A stretch of 64,000 bases of DNA from Podospora anserina (taxonomy: Eukaryota), in the NCBI GenBank assembly GCA_017654855.1, contig CM030334.1, forward strand, positions 1,798,001-1,862,000, read 5' to 3'. A program made the translations under genes and the position numbers. Within the stretch, counting starts at the first letter, position 1. Every line of letters starts with the position of its first letter. Under the pieces are notes generated by a model. That model was not told the origin of the DNA. It made no database searches and was given only the letters and a program-made list of their open reading frames with translations. Below, piece after piece: positions 1 to 64,000 of this stretch.

Positions 1-31
1 AAGCACCCTCACCTCTCACCTCATCGCAGCC

Positions 32-986
<955 letters not shown>

Positions 987-1560
987 TTGTGGGCGGATAT
1001 GATGATTACATGGCGTCACTTTATGTCTGATATGAACGGGGACGGGGATTCTTATGGCCATGGGGAGAGGATATGGATCTTGCTAAGCCTCCCGGGGATG
1101 CGTTCTACTAGCTTGTTTTTGTTGTCTACTGCTTTTACATACCTTTGCTGGTTGTTGGGATTTCTACAAATGGGTTTTCCGTTTTCCTTCGACCATCATT
1201 CAAGCATGGTTTTACGAGGCAGTTAGCTGATTGAACTGGGATAATACATTTTACTACTACTTACCACATTGTGATGTCTTGCGTCACCGGGTCATTGTAT
1301 CAAGACATTTTCTCTGCGGCCGAGACGTAGGCCAACTTCGGACGCCCCTTTTTGCAAGGCATCACTCAAAATACTTTTTTTCGTACCCTTTCTCCATCTG
1401 TCATTTTTTTTTAGTTTCGTTTCATGTTCCAGGCACGCGCAAGGTCCAAAAGTCGGGTCTTGGCTTCTCGACCTTCACAAGCAGCGGCGGCGAGGCCCCA
1501 GTGGCCCCTTGCTCCATACGGGAGTACCCCTCGCTCACCGCCTTGCACCATGCGACGCTA

Positions 1561-1575
1561 AGATAAGCCTTATCT
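1561..1575. promoter_or_regulatory. GATAAG/CTTATC palindrome upstream of BRX1
   Basis: agataagccttatct, ~220 bp upstream of the BRX1 ATG; similar motifs at 8823-8835 and ~54158-54183. Confidence 0.35.
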
Positions 1576-1797
1576 GGAGTGGGGCCGCGAATCAGTGGAC
1601 GAACTTTTTTTTGTTGGCTTGCTGCAGTGCCAATTGATGCTGCAGGCGACTGGCATCAACAGGAACAATAACTTTTTTTTTTTTGACAAGAACTTTGCGA
1701 CCGACGACAAACAACTCCCCACCCCGCCACCACCATCCACTTTGACGAAGGACGTTTGATACCCGAAATCGAGACGAGCAAAGAGAAAGAAACGAGG

Positions 1798-2898
1798 ATG
1801 GCAGCTGTTTACAAATCGCTGGCCAAGACCAGCAGCAAGGCTGACAAGATGGATATCGATGAGGATTCAAAGAGCAGCGGTAACGGGGTTAGGAAAAACA
1901 AGCAGAGGGTGTTGATCCTTTCCTCCAGAGGCGTTACCCATAGGTTTGTTGCACTTTTGCGCAAAAGAAGAAGAAGAGGAGCGGGAGGGTTGGCTAACGG
2001 GGGATGAATGAATGCGTAGACACCGACATCTTCTCAACGACCTGGCGGCTATGCTCCCCCACGGAAGGAAAGACGTCAAGTTTGACTCCAAGTCAAATTT
2101 GTACCAGCTGAACGAGCTGGCGGAGCTGTACAACTGCAACAATGTCATGTTTTTTGAGGCGCGCAAGGGGAAGGATTTGTATATGTGGTTCAGCAAGGTT
2201 CCTAATGGGCCGACGATTAAGTTTCATGCTCAGAATTGTGAGTTTTGCAGACATTGGATAGTAGAGGAAGGAGAACTGACAGTATAACTTGCGCAGTGCA
2301 CACAATGGAGGAACTCCACTTCCAAGGCAACTGCCTCAAGGGCTCGCGACCGATCCTCTCGTTTGACGCCACCTTTGAGACGGAACCGCACCTCCAGGTC
2401 ATCAAGGAGGTGTTTACACACATGTTTGGCGTGCCCGAGGGCACGCGCAAGTCCAAGCCGTTTGTTGATCACGTCATGGGGTTCAGCGTGGCGGATGGCA
2501 AGATTTGGATTCGCAACTATGAGATTCGGGAGGTGGCCAAGACGAAGGGGGATGATGGTGACGAGGAAGAGGAGGGTGCCACCAGCAAAAAGTCAAAGAA
2601 GGGCGGGCTCGACAGCAAGGAGACGGACATCAGCTTGATTGAGATTGGCCCGAGATTTGTCCTGACGCCGATTATCATCCAGGAGGGCGCTTTTGGCGGG
2701 CCGATTATTTATGAGAACAAGAGGTTCATCTCGCCGAACCATGTGCGGGCGGAGCTGAGGAAGAGCAAGGCGAGCAGGCATGTGGCGAGGCAGGAGCAGA
2801 CGAGGGATAATCTGGCGAGGAAAAGGAAGTTGGGGTTGGAGAATGGGGAGGCGTTTAAGGACAAGAGTGGGCTTGATACCCGGGAGTTGTTTGCTTAG
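1798..2898 (+). CDS. BRX1: Ribosome biogenesis protein Brx1 (Brix domain); introns 1944-2019 and 2238-2296
   Basis: KQRVLILSSRGVTHRHRHLLNDL, LNELAELYNCNN, PNGPTIKF, HTMEELHFQGNCLKGSRP, EIGPRFVLTP; the splice junctions restore one frame. Confidence 0.96.
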
Positions 2899-3593
2899 AG
2901 GAGGGGGGTGCTTTTCTATGGGATTCTGTACACAATGGCCATATCAAAATGGTCTCAAAGATGACAAGCGACGCCCTGGTCCCTGTGGTGAGCGGGTTGG
3001 TGTTGTAATTACCGGAGTGAAAGATGGTAAAATACTGTAATTGGCAGGGGGCTGCGGTAACGGTTACACGGGAGGCGCGGTTGAGTGACGTGCCGAGAGT
3101 TAATCTTGGGAAATGATAAACATCGGTCGCCCTCCTCCCTCGAGCGTGTGGTTTCGTGTTTTTTCCCCTTTTTCTTCTTCACTTTTTAGTGTGATATTTG
3201 AAGAGGAAACACCGAAAATTGAACATTTGCATCCGAAACGGCGCGATCATGGCGTTTATTCACCTTTATTGGCCGTCAACGGCGGCTACGATGCGGAACG
3301 GTGATGTTGTCACCACCACCACCACCAGCAGCGATACTGATATTACTCTCACTTTTGATAGCCCCAAGGGAGGGGTGGTTGTGCTTTGAGGATATCTGTT
3401 TGTCTTGCACGCCTCTGTGTTTTCAGGGGCGGGTGTGTGTGTTTCTTTTTCCTGTTGTATATCACTTGAGAGCGAGGAGTTTCTACCGAGATCTAGATTA
3501 CCACCTACACTAAAGGTCTATATAAATTGCCCAGACATCCGAAATGGTGAGTTCATCCCCAGTCAACATCTCCGGTGTGGTTGCTCACACAAG

Positions 3594-4804
3594 ATGAAGC
3601 TCTTCTCACAAATCGTCAGTCAACCAACGCCCATGGCTGCGCCTGTTGTTGAGACGGGACAGCAACGCCTCAAAGGGAGATTAGTTCTGGACGAGCTACC
3701 TGTCGAGATTGTCGTCGAGATTGCGACCAATCTCGACTTTGAGGGGTTCGGTAGCATGTTGGGTGTCAGCAGCTTCATGAGGTGCATCTTACAGAAATAT
3801 TGGAGGTATATCCTGTCTTCCATCATCGAACGGGAGTTCACGCCTGTGGGGTTGTTCTTTCGGGCATTTGAAACGGGTGAGGTAACTGGGGTTGGGAATA
3901 GGTCTGCGAGGGAGTGGTTGGGACGGTTGACGGGGGTTGGGGGTGGCCGTGATTGGAGGGATAGGGAGATGGACCGTATCATGAACTTTTGCCGGGGCGT
4001 CAAACTCTGGGAGGCGGAATTCCAACGGTTCAGATTCTACGACTGTGATGTTGGGGAAATGAGGTTGATGAATGGGAGGGAAAGGGAGCGGTTTAGGAGG
4101 GGGTTATTTATTTGGGATTGGTTTGCGAGGGTGCATCATGCTGGACGGCAGACCCGACGGACGGCGGAGCCGGTGGCGTTTATGAGGAGGTTTTCCACTA
4201 CGGAACTACATGAGTTGAATGATGTCTGGGAGACGGTTTGGGCTGCGGTGGGGAGGGAGGTTTGTCCTTCTGTTACGGCGGTTATGGAGGTGATTGGGGA
4301 TAGGTCGCTCGCGGAGGGGATTGGGTGGGGGGATGGGGAGGAGAATAGGCAGATTTTGGGGACGGTGATGAAATTGGGGCCGGGGGATTTGCTGAGGTTG
4401 TTGGTGGGGGGAGGGGGGAGGATTGGGGGGAGGGGGGGGTTGGTTAGGTGGATTAGGTTGAGTGAGCCTTGGTGAGTTGATCTTTAGAGTGATGCTGTGG
4501 GATGAGTGTTGACAACAACAGGATTGAGGATACTACCGAGGCGTTGAGCATGGCCGTCTTGAGTGTGAGGCATGAGAGGGAGAAGATGATGGGGATGGAG
4601 AGGTCGCCTTTTCCGGTGGAGGGGTTCCCTGGGAGGTACGGAGGTGTGCTTGATCATGAGATGGAGGAGAGTGAGGAGCTGAGGGTGGTTCATGGTGCTG
4701 ATGGGGGGAGGGAGGGGCCTTATTCCGGGCGATATATACGTGGCAGTGGGATTTTTCTTATTGGGGGCGTCAGGGTTGGCAGACTGGTTGCGGGTACGGA
4801 TTGA
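3594..4804 (+). CDS. F-box-like domain protein; intron 4472-4521; start uncertain (possible ATG micro-exon at 3544-3546)
   Basis: LDELPVEIVVEIATNLD F-box-like motif; a gtgagt..ttgac..cag intron joins ORF 3405-4475 in frame to ORF 4502-4804. Confidence 0.65.
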
Positions 4805-6013
4805 GAATGGATTGGTGTAGCTGGGGTTATAGAACAGGACGAGATTCGTTGGTCTCTTGGTGATCAGCTTCAGTCGAGTTGTTGATGGGGTATCTGGTGC
4901 TTTCAGTGAAGTGATAGAATATATCTTAACACACAATGAACCCAGAAAACCCAAGAAAATCATGATTTCAGTTACTCGGCGATAGCATCTGTGTTGGCCA
5001 CTTCGCAATGTGTGGTGAACCTGTGGCGGCCCCACCATAGGAGGCCATAAAAGCCAAATTTGAGAGCTCGCTCTTTCCCTACAGTGAACCCTGCAGTGCA
5101 ATAGATTGGTTAAGGTGTCTATCATGGAGATTTTTTAGTTTGATCAAAATGGTGATTTTTGTCGATAAAGAACAGAAAGGACTGGTTTCCTCAACTGCCT
5201 TTGCTCCAGCTTTGCTCATTATTCTGTGGTGGGGCTGTAGCGACTCTCAGTGGCAGGCGGTCCAGTGGTCTTCAGCGGTCACTAAGCCACTTACTCCAGA
5301 AACCAAACAATACCCCAAAACCACACTCATCATCACCCACGACCACCCACACAAGGCATGCGCCGCGCTCTTCATAGCTCAGTTATCCCATTATTTCAGC
5401 GAGGTACGTGTCTCTAGCATTCTGTTATTTTCTGAGGCCTGCTCAGAGCTCTGTGCGAGGAGTTTCGCACCGCAGCAACTGGCAGATCCAAGCAGCATCC
5501 CGTCTCATATCAGATCCATCCCCTTCTCGACGTACCCGTCAACATCAAACACCCGACGGCTTTCCAGCCAATATCCGACACTATTAGTAGTTACTACACT
5601 ACACGTGTATTCTGGAAATCGCCTCGAACAGAGATTTCTTTGCATTTTCTACTACCTAGAATCTGGTAAGGCAAGCATCGTTTGTTTGGGGCATGACCGG
5701 GAGACTGCTGCAAGTGCCAGCCTCCAGTCGTCTCATCTCCGACCAGTCTTTGACCATTTCATCTCACGCACTTGAAACGGGTCACGTAGCTGGGCACTGT
5801 GGTTATCATAGCCCTATATCCTTGCTCCTCTGCCTAGCTCATATCCTCAAGCCTTCTGCCTTGTTTGCCCTTGGCACCTATCTTTTCCACCTTCCTCGAC
5901 ACTACCTCTGTTTATCTTCAAGACTCGTCGCTAACAAAAGCCAGACAAACTTGCCAAGTTTACAACACCTTCGCTTCGCCTCTTCCATTTGCTGGCCAGG
6001 TCCTCGCGGCATC

Positions 6014-8357
6014 ATGGACGTTGACCAAGATGTTGTGATGGATGGGACCGCGGATGCGCCTTCTATACAGTCCGCCAATGGCTACTCAGAACCAACGTCC
6101 AAGTCGGGAGGGAGCTCTCTGGAGACACCAAACGGCCACAGCGCCGACAGCAGTGCCGAAGGGACATCTTCCAAGAGTGGCGAGCCTGGCTATCCTGAAC
6201 GTTTCCGACGAAAAGGGATCCTACCAACCGGTTGCTGTTACGATGACCGCATGAAGCTCCATGCCAACGCGGATTTCGGGCCAAACCCTCACCACCCAGA
6301 AGACCCATCGCGTATCGAGGTCATTATGAGGATCTTCAAAAAGCACGGTCTCCTGTTTACGGGAACAGATGCCGAGCTCATCGATGTCATTAACAACAGA
6401 CCAACCAGCTACATGTGGAGGATTCCTGCAAGGGAAGCGACAGAAGAAGAGATCCGTACTGTTCATAGAGTCGAACATTTCAACTGGGTCAAGGCTCTGT
6501 CCACCAAGACCACGCACGAACTCCGCGATATCTCAGCCATGATGGACCAAGGTCGTGAGTCCCTCTATGTTGGTAGTATGACATACGAGGCCTCTCTGAT
6601 CTCGGCCGGTGGTGCCATCGAAACCTGCAAGGCTGTCGTTACCGGCACCGTCAAGAATGCCTTCGCTGTTATCCGACCACCAGGACATCACGCCGAGTAC
6701 GACCAGCCTATGGGTTTCTGTTTGTTCAACAACGTACCGATTGCGGCCAAAGTCTGCCAGAAGGAGTACCCCGACATTTGCCGCCGCGTCATGATTCTCG
6801 ATTGGGATGTCCACCACGGCAACGGCATTCAGAACATGTTTTACGAGGATCCCAACATTCTCTACATATCTTTGCATGTTTACAAGAACGGAGACTTTTA
6901 CCCAGGAAAGCCTGATAACCCCATGATTCCGGATGGCGGGATGGAGCAATGCGGTGCTGGAAACGGGCTCGGCAAGAACATCAACATCGCGTGGCACGAC
7001 CAGGGCATGGGCGATGGCGAGTACATGGCGGCATTCCAAAAGATTGTTATGCCAATTGGCCACGAGTTCAACCCCGACCTGGTTATCATTTCTGCCGGTT
7101 TCGATGCTGCCGCCGGAGATGAGCTCGGCGCTTGCTTCGTGTCGCCTGCCTGTTACGCTCACATGACACACATGTTGATGTCTCTGGCGGGCGGCAAGGT
7201 TGCCGTTTGTTTGGAGGGTGGTTACAATCTGATTGCCATCTCCAAATCGGCCCTGGCTGTCGCTCAAACCCTCATGGGCGAACCACCCCCGCAGATGCAG
7301 ATTCCAAGAATCAGCAAGGAAGCCAGCAAAGTCCTGGCCAAGGTCCAAGCTTACCAGGCTCCCTATTGGGAGTGCATGCGGCCGGGCATCATCGACGTTA
7401 CAGAGATGACCAAGAACGACTCGTCTCGCCTGCACGACGTGATCAGATCATCACAAAAAGAGAAGTTATCCAAGTACGGCATGCTCCCGTTGTATATCCA
7501 ACGAGACATCATCTTTAGGTCATTTGAGAACCAAGTGTTGGTGACGAAGGGCGTGCAGTCCGCGAAGAAGCTGCTGTTGATTGTACATGACCCTCCCGAG
7601 CTGCATGGGCAGCCGGATCCCCTTGATAACTCTCTCGAGCCACACAATTCTTGGGTCGTGAGTTTGCCTGTATCTTGTAGCAACCTGGAGAGATGACTAA
7701 CTTTGTGCAGTCTGATGGTGTGGCCAAGTACATTGACTGGGCTTGCAACAATGACTTTGGGGTGATTGATATCAACGTCCCCCACTACATTACCCGAACA
7801 GACGACACGGAGCACTTCACGCCGAGAATGGACGAGAAGACTCTCCAAATGCATCTTCAAGAGCTGATGTGTTACATCTGGGACAACTACCTCCAGCTCT
7901 ACGACGGGGCAGACGAGATCTACCTGATGGGGGTGGGTAATGCCTACCTCGGGATCAAGGTCCTGTTGATCAACAGAAGTGAGTATTCCCCTCCATATCT
8001 CACGACTACCACACTGCTAACTCTGATACAGACGTCCGCAACCGAATCGCTGGCATAGTAAACTTTGTGGACGGCAGTCTCCGGCCTGTCAAGTCGGACG
8101 TGGACGAGGACTTGTCGTCATGGTACAAGGACAACTCACAGGTCTATGTTGCCAACGACCACGCCTGCTGGTCGGACCCGGATCTTACTAGGAAGGTGAT
8201 GAAGAGGCGGTTCGGGAATGCCATCAGGAGCGAGGTGAATGGGTTGGCGCCGATGATGGATAGGCATTTTAAGGATGTGCTGCGGTTTATTGCTGAGCAG
8301 GCGAGGAAGCTTCACGGGGGGGAGACGACGGAGGATGAGGGGAATAGGAGGGGGTGA
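6014..8357 (+). CDS. HDA1: Class II histone deacetylase Hda1/Clr3; introns 7658-7710 and 7979-8031
   Basis: HPEDPSRI, RPPGHHA, GFCLFNNV, DWDVHHGNG, SAGFDAA and LEGGY motifs, plus an Arb2-like C-terminal region. Confidence 0.97.
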
Positions 8358-8791
8358 GGGGGTTGGTTTTTTTTCTTTTTTTTCTTTTTGTCTTTTTTTT
8401 CTTTTTTTTCTCTTGGTTTTTTTCCCCTCCATCAGAGAGCGAGGAGTGGCTGGGGTGGTGGATAACCGCAGCGTAGGCAAGTTTGGTTTTAACGGATGGG
8501 GGTAGGAGGGATGTGGAAGGTGGTGTTTGCTAGTACAGCGAGGGTAATATTTGGGATTAAGTGTATACTGGATCTAGTATTGAGTCGTCTGTTGTGTTTT
8601 TTATGATGTGGTGGTTTTGTGTGTTTTGCAATCATGCGTGGTGATGTTGGACGGGTGTTTTTGGCAAGCTGTGGATGAAATCACTGGTGCTGCAAAAGAA
8701 AGTCAAAAGGCCATCTTTCGAGGTATATTTCTCTTTTTGAAAGGTATAAGTTAACCGTGATTACACAGGTGTTGGGTGTGGGAATGGCAAG

Positions 8792-8910
8792 AACCCTAAC
8801 CCTTTCAGGTGCAACAGAAAGGCTTATCAGATAAAAAAGGTTTTTCTTGGCGGCGTCTGTGCCTCGTCGCGTCGGCGGCGCGCGCCACGCTGGACACAGA
8901 GAAAAATTGT
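8792..8910 (+). promoter_or_regulatory. Probable promoter of the Arg/Ser-rich gene (telobox AACCCTAACCCT, CTTATC/GATAA, CGCG-rich stretch)
   Basis: Motif cluster ~130-250 bp upstream of the proposed ATG at 9044. Confidence 0.4.
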
Positions 8911-9043
8911 GGGGCGCTGCTGGCTTTCTTGAACGACATTTGGGAAGAGCTGACTGCGAGGCTGAACCTTCTTGATATTGTTTTTGTGTTGTTTTGATAA
9001 CGAACGTTTGAAGATTACGGAATTGAAGAGATATATTGATATC

Positions 9044-12000
9044 ATGGAGCGTAGTAGGAGGTATGTGGGCTTTTCTTTGCAGTGCTGTTGTTGTTGGATC
9101 TCGAGTGAGATGGATGGGTGGCGGTGGGTGATATGGGGGAGCAGGATGGAGGAGTCATTGGGACAGTAGGGGGATGATGGAAGACATTAGGGATTGATGG
9201 GGTGGTTGGGAGGTATTGTTGATGTCGGCGTCGAGTGGTGGGTGGAGGGTTGGCGGTGTTGGGAGCAACTGGCAGCGGAGGGTTGTCGGTGCTGGGAGCA
9301 ATTGGCAGCAGCATCGTCGGGTAATGGGACGACGACGGGGCAGGGACATCGAAGGGGAGAGGTAATTCAAGGCCCCCATTGGGGGGATGAAAGTTTTTTT
9401 CTGCCAACACGCTACGACAGCCTGGAGGAGATGTCTTGACAGCTTCGACCGCAACTTTCACCACCAACGACCTTCACATTGAAGACAGCATCTACTTGCG
9501 TCTACATCACATCAGTCTTCCATCTCGGTCAGCTTCAGCCTTAGCGACGACTCACTTACACCATTACCCTCCTCGACTTGCTCACACCTGACCGCGCGAG
9601 GCTCTCATCTGTTGGTGTGTGCCGTCACCACCAGTCGCAGGTTGACTAGACCTCTTCATCCTACATCCTACCAGAACACCGCGCTTCATCTACATTCGAG
9701 CAAGCGAGTATTATCTCATCATCCCGACAGCTGCTTGGATCACGGCTTTCACCTTAGAAAAGGACCTCAATAGCCCGACATCCTCTCGTCTGTTTCCTCA
9801 GTTGAACGACGAGCAGCCCACCGGCGAAGGGTTGTCCTGATCAGTCGTGTCATTCCCAACATCTATCACTTCATTGCGCCGCCCTTTCTCTCAATTCATT
9901 GGGTGAAAGCTACCTCGCACGGCGAGTTATTTACCTCATCAAGTGGAAGATATCCATCTTGGAATATGTAAGTGTGCCTTCTTCCCTCTAGAAAAGGCGT
10001 GGACTGACATTTCATCAGGTATTCCCAATCTCATCACGAAGCTCGCGAGCACACGACGCTTCCAGTATCAAACCTCCATTGACCCCCGCGCGCCCGTCAC
10101 TCGAGCAAGCAATTTTTTGGTGACCTACGAACTGAGCAGCGCGAGCAAACGACGCTTTTCGGCCTGTCGTGCTTCTATTCCGGCTTCAAGTCTCCAAGAG
10201 TCGCCTTCGAACATTCTATTTTCACCGTTCAAGTCGAACAAGATGACCCAACCGAGTCTCCAAAGGTTATCTCGGAGTATCTCTCCAACATCAACATACA
10301 ATCCCCCAAGGGCAATGTTCAGCCTGGCCCTGCTACCATCAACAGTGCTATGCCCGCCCATACGGCCGTTGCTTCTACATCCAATGACGCTCCCAGCGCC
10401 GCTACCGTGGCAGCTCAGTCGCGCCTGGAGATGCGGCTCAAGTTCTGCTTGGACGGTACTTTCGAGAAGATTGCAGGGGCTCCTCGGGCGTTCTTCAGAG
10501 ACAATCGCTCAATGACTGATTCCCAGCTTGCCAAAGTGGTGGCTCGGATGGAGCTCCCGGTTGCTTATGAGAAGCCCGCTGTCACTGGTGTTTCTCTGCC
10601 TCCAGATGAGACCACCTCAACCACCGAAGAGAACACGGCTGTTGATGTTGGCGCGTCAGCTTTGCCCATCAAGTCGATGAACACTGAAAGCTTCAAGGCT
10701 GCCACTGCTGGAACAAAGTTGCCTGGTCCAGTTGACAAGAACGTTGGATAGAAGCCAATCAACACGAACATCACCCCAGCTCATATTGGCAACCTTGCTG
10801 CGATGGACGAGACTTTGAATCAGTTTCTTCTCGCAGCAGATCGGCCCATAAGCGTCGCAAGTGGAGCTTTGACGAAGATGAGGAAGCTCTCGTCGACATC
10901 AAGCAGAGAAGTGAAGAGTTTTATCGTCAGATAGAACCTGTCAATCGCCGCACACGTCGCTCGGGATCCTCTTTCTATTACGTGGAGCTAGCTGTGGATG
11001 ATGAGGAGTTGTAGGCGGGTCATGGATTCATCAGCAACATCCGGTGATCAGAACGAACATGTCGACTTCGAGTTACTGGACCAAACAGGTGTCCATTTCG
11101 TGCAGGCTTAGGTTTTATTAGGTGGAAGGATGACGGCGTGGGGAGTGAGTGGGAATCACTGCTATCAGTTCAGGGAGATTCTTTCAGGGACCTCGGTGAA
11201 TTTTAGCTAGCTTAGCTCTCAGTGGAGCTCTCGTGGTTTTCACTTTTCATACGTCTTTCTTTTGTTCATGTGTTTTTTTCTTCGTATTTTTTTGTGCCGA
11301 TTTTTTTCTCGTTGATCAGGGCGTTGATACTGACGATCGCGACGACAGATACGAGGACGGCGAAGTCAGAAGGTACGGTGCAGGTGAATCTTATCGACCT
11401 TACAACCGTGACCGATCACCTCCCCCACGACCACGCAGTCCCATGAGGGATCGCGGTCGCACCCCGCCGGGAGGTCCCGACAGCTATGTCCCCGGCAGAC
11501 CGTCTCCTCGACGCAGGTCACGCAGTGTTGATCGCTTCCGCGACAGATCAAGAGATCGTGGTGCCCCTCAGCGTTGGCGTCGTAGCAGAAGCCGAGGAAG
11601 AACCGACTTGCATCGTGGTTCTCCAAGAAGAAGCCCAATGAGAAGATCGCCGCCTCCCCGGTTCATGTCTCCTCGGCGAGACGACCGCCGTGATGACCGG
11701 CGAGATGACCGGCGCGACATTGACAGAAGAGACGATCGCCGAGATGACAGGCGATTTGACGACAGAAGAGATGATCGCAGAGACGACAGAAGAGATGATC
11801 GAGATGAGCGCCCTCGTTCTCCTCTCCCGCGTCGCGACTTGGACATCAGGTGAGCATAACTTCTTTATTTTCGACTTTTTGAGCAAGCTTTTAGTAACTC
11901 TTGTGTGGTAACAGACGCAGGTCCCGCTCGCCTTTTGACAGAGACAGAATTCGCCGGGATCGTTCTCCCCCTCTGAGACGTTCTCCTCCAGCCGGTCCCC

Positions 12001-13274
12001 GCGGCGGAGGTTCTTATCGTCCTCGCTCTCGTTCTCCGGAACGTCGAGACCCTCGCGATGACAGATATCCTCCTGCTGCCTCGACCTTCCGTCGCCAGTC
12101 ACCGCCGCCCCGGGATTCCGTCAACACTTCGGTGATCAACTCTCGCAGCGGCTCTGGTAGATCCTCTCCGCGGCCTCCTTCTCGTCGTGGCCGGGACGAT
12201 CGGTCTCGACCTCAGTCTCCCGCGCCCAGGTCTCCGCCTCGTCCGCCCTCCATGAGAGCGCCAACTCCCGTACAAACTTCGGCTCCTCCCCCGCCTAGAG
12301 AGACCCCCAGACAGGCCCCCCCGCAGCCCTCGCCACAGCAGCCTGTCCAGTTGACTATGCAGCCAGCCCCAAGGCCAGCGGCTACAGAGATCAATTCTAC
12401 TCCCATGCGCTCTCCTCCCCGGGCCCCGGCAGCGCTTAGAGCCCCTCCCACCGGCCCGGCCGCCTCCCGCAACTTCACCTCCCCCGTGGCACCCATCCCG
12501 CAACACTCGACCCCTCAAATCCCCCCGAGCGGCCCAGCCCGGGATACTACTAGTCCTAGCATCCCGCCCTCCGGACCCCGCGGCTACATCGCTCCCTCCC
12601 CCAGAGGCAACTTCACCCCTCGCAACAGCATCGGCGGAGGAGGCCGCGGCATCAACCCTTCCTCCTCCTGGGGCCCGCCCAACTCTGTCTCTAGGAACAA
12701 CAACCACCCCTCCCATCTTCCACCTCGACAAACCTCCTCCCCTACCATCCCCACCCCGACCGGTCCCTCCTCCATCCCGACAGGTCCCCGCTCAGCAGGG
12801 GGTAGCATCTCGGGCCCCTCCCACAACGGCCCCCCCTCCACCGGCGTAGCCTCCCCCTCCCCCTCCACCCCCTCCATCTCCCTCCCCCCTCCTACCGGCC
12901 CCTCCGCTGGTGTCAACACCAACAGGCCGTTCAACCCCCCCACCGGGCCCGCCTTATCCTCCCCGCAACCCCCTCGCGCGACGCTGGCTCAGAATCTGAT
13001 GAGTACCTTGCCCCCTCTCCTTCCCCCGGGCAGTGGCGGGAAATTAGACCACTCAATGGCAACAATAGACGAAAAGGACCCCCACTACAGAAAAATGAAA
13101 GAAGACGAGGAAAGGCTGAGGGAGGAGTTGAAGGTGCGACAAGAAAAATTAAGGAAGAGCATGAGGGTGTGGGACCGGATGGAGAGGGAGAGTAAGGGGT
13201 GCGAGTTGAAGAGTGAGCTGAGTGAGAGGAGTTTGAGGGGGCTGAGTGGGGAGGGGCAGGGAGGTGCGTTTTAG
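9044..13274 (+). CDS. Arg/Ser/Asp-rich (SR-repeat) protein with a Pro-rich middle and C-terminal coiled coil; proposed exons 9044-9060, 11349-11849, 11915-13274
   Basis: RS and RRDD repeats, PPTGP repeats, C-terminal coiled coil; ATGGAGCGTAGTAGGAG|gtatgt joined to tactgac..cag|ATACGAG reads MERSRRYEDGEVRRYG in frame. The first exon is an inference. Confidence 0.75.
10019..11013 (+). pseudogene. Decayed unknown ORF nested in the proposed long first intron
   Basis: Coding-like frame (includes ORF 10350-10751) broken by stops and frameshifts, preceded by a clean mini-intron at 9968-10018 (gtaagt..actgac..cag). Confidence 0.3.
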
Positions 13275-14257
13275 GCGGTTGGTTATGGGGGTGGTGATGG
13301 TGGAGGAATCATTGGTGTGTAAGGTCAAGTTGACGATGGCTGTGTGGTCATGATATCCAACGACATCTCACTGAAAACAAGAGAGAGAGAGAGAGAGAGG
13401 GAGAGAGAATGTGGGATATTGTCCGCCAAGAGAAGATGGTAACGGAGGGGGGGTGTTGTTGGGGGAGGGGAGGGAAAATTGGAAGGTGTTGTCTGCTGCT
13501 TTCTTACACAACCGGGATGAACTGGCTGGGTTAGACCCCGTGGACATCAACGTAGTTGTCTCAGGAGATCAACAGCAAAGTGGACAACAAAATGTGATCA
13601 GGCAAAGCAGACAACAAACATGGAGAAATCATAACTAAAGAGAAAGAAAGAGAGAAAGGAGAAAGGGCGTTGGTTTTTCGTGATGATTACTGTACATATT
13701 TTAATAGAGCTTGATGTAATAATCCTGTCGGGCTTTTCCAACTTGTGATCTGAGGTGGTTTCTTCTCTGCTGGACCCCAAGCTCGAAATAAAAATCATCA
13801 TGGCTCTAACACCAGTCTCAACTTCCTAAGCAAGGATCATCCTTCCGTTGCCTTCCCCTCCACTCACCATGGTACGTGGTCTTCAAGATCCGGCATAGAA
13901 CTTGTGATTTCCTCAACTATCAAGGTTCAAAAGATACAGCACCAGATGCTGTGCTGATGGGGATGTGTTTCTACAGCTACGTACCAATGGCACCTTTTAG
14001 ACTACCACGGACAAACATCAACGAAAAGATGGACAACATATAAGGATCCTCGGGGTCATCCAGTTCGCACAGCGCACAATCATAGTCAAGTAAAAACCAC
14101 AAAATGTACTTCTAAAGCTTCATGGTATATTTTGCTACCTAGGCTCCAAACGCAACCCAAACCCATTTTCAGTCGAGCGTGTCGTCTTCATCTAGGAAAA
14201 AGGGCACACAAAGCGCGCACCCATCACCAACTACAGTCTCGCGGGGACGCAACCGAG

Positions 14258-15504
<1,247 letters not shown>

Positions 15505-18481
15505 TCAGGCTGGCCACCTAGTCCGGGACCGGGCAGCCATTGGGTGGGAGCTGGTGTCGCTCGAGAAGGTCCGATGCAGGCGGGGTGAGGCAGGAGGTGC
15601 GGGGTTCCAGTTGATCTTACTCGAGGATGGGACTTACCTGATGTGTGTGTGGTCTGTGTGAAGAAGTGGAAGGGAAGGGATGCTCGAAGAATTCAGGAGA
15701 ATACGGCGAGATTAGCAGATGAAGTTGTTGATGGGGAAAGAATGAAGAAGGAAGGGGAGACGCGACGGGTGGTGGTGGTGGTGGTGGCATGAGCGACATA
15801 AAAAAGGGTGAGCGACCACACACGAAGGTGGGGTGAAGGTGGTGGTGGGCTGTGGTGCTTCCCATCCTTCCTTGCCCTGCTTGCATCACCGACCCCTCCC
15901 TGCCGCCGTCGCCCGCCCGCTCAAAAAGATAGTGTGAGACTTGCTGTTCACCCCACGCTGACAAAAAACTCAATTCCATTAGGGATCAACTAAGCATCCA
16001 AGGTATCATCCTGCCATTGGCGATGGCTCGCTTCATCGCCACCAGCCTACCACTTGGCGAAAAGACCTCCGTCACCGGGGGACCTGTCACAGCTGTCGCC
16101 CCGGCCAGAGTATTGCTCTAACTGTCCCCGACCCGCCGCCCGCGCGGGTGCGGTAACGCTGACGTTTGTAATTCTCGACTGTCTCCCGTCGTCTGAAATC
16201 GCGCATCTAGCTCTGTCGGCCTGCCAGGCTGGGGGTGGGTGGGCTGAGCTCAACACCACCATGCACATCGTGAGCCTCATTCTGATCTAGAGTCCCAAAG
16301 TACTCGCCTAACAGGTCCAAAACAACCCCGGAAGGCCAGTCTCGGGCTACGGAAGCTGTCATCGGGTTTACGAAAATGAATGTCCGGTAAGAAACGGACG
16401 GACACGGCTAAAAATGGACCTCTTCCACGGTTAACTCTCGGTATATGCTCCAGCTGCTGTCAATGATTGCCATTTGAGTATCCGTAGTCCTCGCCGAGAG
16501 CCAATCACCAAGATGGAATTTGTTTGACCATTGGATTTCCAAGTTGGCCCATTCTACGGAGATGACTAGCTAGGTATGTTCTCGATGTGTCCGGATTACC
16601 ACCCGAGAGCTCCGTGTTCGAGAAGTCGGTCCGCGAAGAGTCATCTAGTCATCCAGTAATCTAGTCATGCCGCCACCCAACTCCCAACACGTGCTGGGCG
16701 GACTGGCCGAGTTGGTCCCCTTATTCCCGTATGTACGTATTTAAAGTCAGCAATGGAAGTTGATGATATTCTATCGTGAATCTGATGAGGACTGAGGGCT
16801 GTGGCCTGGGCTTCGCTCAACAACATCTGCCAAGCCACCCTATCCATGCCTGCCCCTCCATGTGCCCCACCAGCCCTATGCCCGCTCTGAGTTTGATGCC
16901 ATGTCCCTTCGTCCCTGAGCTGTTCCGTCTCTTCCAGACAAGGCGGCGATATGACAGCGGGTATGGACTGGGCATCTCTCCTGAGCTGACGGCCAGCTCC
17001 ATGCACAAGACGTACGGCTGCCGTCCATCATTTCGCCTGCGCGCATGTTGTCGATGGCATCTGGGGCGATGGACACCGCAAGTACCGACGTCATCCAATA
17101 GTGACCGGGCCCCCCATGTCCAACTCCTGAAGCTCTTGTGGGTCTTGCCGAGAGAAGCTGCTGTTGAGCTTTCTTCAGCTTTCTGCTTCGGCCGCGACAC
17201 TCCGAGATGGCCTGCGCCGTGAAGGGGTTGGTGAGGGAATTCTGGATGGGTTGAGATGGGAAGGGATGACTTTCTTATCTATTTGTATAGTAAATGAATC
17301 CTGCTGTGAGACACAGCGTGGGGGTTGAGCAAGAGTGCAAAAAGAGACTCGGCCGACCGTGTGAACCTGACGTCACAGTTCGTCTGATATTTTGGTGAGA
17401 GGGCTTTGAGCTTGGGATGAGATGTTCGAGTTGTAACTTTGAGATAATACACGCGATTATTGCTCCAACGCCATGCTCAGGCCCAGCATATTCAAAATCT
17501 CTTCTCAAAGGCGCTGAGACATGGAAACTGCCCACAAATGCTCTGTGAGACCGACACAAATGCTGGTCTTGAAATGAGTAGGGGTCACTCTCACTCGCCA
17601 TCTCAGGTTTCACAGAGTCATATCGCCATCTCGTATTCCACGAAATCACCTTACCCTCTTTGTACCTCAGTGCGGCTATTACGCACCGGGATATGACGCA
17701 TTGCGCATATTCGACACACGTCTTCAAATCCAGGAACGGGAATTGTTGCCAGACCAGCAGTATCCCGGTACCCCGGCACCTTTGCCGGAGACGACAAGAG
17801 GTAGCATGTTGCCGGTCATTCATTCTCAAGCAATTGAAATACGTCTCGGAACAGGCTCCGGCTTGAAGATGGCTCTGCGGGAAAGGGGGGTATACATATG
17901 TTTTGCATCTCTAGCTCCAGCTGCATGATAACATCTCTTTTACAAGAACCTGTAAGGCCAACGGAGCTCCTCCTTCTTGAAATGCGTCTTGCCCGCCCTG
18001 GGAGCTGGTGGTGAAAAGTGGGAGATTGGAGATCGTTCACTTGATGAAGGGTCTCCCGCTGGTTGGGGAGGATAGGTAGGAAGAGGGCTTGTATGGGTAA
18101 AGACGACATTCGCCTGCTCCACGGTTTGTTCCAGTCGCCGCAAAGTTGAGCTTGTCTGGTTGATAGTGGGCCTGAGCTGGTGTGTAGCCGGTTGCTTTGG
18201 TGCGGACAATGGCTGTGCGTCTTGGTATGTTGACCCGCGAGGGGGTGGTGCGCCCTCTTGTTGTGTCCGATGGTTGAGTTTGTCGGTCAAGGACTTCCTG
18301 ACGATGCAGGCTTACTTTGTTCTTGCTGTTACCTGTGGAGTAGGAAGCTGAGAGGTTGGCAATGGAACCCTGGTGTGTTCGTTTCGGGATGGAGGTAATA
18401 CGATGTCCCGCGAGGAGGAAAGGGGGGGAGTGAGATGTAAGGAGTTATGGCAGGTACCGGCTGGTTAATTGTAAACATGAG

Positions 18482-18889
18482 TCTATATAGAGGAGAGAAC
18501 ATTTACGCAGCCACTTATTTATCTTATCAGTGGCCCCCTCCCAACCTATCTACTTACCTTTTCTATAACATAGTAAAAGGCCTTAAAGAAAGATTAATAA
18601 AAGTCTAATTTATGTTTGAAGGCCTTTAAATTATTTTTTTAGAACCTATCAAGTATCTTAATAGCCTTTAAACAATCCTTTAAAACCCTTAAACTATCTT
18701 TTAAGCCCTTTAAACTATCTTTTAAGGCCTCCTGATTATCTTTTAATATACTTTAACTATCGTTTAGAGCCTATCAAAATATCTTCTAACCCTTAATAAT
18801 CATACTTCGCAATATAGTTAAATCTTATATTCAGGCGGGGTGTTGGTAAGATGAATAGGGGGCTCCGTACAGGTTCTCTTCTATATAGA
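18482..18889. mobile_element. MITE-like non-autonomous element with imperfect TIRs and an AT-rich, RIP-like interior
   Basis: Left tacgcagccacttatttatcttatca (18504-18529) vs reverse complement of the right end tacggagccccctattcatcttacca; the inverted repeat extends outward to tctatatag..gagaac; interior has repeats of aaactatcttttaag. Confidence 0.7.
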
Positions 18890-19528
18890 GAGGAGGTTTA
18901 TTGATGAGGTGAACATGCCTTCCCTTTGGTGCACTGCTTGACCAGCTTCACAGGGACCAGACTGACTGACTTCAAACCGCTTCTTGGAAGTAGGAATAGC
19001 ACGAATATCTAACGAAGTCCATCCTGGAGCTTGTGCTTCTCGGGGCCGGAGACATTTGTAGTGGTGCTCCAAGAAGCTCTTGGTGAAAACGTCTGTTGAC
19101 GCTGTCTTTTTGGTCCCATCCACCACGGCATCTATGTTGCTTTGATGATCATACAGAAGGCCCCAGCCGGTCAATTGGCTCACGTCTTGAAGTGCTCGGT
19201 TCATCTCAGGCTTAGGCGCGCGGAAGTGATGATCGTCGGCAATCGCATCTCTCTTGGTGAGGTACTGGCCAATCTGTCGGTAGATCTCAGGGGGTAAGTA
19301 CAGGAAAGCTTGACTGGTGTTGTTCAAAGCGGGTATGATCTCGTTGTTGGCCGGTCTGGGTTTGCTGCCGCGTCCCCAGCCTGTGTTGAATCTTCTCCTG
19401 TCTGTCTTTGAGCTTGAAATGTGAAGGTTCGTCTGAGGGCTCGGGAGACGGTCCTGATGGGTAGCTGTATGGTGCGGTAAAGGGGTTCTGCCGATGGTTT
19501 GGTTGAAAGGTCGGCTGAAGTACGACAA
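18881..19528 (-). pseudogene. Unknown ORF with an F-box-like motif, probably frameshifted at its 5' end
   Basis: FLYLPPEIYRQIGQYL; no in-frame ATG at the start; 3' end abuts the MITE. Confidence 0.35.
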
Positions 19529-20263
19529 AATGTTCGCCTGCTCTCATAGACGACTCGTTGAAGGGTGCGAGGCTTGCTGCCATGAAGATGTCTATTCATA
19601 TATAATGGCCCCGTCCCGAAAACCTGCCCATTCCAGGGCACTGGCCTGAGCTGTCATTGCTGAAGTTTCAAATTGATATCGTCCGGAGTTGTGGAGGTGG
19701 TTTCACGTTCCCCGAGATAGACTCTGGCTTCTTCTAGTTCGGCCTTTTTCGTCGTCGGGAGTACTGGTGCGCTCGGGCTGCTCAATATGAGCGTTTACTC
19801 GCTGGTGTTTGGGTGTTACCCAGTTCATTCCGGCCGAAAAAGGCCGGCTCTGACGGTGAAGATGTGGAATTGATCCTCAGGTACCCTATTTGGACATATT
19901 GGCTTTTGCTGTGCCGACCCTGGTGATGATGGGTTTCATGACCTTAGTGCTACTGCGCCGAGACAACGGATGGGCCTTTCTCTGCGGAAGACTTTGGGTG
20001 GAATGGGTCGTAGATGGTATAGTAAAAATTCTGAGGATGCATCCGCCAAGATGCCCTCGTTTTTTCACTAGGCCTGGAGACGATGCCACAAGGAATGAGC
20101 TAGCTACATATATCTACATCATCAAAAAGCTTCAATAAGGTACCTACCCACACAGTAACATGTCAGAAAAGACCATCGATCCAACCGCAGTGTCACTGAT
20201 CACCACAAATCTACAATATCCTAAAATCCAATACTTGATTCCTAACAAAATTCAAACTTTAAT

Positions 20264-20505
20264 CAGGGTGGTCGACGGGATGAGTTGAGATGAGACGGCC
20301 CTCGATTTGACTTGGCTCACCGGCCCAGGGCCTCCATTTGGCTTGAGGCCATCACGATTTGGCTCATCTCACTGGCTTGCAAGACGTGGGACGAGCCGGC
20401 GGGAGGATTTGACTTGGCTTGAGAAAAAATAAGGCCAATTTGGCTCGTCTCACAGGCTCATCTTACAAGATAAGTCAAAACCGTCTCATCTCATCGACCG
20501 CTCTG
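20264..20505. mobile_element. 242-bp hAT-like MITE
   Basis: CAG..CTG termini; TIR cagggtggtcga..tgagatgagacgg / ccgtctcatctcatcgaccgctctg; degenerate 8-bp TSD actttaat (20256-63) / atttcaat (20506-13); internal tttggctc and tttgacttggct repeats. Confidence 0.75.
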
Positions 20506-21589
20506 ATTTCAATATCATCTCTCAACAATCACTAGGCTACCTACTTGTTTTTGGGGCCCAGCAACTGTGACGCTTGTGTTGGGTTGGTTGGCATTGCCCT
20601 GGAGTGCACGCTTCACCTCTTGATCTTGATCGATTGGACCAGCAGCCTTTTGCTTGTTTGCTATAACAGGTAGAGAGTCATCAACAGCAACAGCAGCAGC
20701 CTTTGACTTGGTCCTCGATTGTTTCTCCTGAAGGGGATAGTTGGTGTGGTGGTAATTGCCCCTATGACCTTGTCGGAAACTGCTCTACCAAAGCTATCAG
20801 AGGTCCTCCTACCCTAGTCCTAACCGTCGTAAGTCTATGAGGCGTCGGTTGTGCTTCATCTAATCGGTTGACAGTCATTGCCATATCTCTGAAAGAAGCG
20901 GCGGGACAATCCGGTGATCTTGATGAAACCCGCGTGCGAGCAGAGCTTCAGTGACTGCATCCTTTTCTCCTTCTCCATCCTCTTTTCAGTTGCAATGATA
21001 TCCGGATCCACCCGGGCAAGATAGTTTGACAAATCGAGCGGCTCGACGGGCTTGCAGGCGCCGTTGGTGGTATGAGCTCCCTTCTGGTGGCATCAGTGCA
21101 GAGGTCGTGGATGGAAGAGAGAGGCGTGAGGTTCAGGCGGCCGAGTTATCGACAGGGACCCAAAGGTGTTGCGGAGGAGCAGAAAGAAGAGTCTAAATTG
21201 GAAGACTAGTGATAACTTTTGGTCTTCTTTCGCTGGCTGATACTACAGTTTGACTGTGGCACTGAGAGGTGGATATGGGTAAGGAATAACGTGGCAGGAA
21301 ATTGATCTTCCGAGGAACGTTGACTGCGATGGAAGGTAGCTGCATCCGAACCACGTGAAGGACGTTGATGAAGTGAGATACGCGCCAGACAGCATCATAC
21401 TATACACCCTTCGGTAATTGTCACCTTCATAGATATTTATAATGCAAATGCACCCCCAATATCTAGTAGGTGCCGTTGACACAGTCTCCTAGAAACGAAA
21501 CGACTACCCACCCCCTCCCCCCCCCCTCAACTTCACACCAAACCTTGTTCATCACCTCCGCTGCAACGCCTCCTCTTACTTTGGCCCCC

Positions 21590-21740
21590 TTCACTCTCTC
21601 TGCCATCCTGTCTGGTCCTTGAAACGAAGGAGTTTGTCCCTCCAGCTCTTTCTGTCCATTTTGGCCTTATCTTTTACCAATTGAGCCGCTTCAGCCGTCA
21701 GGTTTAAGACATCGAGTTTCGACGACATCGGGGGCTTCTC
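21590..21740 (-). pseudogene. Divergent fragment of tandem family X (copy A)
   Basis: EKPPMSSK...AAQLVKDKAKMDRKSWRDKLLRFKDQTG resembles the motif in copies B-D. Confidence 0.45.
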
Positions 21741-21763
21741 GGACAACAGCTGTCAATATCTCT

Positions 21764-21960
21764 TCATCGTTGACTCGTCATCTTCTTCTTTCTTCCGAGC
21801 TCTTGGTAGAGACGGACAATCCGGTTGGCAACATCGTCCACTGCGCTGTTCATATCGACGATGAAGAGAATCTTGCAGAACTCATTGCGCGACTTGCCGA
21901 AGCGCATGATCGGACGCGATTGGGCCATTGCGATCGTAAAAAGGTGGCATAGGGTTGTGT
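21764..21960 (-). pseudogene. Fragment of an SF1 (Upf1/DNA2-like) helicase
   Basis: IAMAQSRP...KILFIVDMNSAVDDVANRIVRLYQELG resembles motif Ia of fungal SF1 helicases; no intact Walker A. Confidence 0.45.
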
Positions 21961-23027
21961 AAGGTACCTTACGTGATCTTCTTTTTGCACAGGTGGTACC
22001 GGGTGAATCGCCTGCCATTCTTGTTATCCAGGTGGCACGGAATTACTCGCTTGCGGTTCTCGTGCCCCAGATCCAGATAACAACTTGTTCCTGGCTTGCC
22101 CAAGAAGTACAAGATCAGAATCTTCCAGGAGTGCTAAGATCAAAGCGTCAAGTGTAGCTTCGTATAACATGGTGTTCTGCGCGGCTAAAGGCAGGGACTG
22201 GCTCGTGGTAGAAGGATTGCTGTAGATGATTGTTAGTCTAAGTCTTGCTCCCTTTACGAAGGTTATGCTTCAGCCCCAGAGATAAAAGTTTGGGTAAATC
22301 GATCGATATTCTGATTGAATCGAGAGGGGTGGGAAGGGTTTGGTTTCTACGACTTGGCAGGGAAACAAGAATAATTGCCTAGAGATTGTAAAGGCCGGGG
22401 AGATCGAGACGCTTACCTGAGAGCGCCAAAACGGTTGAGACCTGGATCATTGAACTGGTTCATCTTCCTCTTGTTGTTTTAACCTTTTTGAAATCCACCG
22501 ACGGGGAGATGAAGTTGTACGGCTTCAACCGTTCGACGGCGCCCACATCGTGGCCAAGTTGTCAAGGCCAGACTCAGGACCTACGTCGAAAACACCTACA
22601 TTCCTCAGGGCACAACCATCTCATTCCAGCTCAAGTCCTTTAACGATAATTCAATCCCCGAGGTAACTTCGCGTAGCATTTGGCCCAACGGAGTAGAGAT
22701 CACTCGCGTTCCCAGGCGTTCAAGAGGCTTCTGAGACTGTTCATTCACGATCGGGCAATCACTCGGAATGAGAGGGTCATGTAAACCCTGAAATTAAACA
22801 TCCCTCAGGAACCTGAAGGGGGCGTGAGGTTAGACGAGGTTGAAACGGAGAATTTCTTAATATAGAATAATCGGAAGACAGTATGTAGTGTGTCTAGCAC
22901 TCTTCACAATGACGATGACAACCCTTGAGGATCAATACAAGCACTAACAGGTCAGCACAAAAACCAACTATTCAGGTACAGTCCCCAATACCAAATTCCA
23001 GTCTGTTCCCCTCCCAAACCCTTCTTC

Positions 23028-23400
23028 CTACTCTCCAACAACCGGTAAACCCAGGCCTGGCTCAGTTAGGCCCAGCGCCATCCAACTCCTCCCCAATGTG
23101 AAAGCACTTGCGTTCCCCGAATGCTGCCAGGAATACCCATCTCTTTTTTGATATGCAGAATTTTGTCCGTACATCTTTTTCTCTCGGAATAAACCTCTTT
23201 TCTTCCCGCCTCGACGTCGCCCATTCCCTGTATTCCCAGCAGCTTGAGGAGATTGAGGACCCTGCCCGTCTGACCAGCTTTTGTGTACGGTGGTGGTTTG
23301 AGCTCTCACAGCTCTGGCTTACCCTATTATTCGGTCAAACCGGTTATGTTATGTACCCCGGGCAATGAAAGCCCAGAGGTACCAGGCGAAGTGTCTTAAA
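23028..23400 (-). pseudogene. Tandem family X copy B (degenerate)
   Basis: GMGDVEAGRKEVYSERKRCTDKILHIKKEMGIP, near-identical to copy D; the 3' flank 22881-22970 matches 24281-24375. Confidence 0.65.
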
Positions 23401-23739
23401 AAGCGTCCGTTTTATATAAAGTAATCGAAAGAATAGGTTCGTATAATATGTCTAAAACTCTTTAACATGTCAATGATAGCCCTGAATGCAACAATCACAG
23501 ATATTGACGGACAACATCAAAACCAATCATTCTGCACATCACTCCATTACCCCCCATATTACTAAACCATGATACATTCCTTCCCTTACCTAATCATACA
23601 CCACTTAGTCAAATGCCAAAAAGACCGAAGCCCTTCATAATTTCTCTGCCAAACATTTCTCTCGCCGTGCCCAGCTCTCCAGAACAGACCAGGCGACTGT
23701 TCGCCGTTACTCCCTCCAGTTCTCTCAGTTTCCATTTCC

Positions 23740-23990
23740 CTCGTCCCGGAACGCCTAGCGTTTGGTGCTTCGCGAGGGTACGATCGCCATTTCTCTCTTG
23801 ATATGAAGTATCTTATCGCTGTAGCTTTTGCAGGCCCTTTGAGCCTCAGCCCTTGCTGCTGCAGCTTGTAGAGCATCAATTCCATCGTCATTGACCAGCG
23901 AACAAGCCGAGGGCTCTGACCCCCGGGAATATACATTCCCAACCGAAGAGCCAGGAGCTTTTTTTTTGGATTCTGTTGATGAGGTTGCAA
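23740..23990 (-). pseudogene. Tandem family X copy C (frameshifted)
   Basis: KLLALRLGMYIPG / GSEPSACS...AAARAEAQRACKSYSDKILHIKREMAI. Confidence 0.65.
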
Positions 23991-24496
23991 GGTCTATCGT
24001 TGTGAGATTTAAGGCTCGCTGGGCTCTCCCTCAGTGACGGCGATAGGTTGGTGATCTGCTTTGGGAAGTTAAAAAGCTGAAATTCAAGTATATATAGCTA
24101 ATCAAAAAGAAGGCCTCACATTATGGGTAGGGTGTAGTGTCTGCCCACTCAATGTATGCCAGAAGCTCCGCGCAATATGAACGCTGGATCCTCTACACGG
24201 GGTGATCAGAAAGCCATAGGTATCAGGCGAAGATCTTGATAATTGTGCATCTTATACTTAAGATCATCAGAACTAGGCATGTAGTGAGTGTCTAGCACTC
24301 TTCACAATAACAATGACAAACCCTTGAGGACCACTACAACAATCACAGGTACTAACAAGTCAGCACGAAAACCAAATATCCTACACTCCCTTCCATTAAC
24401 CCCCCATCTCTACACTATCGTACATCTCCCCTTGGTATCTATTACACGACTCTACAACAACCAGTCATCGCTGTCCTCTCTCCATCAGTCTCCTCC

Positions 24497-25385
24497 TCAA
24501 CCTGGAAGGTTTTCCTGCTTACTCGCCCTACCACAGGGAATGCCCATCTCTTTTTTTGATGTGTAAGATTTTATCCGTGTAGCTCTTCCTCTCGGAATAA
24601 GCCTGTTTCCTCGCCGCCTCCACATCGCCCATGCCCTCAAAGCTGATCTCTGAGCAAGCAGGGGGCTCAGGGCCCAAAGCATCAATTAAACCCTGGATTC
24701 TGCCGGGAATGTGCATACCCTCAAGGAGAACTAGGAGCTCATTCTTGCGGGTATATACCCCTGTGCTGCGTGGCTGAACTTCCCGCCGCTGCTGTGGAGC
24801 GTCATGCTCGTTGTGCCCTTCATCCGCAGCGGCATTGGCTTCGTGCTGGTTCTTGTTCATCTGCTCATGCATGGCCATCCCTCCCTCGACCATGCGAGAA
24901 GTTTCGTCAAAAAGCGCCTCCGCAGCGCGAGCAGACGCCAGGGCGTTGTCGAGAGGCTTCTTCAACCGGACAATGACGGCGTTCAGCTCGTCGACTGTTG
25001 CGCCGTTATGGACCCGAACACCAGGGGTAATCTCCTCAGCCTGAGACTCGAGGTACTGAACGGTCTCCATGTTGCGCTGGCGGAGACGCATGGTGTTGTG
25101 AATGTTTTCGAGGAGTTCAGTGGGCGCCGTCGTTGACTGACGAGAGAAGGTTGAGGTGCTGAGCTTGCAGGGCTGATGGGTTCTCCGCGTTGATGGGTTG
25201 AGGGTGGTTAGGGACAGGGGTCTGATGGTTGACTTGAGGCATTGGGGAATTGTCCGCGCTGGGGGGAGGGGGTTGGTCGTATCCAGAGGTAGCAAAAACC
25301 GTGAGGGTAACTGGGTAGGATTGTTTAGCTTGATTACTCTCATGTTGATTGGATTTGTGATTTGAATTATGTGTGACAGTATCAA
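24497..25385 (-). CDS. Tandem family X copy D, the longest; helical/coiled-coil unknown protein with a likely frameshift in an A-run near the C-terminus
   Basis: 285-aa ORF 24528-25385 ending LLVLLEGMHIPG...GPEPPACSEISFEGMGDVEAARKQAYSERKSYTDKILHIKK; KKEMGIP continues in another frame. Confidence 0.55.
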
Positions 25386-26788
25386 ATAATCTTGTGAATA
25401 TAGAAATTCAAAGAGAAAAGCCCGGTGGTATTTGACTTCCTGACCCTGAGGAAAATGAAGGAAAAACGCGGGGAAGTTGCTCAGATGATAGGGACAAACG
25501 ACTTACTTGGGCAGACCAGAACCGCCGGTGCCTGTATTGTTGAACCCAGATATGTTAATATGCTGCTTTTGTCGCAGGGGACAGGGCTAAGTATTGACCT
25601 GCAAAGCAGTGGTAACGGTCCAAGCAAAGCCAAGAGTAAGTTCTCCATAAATTCGAATGAATTGCTCAGGACAATCGGAGATATTTTCTTCGGAGAGTCG
25701 AAGGTATTTTGTCACGAAAGTCGCAAGGAAGTGTTGAGGGAAGTGGAATATAACGGCTGACAAAAGTCGAAGAGAGTTGCTTAGAAAGCCGTGGCTAGCA
25801 ACGATGCCACGGTTGGTGATGCCAGAGCAGCCGTCGTCGACGACACGCTCGGGCAGTTGCCCTGTGCTGGTAGACCCGAAACAGAATGCTCCTTGCCATT
25901 GTTGACCATTGCGGACTATTGTTAAGGACTTGTACGTATTGTGGGATTGCACCTCGGAGGTTGGCGGCAATGTGCGGCATCCAGTATCCGTCAGATAACC
26001 TAGCTCTCCCCGAGACCTTCCATGCTCGTGAGTTTGTACACATCATACAAGCCTTGATACAGTCCTGCCTCTCCGTGTGGAGTGTCGAGAAGCTTGGGAT
26101 CATCGTGTGTCAAGAAAGCATTTATAAGAAATCATGTCGAACTGGTCCCCTGATTAAACACTCCCTACAGTAGGTTACATGCGATACAGGCCCTCTAGCA
26201 GTTGTCTTAATCCTTGAAGATCCGTGGAGGTCTAGACCCCCTTCCCCGCGGTAACGTAAGGTATTCGAATTCATCCTCATTTCCCAAGCTCCCATTCAAT
26301 GCCTGGTACTTCATATCAATGTATAAATCACCCCGAACGCCAACGTACAAACTCTCCCATCAGGAGGTGACGAGGCCACAAGTGACACCAAAAGTGATGA
26401 ATCCGGCCATCGTAGCAGTGGCCAACGAACGGTTGATATATAGGCTGGGTGACTGTTCTATGACTCTGGTGGTCAACACATCAGGCAAACCAAACCGACG
26501 TCTGACCAAGCCAAGCCAAACAGGAAACGCATGAGCATCATGGTCTTTGAGTCAAAGAGGCGCGAAAGGCACCCAGGACACATCGTGATCATCAAGAAGC
26601 CATGCCCAGAAGCTCATGCCAAAACTCGCCCGTCCCATTATCCTACAAAGTGATGATACACTATTCAAAAAACCCCAAACCTCCAATAAAATTAACAGTT
26701 ACCACCCCCCGTTCCCCAACTCCAAATCGTAGAGCTACACCCAACCCCCCCTTCCCTCATCCACCTGGATCTGTCGCGAGACCTCCTT

Positions 26789-27034
26789 TTAGACGTTATC
26801 CATGAACGTCATGTCCGAGAGGCCCTGCTCCCATGTGGTGTCTGCTGTGATAAACTTATCAGTCCATAACTTTCTCGCTACCCGGGCTTCGTCTCTTGCC
26901 GCGTCGTAATAAGGCCACTCGTTCGGTTGGGCAAACGCTCGTTCTAAAGCCTCATTGATTTGTTCTCTACTATTCAGCATTTTCAGCTTGGGCGTTGTCA
27001 TTATCACGTGAATCTCTCTCGGGAAAGTCGACAT
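26789..27034 (-). pseudogene. Possible distant family X member (copy E)
   Basis: DAARDEARVARKLWTDKFI vs EAARKQAYSERKSYTDKIL. Confidence 0.35.
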
Positions 27035-29090
27035 ATTCGTTTCGCTTGTTCAGGGTGTGAGGGGTCTGATTGGTTGTATGCTGGTGTCGATTTTGTATAA
27101 TGGGAACGAATAGTTCAAGAAAGATGGGATGAGGGGGAAAGGCTTACTTGACTGACGGCATTGTCACGGTTACCCAGCTGGCTAGAGTCAGGCATGCTGG
27201 GAACCTGCTTGAGTGATGTGATGCGATAATTGAGGGGATCTTGTCTAAAACCCTGATCTCGCGCGGTGTTCATATCATCATCCACAACCTGCCCCGACTC
27301 TTCGAAACGAGCCTTTTTGCATCAGTAATTGCGCATATATGACCAAGCCGTCATCTCTCTGCGAGGAACCTCAATGACAGCAGCTGCCTGTCCTCATCCC
27401 CTCCGTGTTGATTTCTGAAGCCAGTGAGTTTGCCGAGATCCCCCGGCAGTTGCTGGCCGATTGCTTTGCGTTGAAGCTTCACAGGGACGTTCCTGACGAT
27501 AAGGAAGATATTACCGGTGAGGATTGACCCCTTGACCTCCCCTCAGCAATATCGATGATGAGCTCTGCATCCCAGATATTGAGGGGATTCGGGGTAACTG
27601 TAGGGATTGGTAAGCCTAATCTTCCCCTGTCTTCCAAGGTTGTTTGATTTGCCCGCGACTCAGGGGTCAATGTTGGGGGACGTCAAACTTCTGGATACAC
27701 CACAGAGTCGAAAGAAGATGTGATGGTGAGCGCGGATGCAGGAATGGCCAGTGTTGTGGCATTAGTTGGCTATTGGCACTTAGAAGGGTCAGCGTGGGCA
27801 TGGAGAAACCTTCGAGGAGACAAAAGGTGTGCCATCAGAGCACAGGGAACACCGCCAGTCTTCTACTGCAGTATTGGAAGGTGAGCCGCCATCAGTCAGA
27901 GGTCGATGGTATATGAAAGATACACCTTATGGGCTAGAAGATGGAGGTTGATGGTCTTGTGGAAAAAGGGGTCAAACAAGGGAAACCGTCTGCAATATCT
28001 TCTCTCTTGTCCTTTTCCTCCATCTCTCTTATCTGTTACCGCTCCGGCGCCCCACTTATTTTCTGCTGCTGGATTACTTCTCGCTGAAGTTTGCGCTCTT
28101 ATTTTCTCTTCCTCTTCCTCCCTCTGACCGCAGCGACCCGGCTGAAACTCGTGTATCGACCGACCGACCGACTTCACCCATAATATCCAACCACTTCAAC
28201 CATCACATCAGCTTCATTCCTACCTCTCTTATCAAAGATGTCGAATAACTCGCAACCTTTTCTCTTTTTTAGTTCGTGGTCATTTCCCTTGTCTGTCGTC
28301 TGACTCATCTTCCTTGCGATGGCATCGGCTTTTTCTTGAGCCGAGTTCCGGTGATGAATGGCTGATGTTTGATCTCGTTCATTACGCCAATCTGAAGTTA
28401 AGCCCCTGCTTTTTCAACAGTGTCTTATCACCGACAACTTCTTTAAACCAGGCTTCATTCGACCCCCATCTCGAGGGGGATGGCTACCGTCCTGTTAAAC
28501 TTGGCCCTTGAGGTGAAAGCTGTGGAGGATCTTCAATCAGACATGAGGGCAACTCTGACCACTTCAAGTGATTAGCTGAACGAGCGTTCCGGAACAACCA
28601 TGAGCAGATTGGTATACCGCTTCCGCACTTCCCAGTGTTCATGCTTCGCAGCCTTGACCATATGGTGGAAAGGGAGCATTCAGATGAGGGGCGTAGCTGA
28701 GAATTTCATAGCGCAGTATGTGATCATTAGCAGCTGAGGCATCGCTAGAAGATAGTTCAAAGTTGTGACTTGTGGTCTACCTAGGTGCCCAGTTGGATGT
28801 GCGACGGGAGAGATATTTATCTCCCCTGCGAGCCAGGCCGGTGGTGATTCACATCATCGGAGTCACAAGTTGTTGAGAGATAGGCGTTTACGCCATTTGC
28901 TAGTGTTCTTTAAACTGAGCACACAGACGCCCGGGCATGTTTAGGTTCAGCCTTTCAGCCACAGCGAGGTTACACAACCACAATACCTGGAAAGCATGAG
29001 TCACGTGTTATGCGCTGACCGTCTTAAGTTCGACCAGTAGGTAGGTAGTTGCGCCCCGTCAGCCTTCGACAACCCCCCCTAGCCTCAAAC

Positions 29091-30434
29091 ATGCCATCCC
29101 TCCTAAAGGCTTTCCAACTAGGCTGCGAGAGTTACATCTCCTCAGCATCATTTCGAAAGCCTACTGCCTTGCTGGCTTCTCCCTCGTTTGGAAGGTGGAA
29201 TCATGGCCACATGACAAAGCGTCATCGTACTGGTCACACAGCCGGTATGCCACAGGATGGAGACGGCCCCTTCGCTCCGGCGGGGAGAGAAAAAATACAA
29301 AGGCTTCTACAGCAAGGTTATGGGCTTTTTGATGTCTTTCGCTTGGAGGATCATATCTCGCGGCGCCCCCGAATGGTATTTGATGCTATGGTGGAAGAAG
29401 ATAAGGAGCTGGCGAGCCTGGTGCGGAAGCGGAAACGTGGGAAATGGTCGGATGAAGAGAAGGAACACCTAATCAAACTCACCAATAACCGCCGAAGAAT
29501 TGACATCGAATCCATCGCACGCCAAATCGGTCGAGGACCAGGAGCCGTTAAATACCAGTTACGGTTGATGGCAAAGGAAAAGAGTGCGGAACTGGGAAAC
29601 GACGCCGTTTCTTTCTCGGCAGCGCTTTTGGACAAAGATCTCGGAAAGGAAAAGCAATCCATCCTCGAGGCACGAATGTGCCAAATCATCGACCGACTGC
29701 TGGAGGAGGGCGACGTTACAACCCATTGGAGAACCATCTTAAGCGCCAAATCGGCAGAAGCTTGGGTGGCAACCATTCTCGCGTTAATTCCGACACCGGT
29801 GAAGCACATCTTGGCCGCCCCCAGGCCGCCCACAGCTGCAGATTGGAGGAGCTTGGCTTGGCAGGATACCAGCTTGTTCGGGGTCTATGCGTGGGTTCTC
29901 AAGCGTGGCCGGGGCTCCGGCCTTAACCCGCTTCGAGTAGAGGACTACGTCTACATTGGTTCAGCCACCAAGTATGCCCATGGATTGTCTGGGAGAGCGC
30001 TTCAGCATCGTGAGGGACGTTATTAGGAGAGCGGCCCTCGTCTCAGTGACCGGATCAAACAACGTGGCTTAAGCCGTATCACTGGACATTTTGCTACTCT
30101 CCTTGTAATGGAGCCGGCGTCTTCCGAAATTGGGGATATAACCAAAGCACGAGAGCTCGTGGTATTTGCCGAGGCAATCTTTACTATCTTGTTTGGGGCG
30201 CTCACAGAGACCGAGTCGGCTGGCGTGACTGACCGCGCGGGGCAACACCGTCGTCTCCACTCCCTGTCCCCCTGGGTTCACACGCAGCGGTTCAATTACA
30301 GGGGACTGTGTTCTCACAACCCTTTAGCTCTTGACTTGGAGCCCCGGGGAGGAATCTGCTCATCTTGCCCTATGGAAAATACTGACCCGCGTCAATCCGG
30401 GCCAGTGGCGGACTACAAAGCAACGGAGAGTTGA
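29091..30434 (+). pseudogene. Myb/SANT-like + GIY-YIG nuclease-domain gene with a single premature TAG at 30024-30026
   Basis: RKRGKWSDEEKEHLIKL..IARQIGRG (Myb-like); GVYAW..YVYIGSA..GLSGR..H; after the stop the same frame continues to VVFAEAIF and GLCSHNPL. Confidence 0.7.
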
Positions 30435-31352
30435 TAGCTGTCTGGTTTTTGTTTTACCCTTTTGGCTCCTATGCCTTGAGCCTCGAGTTTCCAAAACGTT
30501 CGCTTGCGGATATCAAATGAGTGTACACGGATTATAGATACGAAGACGCCGCACTAATGATGCCAAAAACCCTCCATCCTTCTTTCAGTCGCGTGCGTCG
30601 ATACAGTGTTCATTGTGGAGGTGTAGTCGCGGAAGGCCCCAAAGTCATTCCACACCTCAACTTTCTTGCCATCCGCCGAGCGTCGACCAGGTCCACAATG
30701 TTGACGAGGGTGTTATTCAGATCCCCTTTGCACTCCGCCATGGAATCGTTCGAGGGGATGCCTACCTCGTGGCATAGGAGGTTTTGGTAGTAGCCCTTAA
30801 GCTCCAGATCTTCCTCTTTGAATTCACCGTCTACTTCGCTGTTGCCGCTGTGGTGCTTATAAGTAGGTACCTACCTGTAGTCAAACTCCTAACGCTGCGC
30901 CTACCACTTAGGCAGCTGTTGCCAGCCGCAGCCATCACCCGACAGAGGCGTCGGGATCAACAGGGGCATTCAAAGACTCCATTTCTTGACATGACTCAAG
31001 CGTTGACTATGACGGTGCCTTCCCGTCATCCACGAGAGACAGAATGATGGGTAGGTAGGTACCTGACTGGGGCCATTCCCATAGGTCACCAACAACAGCA
31101 GATGACACAAGACCTCACGCCGTCCACCATGTCATCACCAATCCCTGAATACCGGGATGTCTCGACCGCCACAACGGATTTATCACCGACAGCCACAGCA
31201 GACACCCTCAGCTCTCACATACTCAACCATGCCTCAGCAGAACCAGCAGAAGACCTTGATCAAAACGGAAGCCCCAGACCAAGACACTCCCAAAGATTTC
31301 AGTTACTACCGCTTTGTAACCAACGAATGGTGGTCAGTCAAGTCTGGCTATA

Positions 31353-31539
31353 TGTTGGGCTGGTGACCTAGGAAAGTCACTGGCTGCGAAAATGAGGCCA
31401 AAATTGGCCAGAAAAAAATAGTAAACAAATTGGTATTACAGTAGTTGGTTGTTGGTTAAAAAGTAAACAGTAAGAAAATCCAGCCCCAAGAGCAAACCGG
31501 TGTGGGTCTGGGAAAACCTGGGCCCTTTGGTGCCCCACA
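31353..31539 (-). repeat. 3' LTR of the copia element
   Basis: Appears identical to 37094-37280 by eye. Confidence 0.95.
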
Positions 31540-31694
31540 CCCCCCCACAGACAGCACACCGCCGTCCAAAATGAAGCCATCGCCAATATCCTCCGAAGCC
31601 CAATATACGCCCAGATTCTTCCACTTCCTTTGACTCCTTTGCCCAATGCCCTAGTGGCCTTTTTCCCATACAAATACACGTTCTCCTGCATATC

Positions 31695-34600
31695 TCAAAC
31701 CGGAAAATCTCGCATTCCCAACAGCTGCACAAACTTTGCGTGCTTCTCCCTTTGTAGTGCCTTTGTGAATCCATCCGCCGGCATCTCCAACCCAGAGATG
31801 TGTTGAATACCAAATCTTCCTTCCTTCACTTGTTCACCCACCCACTTGTACCGTATATCGATACACCGGGTCCTGGCGATATTCTGAGGGTTCAGAACTG
31901 TGATTTCGGCGTTCTTACTATCGGTGTACAGCATGTATGGCCTTGGCTGTGGCACACCACAGTCTTCCAATATCTTTGACACCCACTGCAGTGAATACCC
32001 TGTAGGCGTCAGGTTGGCAAACTCTGCCTCCGTCGTACTCAGGGCGACGAAGGTCTGCTTCTTACTCTTCCACAATACTGGCCCACCAGCCACGAAGACG
32101 ACGTGGCCGCCAGTGGAATATCTCCAAGGTAAGACATCCGCGTGTGAGGCATCTGCGAATCCCACAAGCTTCATATCTTCTGCCGAGAACTCGGAGCCTC
32201 CCAGCACAATACACAGCTTCCTGGTGGCAGCCAGGTACCGGAAAAGGTGCTTCATCAACTCCAAGTGACGTGGTGAGGGCCCAGAATTGCCCCGCAAAGG
32301 CGGTTAACGGTGAAAGTAATGTCGGGCCGAGTGCCGGTAGACAGCCAGTTCAACGCACCGGTCTTCCGAATATACTCCTTCACTTCCGCGGTCATTTTCT
32401 CCCACGTAAAAGGGAGCTCCAGCTTGGCTGGCCACGGCGTAGCCACGCCGGCCATGTCTTTATAGCCGAACTTCTCGAGTAAGGCGTCGATATAGGCCAC
32501 CTGGGACAGGTAGACCTGCCTCTTCCCGCGGTTCCTCACGATATCAAAACCCAAGAACCTCTTCGGCTCGCCTAGTTTCTTGATGCCATACTTGCTCTCC
32601 AGCCCGGTGGCGATATCTTCAATGATTTTCGTCGTAGGCGCTGATATAAGTAGGTCATCCACGTACAGGACTACCAGGGCACCTGTCTCTTTGTGACGGA
32701 ACAGGCAGAGGTCTGATGAGAGGGTATCGAAGCCCAGTTCAACCATCACAGGTTTCACTGTCTCGTACCAGTAGATAGGTGACTTCCTCAGGCCGTATAA
32801 TGCCCTTTTGAGCCGGCACACCTTGCCCAGTGGCTTGCCCAAGCCATCTGGTGGTCGTACGTAGTACTGTGCGGTGTCAGGGATTTTGGCGTTGAGAAAT
32901 GCCATCTTGAAGTCGTATTGAAGGCACTCCCAGTCATTCACGGCTGTAATAGCCCAAAAGCATTTGACTGCCACGCTACTCACAACGGCGGCGTAGACGT
33001 CCTGTGTGGCCCAGGAGTCCCTGTCAAAGTTGCCACACACCACCCACCTCGCCCTGGCCTTCACCTCACCAGTTTGAAGGTCCATCTTCTCATCGTATAC
33101 CCATTTGCTCGGTAAGACGTTGTAGCCTTTCGGCGTATCCACCAGCTCGTAGACGTCCTTTTCCAACAGGCCGGCGTCCTGCTCCTTCATGGCAGGCAGC
33201 CAATACTTGTGGTAGTTCTCGAGCTTCCTCGCTTGCCGGTAGTTCCTGGGTATATGGGACTTGTTGATGGTTTGCAGAAGGTGGTCGATTTTGACCGTGG
33301 ATAGGGCGTAGGCCACTACCTCACGTAGTCGTGGGTTGTCGAGATGTACTGTGAAAAAACCTTGGTAAGGGTGTTTACCCTGCTGTAGCTTCTTGTAGAA
33401 GCCTGGTCCCTGATTTTTTGTTGTTGCTCTGCGAGGCCGCTCCTGAGCCGGCGGAGAAGCCACCGCTTCCTCCATATGGCCTGTATCAGGCTCGAAATCG
33501 TCGTCAGAGTCTTCGACCAGGCTTTCCGTGCCTGAATCCAGTAGCCTGCCATCGGCCTGGTCATCACCAGGCCCCCCCATAGCCTCACCCTCCTCCCCCC
33601 CCATCAGCCTCGCAGGGGAGGTGAGCTCTCTCATGGCAGGAGAGTCAGTGGTATAGGGCGCTTGGTCATGGTTTGGTGGGATAGGTGCCTCGGACCGTAT
33701 ATCCTCCACCTCTTCGGCGTCGAAAAAGTCTTCCACGTCTGAGGCCTCAGGTAGTGGAGGTAGTGTTGGTGACGGCGTAGCTTTCGGAGTAGGTAGAATG
33801 GTCTGCCCAGGGTCCTTGGCCTTCCCTGTTTCAACTGTTGGAGCACTCTGCTGTGGATCGGGCTCCAGTATGGTGGTAGGTTTGTCATCGAAGGTGACCT
33901 TCCTCCCCAAGGATACCGTTCTGTTGGTGACGGCATCTTCTTCTTCGGCTATAGTACTATCAGTAAAGACTGCCTCGTACTCAATATCCTTATACTTATC
34001 GTCGTCAGGCCTGTAAGAATCGCCTTCGTTGAACTTTACGGCGTTGACCTTCACGACTTTGTCAGTGACTGGGTTCCAGACCCAGTATATTTTGCCGTGT
34101 ATATCTGCGTAGCCGATAAGCTTTCCTTTCTCCGCCCTGGCGGTGAACTTATCCGAATTGGCCCGGTAGGCCGGCTTGACGTAGTAATACGCGTCGCAAA
34201 AGTACGAGCGTAGGTGCCGAATATACGGCTTCCGCTCGCCCTCGGGCATGTTGAGCCTTGTGGTATACTTCTCGTGAGCACTGATATCTCCCTCGTTGAC
34301 CCTCGAGGGCAGTAGGTTACCCACGTAAACCACAGACTGCATGACAAATGGGAACAGCTTCTCTGGCACCTTGTAGGCCAGCATGATAGCCCTGGTGCGG
34401 TTAAGCGTAGTCCTCGCGGCCCTCTCCACCTTTCCATTCATCCACGGTGAGTGAGGCACGGTCTTGAGGATGGTGATGCCCTCCTGGTCGGCCCAGGCGG
34501 CCATGCGGCTGTCGTTAAAGGTCCCAGAGCCCTGGGCAAATTCCGTACCGCCGTTAAGGCCGATGATGCTGATTTTATGCCCGGTTTGGTGCGCGATCTT

Positions 34601-35449
34601 CGTCTCGAAATCCTTGACCTTATCGAATACCTGCTTTTTCTCCACTGTGAAGTTAATCTACTTGTAGCTACTCCACATATCTACGTATTGGATAGAGTAC
34701 TTGTAACCCAGATATCTAGGGTTCTTGTGGGTGACGACGTCGATACGGATGAAGTCGAACGGGTTGTTGGTCTGCGAAGGGGTCGATGAGCCTAGTTGAT
34801 CTGTTATCTTTGCCATCACGCAGGGCTCGCAGAAAAAGTCATTGCCGACGAGCTTAATACCCGCCTGCGTACAAGCCTTGTAAATATCGTCCTTGTTGGC
34901 GTGCATTAGGCGGCGATGCATTACCCGGTAGTTGATAGATGCCATCACGGCCTTGATGGGAGTCTTCGCCAGGGATACTTTGCTGAAATCGGCGCCGGGC
35001 GTCGTATTCATCTGGTATATGTTGTTATTCCTGGTCAACTCACACACCACCTGCTTAGTACCTCTAAGGACCAGGTTGTGGCTCTCCTGGTCCCAGAAGA
35101 TACCTTCATCGAGTAGCTTGCCCGCCGATATCAGATTGACGGGCGCCTGTGGGTGGTATACCGCTTCCTTGAGCTCCAGGGTAACAGCCTGGCCACTTGA
35201 AAGGGTAGATTGCAGCGCTGCGGCACCCTGGTAGCTGCACTTTGTGATATCTCCTGACGACGAAAGGAACCTCTTTTCCTTCCCCTCAGGTAGTAAGTGG
35301 AGCTCGGTGAACCACTTCAGTTTATTGAATACGAAATCCGCGCATCCGGAGTCGTAGTACACGTGGTCTTTGAATGCCTCGACGGCCTGTTGGACTTCAG
35401 GGGCATCTACTGAGGAGAGTGCTGCCTCTGGGGGCCGAGACGAAAATCC
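31695..35449 (-). pseudogene. pol: copia pol (protease, GAG-pre-integrase, integrase, RT, RNase H), interrupted
   Basis: YYDSGC, HRRLMH..CEPC, NGKVER, KARARWVVCG, RALYGLRKSP, LYVDDLL, FADASHA, STTEAEF; stop at 34658-60, frameshift near 32290, integrase D changed to N (LNGGTEF). Confidence 0.92.
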
Positions 35450-36540
35450 GATTGGTCATCGTCATGGTAGGTGGGGAGCGATATATTGGCGAAGTTATTG
35501 GACAGCATCAGGGTACTGTGGGCAGGTCGGTCCCTCGAAGACCCAGTATTGGTGACGCCACCAGTATGGCCTTGAAGAGTCCCTGTTGACGAGCCAGTAC
35601 TCTGCCGCCTCTCTTGCCTATCCGCTTGTGCCTTTTCCCTGTGCTCCCAATCCTTTGGAGCCTTGTCAGGGTCACACCACCAACAGGCCTTGCCCTTCGG
35701 GTGGTGACGACCACAGCCCATGCAGTGCTGGTTGCCTTTCCTTAAGCCCTTGGTGCATTGGTCGCACTTCTTCGTCGAGGTTGATGATGTGGCAGGTGAG
35801 GGTGTAGTCGCGGCCGGGGCCTTGGTGGTCTCGATGGTGATTTTGGAGTGAGCCGGCGTGGTCTCCTCCGTAACGGCCTTGGCGCTATACTCCTGGCAAA
35901 GAAGCGACCAGGTCATGGTGCCGTCTTCCATCTTCCTTGCTAGCCGGTCGTACAAATCGGGGTACGCGGTCTTGATGCCGTTCAGGGCAGCCCAGAGGTG
36001 AGCCACGTGGCCGATCTTGATTTCCATCGTATCAAGACGACGGCGAAGGACCTCGAGCCGGCTGAAGTAGGCTTGGAATGAGGCGAAGTTGGCACGCTTG
36101 AGAGTGAAATACTCCTCCAAAAGCATACCAGCGATGTCGAAAGTGCCGCGCTGTAGGGCTTGGATAATCTTCTGGTATAGACCATAGGCACCAATGCCGT
36201 CGGCCTTCCAACCCAGGTTGAGAATTCGTTGTCGGATCTCGGGCTTCTTGACGGAAGCCATCATCAGGTTCTGGATGTCCAGGTTGTTAGTACGCCATTG
36301 GTCGAAGGCAGGTGTCCCTTCTTCCGCTGGTGGCTGTATATTAGCCTTGATGTAGTCCTCCAAGCCATGGTACATAAGGGACTGGGTTAACTGAAATTCC
36401 CAGCCGGAAAGATCGGTCTCTGAGTTCAGAGCCGGCAAGGCTTGAAAGGTTCGTTGCCTAACCGTAGCGACGGTGTTGGCATTCCCCATAGCTTTCACAA
36501 GCTCCAAGAGCTGGGCCATGGTGACGTTAGTGCCAGCCAT
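35407..36540 (-). CDS. gag: copia gag
   Basis: Open ORF with a Cys/His knuckle-like region (CMGCGRHHPKGKACWWC) directly upstream of pol. Confidence 0.85.
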   Translation of the reverse strand: MAGTNVTMAQLLELVKAMGNANTVATVRQRTFQALPALNSETDLSGWEFQLTQSLMYHGLEDYIKANIQPPAEEGTPAFDQWRTNNLDIQNLMMASVKKPEIRQRILNLGWKADGIGAYGLYQKIIQALQRGTFDIAGMLLEEYFTLKRANFASFQAYFSRLEVLRRRLDTMEIKIGHVAHLWAALNGIKTAYPDLYDRLARKMEDGTMTWSLLCQEYSAKAVTEETTPAHSKITIETTKAPAATTPSPATSSTSTKKCDQCTKGLRKGNQHCMGCGRHHPKGKACWWCDPDKAPKDWEHREKAQADRQERRQSTGSSTGTLQGHTGGVTNTGSSRDRPAHSTLMLSNNFANISLPTYHDDDQSDFRLGPQRQHSPQ

Positions 36541-37093
36541 CTTGAAAGAAAAACTGGTCAAAGAGAAGTCGTAAGAAAGACGCTGTGAGAAAGACGTCGA
36601 AAGAAAGACTCAAAGAAAGGCGCCACCTGACTTTGTGGCCGCCAACAGTGGGTTGAATTGACTTGGGCAGAGGGCGAGATGCTTGCTCCGCTATCGGTCT
36701 CCTGATAAGGCAGGACAGAGTTCTCGACTGCTGCCGGAAAACAGTAATTTCCCAGCCAAAAGGTCGCAAAAATGGCAGAACCAAGGAAACTTGGCCAGGA
36801 GAAGGTTGGCGCCGTAAACCACACTCTTATCGGTGAGGGGTGGTCGGTCGCTTCAACTCTTCGTCAAGATGAGGGTCAGGGTTAAAACCAGGCTTCCGTT
36901 GATTGGGAAGTTGGTTAACTCTCTCAACGCCTCCAAAATCGCCGTCGAAAGGTCCAATTGCGTGATATTGGCCTGACAAGGGTCGAAAAGTCGTAAGGTC
37001 CGGTGTGGTATTCGGCCTTGCGAGGTCGGGTTGTCGACGAGGGCGTCGACTTCGGTTTGCTTGGTGATTTAAGCGTCAAAAGAGCTCATAACC

Positions 37094-37280
37094 TGTTGGG
37101 CTGGTGACCTAGGAAAGTCACTGGCTGCGAAAATGAGGCCAAAATTGGCCAGAAAAAAATAGTAAACAAATTGGTATTACAGTAGTTGGTTGTTGGTTAA
37201 AAAGTAAACAGTAAGAAAATCCAGCCCCAAGAGCAAACCGGTGTGGGTCTGGGAAAACCTGGGCCCTTTGGTGCCCCACA
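37094..37280 (-). repeat. 5' LTR of the copia element
   Basis: Appears identical to 31353-31539 by eye. Confidence 0.95.
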
Positions 37281-37745
37281 CTATAGGACTCATAATGAAG
37301 CACACACCAGGGCTGGAGGGTTCCTCGCGGGGAATAAGGAAGATATGCACAAGCTCACCGACTTGGTCCACAAGTTCAAGAAGGTGAAGTCGGCGGAGGT
37401 GCCAGATAACTTTGTGTGGTGTCCGTGGTTTTGTGATGATCAGAATATCAAGTTTGCGGAGGAGGCGAGGGGGGGGGGGTTGGCCGCGGGTTGATGGTAT
37501 GCCGGTGCTTAGGAGGGTCACGAGGTGGGTTGAGTTGGTAGGAGGTAGAGGGGTGTTTTACCTAGTAGGACACCTGAGATTGGAGTCTTGTGGTGTGGGA
37601 TTCGAGGAATTGCATCAGACTCTCTCGGAAACCCCTGTCATAGCGGATACGAATCCTGATTTTAAACACTTGGGACATTGGTTATCATGTCCGTGTGAGG
37701 TGTGCATAAGATGTCAGCATATAATTATGTTCATCAAGCATTGAG

Positions 37746-38468
37746 ATGCATGGCTTGGGCCTTCCCATTTCGATCCTGTTATCACCTGAGGCAGACATTG
37801 GTCCGATGGATCAGCAGCAGCTCATCTTGCCCCAGCAAGTTCAAAATCCAGCTGTTGCAACCCCACAGTCAGACCTGACCGCAGTCAGCGAGCCCTTGCA
37901 CCGCGAGCATTCTGCTGTTCAGGACACAGTCGCCCAAAACGAGCGAAAGACTCCCCCAACCGATGGCAACCAGCAGGCCAAACCAGTCCACAGCAACAAT
38001 ATCAACCAACCCGTCACAAGTGGCGCTGGGTCTTCTGGGGCCGGGGCTCGAGCTGGTCAGAATCCCATGAAGGAAGCTGCATTCCGAGGGGCGGAAGCTG
38101 CAGCCATGCTGGTAACCACCGAGGCCTTGCCGCAAAATACCGCATTCGGGAAACAGCTTACCCCCGTGGCAATGGGCAGGGAGTTAGCACAAGCGCGATG
38201 CAGATTCCTGGCGAGGTTGATTGCTGAGAGAATCCTTCGAGAACCCGAGTTCAACGAGCCTTATCATGCTTTCCAACGGGCAAGTATCAAAACCCTACAT
38301 TATCTTCTTTACACCGAAGCATGGCGCACCGGACGCGTTTTGGGCCTGCGGTTTGTGGGGGGACCGTTGGGTAACCGAGATGCTGCCTCCATCTCACAGA
38401 TTGAACATTTGATGCACGAGATTCACTGGAGGGTTGCGAGGACCTTTTCTCGTACACAAGAGGCTTGA
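37746..38468 (+). CDS. Unknown protein: low-complexity N-terminus and helical C-terminal domain (family Y)
   Basis: Open 240-aa ORF whose C-terminal domain is paralogous to 55986-56303. Confidence 0.55.
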   Translation: MHGLGLPISILLSPEADIGPMDQQQLILPQQVQNPAVATPQSDLTAVSEPLHREHSAVQDTVAQNERKTPPTDGNQQAKPVHSNNINQPVTSGAGSSGAGARAGQNPMKEAAFRGAEAAAMLVTTEALPQNTAFGKQLTPVAMGRELAQARCRFLARLIAERILREPEFNEPYHAFQRASIKTLHYLLYTEAWRTGRVLGLRFVGGPLGNRDAASISQIEHLMHEIHWRVARTFSRTQEA

Positions 38469-40289
38469 AGCTGATTGGCTGACTTTACCGAGGGGGTGAT
38501 GAGGTTCGGCGCAGTGAAGATGTTGCGGCGGATTGGGGGTTGATTCCTGACGGAAACCACTGCACCAGAGGATGTAAGATGGTGTCTTTGGGATTACCCT
38601 CGCCGCCTCGCGTTGGGAGGACGTCAACAGTGGAGCCGGATGTTGGTGGCGGATGACTAAGCACAAGGGCTTGTTCATGTTTTGTTGGTAAAGCTTGGCA
38701 GGGGAACGGTCAGGGGGGGCCGAGACTGACGAAATGAGGTTTTGATTGTTAGCATTGTGGAGTAGTGTTTGAGTTGAGGTCAATGGGATGATTGTTTATT
38801 GTATCCTCTGTAGGATGTGAATCTGCTTCGTTTTTATTGTGTTTCTTTGTGTTTTTCATGATTGGCTTGATATTTGGTATGGCGATGAATGACAACCTGG
38901 AATGCGATGAAAGGTATGGAGTCAGGCATGACTGGACTTTCTGCAGCACATGCAGATCTCTATGTATGAGCGCGGTGGTCTTGAGATGTGTTAGACCTCA
39001 AGCGATGTCTTTGGTGTGTTGCGGACCTCTCACTCAATGGGAGCGGGTGAGGGACAGGTTCTCTGGCGCATGTTGACGTCGGGTCCTCATAGGTCTGCTT
39101 AATTTTTGAATATATGTACATAGATGTAATTTGAATACCTCTCTCTATTTTCTCAGTGCTCTAGTCAAGAAGGCGTTGGATTGCATCGACGCATGGAGAT
39201 CGTGCTGAAAGTCGTGTAAGTTGACGCTCCCGTGTTGCAACTGGTCGGTCTTTCTTCTCTCTCCTGCACCAGGCGACAGAGTCGTATCTCATATTTGCAT
39301 GTCTCATAAGCTGCGATCTCAAAAGTCAACACTTGCATTTGCGATTTGCCTACTTCGCTACGACTTCCAGGATATTAGAACTACCCTGCTGAAGGCGCTG
39401 CCATTGCTGGGAATTACCCGATTACCAACAACGCCCCTATTGTCCACGGAGCTCCTAATCTTGCCAACCCATATTCTATCGGCAATGACCCCATTGTCGG
39501 CAACGATGTTGTTTCTAGCAATGTCCCTCTTCACAGCAACGCCTCATTGCTTACTGTGGATAGGGCTCGCCAAGAAAATGATGGGGAGAAAGGCAAGGAG
39601 CAAAAGGATGGGATTGACTAGGGCCACTGGATTAGCTTTAAGAGGATATAGAGCCTAAAACAGCTAACTTGTAGCTATATCAATCATCAGGGGAATAACC
39701 TTGGACGAAACAGGGTAGGTAACCTGTCCCAAAGATGCCTTAGGCACAAGAGGTATTCTGCCCTGTGGGCCTGGCAAGACGGCATGTCACTTGTTCTCAA
39801 CGATTGGTTTCAGCCAATGCTTCTACTCTTTTGTCCTCAGCAATTCTTCCTGTCCTTCTTCTCCTCTCTTCCTGGCAGGCTGCAACAAGTTGAACGAAGG
39901 CTGGAGATTCAACCCGCGATTTTGAAGCTTTTCCCTTGTCGTTGCCTCTCTAGAGTATTAGCAACGTTACATCCAGGAAGGCCTTGCCCGCATCCGACAA
40001 AAGCTTCTTTGCATATGCTAGAATACCTCCTCACTAACCTATTGACCTAAGTCTGCCCTCCCCATCCCTGCTGCGTCTGTGGCCACGCAGATAAGGCTCG
40101 CAGGTTGCCGCCCAACACTTGCATCGTCTACTGTGTAGACTCGACTGTTTCACTGGGTCATGTCGGCGATGTCTGTACATAAAGAGTGAGGCCCATCGCT
40201 CGAGATGCACGATTCCTTCTCCCAAGTCCCCACCCAGACCCGACCTCCTCCCTTCCGCACGCATCAACGCCATCCACCTAGCCAGCGTC

Positions 40290-40936
40290 ATGGGCGACCC
40301 TATCACTGTGGATCGGCTTCTGCAAGAGCATCCCATGAATCCGGCCCACAACCCAGGTACGTCACGCAGAGCGACAAGGCCTGGGCGCGGCGCTATCCCG
40401 CCATCGGGAACCTCATCGTGCACACCATCGTCGAGGAGGACAGCATCCCCGAGGAGGTCGACTCGATCTATTGCGTGAAGGATGGACAGACAAAGACGGT
40501 CCTCGCGATAGGCGAGATGAAAAGGAACCTTATCAGCACCGGCTCCTGGCAGGGGGCAACATAAACTCCATCCCAGGCCAGCAAAGGCTGTCTAAAGAAC
40601 TCCGCCGGTGGGTGTCCCCTCTGGCCTTGGAGATGAGTGACGCATGTGACTGACGGTTGGACAAAACACCTCAGGAACGCCGCCAAATATCGGTGCCCGC
40701 AGGTCTACTGCTTCGACGGTGAGACGCTCCTCCTTCTTCAGTCCCAGGCCATCAATAAAGCAGATATCGATGATGCAAACTGTCGGGTGGACTGCTGGGT
40801 GATCCCGCGCGTGAACAGCCACACTACGCTCCGCGTGGTAGATGTCTACACCGGAGCAATGAAGTGGGTGCATGAAGGGGACCCGGATTTCGCCGCGTGG
40901 GAGACCGACAGTGGCCTCTGGGAGTATCAGGGATGA
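40290..40936 (+). pseudogene. PD-(D/E)xK-like (restriction-endonuclease fold) nuclease gene, frameshifted; intron 40608-40674
   Basis: EVDSIY...VLAIGEMKRN (D..ExK), then QQRLSKELRRNAAKYRCPQVYCFDG; frameshifts near 40356 and 40556. Confidence 0.55.
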
Positions 40937-41498
40937 GTCTCATCTCCCTTCTGCTGCATCAAGGAAGACCAAAAGCGACCATTTTGGAGGCGGATAATCA
41001 GGAAAGCAAAAAGACAAGCTATTTTCCTGCAGCATACTGCTCTCTAACCCGGCTCCCGGACTCGTAAATGTCTAACGCGTGAAAAGTAGGAAGAACTATA
41101 CTTCATTGGAAGGTGAATGTGACACTACCTAATGTGCTGGATGGGGCGTTGGTGATAGCCGGCGGAGGATAGGTACAGCTGACTAGCCCCCCAAAAGAAA
41201 CAAATCCCCCTGGTAACGTTGCCTTTGTGCCATTTCATCCCAGGCAAACTTCCACGTCCTTCAAAGCTGTTGTTCTCAAGACGCTCCTGACCGAAGCTTG
41301 ATTCTCAGTTTCGGTGCCTCACGACCCATTATCCCCTCCAATATGCATACAAGACCAAAACCATCATCTTCGTCAACAACGACCCTCCAGCAGTGCCACG
41401 GCCAGGGCCGAAGCCCGGCGGCCGCGCCGTGCCCCCCCACCTCAACCTCGCCGGCCTCCCGGGTCACTAAAACCAGGACCGAATTTTCGCGTTACAAC

Positions 41499-42233
41499 AT
41501 GGCCTCCAAAGACGATTGTACGCACTTCTCCTTTTATTCCCTCTTCCTTTAAGTAACAACGAGTAAGAGGTTCCGCTTTCGGACGCGCATCCTCACCGCG
41601 ACCGCTACTCGGGTCAACCACGTGCACTCCAACGTCCTCCGTCTTCGCCTGCAGGCCAGCTTCCTGCAGTCCATTCTACTAACGGTACTTGGCTATCTAC
41701 CATGCGCAATACAGGCCTGGTTCGAGTCGCTCTTTCCCGAGTGGACTCTTCCTTCGCAGCTTATCCTCAAAAAGCAGAAGAAGAACTGGGAGGAGGAGTT
41801 TGAAGCCGAGAAAGCGGCTTACGCGAAACTGCATCCGTTACAGGGAATTATTGTTCCAAGGCTCTTTGGCGAACTCCACTACGACAACACGCCAGCGCTT
41901 CTCATGTCGTACATTGGTGGTGCATGCCTGGCTGCGCCTGAAGGGGGCATGCTGGAGCTGGACGAGTTCCGCCGCTTGGTCCGCCAGGCGCTTACCGCGC
42001 TTTCTCGCTTCGGGGTGTTGCAGGATGATGCCAAGCTGGATAACTTCCATCTGACTGACGGCAAGGTTATGGTTGTCGACCTTGAGATGATGACCAATGA
42101 AGTCCAGGAACCTCTGACGGACGAGCAGCTCAAGTTTGGCGTTGAGTGTAAGGTGGATGACCTTGCCAAAGGTTATGAAGACACCCAGTATTGCTTTTGG
42201 GAGGACGGGATTCTCTCTGTTGGTGGCGAGTGA
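41499..42233 (+). CDS. Protein-kinase-like (Kdo/WaaP/RIO-like) protein; 5' end unresolved (in-frame TAA at 41550 may be intronic or a mutation)
   Basis: LILKKQK..EFEAEKAAYAKLHPLQGIIVPRLFG, LLMSYIGG, catalytic loop GVLQDDAKLDNF, VVDLE. Confidence 0.75.
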
Positions 42234-44510
42234 ATTGTATGTCGTGCTCGTGGCGCTCATCGTGTATACGCTGCGGGTTATTGTCAACTACCGCAGCTGC
42301 TCGATGGCCGGCTGCGGCTGCGGCATTACAAGTACGGGTTTAAGTGTGAGGAGTGACGGATAATCTGGACCGATGGGATGGAAAGGAGAGGGAGATATTG
42401 CAGTCATGCCGACTTATGAAAGCCTTTGATTTGGCCTCGGATGGGTCGAGACGATGGGGTCCAAGGGCTTCTCTTTAGCTAAGTGCATTCGATTTATGAC
42501 TTTGACAGTTTCCTCGCGGCCGTATTTTTAATGTTAATCAGTTGTCATTGATTTTAACTATATATCACTTGTGGCTCTCATTGTGGGGACTGACACCTTT
42601 GCAGGCTGGAGGATGCTCTTTTTGCCTTGACCAGGGGATGTCCCTGAGGTCAACGAGACGTCCGAGCCTTCTCAGGAAAGCATCGACAAGGTTACTATGC
42701 CTCTACTTGCTCCGGAGGCCCATTTTCAACGGTTTTGCACACGGCAGACGTGTTTGGTGGCGCTTTTTATTGGGGTTGATTAAGGGGGAGAGTTCATCGT
42801 GCCCCCTAGCGTTAGCCACGCCGGACATGTAGACAGTGTATGTTTCATGTGGGATTAATGATAGTATTTACTAGGGCTTCCTTGATCCTGTTGATTATGG
42901 ACGAATCATCGCGCCTTCTATCGTATATAATATCTCTCTTGATACACACTCTGCCGGTGACGGCTATCCTCTATTTATTCCAAACTTATAAGTTGGCGAT
43001 TTCTTCGAGATGGAACAACCCTTTTTTTTTTCTTTTTTTTTTTGGTCCGGTCCTTGGAAGGCGCCAGCCTCAACAAGGGACACCACCCTGATGGAATTGA
43101 TGTACGCTGATGGCTTCATGCAAGAACACTAGATGTAGGAGAGTAGTTTCGGCCCGTATCCCGGTGTTTCAGTCCTTCTAGGGATTGTTGGGATATACAT
43201 TTCATAAATTTTTACGCTCATTTGAGACCCCTTTTCCTTTGTATCTACATGGCCAATAGGCCTCACCCATCATTTGCCCTCATATCTCTGACCCTCAATT
43301 CCTCACATGGGCTATCAAAAGAAGAGGCACTTGGGGTGAAGAAAGAGGCGGAACGAAAGTGAAAGAAGTACACGGATGCACAACAGCATATTATAGAGTA
43401 TCCAGCTGAGGCCGCCCAGGCCGCTCAGGCTGGCGAAGGTCACGCATCGGACAGGGCCGATGAATCCACAATGGAGGTGAGCTGGAGACGTGCCCCTGAG
43501 GCCAACCTGGCGCCCCGGACGGGACAAGAAGACATTCTCAGTTGGGGGGTGTGACAGAGGATGAGCTTCCAGAGCCAATGAGGACCCCTTCAGCTCATGA
43601 CAATCACGGTCAGGACAGCCAAGATCTGACCGAGGAAGATCTCGCGTTTTTGACAGGGCCCATGTTTGTTTGAGACAAGTGGTAGGAGAGGGCCAATGAG
43701 ACATAAAGGGAGCTGATTCATCTGATGACCTACACCGAAAATCCAGGACCTGACAGAGGGGGATTTGAGCTGGGTTCGACAGACCGTATATCCTGCGGGA
43801 GGAGTGGGGGAAGTTGGAATAGGCAAATGGGAGCGCTTCCTCCTTCAATTATGATTCAAACCACCCCGCTTGCTGGGAAAGCTTTGCTGCTGCTATCCCA
43901 TGCAGCGCGAGTGTTTTGCAGGGCATGTTCCCTGTTGTCCCTTCGGGTGTTGAGCATCCCAATGTAGCCTAGCCTCGTCGTCTTACAGCTCAGCGAGCAT
44001 ACACCTTTCACCTCGGAGAGCCGCCGCCCCCCCGTCTGGGGTTGAGCCGACTGTTCAGTCTCAAGTTCACCCGCGTCGGTGGCTGTTATGGGCCAAGGGC
44101 CTTGGGTGGTATAAGGTTAGGGCATGACGCCATCTAAGGGGTTTTGCTTTCCGGGTGGCTTTCCCACGGGCCGGTGCTCCGTCAAGGTTTTCATTCTTTT
44201 CCGCATGTATTTAAGGGAGTCGGCTCCCTTTCAGCGGACCTTCTTTCTTTTCCTCTCTTTGTCAGTCGATTCAACCATGTCTTACAGTTGAGTTCCCATC
44301 GATTGGACAAGCCCCGTATCAGGCGCCTCTCTACCCCTAGAGGTGCTCATACACCTGCCTTGATTCAATCAATCCCGGTGCCATCCCTGCATCAACCTAA
44401 CAAACCCTTACAATAACCGCCCTCTGCGAGGTGTCCCGCTGACTCCCGCCGCAGTCCTAGAACGGCTCCACGCCCTCCCCTCCTGGAAGAAAGAAAGAAC
44501 TCGAACTACG

Positions 44511-44987
44511 ATGGCAGCGGAACAAGCTCGCAACTCCCGGCCGAAGGCCACAAAGATTGACTCTAGCCGAATGTCACTAGAGGAACTGAAGGAAGCAGAG
44601 GAAGTGAAGGAAGCGCTGGCCGCGAAGGAGAAAGAGATGATCGCGCAGGAGGAGGCGATGGATGCAAGAAGAAGGGAGCAAACTGTTTCCGTCAGTGACT
44701 TCCTGAAGGAATTCACTCGATGGAAGGCTGAGAAAGCGGAAGAAGAGGCGGCTGGAGGCAGTGAGGAAGGAGGCCATGAGCAGCGAGCCGGTTGGGACTT
44801 GAGTGACGAACCTGAGATGCCTCGAGAGGGTCATGCGGCGTTGGAGAGGAATCTGCGGGGTGAAGAGGGTGTTGGGCATGCTGTGCGCCGGATGGATCCA
44901 GACGAGGGAGCGGAGGCTGTTGTGCGGAGATTAGATCTCACCAGGTGTAAGTCGTTTTACCTGAGAAGAATTACACTCAGCTTCTGA
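44511..44987 (+). CDS. Unknown Glu/Lys-rich coiled-coil protein, probably spliced at the 3' end (gtaagt ~44947)
   Basis: 158-aa ORF SLEELKEAEEVKEALAAKEKEMIAQEEAMDARRREQ; Cys-rich frame downstream at 45081-45314. Confidence 0.4.
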   Translation: MAAEQARNSRPKATKIDSSRMSLEELKEAEEVKEALAAKEKEMIAQEEAMDARRREQTVSVSDFLKEFTRWKAEKAEEEAAGGSEEGGHEQRAGWDLSDEPEMPREGHAALERNLRGEEGVGHAVRRMDPDEGAEAVVRRLDLTRCKSFYLRRITLSF

Positions 44988-45445
44988 TTTCGAGCAAGGA
45001 AGTTGAACCAATCCGATAGGGTACTCATCCCGAGTTTATGTCTGAGGAGGTCTTTCAAAGGAGGATGGCTGCCCTGAACGATGCTATGGAGTAGGGGAAG
45101 GGGGTTTGCCAAGGACTGTGGGGACTGTGGATGTTTGTATCGTGGGGTCAAGGATGGAAGAGAAGACATTGGGACGGGGCGTTTTGTGTTTGCTGAGTGT
45201 TGTTCACACGTACCAAGGGTTTGTGGGGTCACAGTGGCAGAGATTTTGAGACGAGACTTTTTGTGTCCTAGCCTGGCACCGGAAGTGTGGGATGCTATTT
45301 CTATTGAGGAATAGTTGAGGGGTCTTTTCCTTTGAGAAATTCTAGGGGGGCAATACCTTTTTTCTAGGGGGACATTACCACACATGGGGTTGTATATAGT
45401 CCCTGAGCCTTAGACATCATCAACTACATCAACGCTTACACCTTT

Positions 45446-45531
45446 GCAATTAAAGCCTTGTGATTGAAGCCTTTATAATTAAAGCCTTTGTAATGGAAGC
45501 CTTTGCGGAAGGCCTGGCAATTGAAGCCCTG
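45446..45531. repeat. Degenerate ~15-bp tandem repeat, about 6 units of gcaattgaagccttt
   Basis: gcaattaaagcctt, gtgattgaagccttt, ataattaaagccttt, gtaatggaagccttt, gcggaaggcctg, gcaattgaagccctg. Confidence 0.7.
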
Positions 45532-46701
45532 GGTAAGGTGGTGTGAGGCTGAAGGCTTGCATTGGCGCGTGGGCATCGGGCATCAACACCACGGCAGTAT
45601 ATTAGCCACATCACTTCCAAGCATAAATTTACACTGTAATTTATAAGGTAGAATATTCACCGCGATGTTGATGATAATGGAAATGAATGGGTGGGATGGG
45701 AAAGGTATGTTGAGGTATGGGGGGTAATGGCCCCCCCCCCTAGAATTTCTCTTTCTTTTATACATGTGTCACCTGATTTTGTTGCCGCGATACGCCGACA
45801 CCGGTTTTGAAACTACACGTGGGTCAGTAGCAATCACGGCGTGTCTGAAAATTCCCCCACCGATATGAAATGGTATCTTTCTGATTGGAAAGAGAGAGGG
45901 TCGTATTGGGCAGCGATGTTGATCGGTGTGAGGAGAAGAGGCGTTGTGTTTTGCTGATTAAGCAGAGGCTGTGTAATATATATATATATATATGGTGTAC
46001 AGCATTCTGTATGTGTTGATGGGAATTGACTATAACTTTGCCGTGTCAACAGCACGTTGCTTTTGCCTGTAAGTACCACCTTGTTAACATCGATAGATTG
46101 GGACAGCAGTGGTAAAATTTCATGTCGTGGACCTCAGGATAGCTTGAGCAGCACAGAGGTTTAGGGAGTGGCCATGGGAATGAGAGTGTTACGCAGTTGG
46201 GAGAGGTTCAGAAAAGATTTGGCGTTCGGCGAGGATTGGCAAGTGCCCAGCTGCATGGTTGGTCACAGAAACATCACCGCCAGATTGATCATGGAAGGGG
46301 GTCTTATAGATATCATGCTGATGTAGTAACTCGTATGGATGCGTATGGACGCGAAGGCTCCGCTACAACGTACTGTTCAACTGTGGATAGGGAGCTCTGC
46401 TCCCGGAGGCGCGCTGCCAACTTTTTGGGCCTGACTTTCGAGGCCGCTGGTGATTGCTCTGGCACCCACATACTTTTCTGCTGCTTTATTTTGTCCTGTC
46501 GAATTTTGCTCTCTCTCTCTCTCTCTCTCTCTTCCTCTTCCTTCAGGCCGACCACACTGATCTGGGAGATCTTCACCCATCAATCCGTGTTGGCCATCCT
46601 CCACAGAGCACAAGCAGAAGCCTACTATTCACCCCTCCTTCATCACGATATTTCGTCTCTTGATATCGACTACTCGACTTTCCAAGCAAAAATAGTTCAA
46701 G

Positions 46702-47951
46702 ATGAACCCGGAAGTCCCCAATAACGATTTTCCGGGGTTGAACGACCAGTTGGGGGTTCAGTTCCCCATGGATGAGGCGGCTGGCGATCCCAAGTAAGTC
46801 TTCTACCCTCACTCCATACGATTTCCTTTTTGAAACTCGCGAAGATGAGAAGGTTTTTCTTTCTTAAGCTTCTGTGGTCAAGTGGTCACCCAATCGACTT
46901 TCTCACAGTGTCAATCTGGCAACCTTTCACGCCTCACAATCAAACAATGAGATAAATCGACTTGAGCAAGTAAACTAACATTATTCGACAGTACTATCAA
47001 TGACGGTACATTTCTCACGTTTGGAGACGACGAGGTCCAGCAGGCCAATCACCACGATGCTCCAGTTCAGTAACAGTACTAGAACGACCTTTCCTGATGC
47101 GCAAAATGACTTCAACTTTGCCGCTCCTATACCCGCTGCCATGCCCTTACCCGGAAACAACCCTATCTTCGCTCCGGATGCCGTCTTCGGACAGGCTCCC
47201 GTCTTCAATCAGGCACGCAACCCGGTTGTGAATCAGTTCTTCAACCCAGCCCTGCCCAACTTAGAGCTCGACCCGACCTTCCAGCCCGGTTATCCCTTCA
47301 TTCCCAACCCGGAACTCGCGCCCGGCTTCGTCCCTGTTGCGCCTGTTCTTCACCTTCAACTTCCCCCTGCCTTCAACTTTGACCCGACCCTCGCCTTCAA
47401 CTTTCAGCCTGCGCCTGGCCTCGCCCCAGCTCCTGGCTTCCCGCCCGCTCCTGTGAACGAACCCGCCGCTCATGTTGCGAGCCCTCATCTTCAAGAGCCT
47501 GTCAGTGCCCAATTCCCCGCCGCTATCCAACCACCAGCTCTCAATCAAGAGCCTGCTCAACGCCCAACCTGCCCTTGGAATTCCCGCTCCAGCCCCAGCC
47601 GCTGCTCGCCCAATGCAGAAGAGAAAGAGACTCACGCAGGAAGAGGTTGACAATCTGCCACCTACCGCCAGCGAGCTAGACTATACTGGAAGATGGCCTG
47701 GGCGGCCGCCGCGTCCACGGCGGAAGCGGTGGGGGGACCACCATCTCAGCTTGAAGAGGAAGGCCGGTCAGCCAAGGAGGGAGAGGAAGCAGAATGCCAG
47801 AAGGAACGCTCCGGATGTTGCTCCTGTCGCTGTTCAGGACAATAATGGGGATGAGATTGTGCAGGCAGATGGGGCGCAGAACGAGGCTGAGAATCGGATC
47901 GAGGAGGGGAGTGACGGAGTTGAGCAGCATATCAATGTCATGGTGGTGTAA
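46702..47951 (+). pseudogene. Decayed Pro/Phe/Asn-rich gene with a basic NLS-like patch and acidic tail; intron 46794-46991
   Basis: ATG exon with gtaagt donor and actaac..cag acceptor; internal stops; frameshift near 47570 between ORFs 47000-47650 and 47472-47951. Confidence 0.45.
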
Positions 47952-48297
47952 GACAGTGAGGGGAAGAATGGTTTTTATACAGATAGGGAGTTTTAAGAAC
48001 TCTGTTGGTTGTATTGTATAGTGTAATAACAAGTCTTACTCATATCATTAATGTTCTTGTTTAAAAGGTTAATATATAGAGCCTGACGATACCTTTCACA
48101 ACTTCCATTTTGTGGGCCGAGTCGGATACTATGTTAATAACACCAACGGCTCCCTGCGCAGGAGAGACACAAAATAGCTTCCCTCCTTGTAATCCAAATG
48201 TTGAACTACCCTCAACTTCAATAAGAATCCCACTCGGCCATCCCAACCTACCTTCATTGACCTGTGGTTCAATAATGGGAACTACACGATTAGGAAA

Positions 48298-48585
48298 GTG
48301 GCCCAAGAGGGGCAGAACGAAGTCGAGATTCAGAATGACGGTCAGAACAACGAGGAGGCAGTTCCGTGCTTGGAGGGCAACGATGATGGAGCTGAGATTG
48401 AGAATAACGCCGGGAATCACGAGGAGGCGAATCAAGTGTTCGAAGCCAACGTCGATGGAGTCGCCAATGAGATTGAGAATCATGATATAGGCGAGTATCA
48501 TTGTCCGAACGAGGATAACCGCCAGCTTTTCAATCATGAGGATATCTGGTTGTCGTCGGCCCTGCGTGATTTTGAGGATATCTGA
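48298..48585 (+). pseudogene. Acidic Asn/Glu-rich ORF, probable paralogous remnant of the preceding gene's C-terminus
   Basis: Similar composition; shares a downstream flank with 47941-48050. Confidence 0.35.
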
Positions 48586-48691
48586 CGCCCCTGCATTGCC
48601 ATTAAGGTCTTGGACGGGGGATGATAAGACAGGGTAATGTTGGTGTAAGAGGGAGAGGGCAAGGGTGGATTTTAGGCCGACATAGGTTTTA

Positions 48692-50422
48692 GGTTGGATG
48701 ACAAGGAAGTGGACCACATATGGATGTGGCCCAGGTAGGTTTGAACTACCCAAGCCATCTACCCACATTAAACCCTCCACAACCCTGGACCTCCGAAAGC
48801 CCCCCGATATCAACACACACTTTATATTCCACCCACAGAGACCAAAAATGAAGCTTTTCTTTTGCTTTTTTTTGCTCCAGGTACCCAACAATGGCCAAAT
48901 ATACCGAGGAGGATATTAAAAATGCCCAGAAAGACATTGCCGCTGGTATAAGCCAGCGAAAAGGGTCCAACAAGCACGGGATTCCACGTTCCACCCTGAA
49001 GCACCGCATTGATGGTACCCTACCAAGGAACCTTGCCCATGAAAACCAACAGCGACTTTCTCACGGCCAAGAAGACCTCATTTTTCAATGGATCCTTCGT
49101 CAGGAAAGCCTTGGCTACGCTCCCACCCATACCAATGTAAAAGCTTTAGCGGCCAGTTTACTGGCTAAACAAGGCGATCCCAACCCCCTTAGCAAGCACT
49201 GGGTATCCCACTTCATTGGCCGTTATCCTGATATTAAAACAAAGGTTGGAAAGAAAATTGACTACGCCAGAGTCAACGAAGCCACCCTGGAGAATATCAA
49301 TAAGTTCTTTAACCTGTATTCCACCGTTAACTGGATTAAGCCTAGGCACAGGTATAACCACGATGAGGTAGGTATAATGGAAGGCCAGGGAAAAAACGGC
49401 TTAGTTATTGGGTCTTCGAAGCGGGATAAGAAGTCTATATACGTTAAACAGAACGGAAGAAGGACCTGGACCACTATACTTAAGTGTATCTTATAAGACG
49501 GGAGAGTCCTCCCCCCCGGAGTTATCTTTAAAGGCAAAGACCTTCAAAAGCAATGGTTTAAGGACCAATTAAACAAGGACTGGTATATGGCTGTATCAGA
49601 GAATGGTTGGATCAGCAATAACCTTACTGTTGGTTGGCTTAAAGAGGTTTTTATACCAAGGACTGAACCTAAGGATCCATTAGAACCCCGTCTTCTTATT
49701 TATAATAGCCATGGCTCACATACTACTAATGACTTTATAATCCGGTACTACAGGAGCAACATTATGGCCCATACGTAGGCGCAAACCGCTCTTTTCAAGC
49801 CAGGTGGTAGTCCCTGTGGTGCCGTTGGATCTCTCTTCAAAAACACCTACTTTCCATACCGTGGGGGATTCCCAGGTGGCCAAGAAGGTCAGGGACCTAC
49901 TCAAGAACTATACGCCGGCCGGAAAACGGCTTGCGGCAAGGACTCTCACCAGTACTATACTCACACTGAGATCTGAGGCATCCATCCACAAAGCTGATGC
50001 GGCAAGGCACCAACAGAACGCCCAGAAGGCCCAGGAGGCAAGAAAAAGGCGCAAGTTGAATAGAGAAAACTCGAATTCCAAGTTTGTGAGGCTCTGTGAA
50101 CTGGAAGAGGCCCGCATTGAAGGGAGGGTGGTGGAGGAAGAAGTGGTAGCCAAGGAGGATGTGGAGCAGCCAGAGCCAGCCCAGCCTGTGCGGCGCAGCG
50201 CACGTCATCGGGTTCAAACCAGGCGCAAGCGAGAAGCAGATGCAATGTCTGACTCTGACAGTGATTGAGCTACATTTTGGTATAACTCCCATAGAAATTG
50301 ACCCAATATTAGTCTTGTTGTGGCCAGTGTGATCATTCAGGGGTAATCTCAACAAGGTTGTGTGGCTGGTGTGGTGGTGGTGGACCAGATCCACATGTGG
50401 TCCATTTCCTGGTCATCCAACC
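48692..50422 (+). mobile_element. Fot1/pogo-type Tc1/mariner DNA transposon, RIP-damaged with an internal deletion
   Basis: ~45-bp TIRs ggttggatgacaaggaagtggaccacat / atgtggtccatttcctggtcatccaacc; TA TSD at 48690-91 and 50423-24. Confidence 0.93.
48891..50268 (+). pseudogene. Fot1-like DDE transposase
   Basis: HTH-psq (HGIPRSTL), CENP-B-type HTH, YNHDEVG, VIFKGK, SENGW, YNSHGSH (degenerate DGHGSH); stop at 49494-96; third-Asp region missing. Confidence 0.9.
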
Positions 50423-50799
50423 TACACATCGGTAAATTCTTAGGAGTTTTAGGAACTCTTTTATTAAATGTATTATAGTGTAGCTAACAATGACTTGTAT
50501 CATACCTTTGACGGTATTGTTATTTTAAGACGGTCAACACATGGAACATGACGATACCTTGAGGGCTTGTCTTTAGGTGAGTACTTCAATAATACCAACT
50601 GCTCTCTGAGAAAGGATAGATATAAGATGACTTTCCACCGCCTCGAGAATTGATTGCATCGCCTATCCCTATTTGAAGAGAGCAAACGTCCAGCTCCGAC
50701 ATTCAGACACAAAGACATATTCAAAGTATCTCAAGGTTTGGTTTTGTATAGTTACATTATCATACAAGGTATCAGGAAATGAAAAACCTAGCCGCAAAC

Positions 50800-50950
50800 C
50801 CCCACAAAAACCCATGAAGACCCCATAAAAAAACCGTGAAACCGCCCATAAAAAACTATGGAAACCCCCATAAAAAAACCCAATAAAAGCCCCCCGCCCA
50901 ATAAAAGATCCCCAGTAAAAGCCCTCCTTAAAAGATTCCCATAAAAGCCT
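50800..50950. repeat. Degenerate cccataaaa minisatellite
   Basis: Many imperfect cccataaaa / cccaataaaag units. Confidence 0.55.
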
Positions 50951-51032
50951 CCAGACAACACAAATTCCCCGCCCCTAATAACCCTTTCGCTTTCTTGATC
51001 CTCTTTCTTCCCCCCCCCCCTTTTCAAATACC

Positions 51033-53100
51033 TCAAAGACCATTTTCAGAAAGCCAGTCACCGGGCGCCGCATCTGGAGACCCCGGGATGATGTCAAGGA
51101 TATCCGATAGATTTACCATGTTGTCAAAATCTGGGTCCCAAGGGAGGGAATCCATATGGGCCACTCCGTCTCTCTCCTCTTGTCCCCCGGCTGTATCCTC
51201 GGCTTCCATCTCTCGGCTTCCATCTGGCCTTGAGCCTGTTCGGGGGTGCCGGAGATATCCTTGAGCATATCGTCCATGTTGAGGGGGTTGTCAATGCCCA
51301 AGTTCCAGGGAAGGACATCACTGCCGTTCAGCCCGCCTGCCTCCTGTTCGCCTTCGACGTTGTTGTCGGCTTGGGCTATCTGACCTTGAACCTGGTCGTG
51401 GATTCCGGGGATGCCCTTGAGGATCTCGTCCATGTTAATGTTCTTGAGGATCTCATCCATATTGGTGTGACCTTGCGGATATCGTCCACGTTGACGTCCT
51501 TGAGGATATCCTCCATGTTGATGCCGTTATCAAGGCCAGAGTCCCAACGGGGGCCCACCATCGCCGAGAAATCCGCCAGTCTCCTGTCCGCCCTCGACTC
51601 TGTCTTGTGCTTGGATCTGGCCTTCACCCTGAGCCTGATGCTGGCCTTGATCTTGGTGCTCGACTCTGTTTTCGGCTAGGATCTGACCTTCACCCTGAGC
51701 TTGATCCTGGCCTTGATCTTGTTGCTGGAAGTGGGTGATCGAGGTGATCATCGACGTTGCTCTCGGGCTGCTCTTCGGGCCGGTGCCAGTTCATGCGAGG
51801 GATCATGTGGGAGTGATTCGGATTATGACCATCCCCCATTTCCATCATTCTGCACAGCCTGATCGGGGGCGGCCCTCGCTACACCGTTGTGGCCGTGCGC
51901 ATCGTCGACCGGAGAGGCTGTCGGGTGTTGTTGGGTGTCCTTGGAGCTTCCCTCCGTCTCGCACCCCCTCTCTGTGGCTTCCACACCCCTGCCTTGATCT
52001 GCTTGTTTCGATGGTGGTCCGTGAATGGCCTCCTCTGTTCCCTCGCTTGTTTCTTGCCAGCCTTGATCTCATCCGGGGACATTCCAGTAAAATCCAACTC
52101 GGATGCAATTCCAGGGGACTGTTCGGACTCTTCCTTGGTAAGACGCCGCTTAGTTCCTTTGCGGCTGAGTGGTGCTGATTCGGATCGCGGAGTTGCTCTG
52201 TCGACTGGTGGGGAGCCGTTCTAGGGCTCTCTAGTTATAGCGGTAGTAGGGGAGACAATATTGCGGCCAATGGGTATGTGCTGCGGAATACCTGGGACCA
52301 AACCACCCTGCTGTTGAAGATTGTTTGGAGAAATGGGAGTTGGCTGCGCTGAGTGAAGGTGGGGTCCTCCGCTTGAAACTGATGACCTCGAGCCCTTCGA
52401 GTCGGGTCGGCGTCTGTGGAGGCTGGTGTAGATGTCTTTCTTTTGTTGTTGGGGGGAGAGGTCCCGCAGTAGGACCATTCTATGGCTCTACTGGAGCAAG
52501 GCTCCCACCAGCTGGTTGGACATGGCTGGGCATTGCGGTTGCAACGGTTCGCTGATTCACCGTCTTGGCCTTTTGGGCCCAGTTGTCCCGGTTGTTCCAC
52601 AGGTCGATGAGACCTCGGAAGCCTCTCTTGGTAGCATGGTAAATTAGGCGCTTCAGGTCTCCTTGACGGGGTAAGACGTCATCGCGCTCAGAGATGAAGC
52701 GAATCAAATACGTTTCCGTCTTCAATAGTTCTCCGAAAGAGCGATAGGCCTGTGATGTCGCAGCCTTGTCCTTGTTCGAAAAGTGGTGCTCAGTCCATCT
52801 CTTTTCACAAGTTCTCAACCACTTCTTGTGAGAACATGATTGATCGCCGGAGTTGACAAGTCGTGAAGCCGTCTCCAAGTCGGCGTAATTCTCGGCCTCC
52901 TTCCTCCAGGACTTTGTAAAGATATCCCAGTAGACTTCAGCGGCTCTGTTGCACAGTGGCATTGGTACAAGTGGCAACCCGTCTGTCTTATGCTGAGGGT
53001 TGGTTAAACGCGCAACGGAAGTGCGGATGAGCCTTAGCGCATCGTCGCACAAGAGGAGAGACGGGACGCGGGGAGGACATGAACGTTCTGGTGGCGCCAT
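51033..53100 (-). pseudogene. Large decayed unknown gene with internal repeats
   Basis: ORF 52480-53199 followed by broken frames with a Q/G-rich duplicated unit (51600-51725) and three (L/R)PW-D..DN..NM(D/E)DILKD repeats. Confidence 0.45.
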
Positions 53101-55985
53101 GACAATGAACAGCGTAAATATCAAGTCCACAGTCGACTTGTCTGGGGGAAAGGCATTCAAGATCGAGGTCGAAGTCGCACGTCTAGGCGTGCAATGCAAT
53201 TGCCAAAGCCTCGATCACAGACCTTGAAAACCCCCAAATCACACTCAGACACGCGACTAAACGACGGCAATGAGTAGTGATTTGTGATCTTGAGATGCAT
53301 AAGAACTGTCAAGCGCGCTTGTGGAAAGGGGAACATCGTGACTTACCAGAACCGACATGCTCAGCATCGACCGCAGGGGCAGCTTGGGAAGAGGAAGACA
53401 TGATTGTGACTGTAAGACTGTGAGGTACACAGTTAGATATAGCTCATGCCATGTGTAGCTAATGTCGTGGACTTATTCGACTGTGGTGATAGAAAAGAAG
53501 AAAAAATCCAATCGCAGCTGTTGTCCATGCCCGAGTAAAAGCAGAAAAAAAGGCAGCAGAGGAGAGAGAAAGTGAGAGGGGGAGGCACAGTACATAGTTG
53601 AGGGCAGGGCGGATCTCTCTCTGCTTGCAAATTTCAAGATTTGCACGCATCGACATGAGCTTTGCACGCACTGTGTCCTGACGACGACAGTCGATGATGG
53701 CGGCGGCACTTGCAACTTATACGCCGACTTAGTAAGAGCAGTCGCCAATGTTGAAGTCATGATGTCTTGTCTTTCAGGGGTAATGTTTACATGTGGTGTT
53801 ATCCACCAGCCACCCCCTGATATCCATAAATGAGGCTATACAAAGTACAGATAAATCACTACCTCCTACCCTTTTCCGCATCTCGTTATCTTCCATCTTC
53901 AATGATTTATAGATCATTGAAAATACAACCAAAGACATCAACACATCACCTCAACATCCCCTTCTGCAAGCTCCATGCCAAGACCTACATGTCACCCCCC
54001 TAACTTGGAAAGAGAAGCAGTTATTCCTTCTTCGCAAACCCTTTCCAGACCTTACTTTTCAGGCAGGATTAAGAAAGAAATCGGCAAAACCTCCTCGTGA
54101 CTCACTGGCCCAATAGGGTTGTTTTAGGAGCAAGTTAGAAGACTGGATAAAAAAATGGGCAGAGATAAGGTATCTTATCTGCCTGTTATACTGATAAGAG
54201 ACACGCCGAGTATATCGTTGACGTGTCGCGTGGCGTGGGATAGGGAAAGGTTAGTTCGTTGTACCGCCAGTTGTATATTAATACTATGAACATGAGAAAT
54301 GAACGTATTGTTATGCAGGGCACGGGCGGTAGAGCAGGAAGTTTAACTTTGACTCTCCACCGTCTTGGGATGGTGGTCGGAGGCAGGAATATCGTGACTT
54401 GTTGCCTGAGTATGGCTAGGAGAGATGCTGTCGCTGAAGAATATGCGCCAACATATATCATAATCTTCCCGCCCGTTCTAGCCGTATCCATCTTTCCCCG
54501 TGACCTCAATTTATCTTGAAAGCGCATGATACGTGTTACGTAAGACCGAGATTCTCATTCAAACCAAAGCCCTGACTGGCCGGGCTGCTACCTATAAACA
54601 TCAACACTGACAAAGCGATGTGGGAGCTTGGGAGTGAAAGTCATACATAGCAAAAAGAGTAAATGAAGCGTAAAATTTATAAGAGGCAAGCAACACGGTA
54701 CATCTTTCAAACCACGATACCGCCCCTCCAGCCTTTACCATTTCCCACACCACCGCTGCCGCGCCCTAGACCCTATCATATCCCTTCAACTCTCCAAGGT
54801 TCCACCCCTTGGTCTGGAAGTGACGGGCGATCCATTGATCACCCTCATCGTCCTCATCCCCACACCCAGCCCTCATCCCTATTTTTCACTTCCGCCGACA
54901 TAACCACCTTCATCCCGAACCTCCGTCGAGGCTAACCCGCCCACAAAGGTCTCACTCGACTCGAGCCAAGAAAGACACCGCCGTTGATATCATCCCCCCC
55001 CCATAAACACATCAGTAATCCCAAAATCCCCCCATCCCAAGACCGAATCCTCATATCGCCTCCATGCTCAATCCCCTCCGGTGCGACATCCTCCCAAGCC
55101 AGAAAATCCCCAACCTCTCCATTCCCAATATGACCACCCTGGACAATCCCGAGCCACATCACTGAGAGGTAAGGTAGCTAGGTGACAAACACCTCCGCTT
55201 CACTACCTCTGCCGATCCCCCTGGCCGACCACCTTCTGACGTCAACGTCTGTCTCACGCAGGCCCTCCCCAGCGCTGTCTTGCGATGGTGTTTTCCGTGG
55301 CTTCTCCGCTATTTTCGACCACAGGAGGCTGGTGGGTCATAGCTCAGACGGCCGTTACAGGCGGCGATCATGTCGTTGGTGCTCATATGGACCAGCCGAT
55401 GGTGACCCTTGATTAGGCAGTTGACCCTGCACCTGGGGCTCGGGGTCCTTGTACCGGTGACTTGGGAATCTGAGTATCTGGCTCGTTGGCTTCCACTTGG
55501 GAGCCAGGGTCTTGCGTGGGTGGCAATGGACTGATACCGGTCTGAGACAACAGGGCTAGACGGCTGCTTTGGAGAGAGCCATTTCGGGGTCGATGATAGT
55601 GGTGAACATCGAACCCCTCCTGGAATGTTGGACCACGGCAAATATGGAACTGATCAGACTGGAAAGTCTGAGTCTACACTGTATCCGGCAGCTCGGGTCA
55701 GCCCCAGCACGGAACAACAATCGTGAGCCTGCAGCAGGAATCCAGCTCCTCGACCTTCATGGTCTTGGACGTTGCGGTACAGACACCTGGCCAGCCGGGG
55801 AGGGGGATTTCTGGGGGCACAACCGCATCCCGGCAACGCATCGTCCGCCCAGGTGTTGATCCAGTGGTAGACCGAGACCTCTCCGACAGAGATTGTACCG
55901 GGGATCGGGGTGAGAACCTCCGCTTGTCTCGTCCCAGATGCTCTGATGGGTGCAGCGCAATCCTCTAGTGCTGGTAGGTGCCCGG

Positions 55986-56303
55986 TCATTGCCGTTGGGC
56001 GTTTTGTGAAATAAGGGGTATATATAGGTAAAGACAGTCGAAATCGCTGAGAACGAGGCACCCCTGTACTTGTACTGCCGGTGGCCGTTTCGTCAACCAG
56101 TCTCTGTGGATGCGTGTAGTCTCCTTAGTGCTGATGAGGGAATGCCATGCTTCGGCATAGAGAAGATAATGGGGGGCTTTGATACTGCCCCATTCAAATG
56201 CTCGGTATGTCTCGTCAAACTCTGGCTCTCGAACGATTCTCTCAGCAATCATCCTGGCCGGGAACCTGCATTGCTCTTGGGCTAACTCCCTGTCAATGGC
56301 CAC
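55986..56303 (-). pseudogene. Family Y paralogue fragment, inverted relative to 37746-38468
   Basis: RELAQEQCRFPARMIAERIVREPEFDETYRAFEWGSIKAPHYLLYAEAW vs RELAQARCRFLARLIAERILREPEFNEPYHAFQRASIKTLHYLLYTEAW. Confidence 0.65.
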
Positions 56304-58093
56304 CGGGGTAGGTGAATGATGTAATCGACACCAAAACTGAGGCGAGGTTTAGAGGGATCATAACCTGTGGGAGATGGTAGAGGTGGTGGAAGAGAAAAGA
56401 GTGAAGGCAGCCATGAAAGCAAGACAGTAATCCCTCCCGCAAGGACCCCGCCCGCGATCAAAGGCACCAAGCTCCTGGTCAACTTAACACGCATGGAACC
56501 GCCCGTCGAGGGCTGGCTTGCTGCGTAGAGAAATGAAAAGACTTTTATCCAGAGTGAGCAGTTTTCCCACAACCTTTGTTGGGGCGTTCGGCCCCCAAGA
56601 ATAGACTCCTTCCGCTCGAGTGCCTAGGTTGGTTGGTAACGGCGATAGCTGAGGGTACAGTTGGGTTTTTGAAGGTTGATATGCCGGAGAGTACCGCTGA
56701 TGGTGATGTGAAGGAGCAGCATAGATGAGTGATAGTCGCCGTCCGGTGGCTCCTCACAGAAAGATGGATGGGATGTGTCGACTGGTCGAAGGTTACTGTG
56801 ATCCAGAACTGTTGATCTTGGGTGCTTTGTATCACCACAGCCCTTAAGCCCTTGACTGATGCTGGCGTACCCACCAGACACTCAATCACCAATCCCTCCT
56901 TTTCTCTCCACAGGTTCTCCGTCAGCATGGCCCGGCTGGCAATGATCAAGAGGACAGGATGGTGAAGGCTGAGAGGTAGATTTTAGATCTCCTCAACACA
57001 CACAAGTTGGCCCGAGAACAGGCACACCAGAATGGAAAAGGCATACCTACAGGCGTGGATGAAGCTGTGATTTCCAACGGAGCACAAGAACGGCATCAGA
57101 ATGGCTCCTCAAAGACATTCTGCTTTGCGGTGGTCAGGGCCTTGAATGATATCCTTAAACTTGTCGAGACATTCATCCACCCCTGGAACTAATTCCACCA
57201 CACGACGGCGACGAGAACCACGCAACTGATTTCGCCGTGAAGTCGGTTTTGCCAGAAAAGATCCTCAAACCCATTACCAGCACTCATCCCACCAACACGA
57301 CCAACCTCAGTGAACATTACCGAGCACAATATTCGACCCCGACATTCCGGTTCACCCCAAGACAAGCCCCCAGCCCGAGCATGTTACTTGTGTGGCCGCC
57401 CAGCCAGTCCCAAGCCAGGTGAGAGCCAGGAAACAGTCTCGGGCTTTGGACGCGGTCTGTGGTGCCTAAGGTAGGTAGGTGAATGGTGGTCAAGGTGAGA
57501 AGGTGAAAGAAAGGAAAGAGGTTTTTGCTATCACGATGAAACCAATTGTTGGTGATAGAAATTGAGATATATATATATATATACCCTTCTGTCTGTCTGT
57601 GTCTTAACGTGAGAGCAGACGTCAGGCCTTGAACACAAATGCTCAGAAGCAGGAAAATGATGCTGAAGACAATGTGAACGTAAAGATGAGACTGATGTTG
57701 GGAATGAAAACTTCTAGCTGTGAATGTCCCAGGCCTATTATACCCATCATTTACCCTTTCCCCCTCCCCACCAGGCCATAACCGCTGGCGCCATCGTCGG
57801 TGCTTGTCTTGAAAGAAAACCTCCGTTTGGGCTATGCATGTGTTCGCAAGCATAAAGCAGCTGCACCGAGCGTTTCCATCTGCCATGCACCGTCTGTTTG
57901 GGATGTGTTTGTCCTCTGGCATTAGCGTCCCCCGCACCGTCACGCATGGTCAAGAGACCTTCAGAGATGCTGCAACCCGGAAAGAAAGAAACGCCCTGTT
58001 TTTACTCTATGTGTAACATACCAGTTCGCCACCAAACCCAGTACTCCTCCCTTCCCGTAACCTCATGATCAGTGTCCCATCGGAATCCTCATC

Positions 58094-59300
58094 CTAAGAG
58101 ACCTCCTCCACCATCCTGCCCGAAGCCAAACCACCCTTGATGAAAACCCTCCCGGCAGGTCCAGCCAACATCTCATCCGGAACAGACACCTTGCTTCCGT
58201 CTTTATTGTTGACCCACCTCACAAACATGGGATCAGCACGGGGAGCAGCCTCGGCGGTGCCATCCGGGGTATCATACCCACCCGCGGCAAGAAGCGCATT
58301 CTTCCGGTTTGTCTTAGGCGCTTGCTTCTTGAGGAGCTTGTTGATGGTTTCCATCTAACACACCATGTTAGTTATGTTCTCAGTAAAACAGACAAAGGCA
58401 AACAAACCTTGACCTCCTCATTCCGCTTCTCGCTCAGATTCCGTCTCCGTCTGGCCATCTCGGCACGTCTCATGGACAGCTCCTCGGCGGTGAAAACCTT
58501 CTTCGCTTGGACCTCATCAGACAGCTTAAGGTACTCGTGAGATGCCTCTCCAAGCTTAGCCCTCTGTCTGGCCGTGAGTTTTGACAGATCTGGTGTCCCT
58601 CCTCTGCTCCCCAGCTCGCTGTCCAGATCATCATCCTCCCCCCCTTCAGCATCCTCATCATCAACCACAATCTCCTCCTCTCCCTCGGCATCAATATCCT
58701 CCTCCTCCCCCTCAGCATCCTCCTCCTCCTCCTCCTCCTCGTCTTCCTCCTCCTCCTCTTCCTCGGCATCAACTCCCATGGTGATATCCTCCGGCTCGCT
58801 CTCCAGCTCACTAAGCTCCTCATCATCGTCATCATCAGCGTAGTGAATAGCCGGTTTAGCCTTGACAGGCGTGGTCTTTGCCTTGTTGGCAGGGACAGCC
58901 ACGCCCCTCTGAGGCTTGGTGACCTTGATAGCAGGCGGCGGAGGAGCAATGGACATGTCGGCATCCTCATCATCGTCCTCTTCCCCTTCAGCATCAATGT
59001 CCATGTCATCCCCATCGTCCATATCCTCATCTTCATCCTCTTCTTCTTCCTCCGCCTCTTCGTCTTCCTCATCGTCGTCATCTTCCAGGTCGTTTCGGAG
59101 ACCGGAACGGTTGCTGTTTCCCTTAACTTCAATCTCCTGTTTCGGCTCCTCCTCTTCCTCGTCTTCGTCTTCCTCCTCCTCATCTACGTCGTCGCCCTCG
59201 CTACTTTCGATAACATAGCGATTTCCGCCTCCTCTGGTCCGATTCCCTCCTGAAGATCCTGGCCGGGTGGTGGAGGTGCTGGGGATAGCTTTCCGTTTGC

Positions 59301-59331
<31 letters not shown>

Positions 59332-59589
59332 GCTGCTTGTCCCGCTGGTGGCCTGGCGAAGCTTGCTAGATGAGGTCTTGACTGTTAAGTGGATATGCTG
59401 GTCGGCATCTGCAGGACCGGTGGGGGAGGATCCGGGCCTCCGCGACACAGAGGCGATGCCGTTTCCTGAGCGGCGGTTGGACGAGCGTGACGACATGGTG
59501 CGCTCGTTATCCTTGTTATCTCTGTCGGCGAGGTCAGTGATTTTCACGGTGGCGCGCTGAGCGGCCGAGCGACGCGGCCGGGACGACAT
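58094..59589 (-). CDS. IES2: INO80 complex subunit Ies2 (PAPA-1 domain); intron 58355-58407
   Basis: Long acidic tracts, SKLTARQRA, EELSMRRAEMARRRRNLSEKRNEEVKMETINKLLKKQ, FVRWV. Confidence 0.9.
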
Positions 59590-59630
59590 GATGGAAATGA
59601 TGCGTGTGGGTGATGAAACGTGGGAGTGAA

Positions 59631-59658
59631 GAGTGAGAGTGAGAGTGAGAGTGAGGGC

Positions 59659-59700
<42 letters not shown>

Positions 59701-59705
59701 GAGAG
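59631..59705. repeat. (GAGAGT)n microsatellite just upstream of IES2
   Basis: About 12 hexamer units. Confidence 0.9.
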
Positions 59706-60985
59706 ATGAGGAATGTTGACAATTGATGATGTGGCTGGTGGCTGGCTTTGTTGGTCGGTTGGCTGATAATGCCCTATGGATAGTAGCGTTGATGTGTGGA
59801 GGTTGCGAGAGAGACAAGGCACGTCGTCCGAATAAGCTTGCCTCGCCTTGCTTTGCCTTGCCTATGCCTTGCCGTGTGTGGGCGGCGTGTGGTGTGTGAT
59901 TTGCGACTGTGTGAGATGGGCGCGGGCGTGCCAATGGGCAGAAAGGCTCTCGACCGGAATTTGAGCCTTCCCCAATTCATTCGCGGAGCTGTGTGTACTT
60001 CTTTCCAACCGTTGCACTTGGTCAAAAAGTAGGTTTCACAAGGTGTTTGCCGGCTCCGGCTCCGACAGACGCCGCCTGCACTTCGAACTGTCGGTCGTCT
60101 CGTCCCATCTCTCTCACTCTCTCTCTCTCTCTCTCCCTGGAGGCGCGATGCAGATCCCAGATCACCCCAGAGAGAAGAGAGTTGAGGCCGGTCCTGTTTC
60201 TCAGGGGGCATAACCGCCACCATCATCATCACAACCGTCCACCCACATTCTCATCATCTCTCACTTGAATCGCAAAAAAGATCACTCACATTGGGTGTTT
60301 TGCGACGGACTACCTATCTCAACGGCTTGCTGCGTTCTGGCGGCGGTGTAATCAGCAAGGCTGTTTCTCAATGGTGGCTCTCTGGGCTGTCGACGTCATC
60401 TTTCATCAACGGACCGTCTGGGCACTCAATCTCGATTGACATACCAGAGTATTTGTGGATCAGTTGTTCGATGGCGACACTCTCACAGTGAGCGGCAGGA
60501 ACACATAAATGTCTGTCAGGCAAGACAGACACAGCAGAGAGTATGAGGTGATGGTACAAAAATGACAAAAAGTACACTCGGAATAAACGAAATGATACAC
60601 CGCAAAGAACACGGCAAAAAATGACGTCTTCTTCTTCTGTCTGACAGATGGAGCTCGACTCGAATCGTATTGAGCATATACAAACACTTGACCGTGATTG
60701 ATGGCCGGTGGGATAGTGGATCGTGGCCCAGCGGACGACCCCAGAATTTGGCGTCTCTAGTTGTGGGGCCGTTGCTGGGTGCTGTTATGAGTGGGGTCAC
60801 GTCCAAGGCGCCCAGACCAGGCCTATCCCGGCACCAGCGCAGTTGGGCGAGCCTCGGTAACAATTTCACGGCCAAAGTGACGCTGTTGTTGATGACGGCT
60901 GTCGGTTTCCATCTTTCTTTATTTTCGACTCTCGTCACACCGGCTGTTCCTCTTACTCGCATCAGCCATCACCACAGCCAGCAGC

Positions 60986-62177
60986 ATGACCGACGCCGAC
61001 AAGAAGCCAGACCCAGAAGTCCCCGCGGCCACAGAGCCCGCCGTGCTCGAGACGCCCCCGACAAACATCGAGCCATCAACAAACACCGAAGCTGAGTCTT
61101 CCACTGCGCCGGCGCCAGAGAAGACGCGAGAAGCCACCCTCGAGCAGGCGCGCATCTTTCTCAAAGACACCGAGACCCAAAAGGCGACCGCAGCACAAAA
61201 AACAGAGTTTCTCAAGAGCAAAGGGCTGTCGGATAGTGATATTCAAGACCTCCTAAAGGAAGTTACCCAAGATGCGCCAGTACGTTTTTCTCTGCCATAT
61301 TGCTTACCAGCATATATCACACTAACCTTTTCATCTCCCCCAGCACCTCGACCAACAACCACCCCTAACCACCACCACCTCCGTCCTCCCAAAAGAAGAC
61401 CGCCCCCCCATCGTCACCTACCCCGAATTCCTCACCACCCCCTCCCGCCCCCCACCCCTAATCACCCCAAACATCTTCCTCAACACAGTCTACGCCTTCA
61501 CGGGGTTGTCAACCCTCATCTACGGCACCTCCAAGTTTGTCCTCGAACCCATGGTCACCTCCCTCACCGCCTCGAGGATTGAACTCGCCACAGCAGCGAA
61601 TGATAACCTCTCCAAATTGGTCACCAAGCTAGAAGAAACCGTTTCCCAAATCCCAACCTACCCCTCCCACGACCAGGACCACTCCCCTCGTCAGTCACTA
61701 GACATGCAATCCCAATACGACGATCCAACCGAGCTGTTCCACCGCGACATTGGCATCCAGACAGAAGACACACCCCGCTCCTCCCTCAACTTGTCTACTC
61801 CCCTCTTTCCTGGGAACGCAAAAGAAACGGCTACGAATTACCAGGCCAGACGTCTGTCTGGTCTGGTCAAGTCTTTGAGACAAGTTAATGAGGGTTTGGC
61901 GAGCCAGTCGGAGGGTTACGCGGATGTGAAGACGGTGCTGGAGGTGATGAGGGATGATTTGGAGGGTTTGGCGAGGGAGACGAGCGGGGAGGTGTATGGG
62001 GGGTACAACATGTACGGGGCGAGGCAGGAGAGGGATGATGAGATTAGGAGGGCGAAGGAGAATATCAGGAGGGTGAAGGGGGTGCTGTTGAGCAGCAGGA
62101 GTTTTCCGGGGGATAGGTCGGGGGTTGTCACGGCTGGGCAGGGGCTGAGGGGGGGGTTTGGGATTGGGGGGAGGTAG
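60986..62177 (+). CDS. PEX33: Peroxin Pex14/17 (PEX33); intron 61280-61343
   Basis: Pex14_N-like EQARIFL..KTEFLKSKGLSDSDI; PPIVTYPEFL; DDPTELFHRDIG; C-terminal KENIRRVKGVLLSSRSFP. Confidence 0.88.
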
Positions 62178-63672
62178 ATTGGTGGATTGCAGGGTCTTGT
62201 AAGGGGGTGGTGAGGGGGTGGAGTGTATTCTTTTTGGTTTGTTTGATGATTAATGGAGATATGGTATGGTTACACAGGAGATGGAAGCGTTGATGGAAGC
62301 CAGGAGGATCCAGACAGGTTTTCAATTTTGAACGGCTTCCCGAACATGTTGTGCCTACAGAAGCTAGCGGAATACAAAAACACTCGGACAGCTCGGTTGT
62401 GTGTGCTACGGGATTGATCAAAAACAAAACAACCTGCTGGAGATGCACAGGAGATGCTCGATTTGGGATTCCCAAGGACGCGCTACAAACTACAGAGAGG
62501 TGGCGGCGTCTTGGCTAGTGCGGGTGGGTGTGGTCATCTGTCAGTTTGTCGAGCATGGGAATTATTGGTTACACTTACAGGTCTAGGTCGGTATGCAGGC
62601 TCGTTTGTTAGGCGATGGGTGGGTGGTGAGGGGCAAAATGGGTACAGCGGGAGGTTTGTCAGCGTGGAAAGTGGTGGTGGACAGTTTGACCCTCCTGCTT
62701 TGTGTTACGCAGCGGGAGTGGGAGGTGGGAATAGCTCGATGTTGTGAGGAGGGACGGTGGGATTATTCTTCAAAATCACCCGAGGTGAGACCTGCCACAG
62801 AGGTAGCTACACACCGCTTTGGACGGTAGAAATATACATAATCAATTCTTCCCTGTCTATAAAGGAGGATATAATTCAGGGTCTGTACCAAAAGCAAAAG
62901 GACCTTTCAGCTCTAGACCAAGCTTGTTCCCAACCTCTTGAACGGGGCGGCCGGCCAATGTAGTCTCGATCGCATGCCGAGAGGGCAAGTTGCAGATGAT
63001 GGAGGCACCGCAGCGTTGCATTTACCAAGCACAAGAGATGTACTATGTATGTATGTACACAGACGGCGGCCGGCGGGCATCCATTCAAGTCCCCCGCATC
63101 AAGTGGGAGTGTGATGTGAGGTGGGTGGTAGGAGAGAAAAGAGAAAAAACACGCCACCAGTTCACCCAGTTTGGATGGAAGAAAGGGTGGGGGGGGGGTT
63201 TGTTGGAGGGCGGAGAATGGGATTTGAGGGGATTCCCAGTGACAACTGACACGAATAGTGCCGTCTGAGGAACAAAAGTCAAAACGGTTTGGCAGCAAGT
63301 CCACAAGTCACACGATCTCAGCAGATGGCCCCAAACCTACATGTCACTGGCGCCGGGACCCACCACGAACGGGTGGAGTGGGGTTGTTTTTTTTTGAGTT
63401 GCTGGTTGCCCAGTGGTGGTGGAGACGAAGGATTTCAGGTGCCGTTTCTCAAAATTGAGATATTGATTCTCATCCACTGCGCTGGGAACCACTCACAAGA
63501 CAATCAAAACAAGGCTCGGGATCTCTTCGTTAGTGGCGTGTTCCTGAACATAATCCTCTCTCAACAACAAGGAACGAGGCTCGGCCAGAATCGGTAGACA
63601 CAGAGAGGAAAAAACGGCCATCGGATCCTGCCGCTTCCCCAGACTCGGGAACACAGCTTTTGCAAGAAAGCC

Positions 63673-64000
63673 ATGCACTCGGATGAGGGAGGGCCAGAAG
63701 CGCCCACAGACACAGACACCATGCCGATCAACAAAGACCCCGCCACGGCCACAGCCATCCTTGATGAGAGAGACACCGCTCATGATGCAAGTCAGGACGG
63801 GACTAGTGCTGCCACTGCCACTGCTGTCAGACTCACATCACCTGGTATGTTTTTGTCTCTTGATCCTCTTCTTCTTCTTCTTGTTCTTCTTCTACTCTGA
63901 TCAACATCCCTCTCAACCCTCCCTTGCTCTTCCTACACTACACTATGTCTTATCCCCCCACAAGTCAATGCGCAGATCGCTAATGTGAGCTTTGCTGTGC
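63673..64000 (+). CDS. Probable first exon of a gene running off the window
   Basis: ATG ORF followed by a gtatgt donor at ~63845 and a pyrimidine-rich intron. Confidence 0.35.

Follow-up and report, generated by a model that had tools for sequence, protein, structure and literature searches.

The two neighbouring genes on the forward strand between positions 40290 and 42233 of the window (the whole stretch of Podospora anserina DNA that was analysed, 64,000 nucleotides in length) are the relic of a conserved, undescribed module of two genes, a nuclease and a kinase, which is Spok-like in its parts and probably in its logic. The second gene, which bears the locus tag QC762_305130 in P. pseudocomata and PODANS_3_5130 in P. 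anserina S mat+, is probably a drifting remnant of such a pair, and its unannotated neighbour is a transcribed pseudogene. By analogy with the Spok and Crinkler toxins, the module may have had a toxin-antidote function. A literature search within a limited collection retrieved no paper on the nuclease-kinase gene pair.

The first gene (40290..40936, + strand) was identified by tblastn alignment to its homologues (P0057-P0060 and others) as a pseudogene of a PD-(D/E)xK family of about 320 aa. Its catalytic motif D ... E-x-K survives at 40457..40531 (EVDSIY ... IGEMKRN), as judged from the sequence and from conservation in the family, and the segment EVDSIY..AIGEMKRN sits in the frame 40358-40561; all motifs that had been quoted in the first-pass annotation were found at their places. 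The two frameshifts reported there are also real, and each reflects the loss of one base. At the first (40353..40358, near 40356), the affected codon encodes K or R in homologues, between HNP and YVTQSDKAW, and the tblastn alignment to P0057/P0058 switches frame. The second (40552..40564) removes a base from the G5 run at 40552-40556 and leads to a premature TAA at 40562-40564. Since no indels were seen within 40290-40936 in runs X4, X10 and X16, neither frameshift is an assembly error. The possibility that the first is a tiny intron was rejected, the GT..AG stretch there being about 14 nt and thus far too short. The damage is more extensive than had been described, as two in-frame deletions had been overlooked. 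Compared with the intact homologues, the first (junction at 40436..40447) lacks about 74 codons, equivalent to P0058 residues ~55-128 in the alignment, and takes out the conserved first core helix EADCELWFHTEISN; the second (junction at 40832..40837) lacks about 59 codons (P0058 residues ~240-298) and takes out the helix that bears the invariant Q-G-x-R-R. Pfam searches with the three nuclease pieces and with intact homologues yielded no meaningful match, a Cytochrom_D1 hit of 13.8 bits being judged due to chance.

With its reading frame shifted twice and core helices lost to the two deletions, the nuclease gene is dead, yet transcription and splicing continue. In run X16, one contig comprises 40138-40606 and 40674-40880, which places the upstream limit of transcription at or before 40138, and skips exactly a 67-nt GT..AG intron (40608..40674, + strand) that is retained in the DNA contigs of X4 and X10; X16 and X18 were taken as RNA by guess, none of the listed runs being recorded as such. 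The intron occupies the position conserved in the family, after ELRG/ELRR, and its removal joins QRLSKELRR to NAAKYRCPQVYCFDG. Many representative matches to the nuclease family stop at this same conserved site, at profile position 181.

The kinase core lies in an ORF at 41553..42233 (+ strand; 226 open codons, TGA at 42231-42233) which contains LILKKQKK, EEEFEAEKAAY, DDAKLDNFH and VVDLE, and the motifs described earlier (LKKQK, EKAAY, DDAKLDNF, VDLE) are accordingly present. It had been overlooked that no in-frame ATG precedes the core in this ORF; the spacing of about 560 bp given for the two genes holds when counted from the nuclease stop to ATG 41499 as the kinase start. The N-terminus of the homologues (IIFVDDDPP ... 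PRRPPGxLKPGPNF) aligns across two frames at exon 1, and the ancestral first coding exon, now out of frame, can be placed at 41343..41517 (+ strand, ATG 41343). Its frameshift at a C7 run (41432-41438), likewise overlooked before, is common to all the strains seen; the protein P0261 of strain S reads across that run. The source strain carries, in addition, a 1-bp deletion after 41348, where X10 and X16 have an extra A. The strain-S frame (codon 41291) has a stop at 41468-41470, and ATG 41343 enters that frame only with the extra A.

Exon 1 would have been followed by an ancestral 50-nt intron at 41518..41567 (+ strand; GTACGC ... GTAAC ... AAG), connecting WPPKTI to RFRFRTR, as suggested by the homologues P0006/P0019 (ARTV followed by RFRFRTR) and by the sequence rather than by reads; the X16 contigs leave 41439-41591, the stretch that would show how the kinase gene is spliced, uncovered. 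A gene model that starts at ATG 41499 and uses the conserved 50-nt intron was rejected, because splicing gives an immediate TAG, and the sole rescue of this start is a 36-nt intron (41518-41553), as in the P. pseudocomata model. Further upstream, weak evidence points to a transcribed leader at 41059..41212 (+ strand; X16 contigs 41059-41209 and 41193-41211, depth ~3), followed by a probable 96-nt GT..AG 5' intron of the kinase transcript (41213..41308, + strand). This intron is no more than hinted at by a single X16 contig that connects 41211 with 41308, the short side of which measures 19 nt, at a depth of 3.1. The picture of a dead nuclease beside a preserved kinase holds in part: the catalytic core is open and the kinase is better kept than the nuclease, but it is itself probably not intact, because each of the strains seen has the frameshift in exon 1 and the extra 1-bp deletion at 41348 is present here.

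The nature of the first gene emerges from its intact homologues, which measure 307-331 aa. For one homologue, the AlphaFold model (pLDDT 94, pTM 0.93) displays the alpha-beta-beta-beta-alpha-beta core of the PD-(D/E)xK superfamily, with the catalytic D ... (D/E)-x-K residues on adjacent strands and an acidic residue in the first helix; the catalytic residues were placed on the strands by means of the secondary structure of the model, and not by superposition. Among 37 sequences of the family, E88, D90, E98, D132, E150 and K152 are nearly invariant, and IGE[MFI]K occurs in 35. The matches of the model to restriction-endonuclease folds came from the VIA wide search, while Foldseek against the PDB returned nothing at E<=1e-3, its rows for DrdV, HsdR and NucC being weak. 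The nuclease domains of the Type IIG/IIL/I restriction enzymes (BpuSI, DrdV, HsdR) are the best structural match, over model residues ~75-250, and have the E ... D ... E-x-K arrangement in common with the family, at a sequence identity of 11-14%. Unlike these enzymes, the family lacks methyltransferase, helicase and specificity parts, is eukaryotic and intron-containing, and is extended by additional elements at the N-terminus (1-75) and the C-terminus (250-324). The best 150 of 470 matches to the nuclease profile are all the family itself, and PDB sequence searches with the nuclease-family and kinase-family profiles gave nothing below E 0.1. No Pfam match to the nuclease family was obtained at E<=10, in a Pfam library that lacks the SPOK2_N model, and P0057, P0058, P0062, P0063 and P0134 matched no Pfam family at E<=1 or E<=10.

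The second gene belongs to a family of minimal kinases of about 250-280 aa, in which all catalytic residues are kept. The family model (pLDDT 84) has a bilobal kinase fold and at least 500 Foldseek matches in the PDB at E<=1e-3; protein kinases make up nearly all of the matches listed, among them Rio2, Bud32 and WNG1, which lacks a glycine loop, and one match is RNase L. In the family alignment K94/K97, E107, D180-x-K182-L-D-N185 and D197 are invariant or nearly so, and all 33 members examined have D.KLD[NK] followed by D[LF][EQK]. The beta-3 lysine, the alpha-C glutamate, the D-x-K-x-x-N loop and the metal-binding D (the DFG equivalent) are likewise all present in the ORF at 41553-42233. With the minimal eukaryotic-like kinases (Rio2, Bud32, Kdo kinase/APH, Toxoplasma WNG1) the family shares a small fold, a reduced N-lobe and, on inspection of the alignment, the lack of an obvious glycine-rich loop. 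Rio2, Bud32 and WNG1 are Foldseek matches, and the Atlas neighbours carry APH and Kdo. Matches to the APH, WaaY and RIO1 Pfam families are weak, APH being borderline at 15-27 bits: against the gathering threshold of 23.2 bits for APH (PF01636), the ORF at 41553-42233 scores 24.9 and P0019 27.3, while P0002 (20.8), P0006 (20.4) and P0030 (15.2) stay under it and no match was obtained for P0021. The N-terminal motifs PRRPPGxLKxGPxF and RFRFRTR are the family's own, unlike those of known minimal kinases.

The assignments of a nuclease and of a protein-kinase-like protein made in the first-pass annotation are therefore borne out, the former by the confident restriction-endonuclease fold of the homologue model and the latter by the alignment, the model and the Foldseek matches. 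Linkage of the two families elsewhere, for which a survey had been proposed, was found in named genomes, in metagenomes and in fused forms. Consecutive locus tags for a nuclease and a kinase occur in Madurella mycetomatis (MMYC01_207561/207562) and Thermocarpiscus australiensis (VTK56DRAFT_1495/1496), and three more pairs are on equal-sized contigs (84,799, 10,515 and 6,593). The metagenome set consists of 59 loci, which form 36 distinct clusters at >=97% nucleotide identity, and in 22 of these clusters a kinase lies 11-865 bp from the nuclease. No kinase match was found more than 2.5 kb from a nuclease in the 631,622 bp of metagenome loci. Where the nuclease is near-complete and at least 1.5 kb is available on both sides, 13 of 14 loci, counted by eye, have the kinase. 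A sensitive profile search of the 24 metagenome loci without a kinase gave a best E of 0.14. At one locus, L041, the nuclease is apparently complete, and neither the 1.7 kb upstream nor the 5.3 kb downstream contains a kinase, the sensitive profile search included. The 22 paired clusters show four orientations: 11 are head-to-head, 6 tail-to-tail, 4 kinase-then-nuclease and 1 nuclease-then-kinase.

Distances between nucleases and between kinases co-vary (Mantel r 0.86, n=17 loci, none of 5000 permutations as high), which would also be expected from shared descent alone. Two of the 267 proteins examined match both profiles, namely P0160 of Colletotrichum tanaceti (466 aa) and P0216 of Apiospora phragmitis (498 aa), and these fusions could be gene-model mergers of adjacent genes. 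A complex prediction for nuclease P0063 and kinase P0021, in which alignments were not used, scored 0.10, with a mark of 0.34. Because a restriction-endonuclease fold was found and the homologues are linked, two of the outcomes which the first-pass annotation had named as refuting its reading were not encountered.

The families are spread patchily over Sordariomycetes and some Eurotiomycetes and Dothideomycetes, with multiple copies in single genomes, and broken copies are frequent among the metagenome loci. Around 21 representative loci, no third conserved gene or shared flanks were found. HET-domain ORFs are situated within a few kb, at varying distances, in 5 of these 21 loci, and HET genes are very numerous in such fungi. 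The locus was present in all sampled strains of P. anserina (15 DNA-type runs, >=0.93 of words), and presence/absence polymorphism was unseen in a list that consists of holders by construction.

The pair has parallels in the Spok proteins (SPOK1-4 and the FuSpoks, of Podospora and Fusarium), which likewise combine a PD-(D/E)xK nuclease with a eukaryotic-like (non-ePK) kinase in ascomycetes. As described in PMC6660238, the PD-(D/E)XK domain of SPOK3 (K240) kills, while its kinase domain (D667) provides resistance, also in trans, and the domains extend to residue ~700. In SpokPsi1, according to the same paper, the killing part is absent, and the authors suggest that its loss preceded full pseudogenisation; similarly, decay in the window has gone further in the nuclease than in the kinase. 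As in Spok, the fused P0160 and P0216 have their nuclease on the N-terminal side of the kinase. The ESM Atlas, a language-model resource, places a 341-aa cluster close by, with a score of 0.91 and 180 of 256 shared features, and 76% of its members carry Pfam SPOK2_N (PF27653; IPR052396), which is a lead to a possible homology with Spok.

There are differences as well. Spok is a single polypeptide with a coiled coil, domain 1, the nuclease, a Cys-His cluster and the kinase, whereas the window and most relatives have two genes, of ~320 and ~270 aa, and do not show this layout. The nuclease model has no N-terminal coiled coil, as judged from the model alone, and the fused P0160 and P0216 are without the Cys-His cluster; a loose pattern for it (C-x3-C-x10-16-C-x4-6-H-x6-8-H) occurs in none of the 267 proteins examined. 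Instead, 27 of the 37 nuclease members share a C-x4-C ... C-x3-C pattern that is the family's own. The pair is common in Sordariales, whereas the Spok authors report no homologues of Spok at the BLAST level elsewhere in the order (PMC6660238). No sequence match between the pair and Spok was detected with the tools used.

Each Crinkler is one protein, secreted or translocated, that carries a header (Ubl) domain at its N-terminus. By contrast, no signal peptide was seen by eye in the present proteins, the nuclease proteins searched matched no Pfam family, and the parts which a Crinkler unites in a single protein are here on separate genes. The REase-kinase Crinklers, such as Phytophthora CRN8, resemble the pair in that a restriction-endonuclease-fold domain is coupled to a kinase. 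This is described as a common Crinkler toxin architecture, toxicity being ascribed to the REase, with the kinase as its regulator (PMC5289972).

We lean, by a small measure, towards a degenerate module of filamentous ascomycetes, in which a toxic nuclease of the Spok/Crinkler kind was coupled to a neutralising or gating kinase, the poison having been lost in the P. anserina lineage and the kinase now drifting. The drift is indicated by the fixed frameshift, the within-species indel and the substitutions at conserved positions. Its mode of action would match that of the two domains in Spok and in the REase-kinase Crinkler toxins: the cytoplasmic PD-(D/E)xK nuclease of ~320 aa encoded by gene 1 would be the harmful activity, acting on DNA, and the minimal eukaryotic-like kinase of ~250-280 aa encoded by gene 2 would neutralise or gate it by phosphorylating either the nuclease or its target. 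The patchy spread, the several copies per genome, the many broken ones and the transposon-rich surroundings in the window would suit a selfish element. Linkage would be selected because a nuclease inherited without the kinase would be costly, and in the P. anserina lineage the loss of the poison may have left a useless kinase to drift. A stronger version of this reading, which we regard as doubtful, is that the families are split and possibly ancestral Spok-type killers, a widespread class of poison-antidote gene pairs in filamentous ascomycetes with a trans-acting kinase antidote, that Spok arose by fusion of such a pair, as would already be seen in Colletotrichum and Apiospora, and that the chromosome-3 locus is the fossil of a driver or addiction element which became fixed and decayed poison first. 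The poison-first order, which had been read from the window, is weakened and not established: L023, the closest locus with the same arrangement, has both genes broken, and several decayed nuclease copies have no kinase nearby.

It is possible, though not what we would expect, that the pair is instead cellular and non-selfish, composed of a nuclease and a dedicated regulatory kinase (for instance an inducible pair for DNA damage, programmed cell death, allorecognition or defence against viruses or transposons), whose genes would have stayed neighbours for the sake of co-regulation and were simply lost in the P. anserina lineage. A shared promoter would suit the commonest arrangement, head-to-head with a spacer of 280-780 bp (11 of 22 clusters), the nuclease of L041 suggests that the enzyme is not lethal alone, and the presence of the locus in all listed runs of the species agrees with such a role. 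The HET-domain neighbours in 5 of 21 loci point the same way, but may be due to chance, given the abundance of these genes. Patchiness, multiple copies per genome and frequent pseudogenes are, however, unusual for housekeeping genes, and a role in defence or cell death would still follow the logic of a poison with a safety, thus overlapping in part with the toxin-antidote reading.

Patchy and numerous copies would also be explained if the genes were carried by a mobile element or formed part of its machinery, with the REase-fold protein as a transposition or homing nuclease, the kinase as an accessory and the window copy as a dead insertion, which we consider unlikely. Such REase domains have been described as transposon-derived (Zhang et al. 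2016, as summarised in PMC5289972 and PMC12693581), and the window harbours a copia retrotransposon (31.7-36.6 kb) and a Tc5-type transposase fragment (48.9-49.5 kb). Against this stand the lack of a conserved third gene or of shared flanks in the 21 representative loci, a gene orientation too variable for a fixed transposon structure, and the location of the closest intact relatives on megabase contigs of ordinary assemblies. In the window alone, only nearness ties the two genes together, and they might be unrelated neighbours decaying side by side; this is highly improbable and is refuted by the synteny counts, adjacency recurring in 22 of 36 metagenome clusters and in named genomes, in four orientations and in fused forms.

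Questions that are still open for Spok are how its kinase domain cancels its nuclease domain and how the Spok genes originated, and the authors themselves call a mechanistic model of Spok action premature (PMC6660238). With the two activities on separate linked genes, each could be expressed, mutated and purified alone, which would allow a direct test of kinase action in trans and of its substrate. The practical bearing of the Podospora copy itself is smaller than that of the families, which would add many candidate selfish or cell-death modules, now annotated merely as "hypothetical protein", in Sordariomycetes that include plant and human pathogens.

The nuclease pseudogene (40290-40936, forward strand) is read in three frames by translation. 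The first-frame piece, MGDPITVDRLLQEHPMNPAHNP, ends at a shift near 40356; the second (YVTQSDKAW ... EVDSIY ... AIGEMKRN ... SWQG) ends at a shift in the G5 run at 40552-40556, with a stop at 40562-40564; and the third, GNINSIPGQQRLSKELRR, is followed by a 67-nt GT..AG intron (40608-40674), after which the piece NAAKYRCPQVYCFDG ... WEYQG precedes a stop. The motifs and two frameshifts described in the first-pass annotation are correct, and alignment of intact homologous proteins to the window adds two in-frame losses that it had not noted. About 74 codons are missing between VHTIVEEDS and IPEEVDS, a block containing the conserved helix EADCELWFHTEISN, and about 59 codons between SHTTLR and VVDVYTG, a block containing an invariant Q-G-x-R-R helix. 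The copy retains the D and the E-x-K motif, two core helices are gone, and from its sequence it is predicted that it cannot produce a full-length protein. Four public runs of this organism supplied contigs that were aligned on 40100-42400, and the DNA contigs of two runs (X4 and X10) show no indel in the pseudogene, so that the frameshifts are genuine and common to strains. A 676-nt contig of another run (X16) consists of 40138-40606 joined to 40674-40880, thereby skipping exactly the intron, and the pseudogene is therefore still transcribed and spliced; the classification of X16 as RNA is a tool's guess, with which the spliced contig is consistent. Strains also differ at 40234 (C>G), 40834 (C>T), 40867 (G>A), 41034 (A>G), 42150 (A>G, K to E) and 42356 (A>C).

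Sequence searching with the C-terminal piece recovers, from Cercophora and Lasiosphaeria, proteins 307-331 aa long, one of which (P0057) retrieves 69 relatives when used as query. A profile built from 37 members detects 470 representatives (E<=1e-3) among 1.84 billion proteins, the named ones belonging to Sordariales, Hypocreales, Magnaporthales, Microascales and Glomerellales, together with Lineolata (Dothideomycetes), Penicillium and Aspergillus. In the Pfam library searched, no family matches either the pseudogene pieces or the intact homologues. The AlphaFold model of the intact Madurella nuclease is very confident (pLDDT 94, pTM 0.93); Foldseek returned weak rows only, and further structure comparison gave, below the top matches, many rows for restriction enzymes, NucC, Can2 and Cas4. 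These structural matches, taken with the near-invariance of E88/D90/E98, D132 and E150-x-K152 in the alignment, identify the family as PD-(D/E)xK enzymes whose predicted active site is intact; the fold had been proposed from the sequence of the broken copy. Four cysteines (C-x4-C ... C-x3-C; residues 188-221 of the family member P0063) are conserved in 27 of 37 members; they flank two adjacent strands and might bind metal.

The downstream ORF (41553-42233, forward strand) has 56 matches, defining a family of proteins of some 230-280 aa. The beta-3 lysine (LILKKQK), the alpha-C glutamate, the D-x-K-L-D-N catalytic loop and the metal-binding D of DLE are invariant or nearly so, and the catalytic-loop and metal-binding motifs occur in all 33 members compared. 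The predicted structure (pLDDT 84) matches protein kinases in the PDB, including Rio2, Bud32 and the glycine-loop-less WNG1, the Pfam APH match is borderline, and ESM Atlas neighbours carry APH and Kdo. On these grounds the product is best described as a minimal eukaryotic-like kinase, in keeping with the original reading of this gene. Also conserved across the family is an N-terminal exon, M..IIFVDDDPP ... PRRPPGxLKPGPNF, which connects to RFRFRTR.

The kinase ORF of the window has 94% identity to QC762_305130 of Podospora pseudocomata and shares a 90% cluster with PODANS_3_5130 (P. anserina S mat+), which places the window in the P. anserina species complex. By alignment, the ancestral N-terminal exon is recognisable from the ATG at 41343, in two frames broken at a C7 run (41432-41438). 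This run is also read through in the strain S protein (P0261), and no indel occurs there in X4 or X10, so this frameshift is fixed among the strains covered. X10, X16 and the strain S protein have one more A after 41348, which brings the ATG into frame with KTKTIIFVNNDPP; in the window strain that base is absent, which makes this a within-species 1-bp indel. The open frame has no ATG ahead of the kinase core, which, as reconstructed from sequences and proteins, the two public gene models enter through different, unconserved forward-strand introns, at 41463-41553 in strain S and, in P. pseudocomata, one of 36 nt in a model starting from the ATG at 41499; the conserved 50-nt intron (41518-41567) leads to a stop after that ATG. 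Between the window ORF and the P. pseudocomata protein (P0001) 13 of 226 positions differ; among these, the window has Y for the D of the near-invariant SDIGG, and P. pseudocomata has R for the G of LQG. We read this sequence as a kinase gene probably under relaxed constraint, and that it still yields an active protein is possible but rather doubtful.

The surroundings include a Copia-type LTR retrotransposon (31695-36609, reverse strand; Pfam), whose open frames are long and which looks little decayed: RVT_2 (E 2e-47) and a retroviral SH3-like domain lie in an 800-aa ORF, upstream of which are two more ORFs, one Pol beta-barrel and one gag-like. At 48852-49496 (forward strand), Tc5 transposase DNA-binding and Psq HTH domains mark an ORF as a pogo/Tc5-type transposase fragment; the module thus lies in a transposon-rich stretch. 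At 29049-30434 (forward strand) a 325-aa open frame, one stop and a 135-aa frame have no Pfam match; the stretch YVYIGSA ... GLSGR may, by eye, recall GIY-YIG nucleases.

The proposal that the two genes are linked is borne out in named genomes and in 22 of 36 metagenome clusters. Consecutive locus tags are found in Madurella mycetomatis (207561 kinase, 207562 nuclease) and Thermocarpiscus australiensis (1495, 1496), and both genes lie on equal-sized contigs in Chaetomidium leptoderma (84,799) and in two more pairs (10,515 and 6,593); six further pairs on equal-sized megabase contigs are weak evidence. The listed members of Diplogelasinospora grovesii and Fusarium albosuccineum are on contigs differing in size. 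The nuclease profile detects 59 loci in JGI metagenome contigs, forming 36 clusters at >=97% nucleotide identity, and tblastn with nine kinases places a kinase in 22, always 11-865 bp from the nuclease and never beyond 2.5 kb in 631,622 bp of metagenome sequence. The 14 remaining clusters are mostly fragments, many-stop copies or short contigs; at one locus (L041) the nuclease looks complete, but neither the 1.7 kb upstream of it nor the 5.3 kb downstream holds a kinase, even by profile search. The pairs are head-to-head in 11 clusters, tail-to-tail in six, kinase-then-nuclease in four and nuclease-then-kinase, as in the window, in one (L023/L028); adjacency has thus outlasted repeated rearrangement. 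Nuclease and kinase distances co-vary across 17 loci (Mantel r 0.86, 0/5000 permutations), which is compatible with inheritance as a unit, although species descent would give the same. Two annotated proteins, CTA2_8601 of Colletotrichum tanaceti (466 aa) and one of Apiospora phragmitis (498 aa), match both profiles, nuclease part first. At two loci (L001, 3508-5311; L002, 3474-5277) a single nuclease gene has two tandem kinase copies upstream, of which the second changes frame mid-gene. A comparison of 21 representative loci revealed no third conserved gene; in five of them, HET-domain (heterokaryon incompatibility) ORFs occur 2-7 kb from the nuclease (L008, 5560-7773; L027, 7085-9460; L051, 17060-18541; also L003 and L050). 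HET-domain genes are very numerous in such fungi, so their nearness may be chance.

According to the Spok report (PMC6660238), the PD-(D/E)XK domain of SPOK3 (catalytic K240), whose best HHpred match is a V. vulnificus HsdR fragment, is required for killing, and resistance, which also acts in trans, requires the Cys-His cluster and a kinase domain (D667) closer to Kdo-type kinases than to ePKs. The present module has the same two predicted activities, in the same order in the two apparently fused proteins, and that same HsdR structure is among the nuclease's top structural matches. An ESM Atlas feature search with the nuclease found a 341-aa ascomycete cluster (score 0.91, 180 shared features) in which 76% of members carry Pfam SPOK2_N, a lead rather than a test. 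REase-kinase pairing is also described, in PMC5289972 and PMC12693581, as a frequent Crinkler toxin architecture. Spok, however, is one polypeptide whereas the module is two genes; the nuclease model, judged by its appearance, shows no N-terminal coiled coil; and the Cys-His cluster is found in none of the 267 proteins screened. The module would therefore work like Spok on paper, and a remote homology is possible, yet its architecture is not that of a Spok, as the first-pass annotation had remarked.

That annotation also took a wrecked nuclease beside an open kinase core for the decay order of a poison-antidote system, in which the nuclease would be lost before the kinase. The window fits, and PMC6660238 describes SpokPsi1 as lacking the killing part, its authors suggesting the same order. 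At the nearest locus of like arrangement (L023), however, both genes are broken, the full-length nuclease by one frameshift and two stops, and the kinase by a stop in exon 1 and a change of DLE to DLK; several decayed metagenome nucleases also stand alone, no kinase nearby. The decay order is therefore not established. The underlying observation is confirmed and extended; of its toxin-antidote interpretation, fold and linkage are supported and the functional part is unproven. The literature searched yielded no paper on this gene pair. The copy in the window is a relic; at the level of the family, the comparisons point to a nuclease-kinase gene pair that is conserved, unannotated and apparently Spok-like in its logic.
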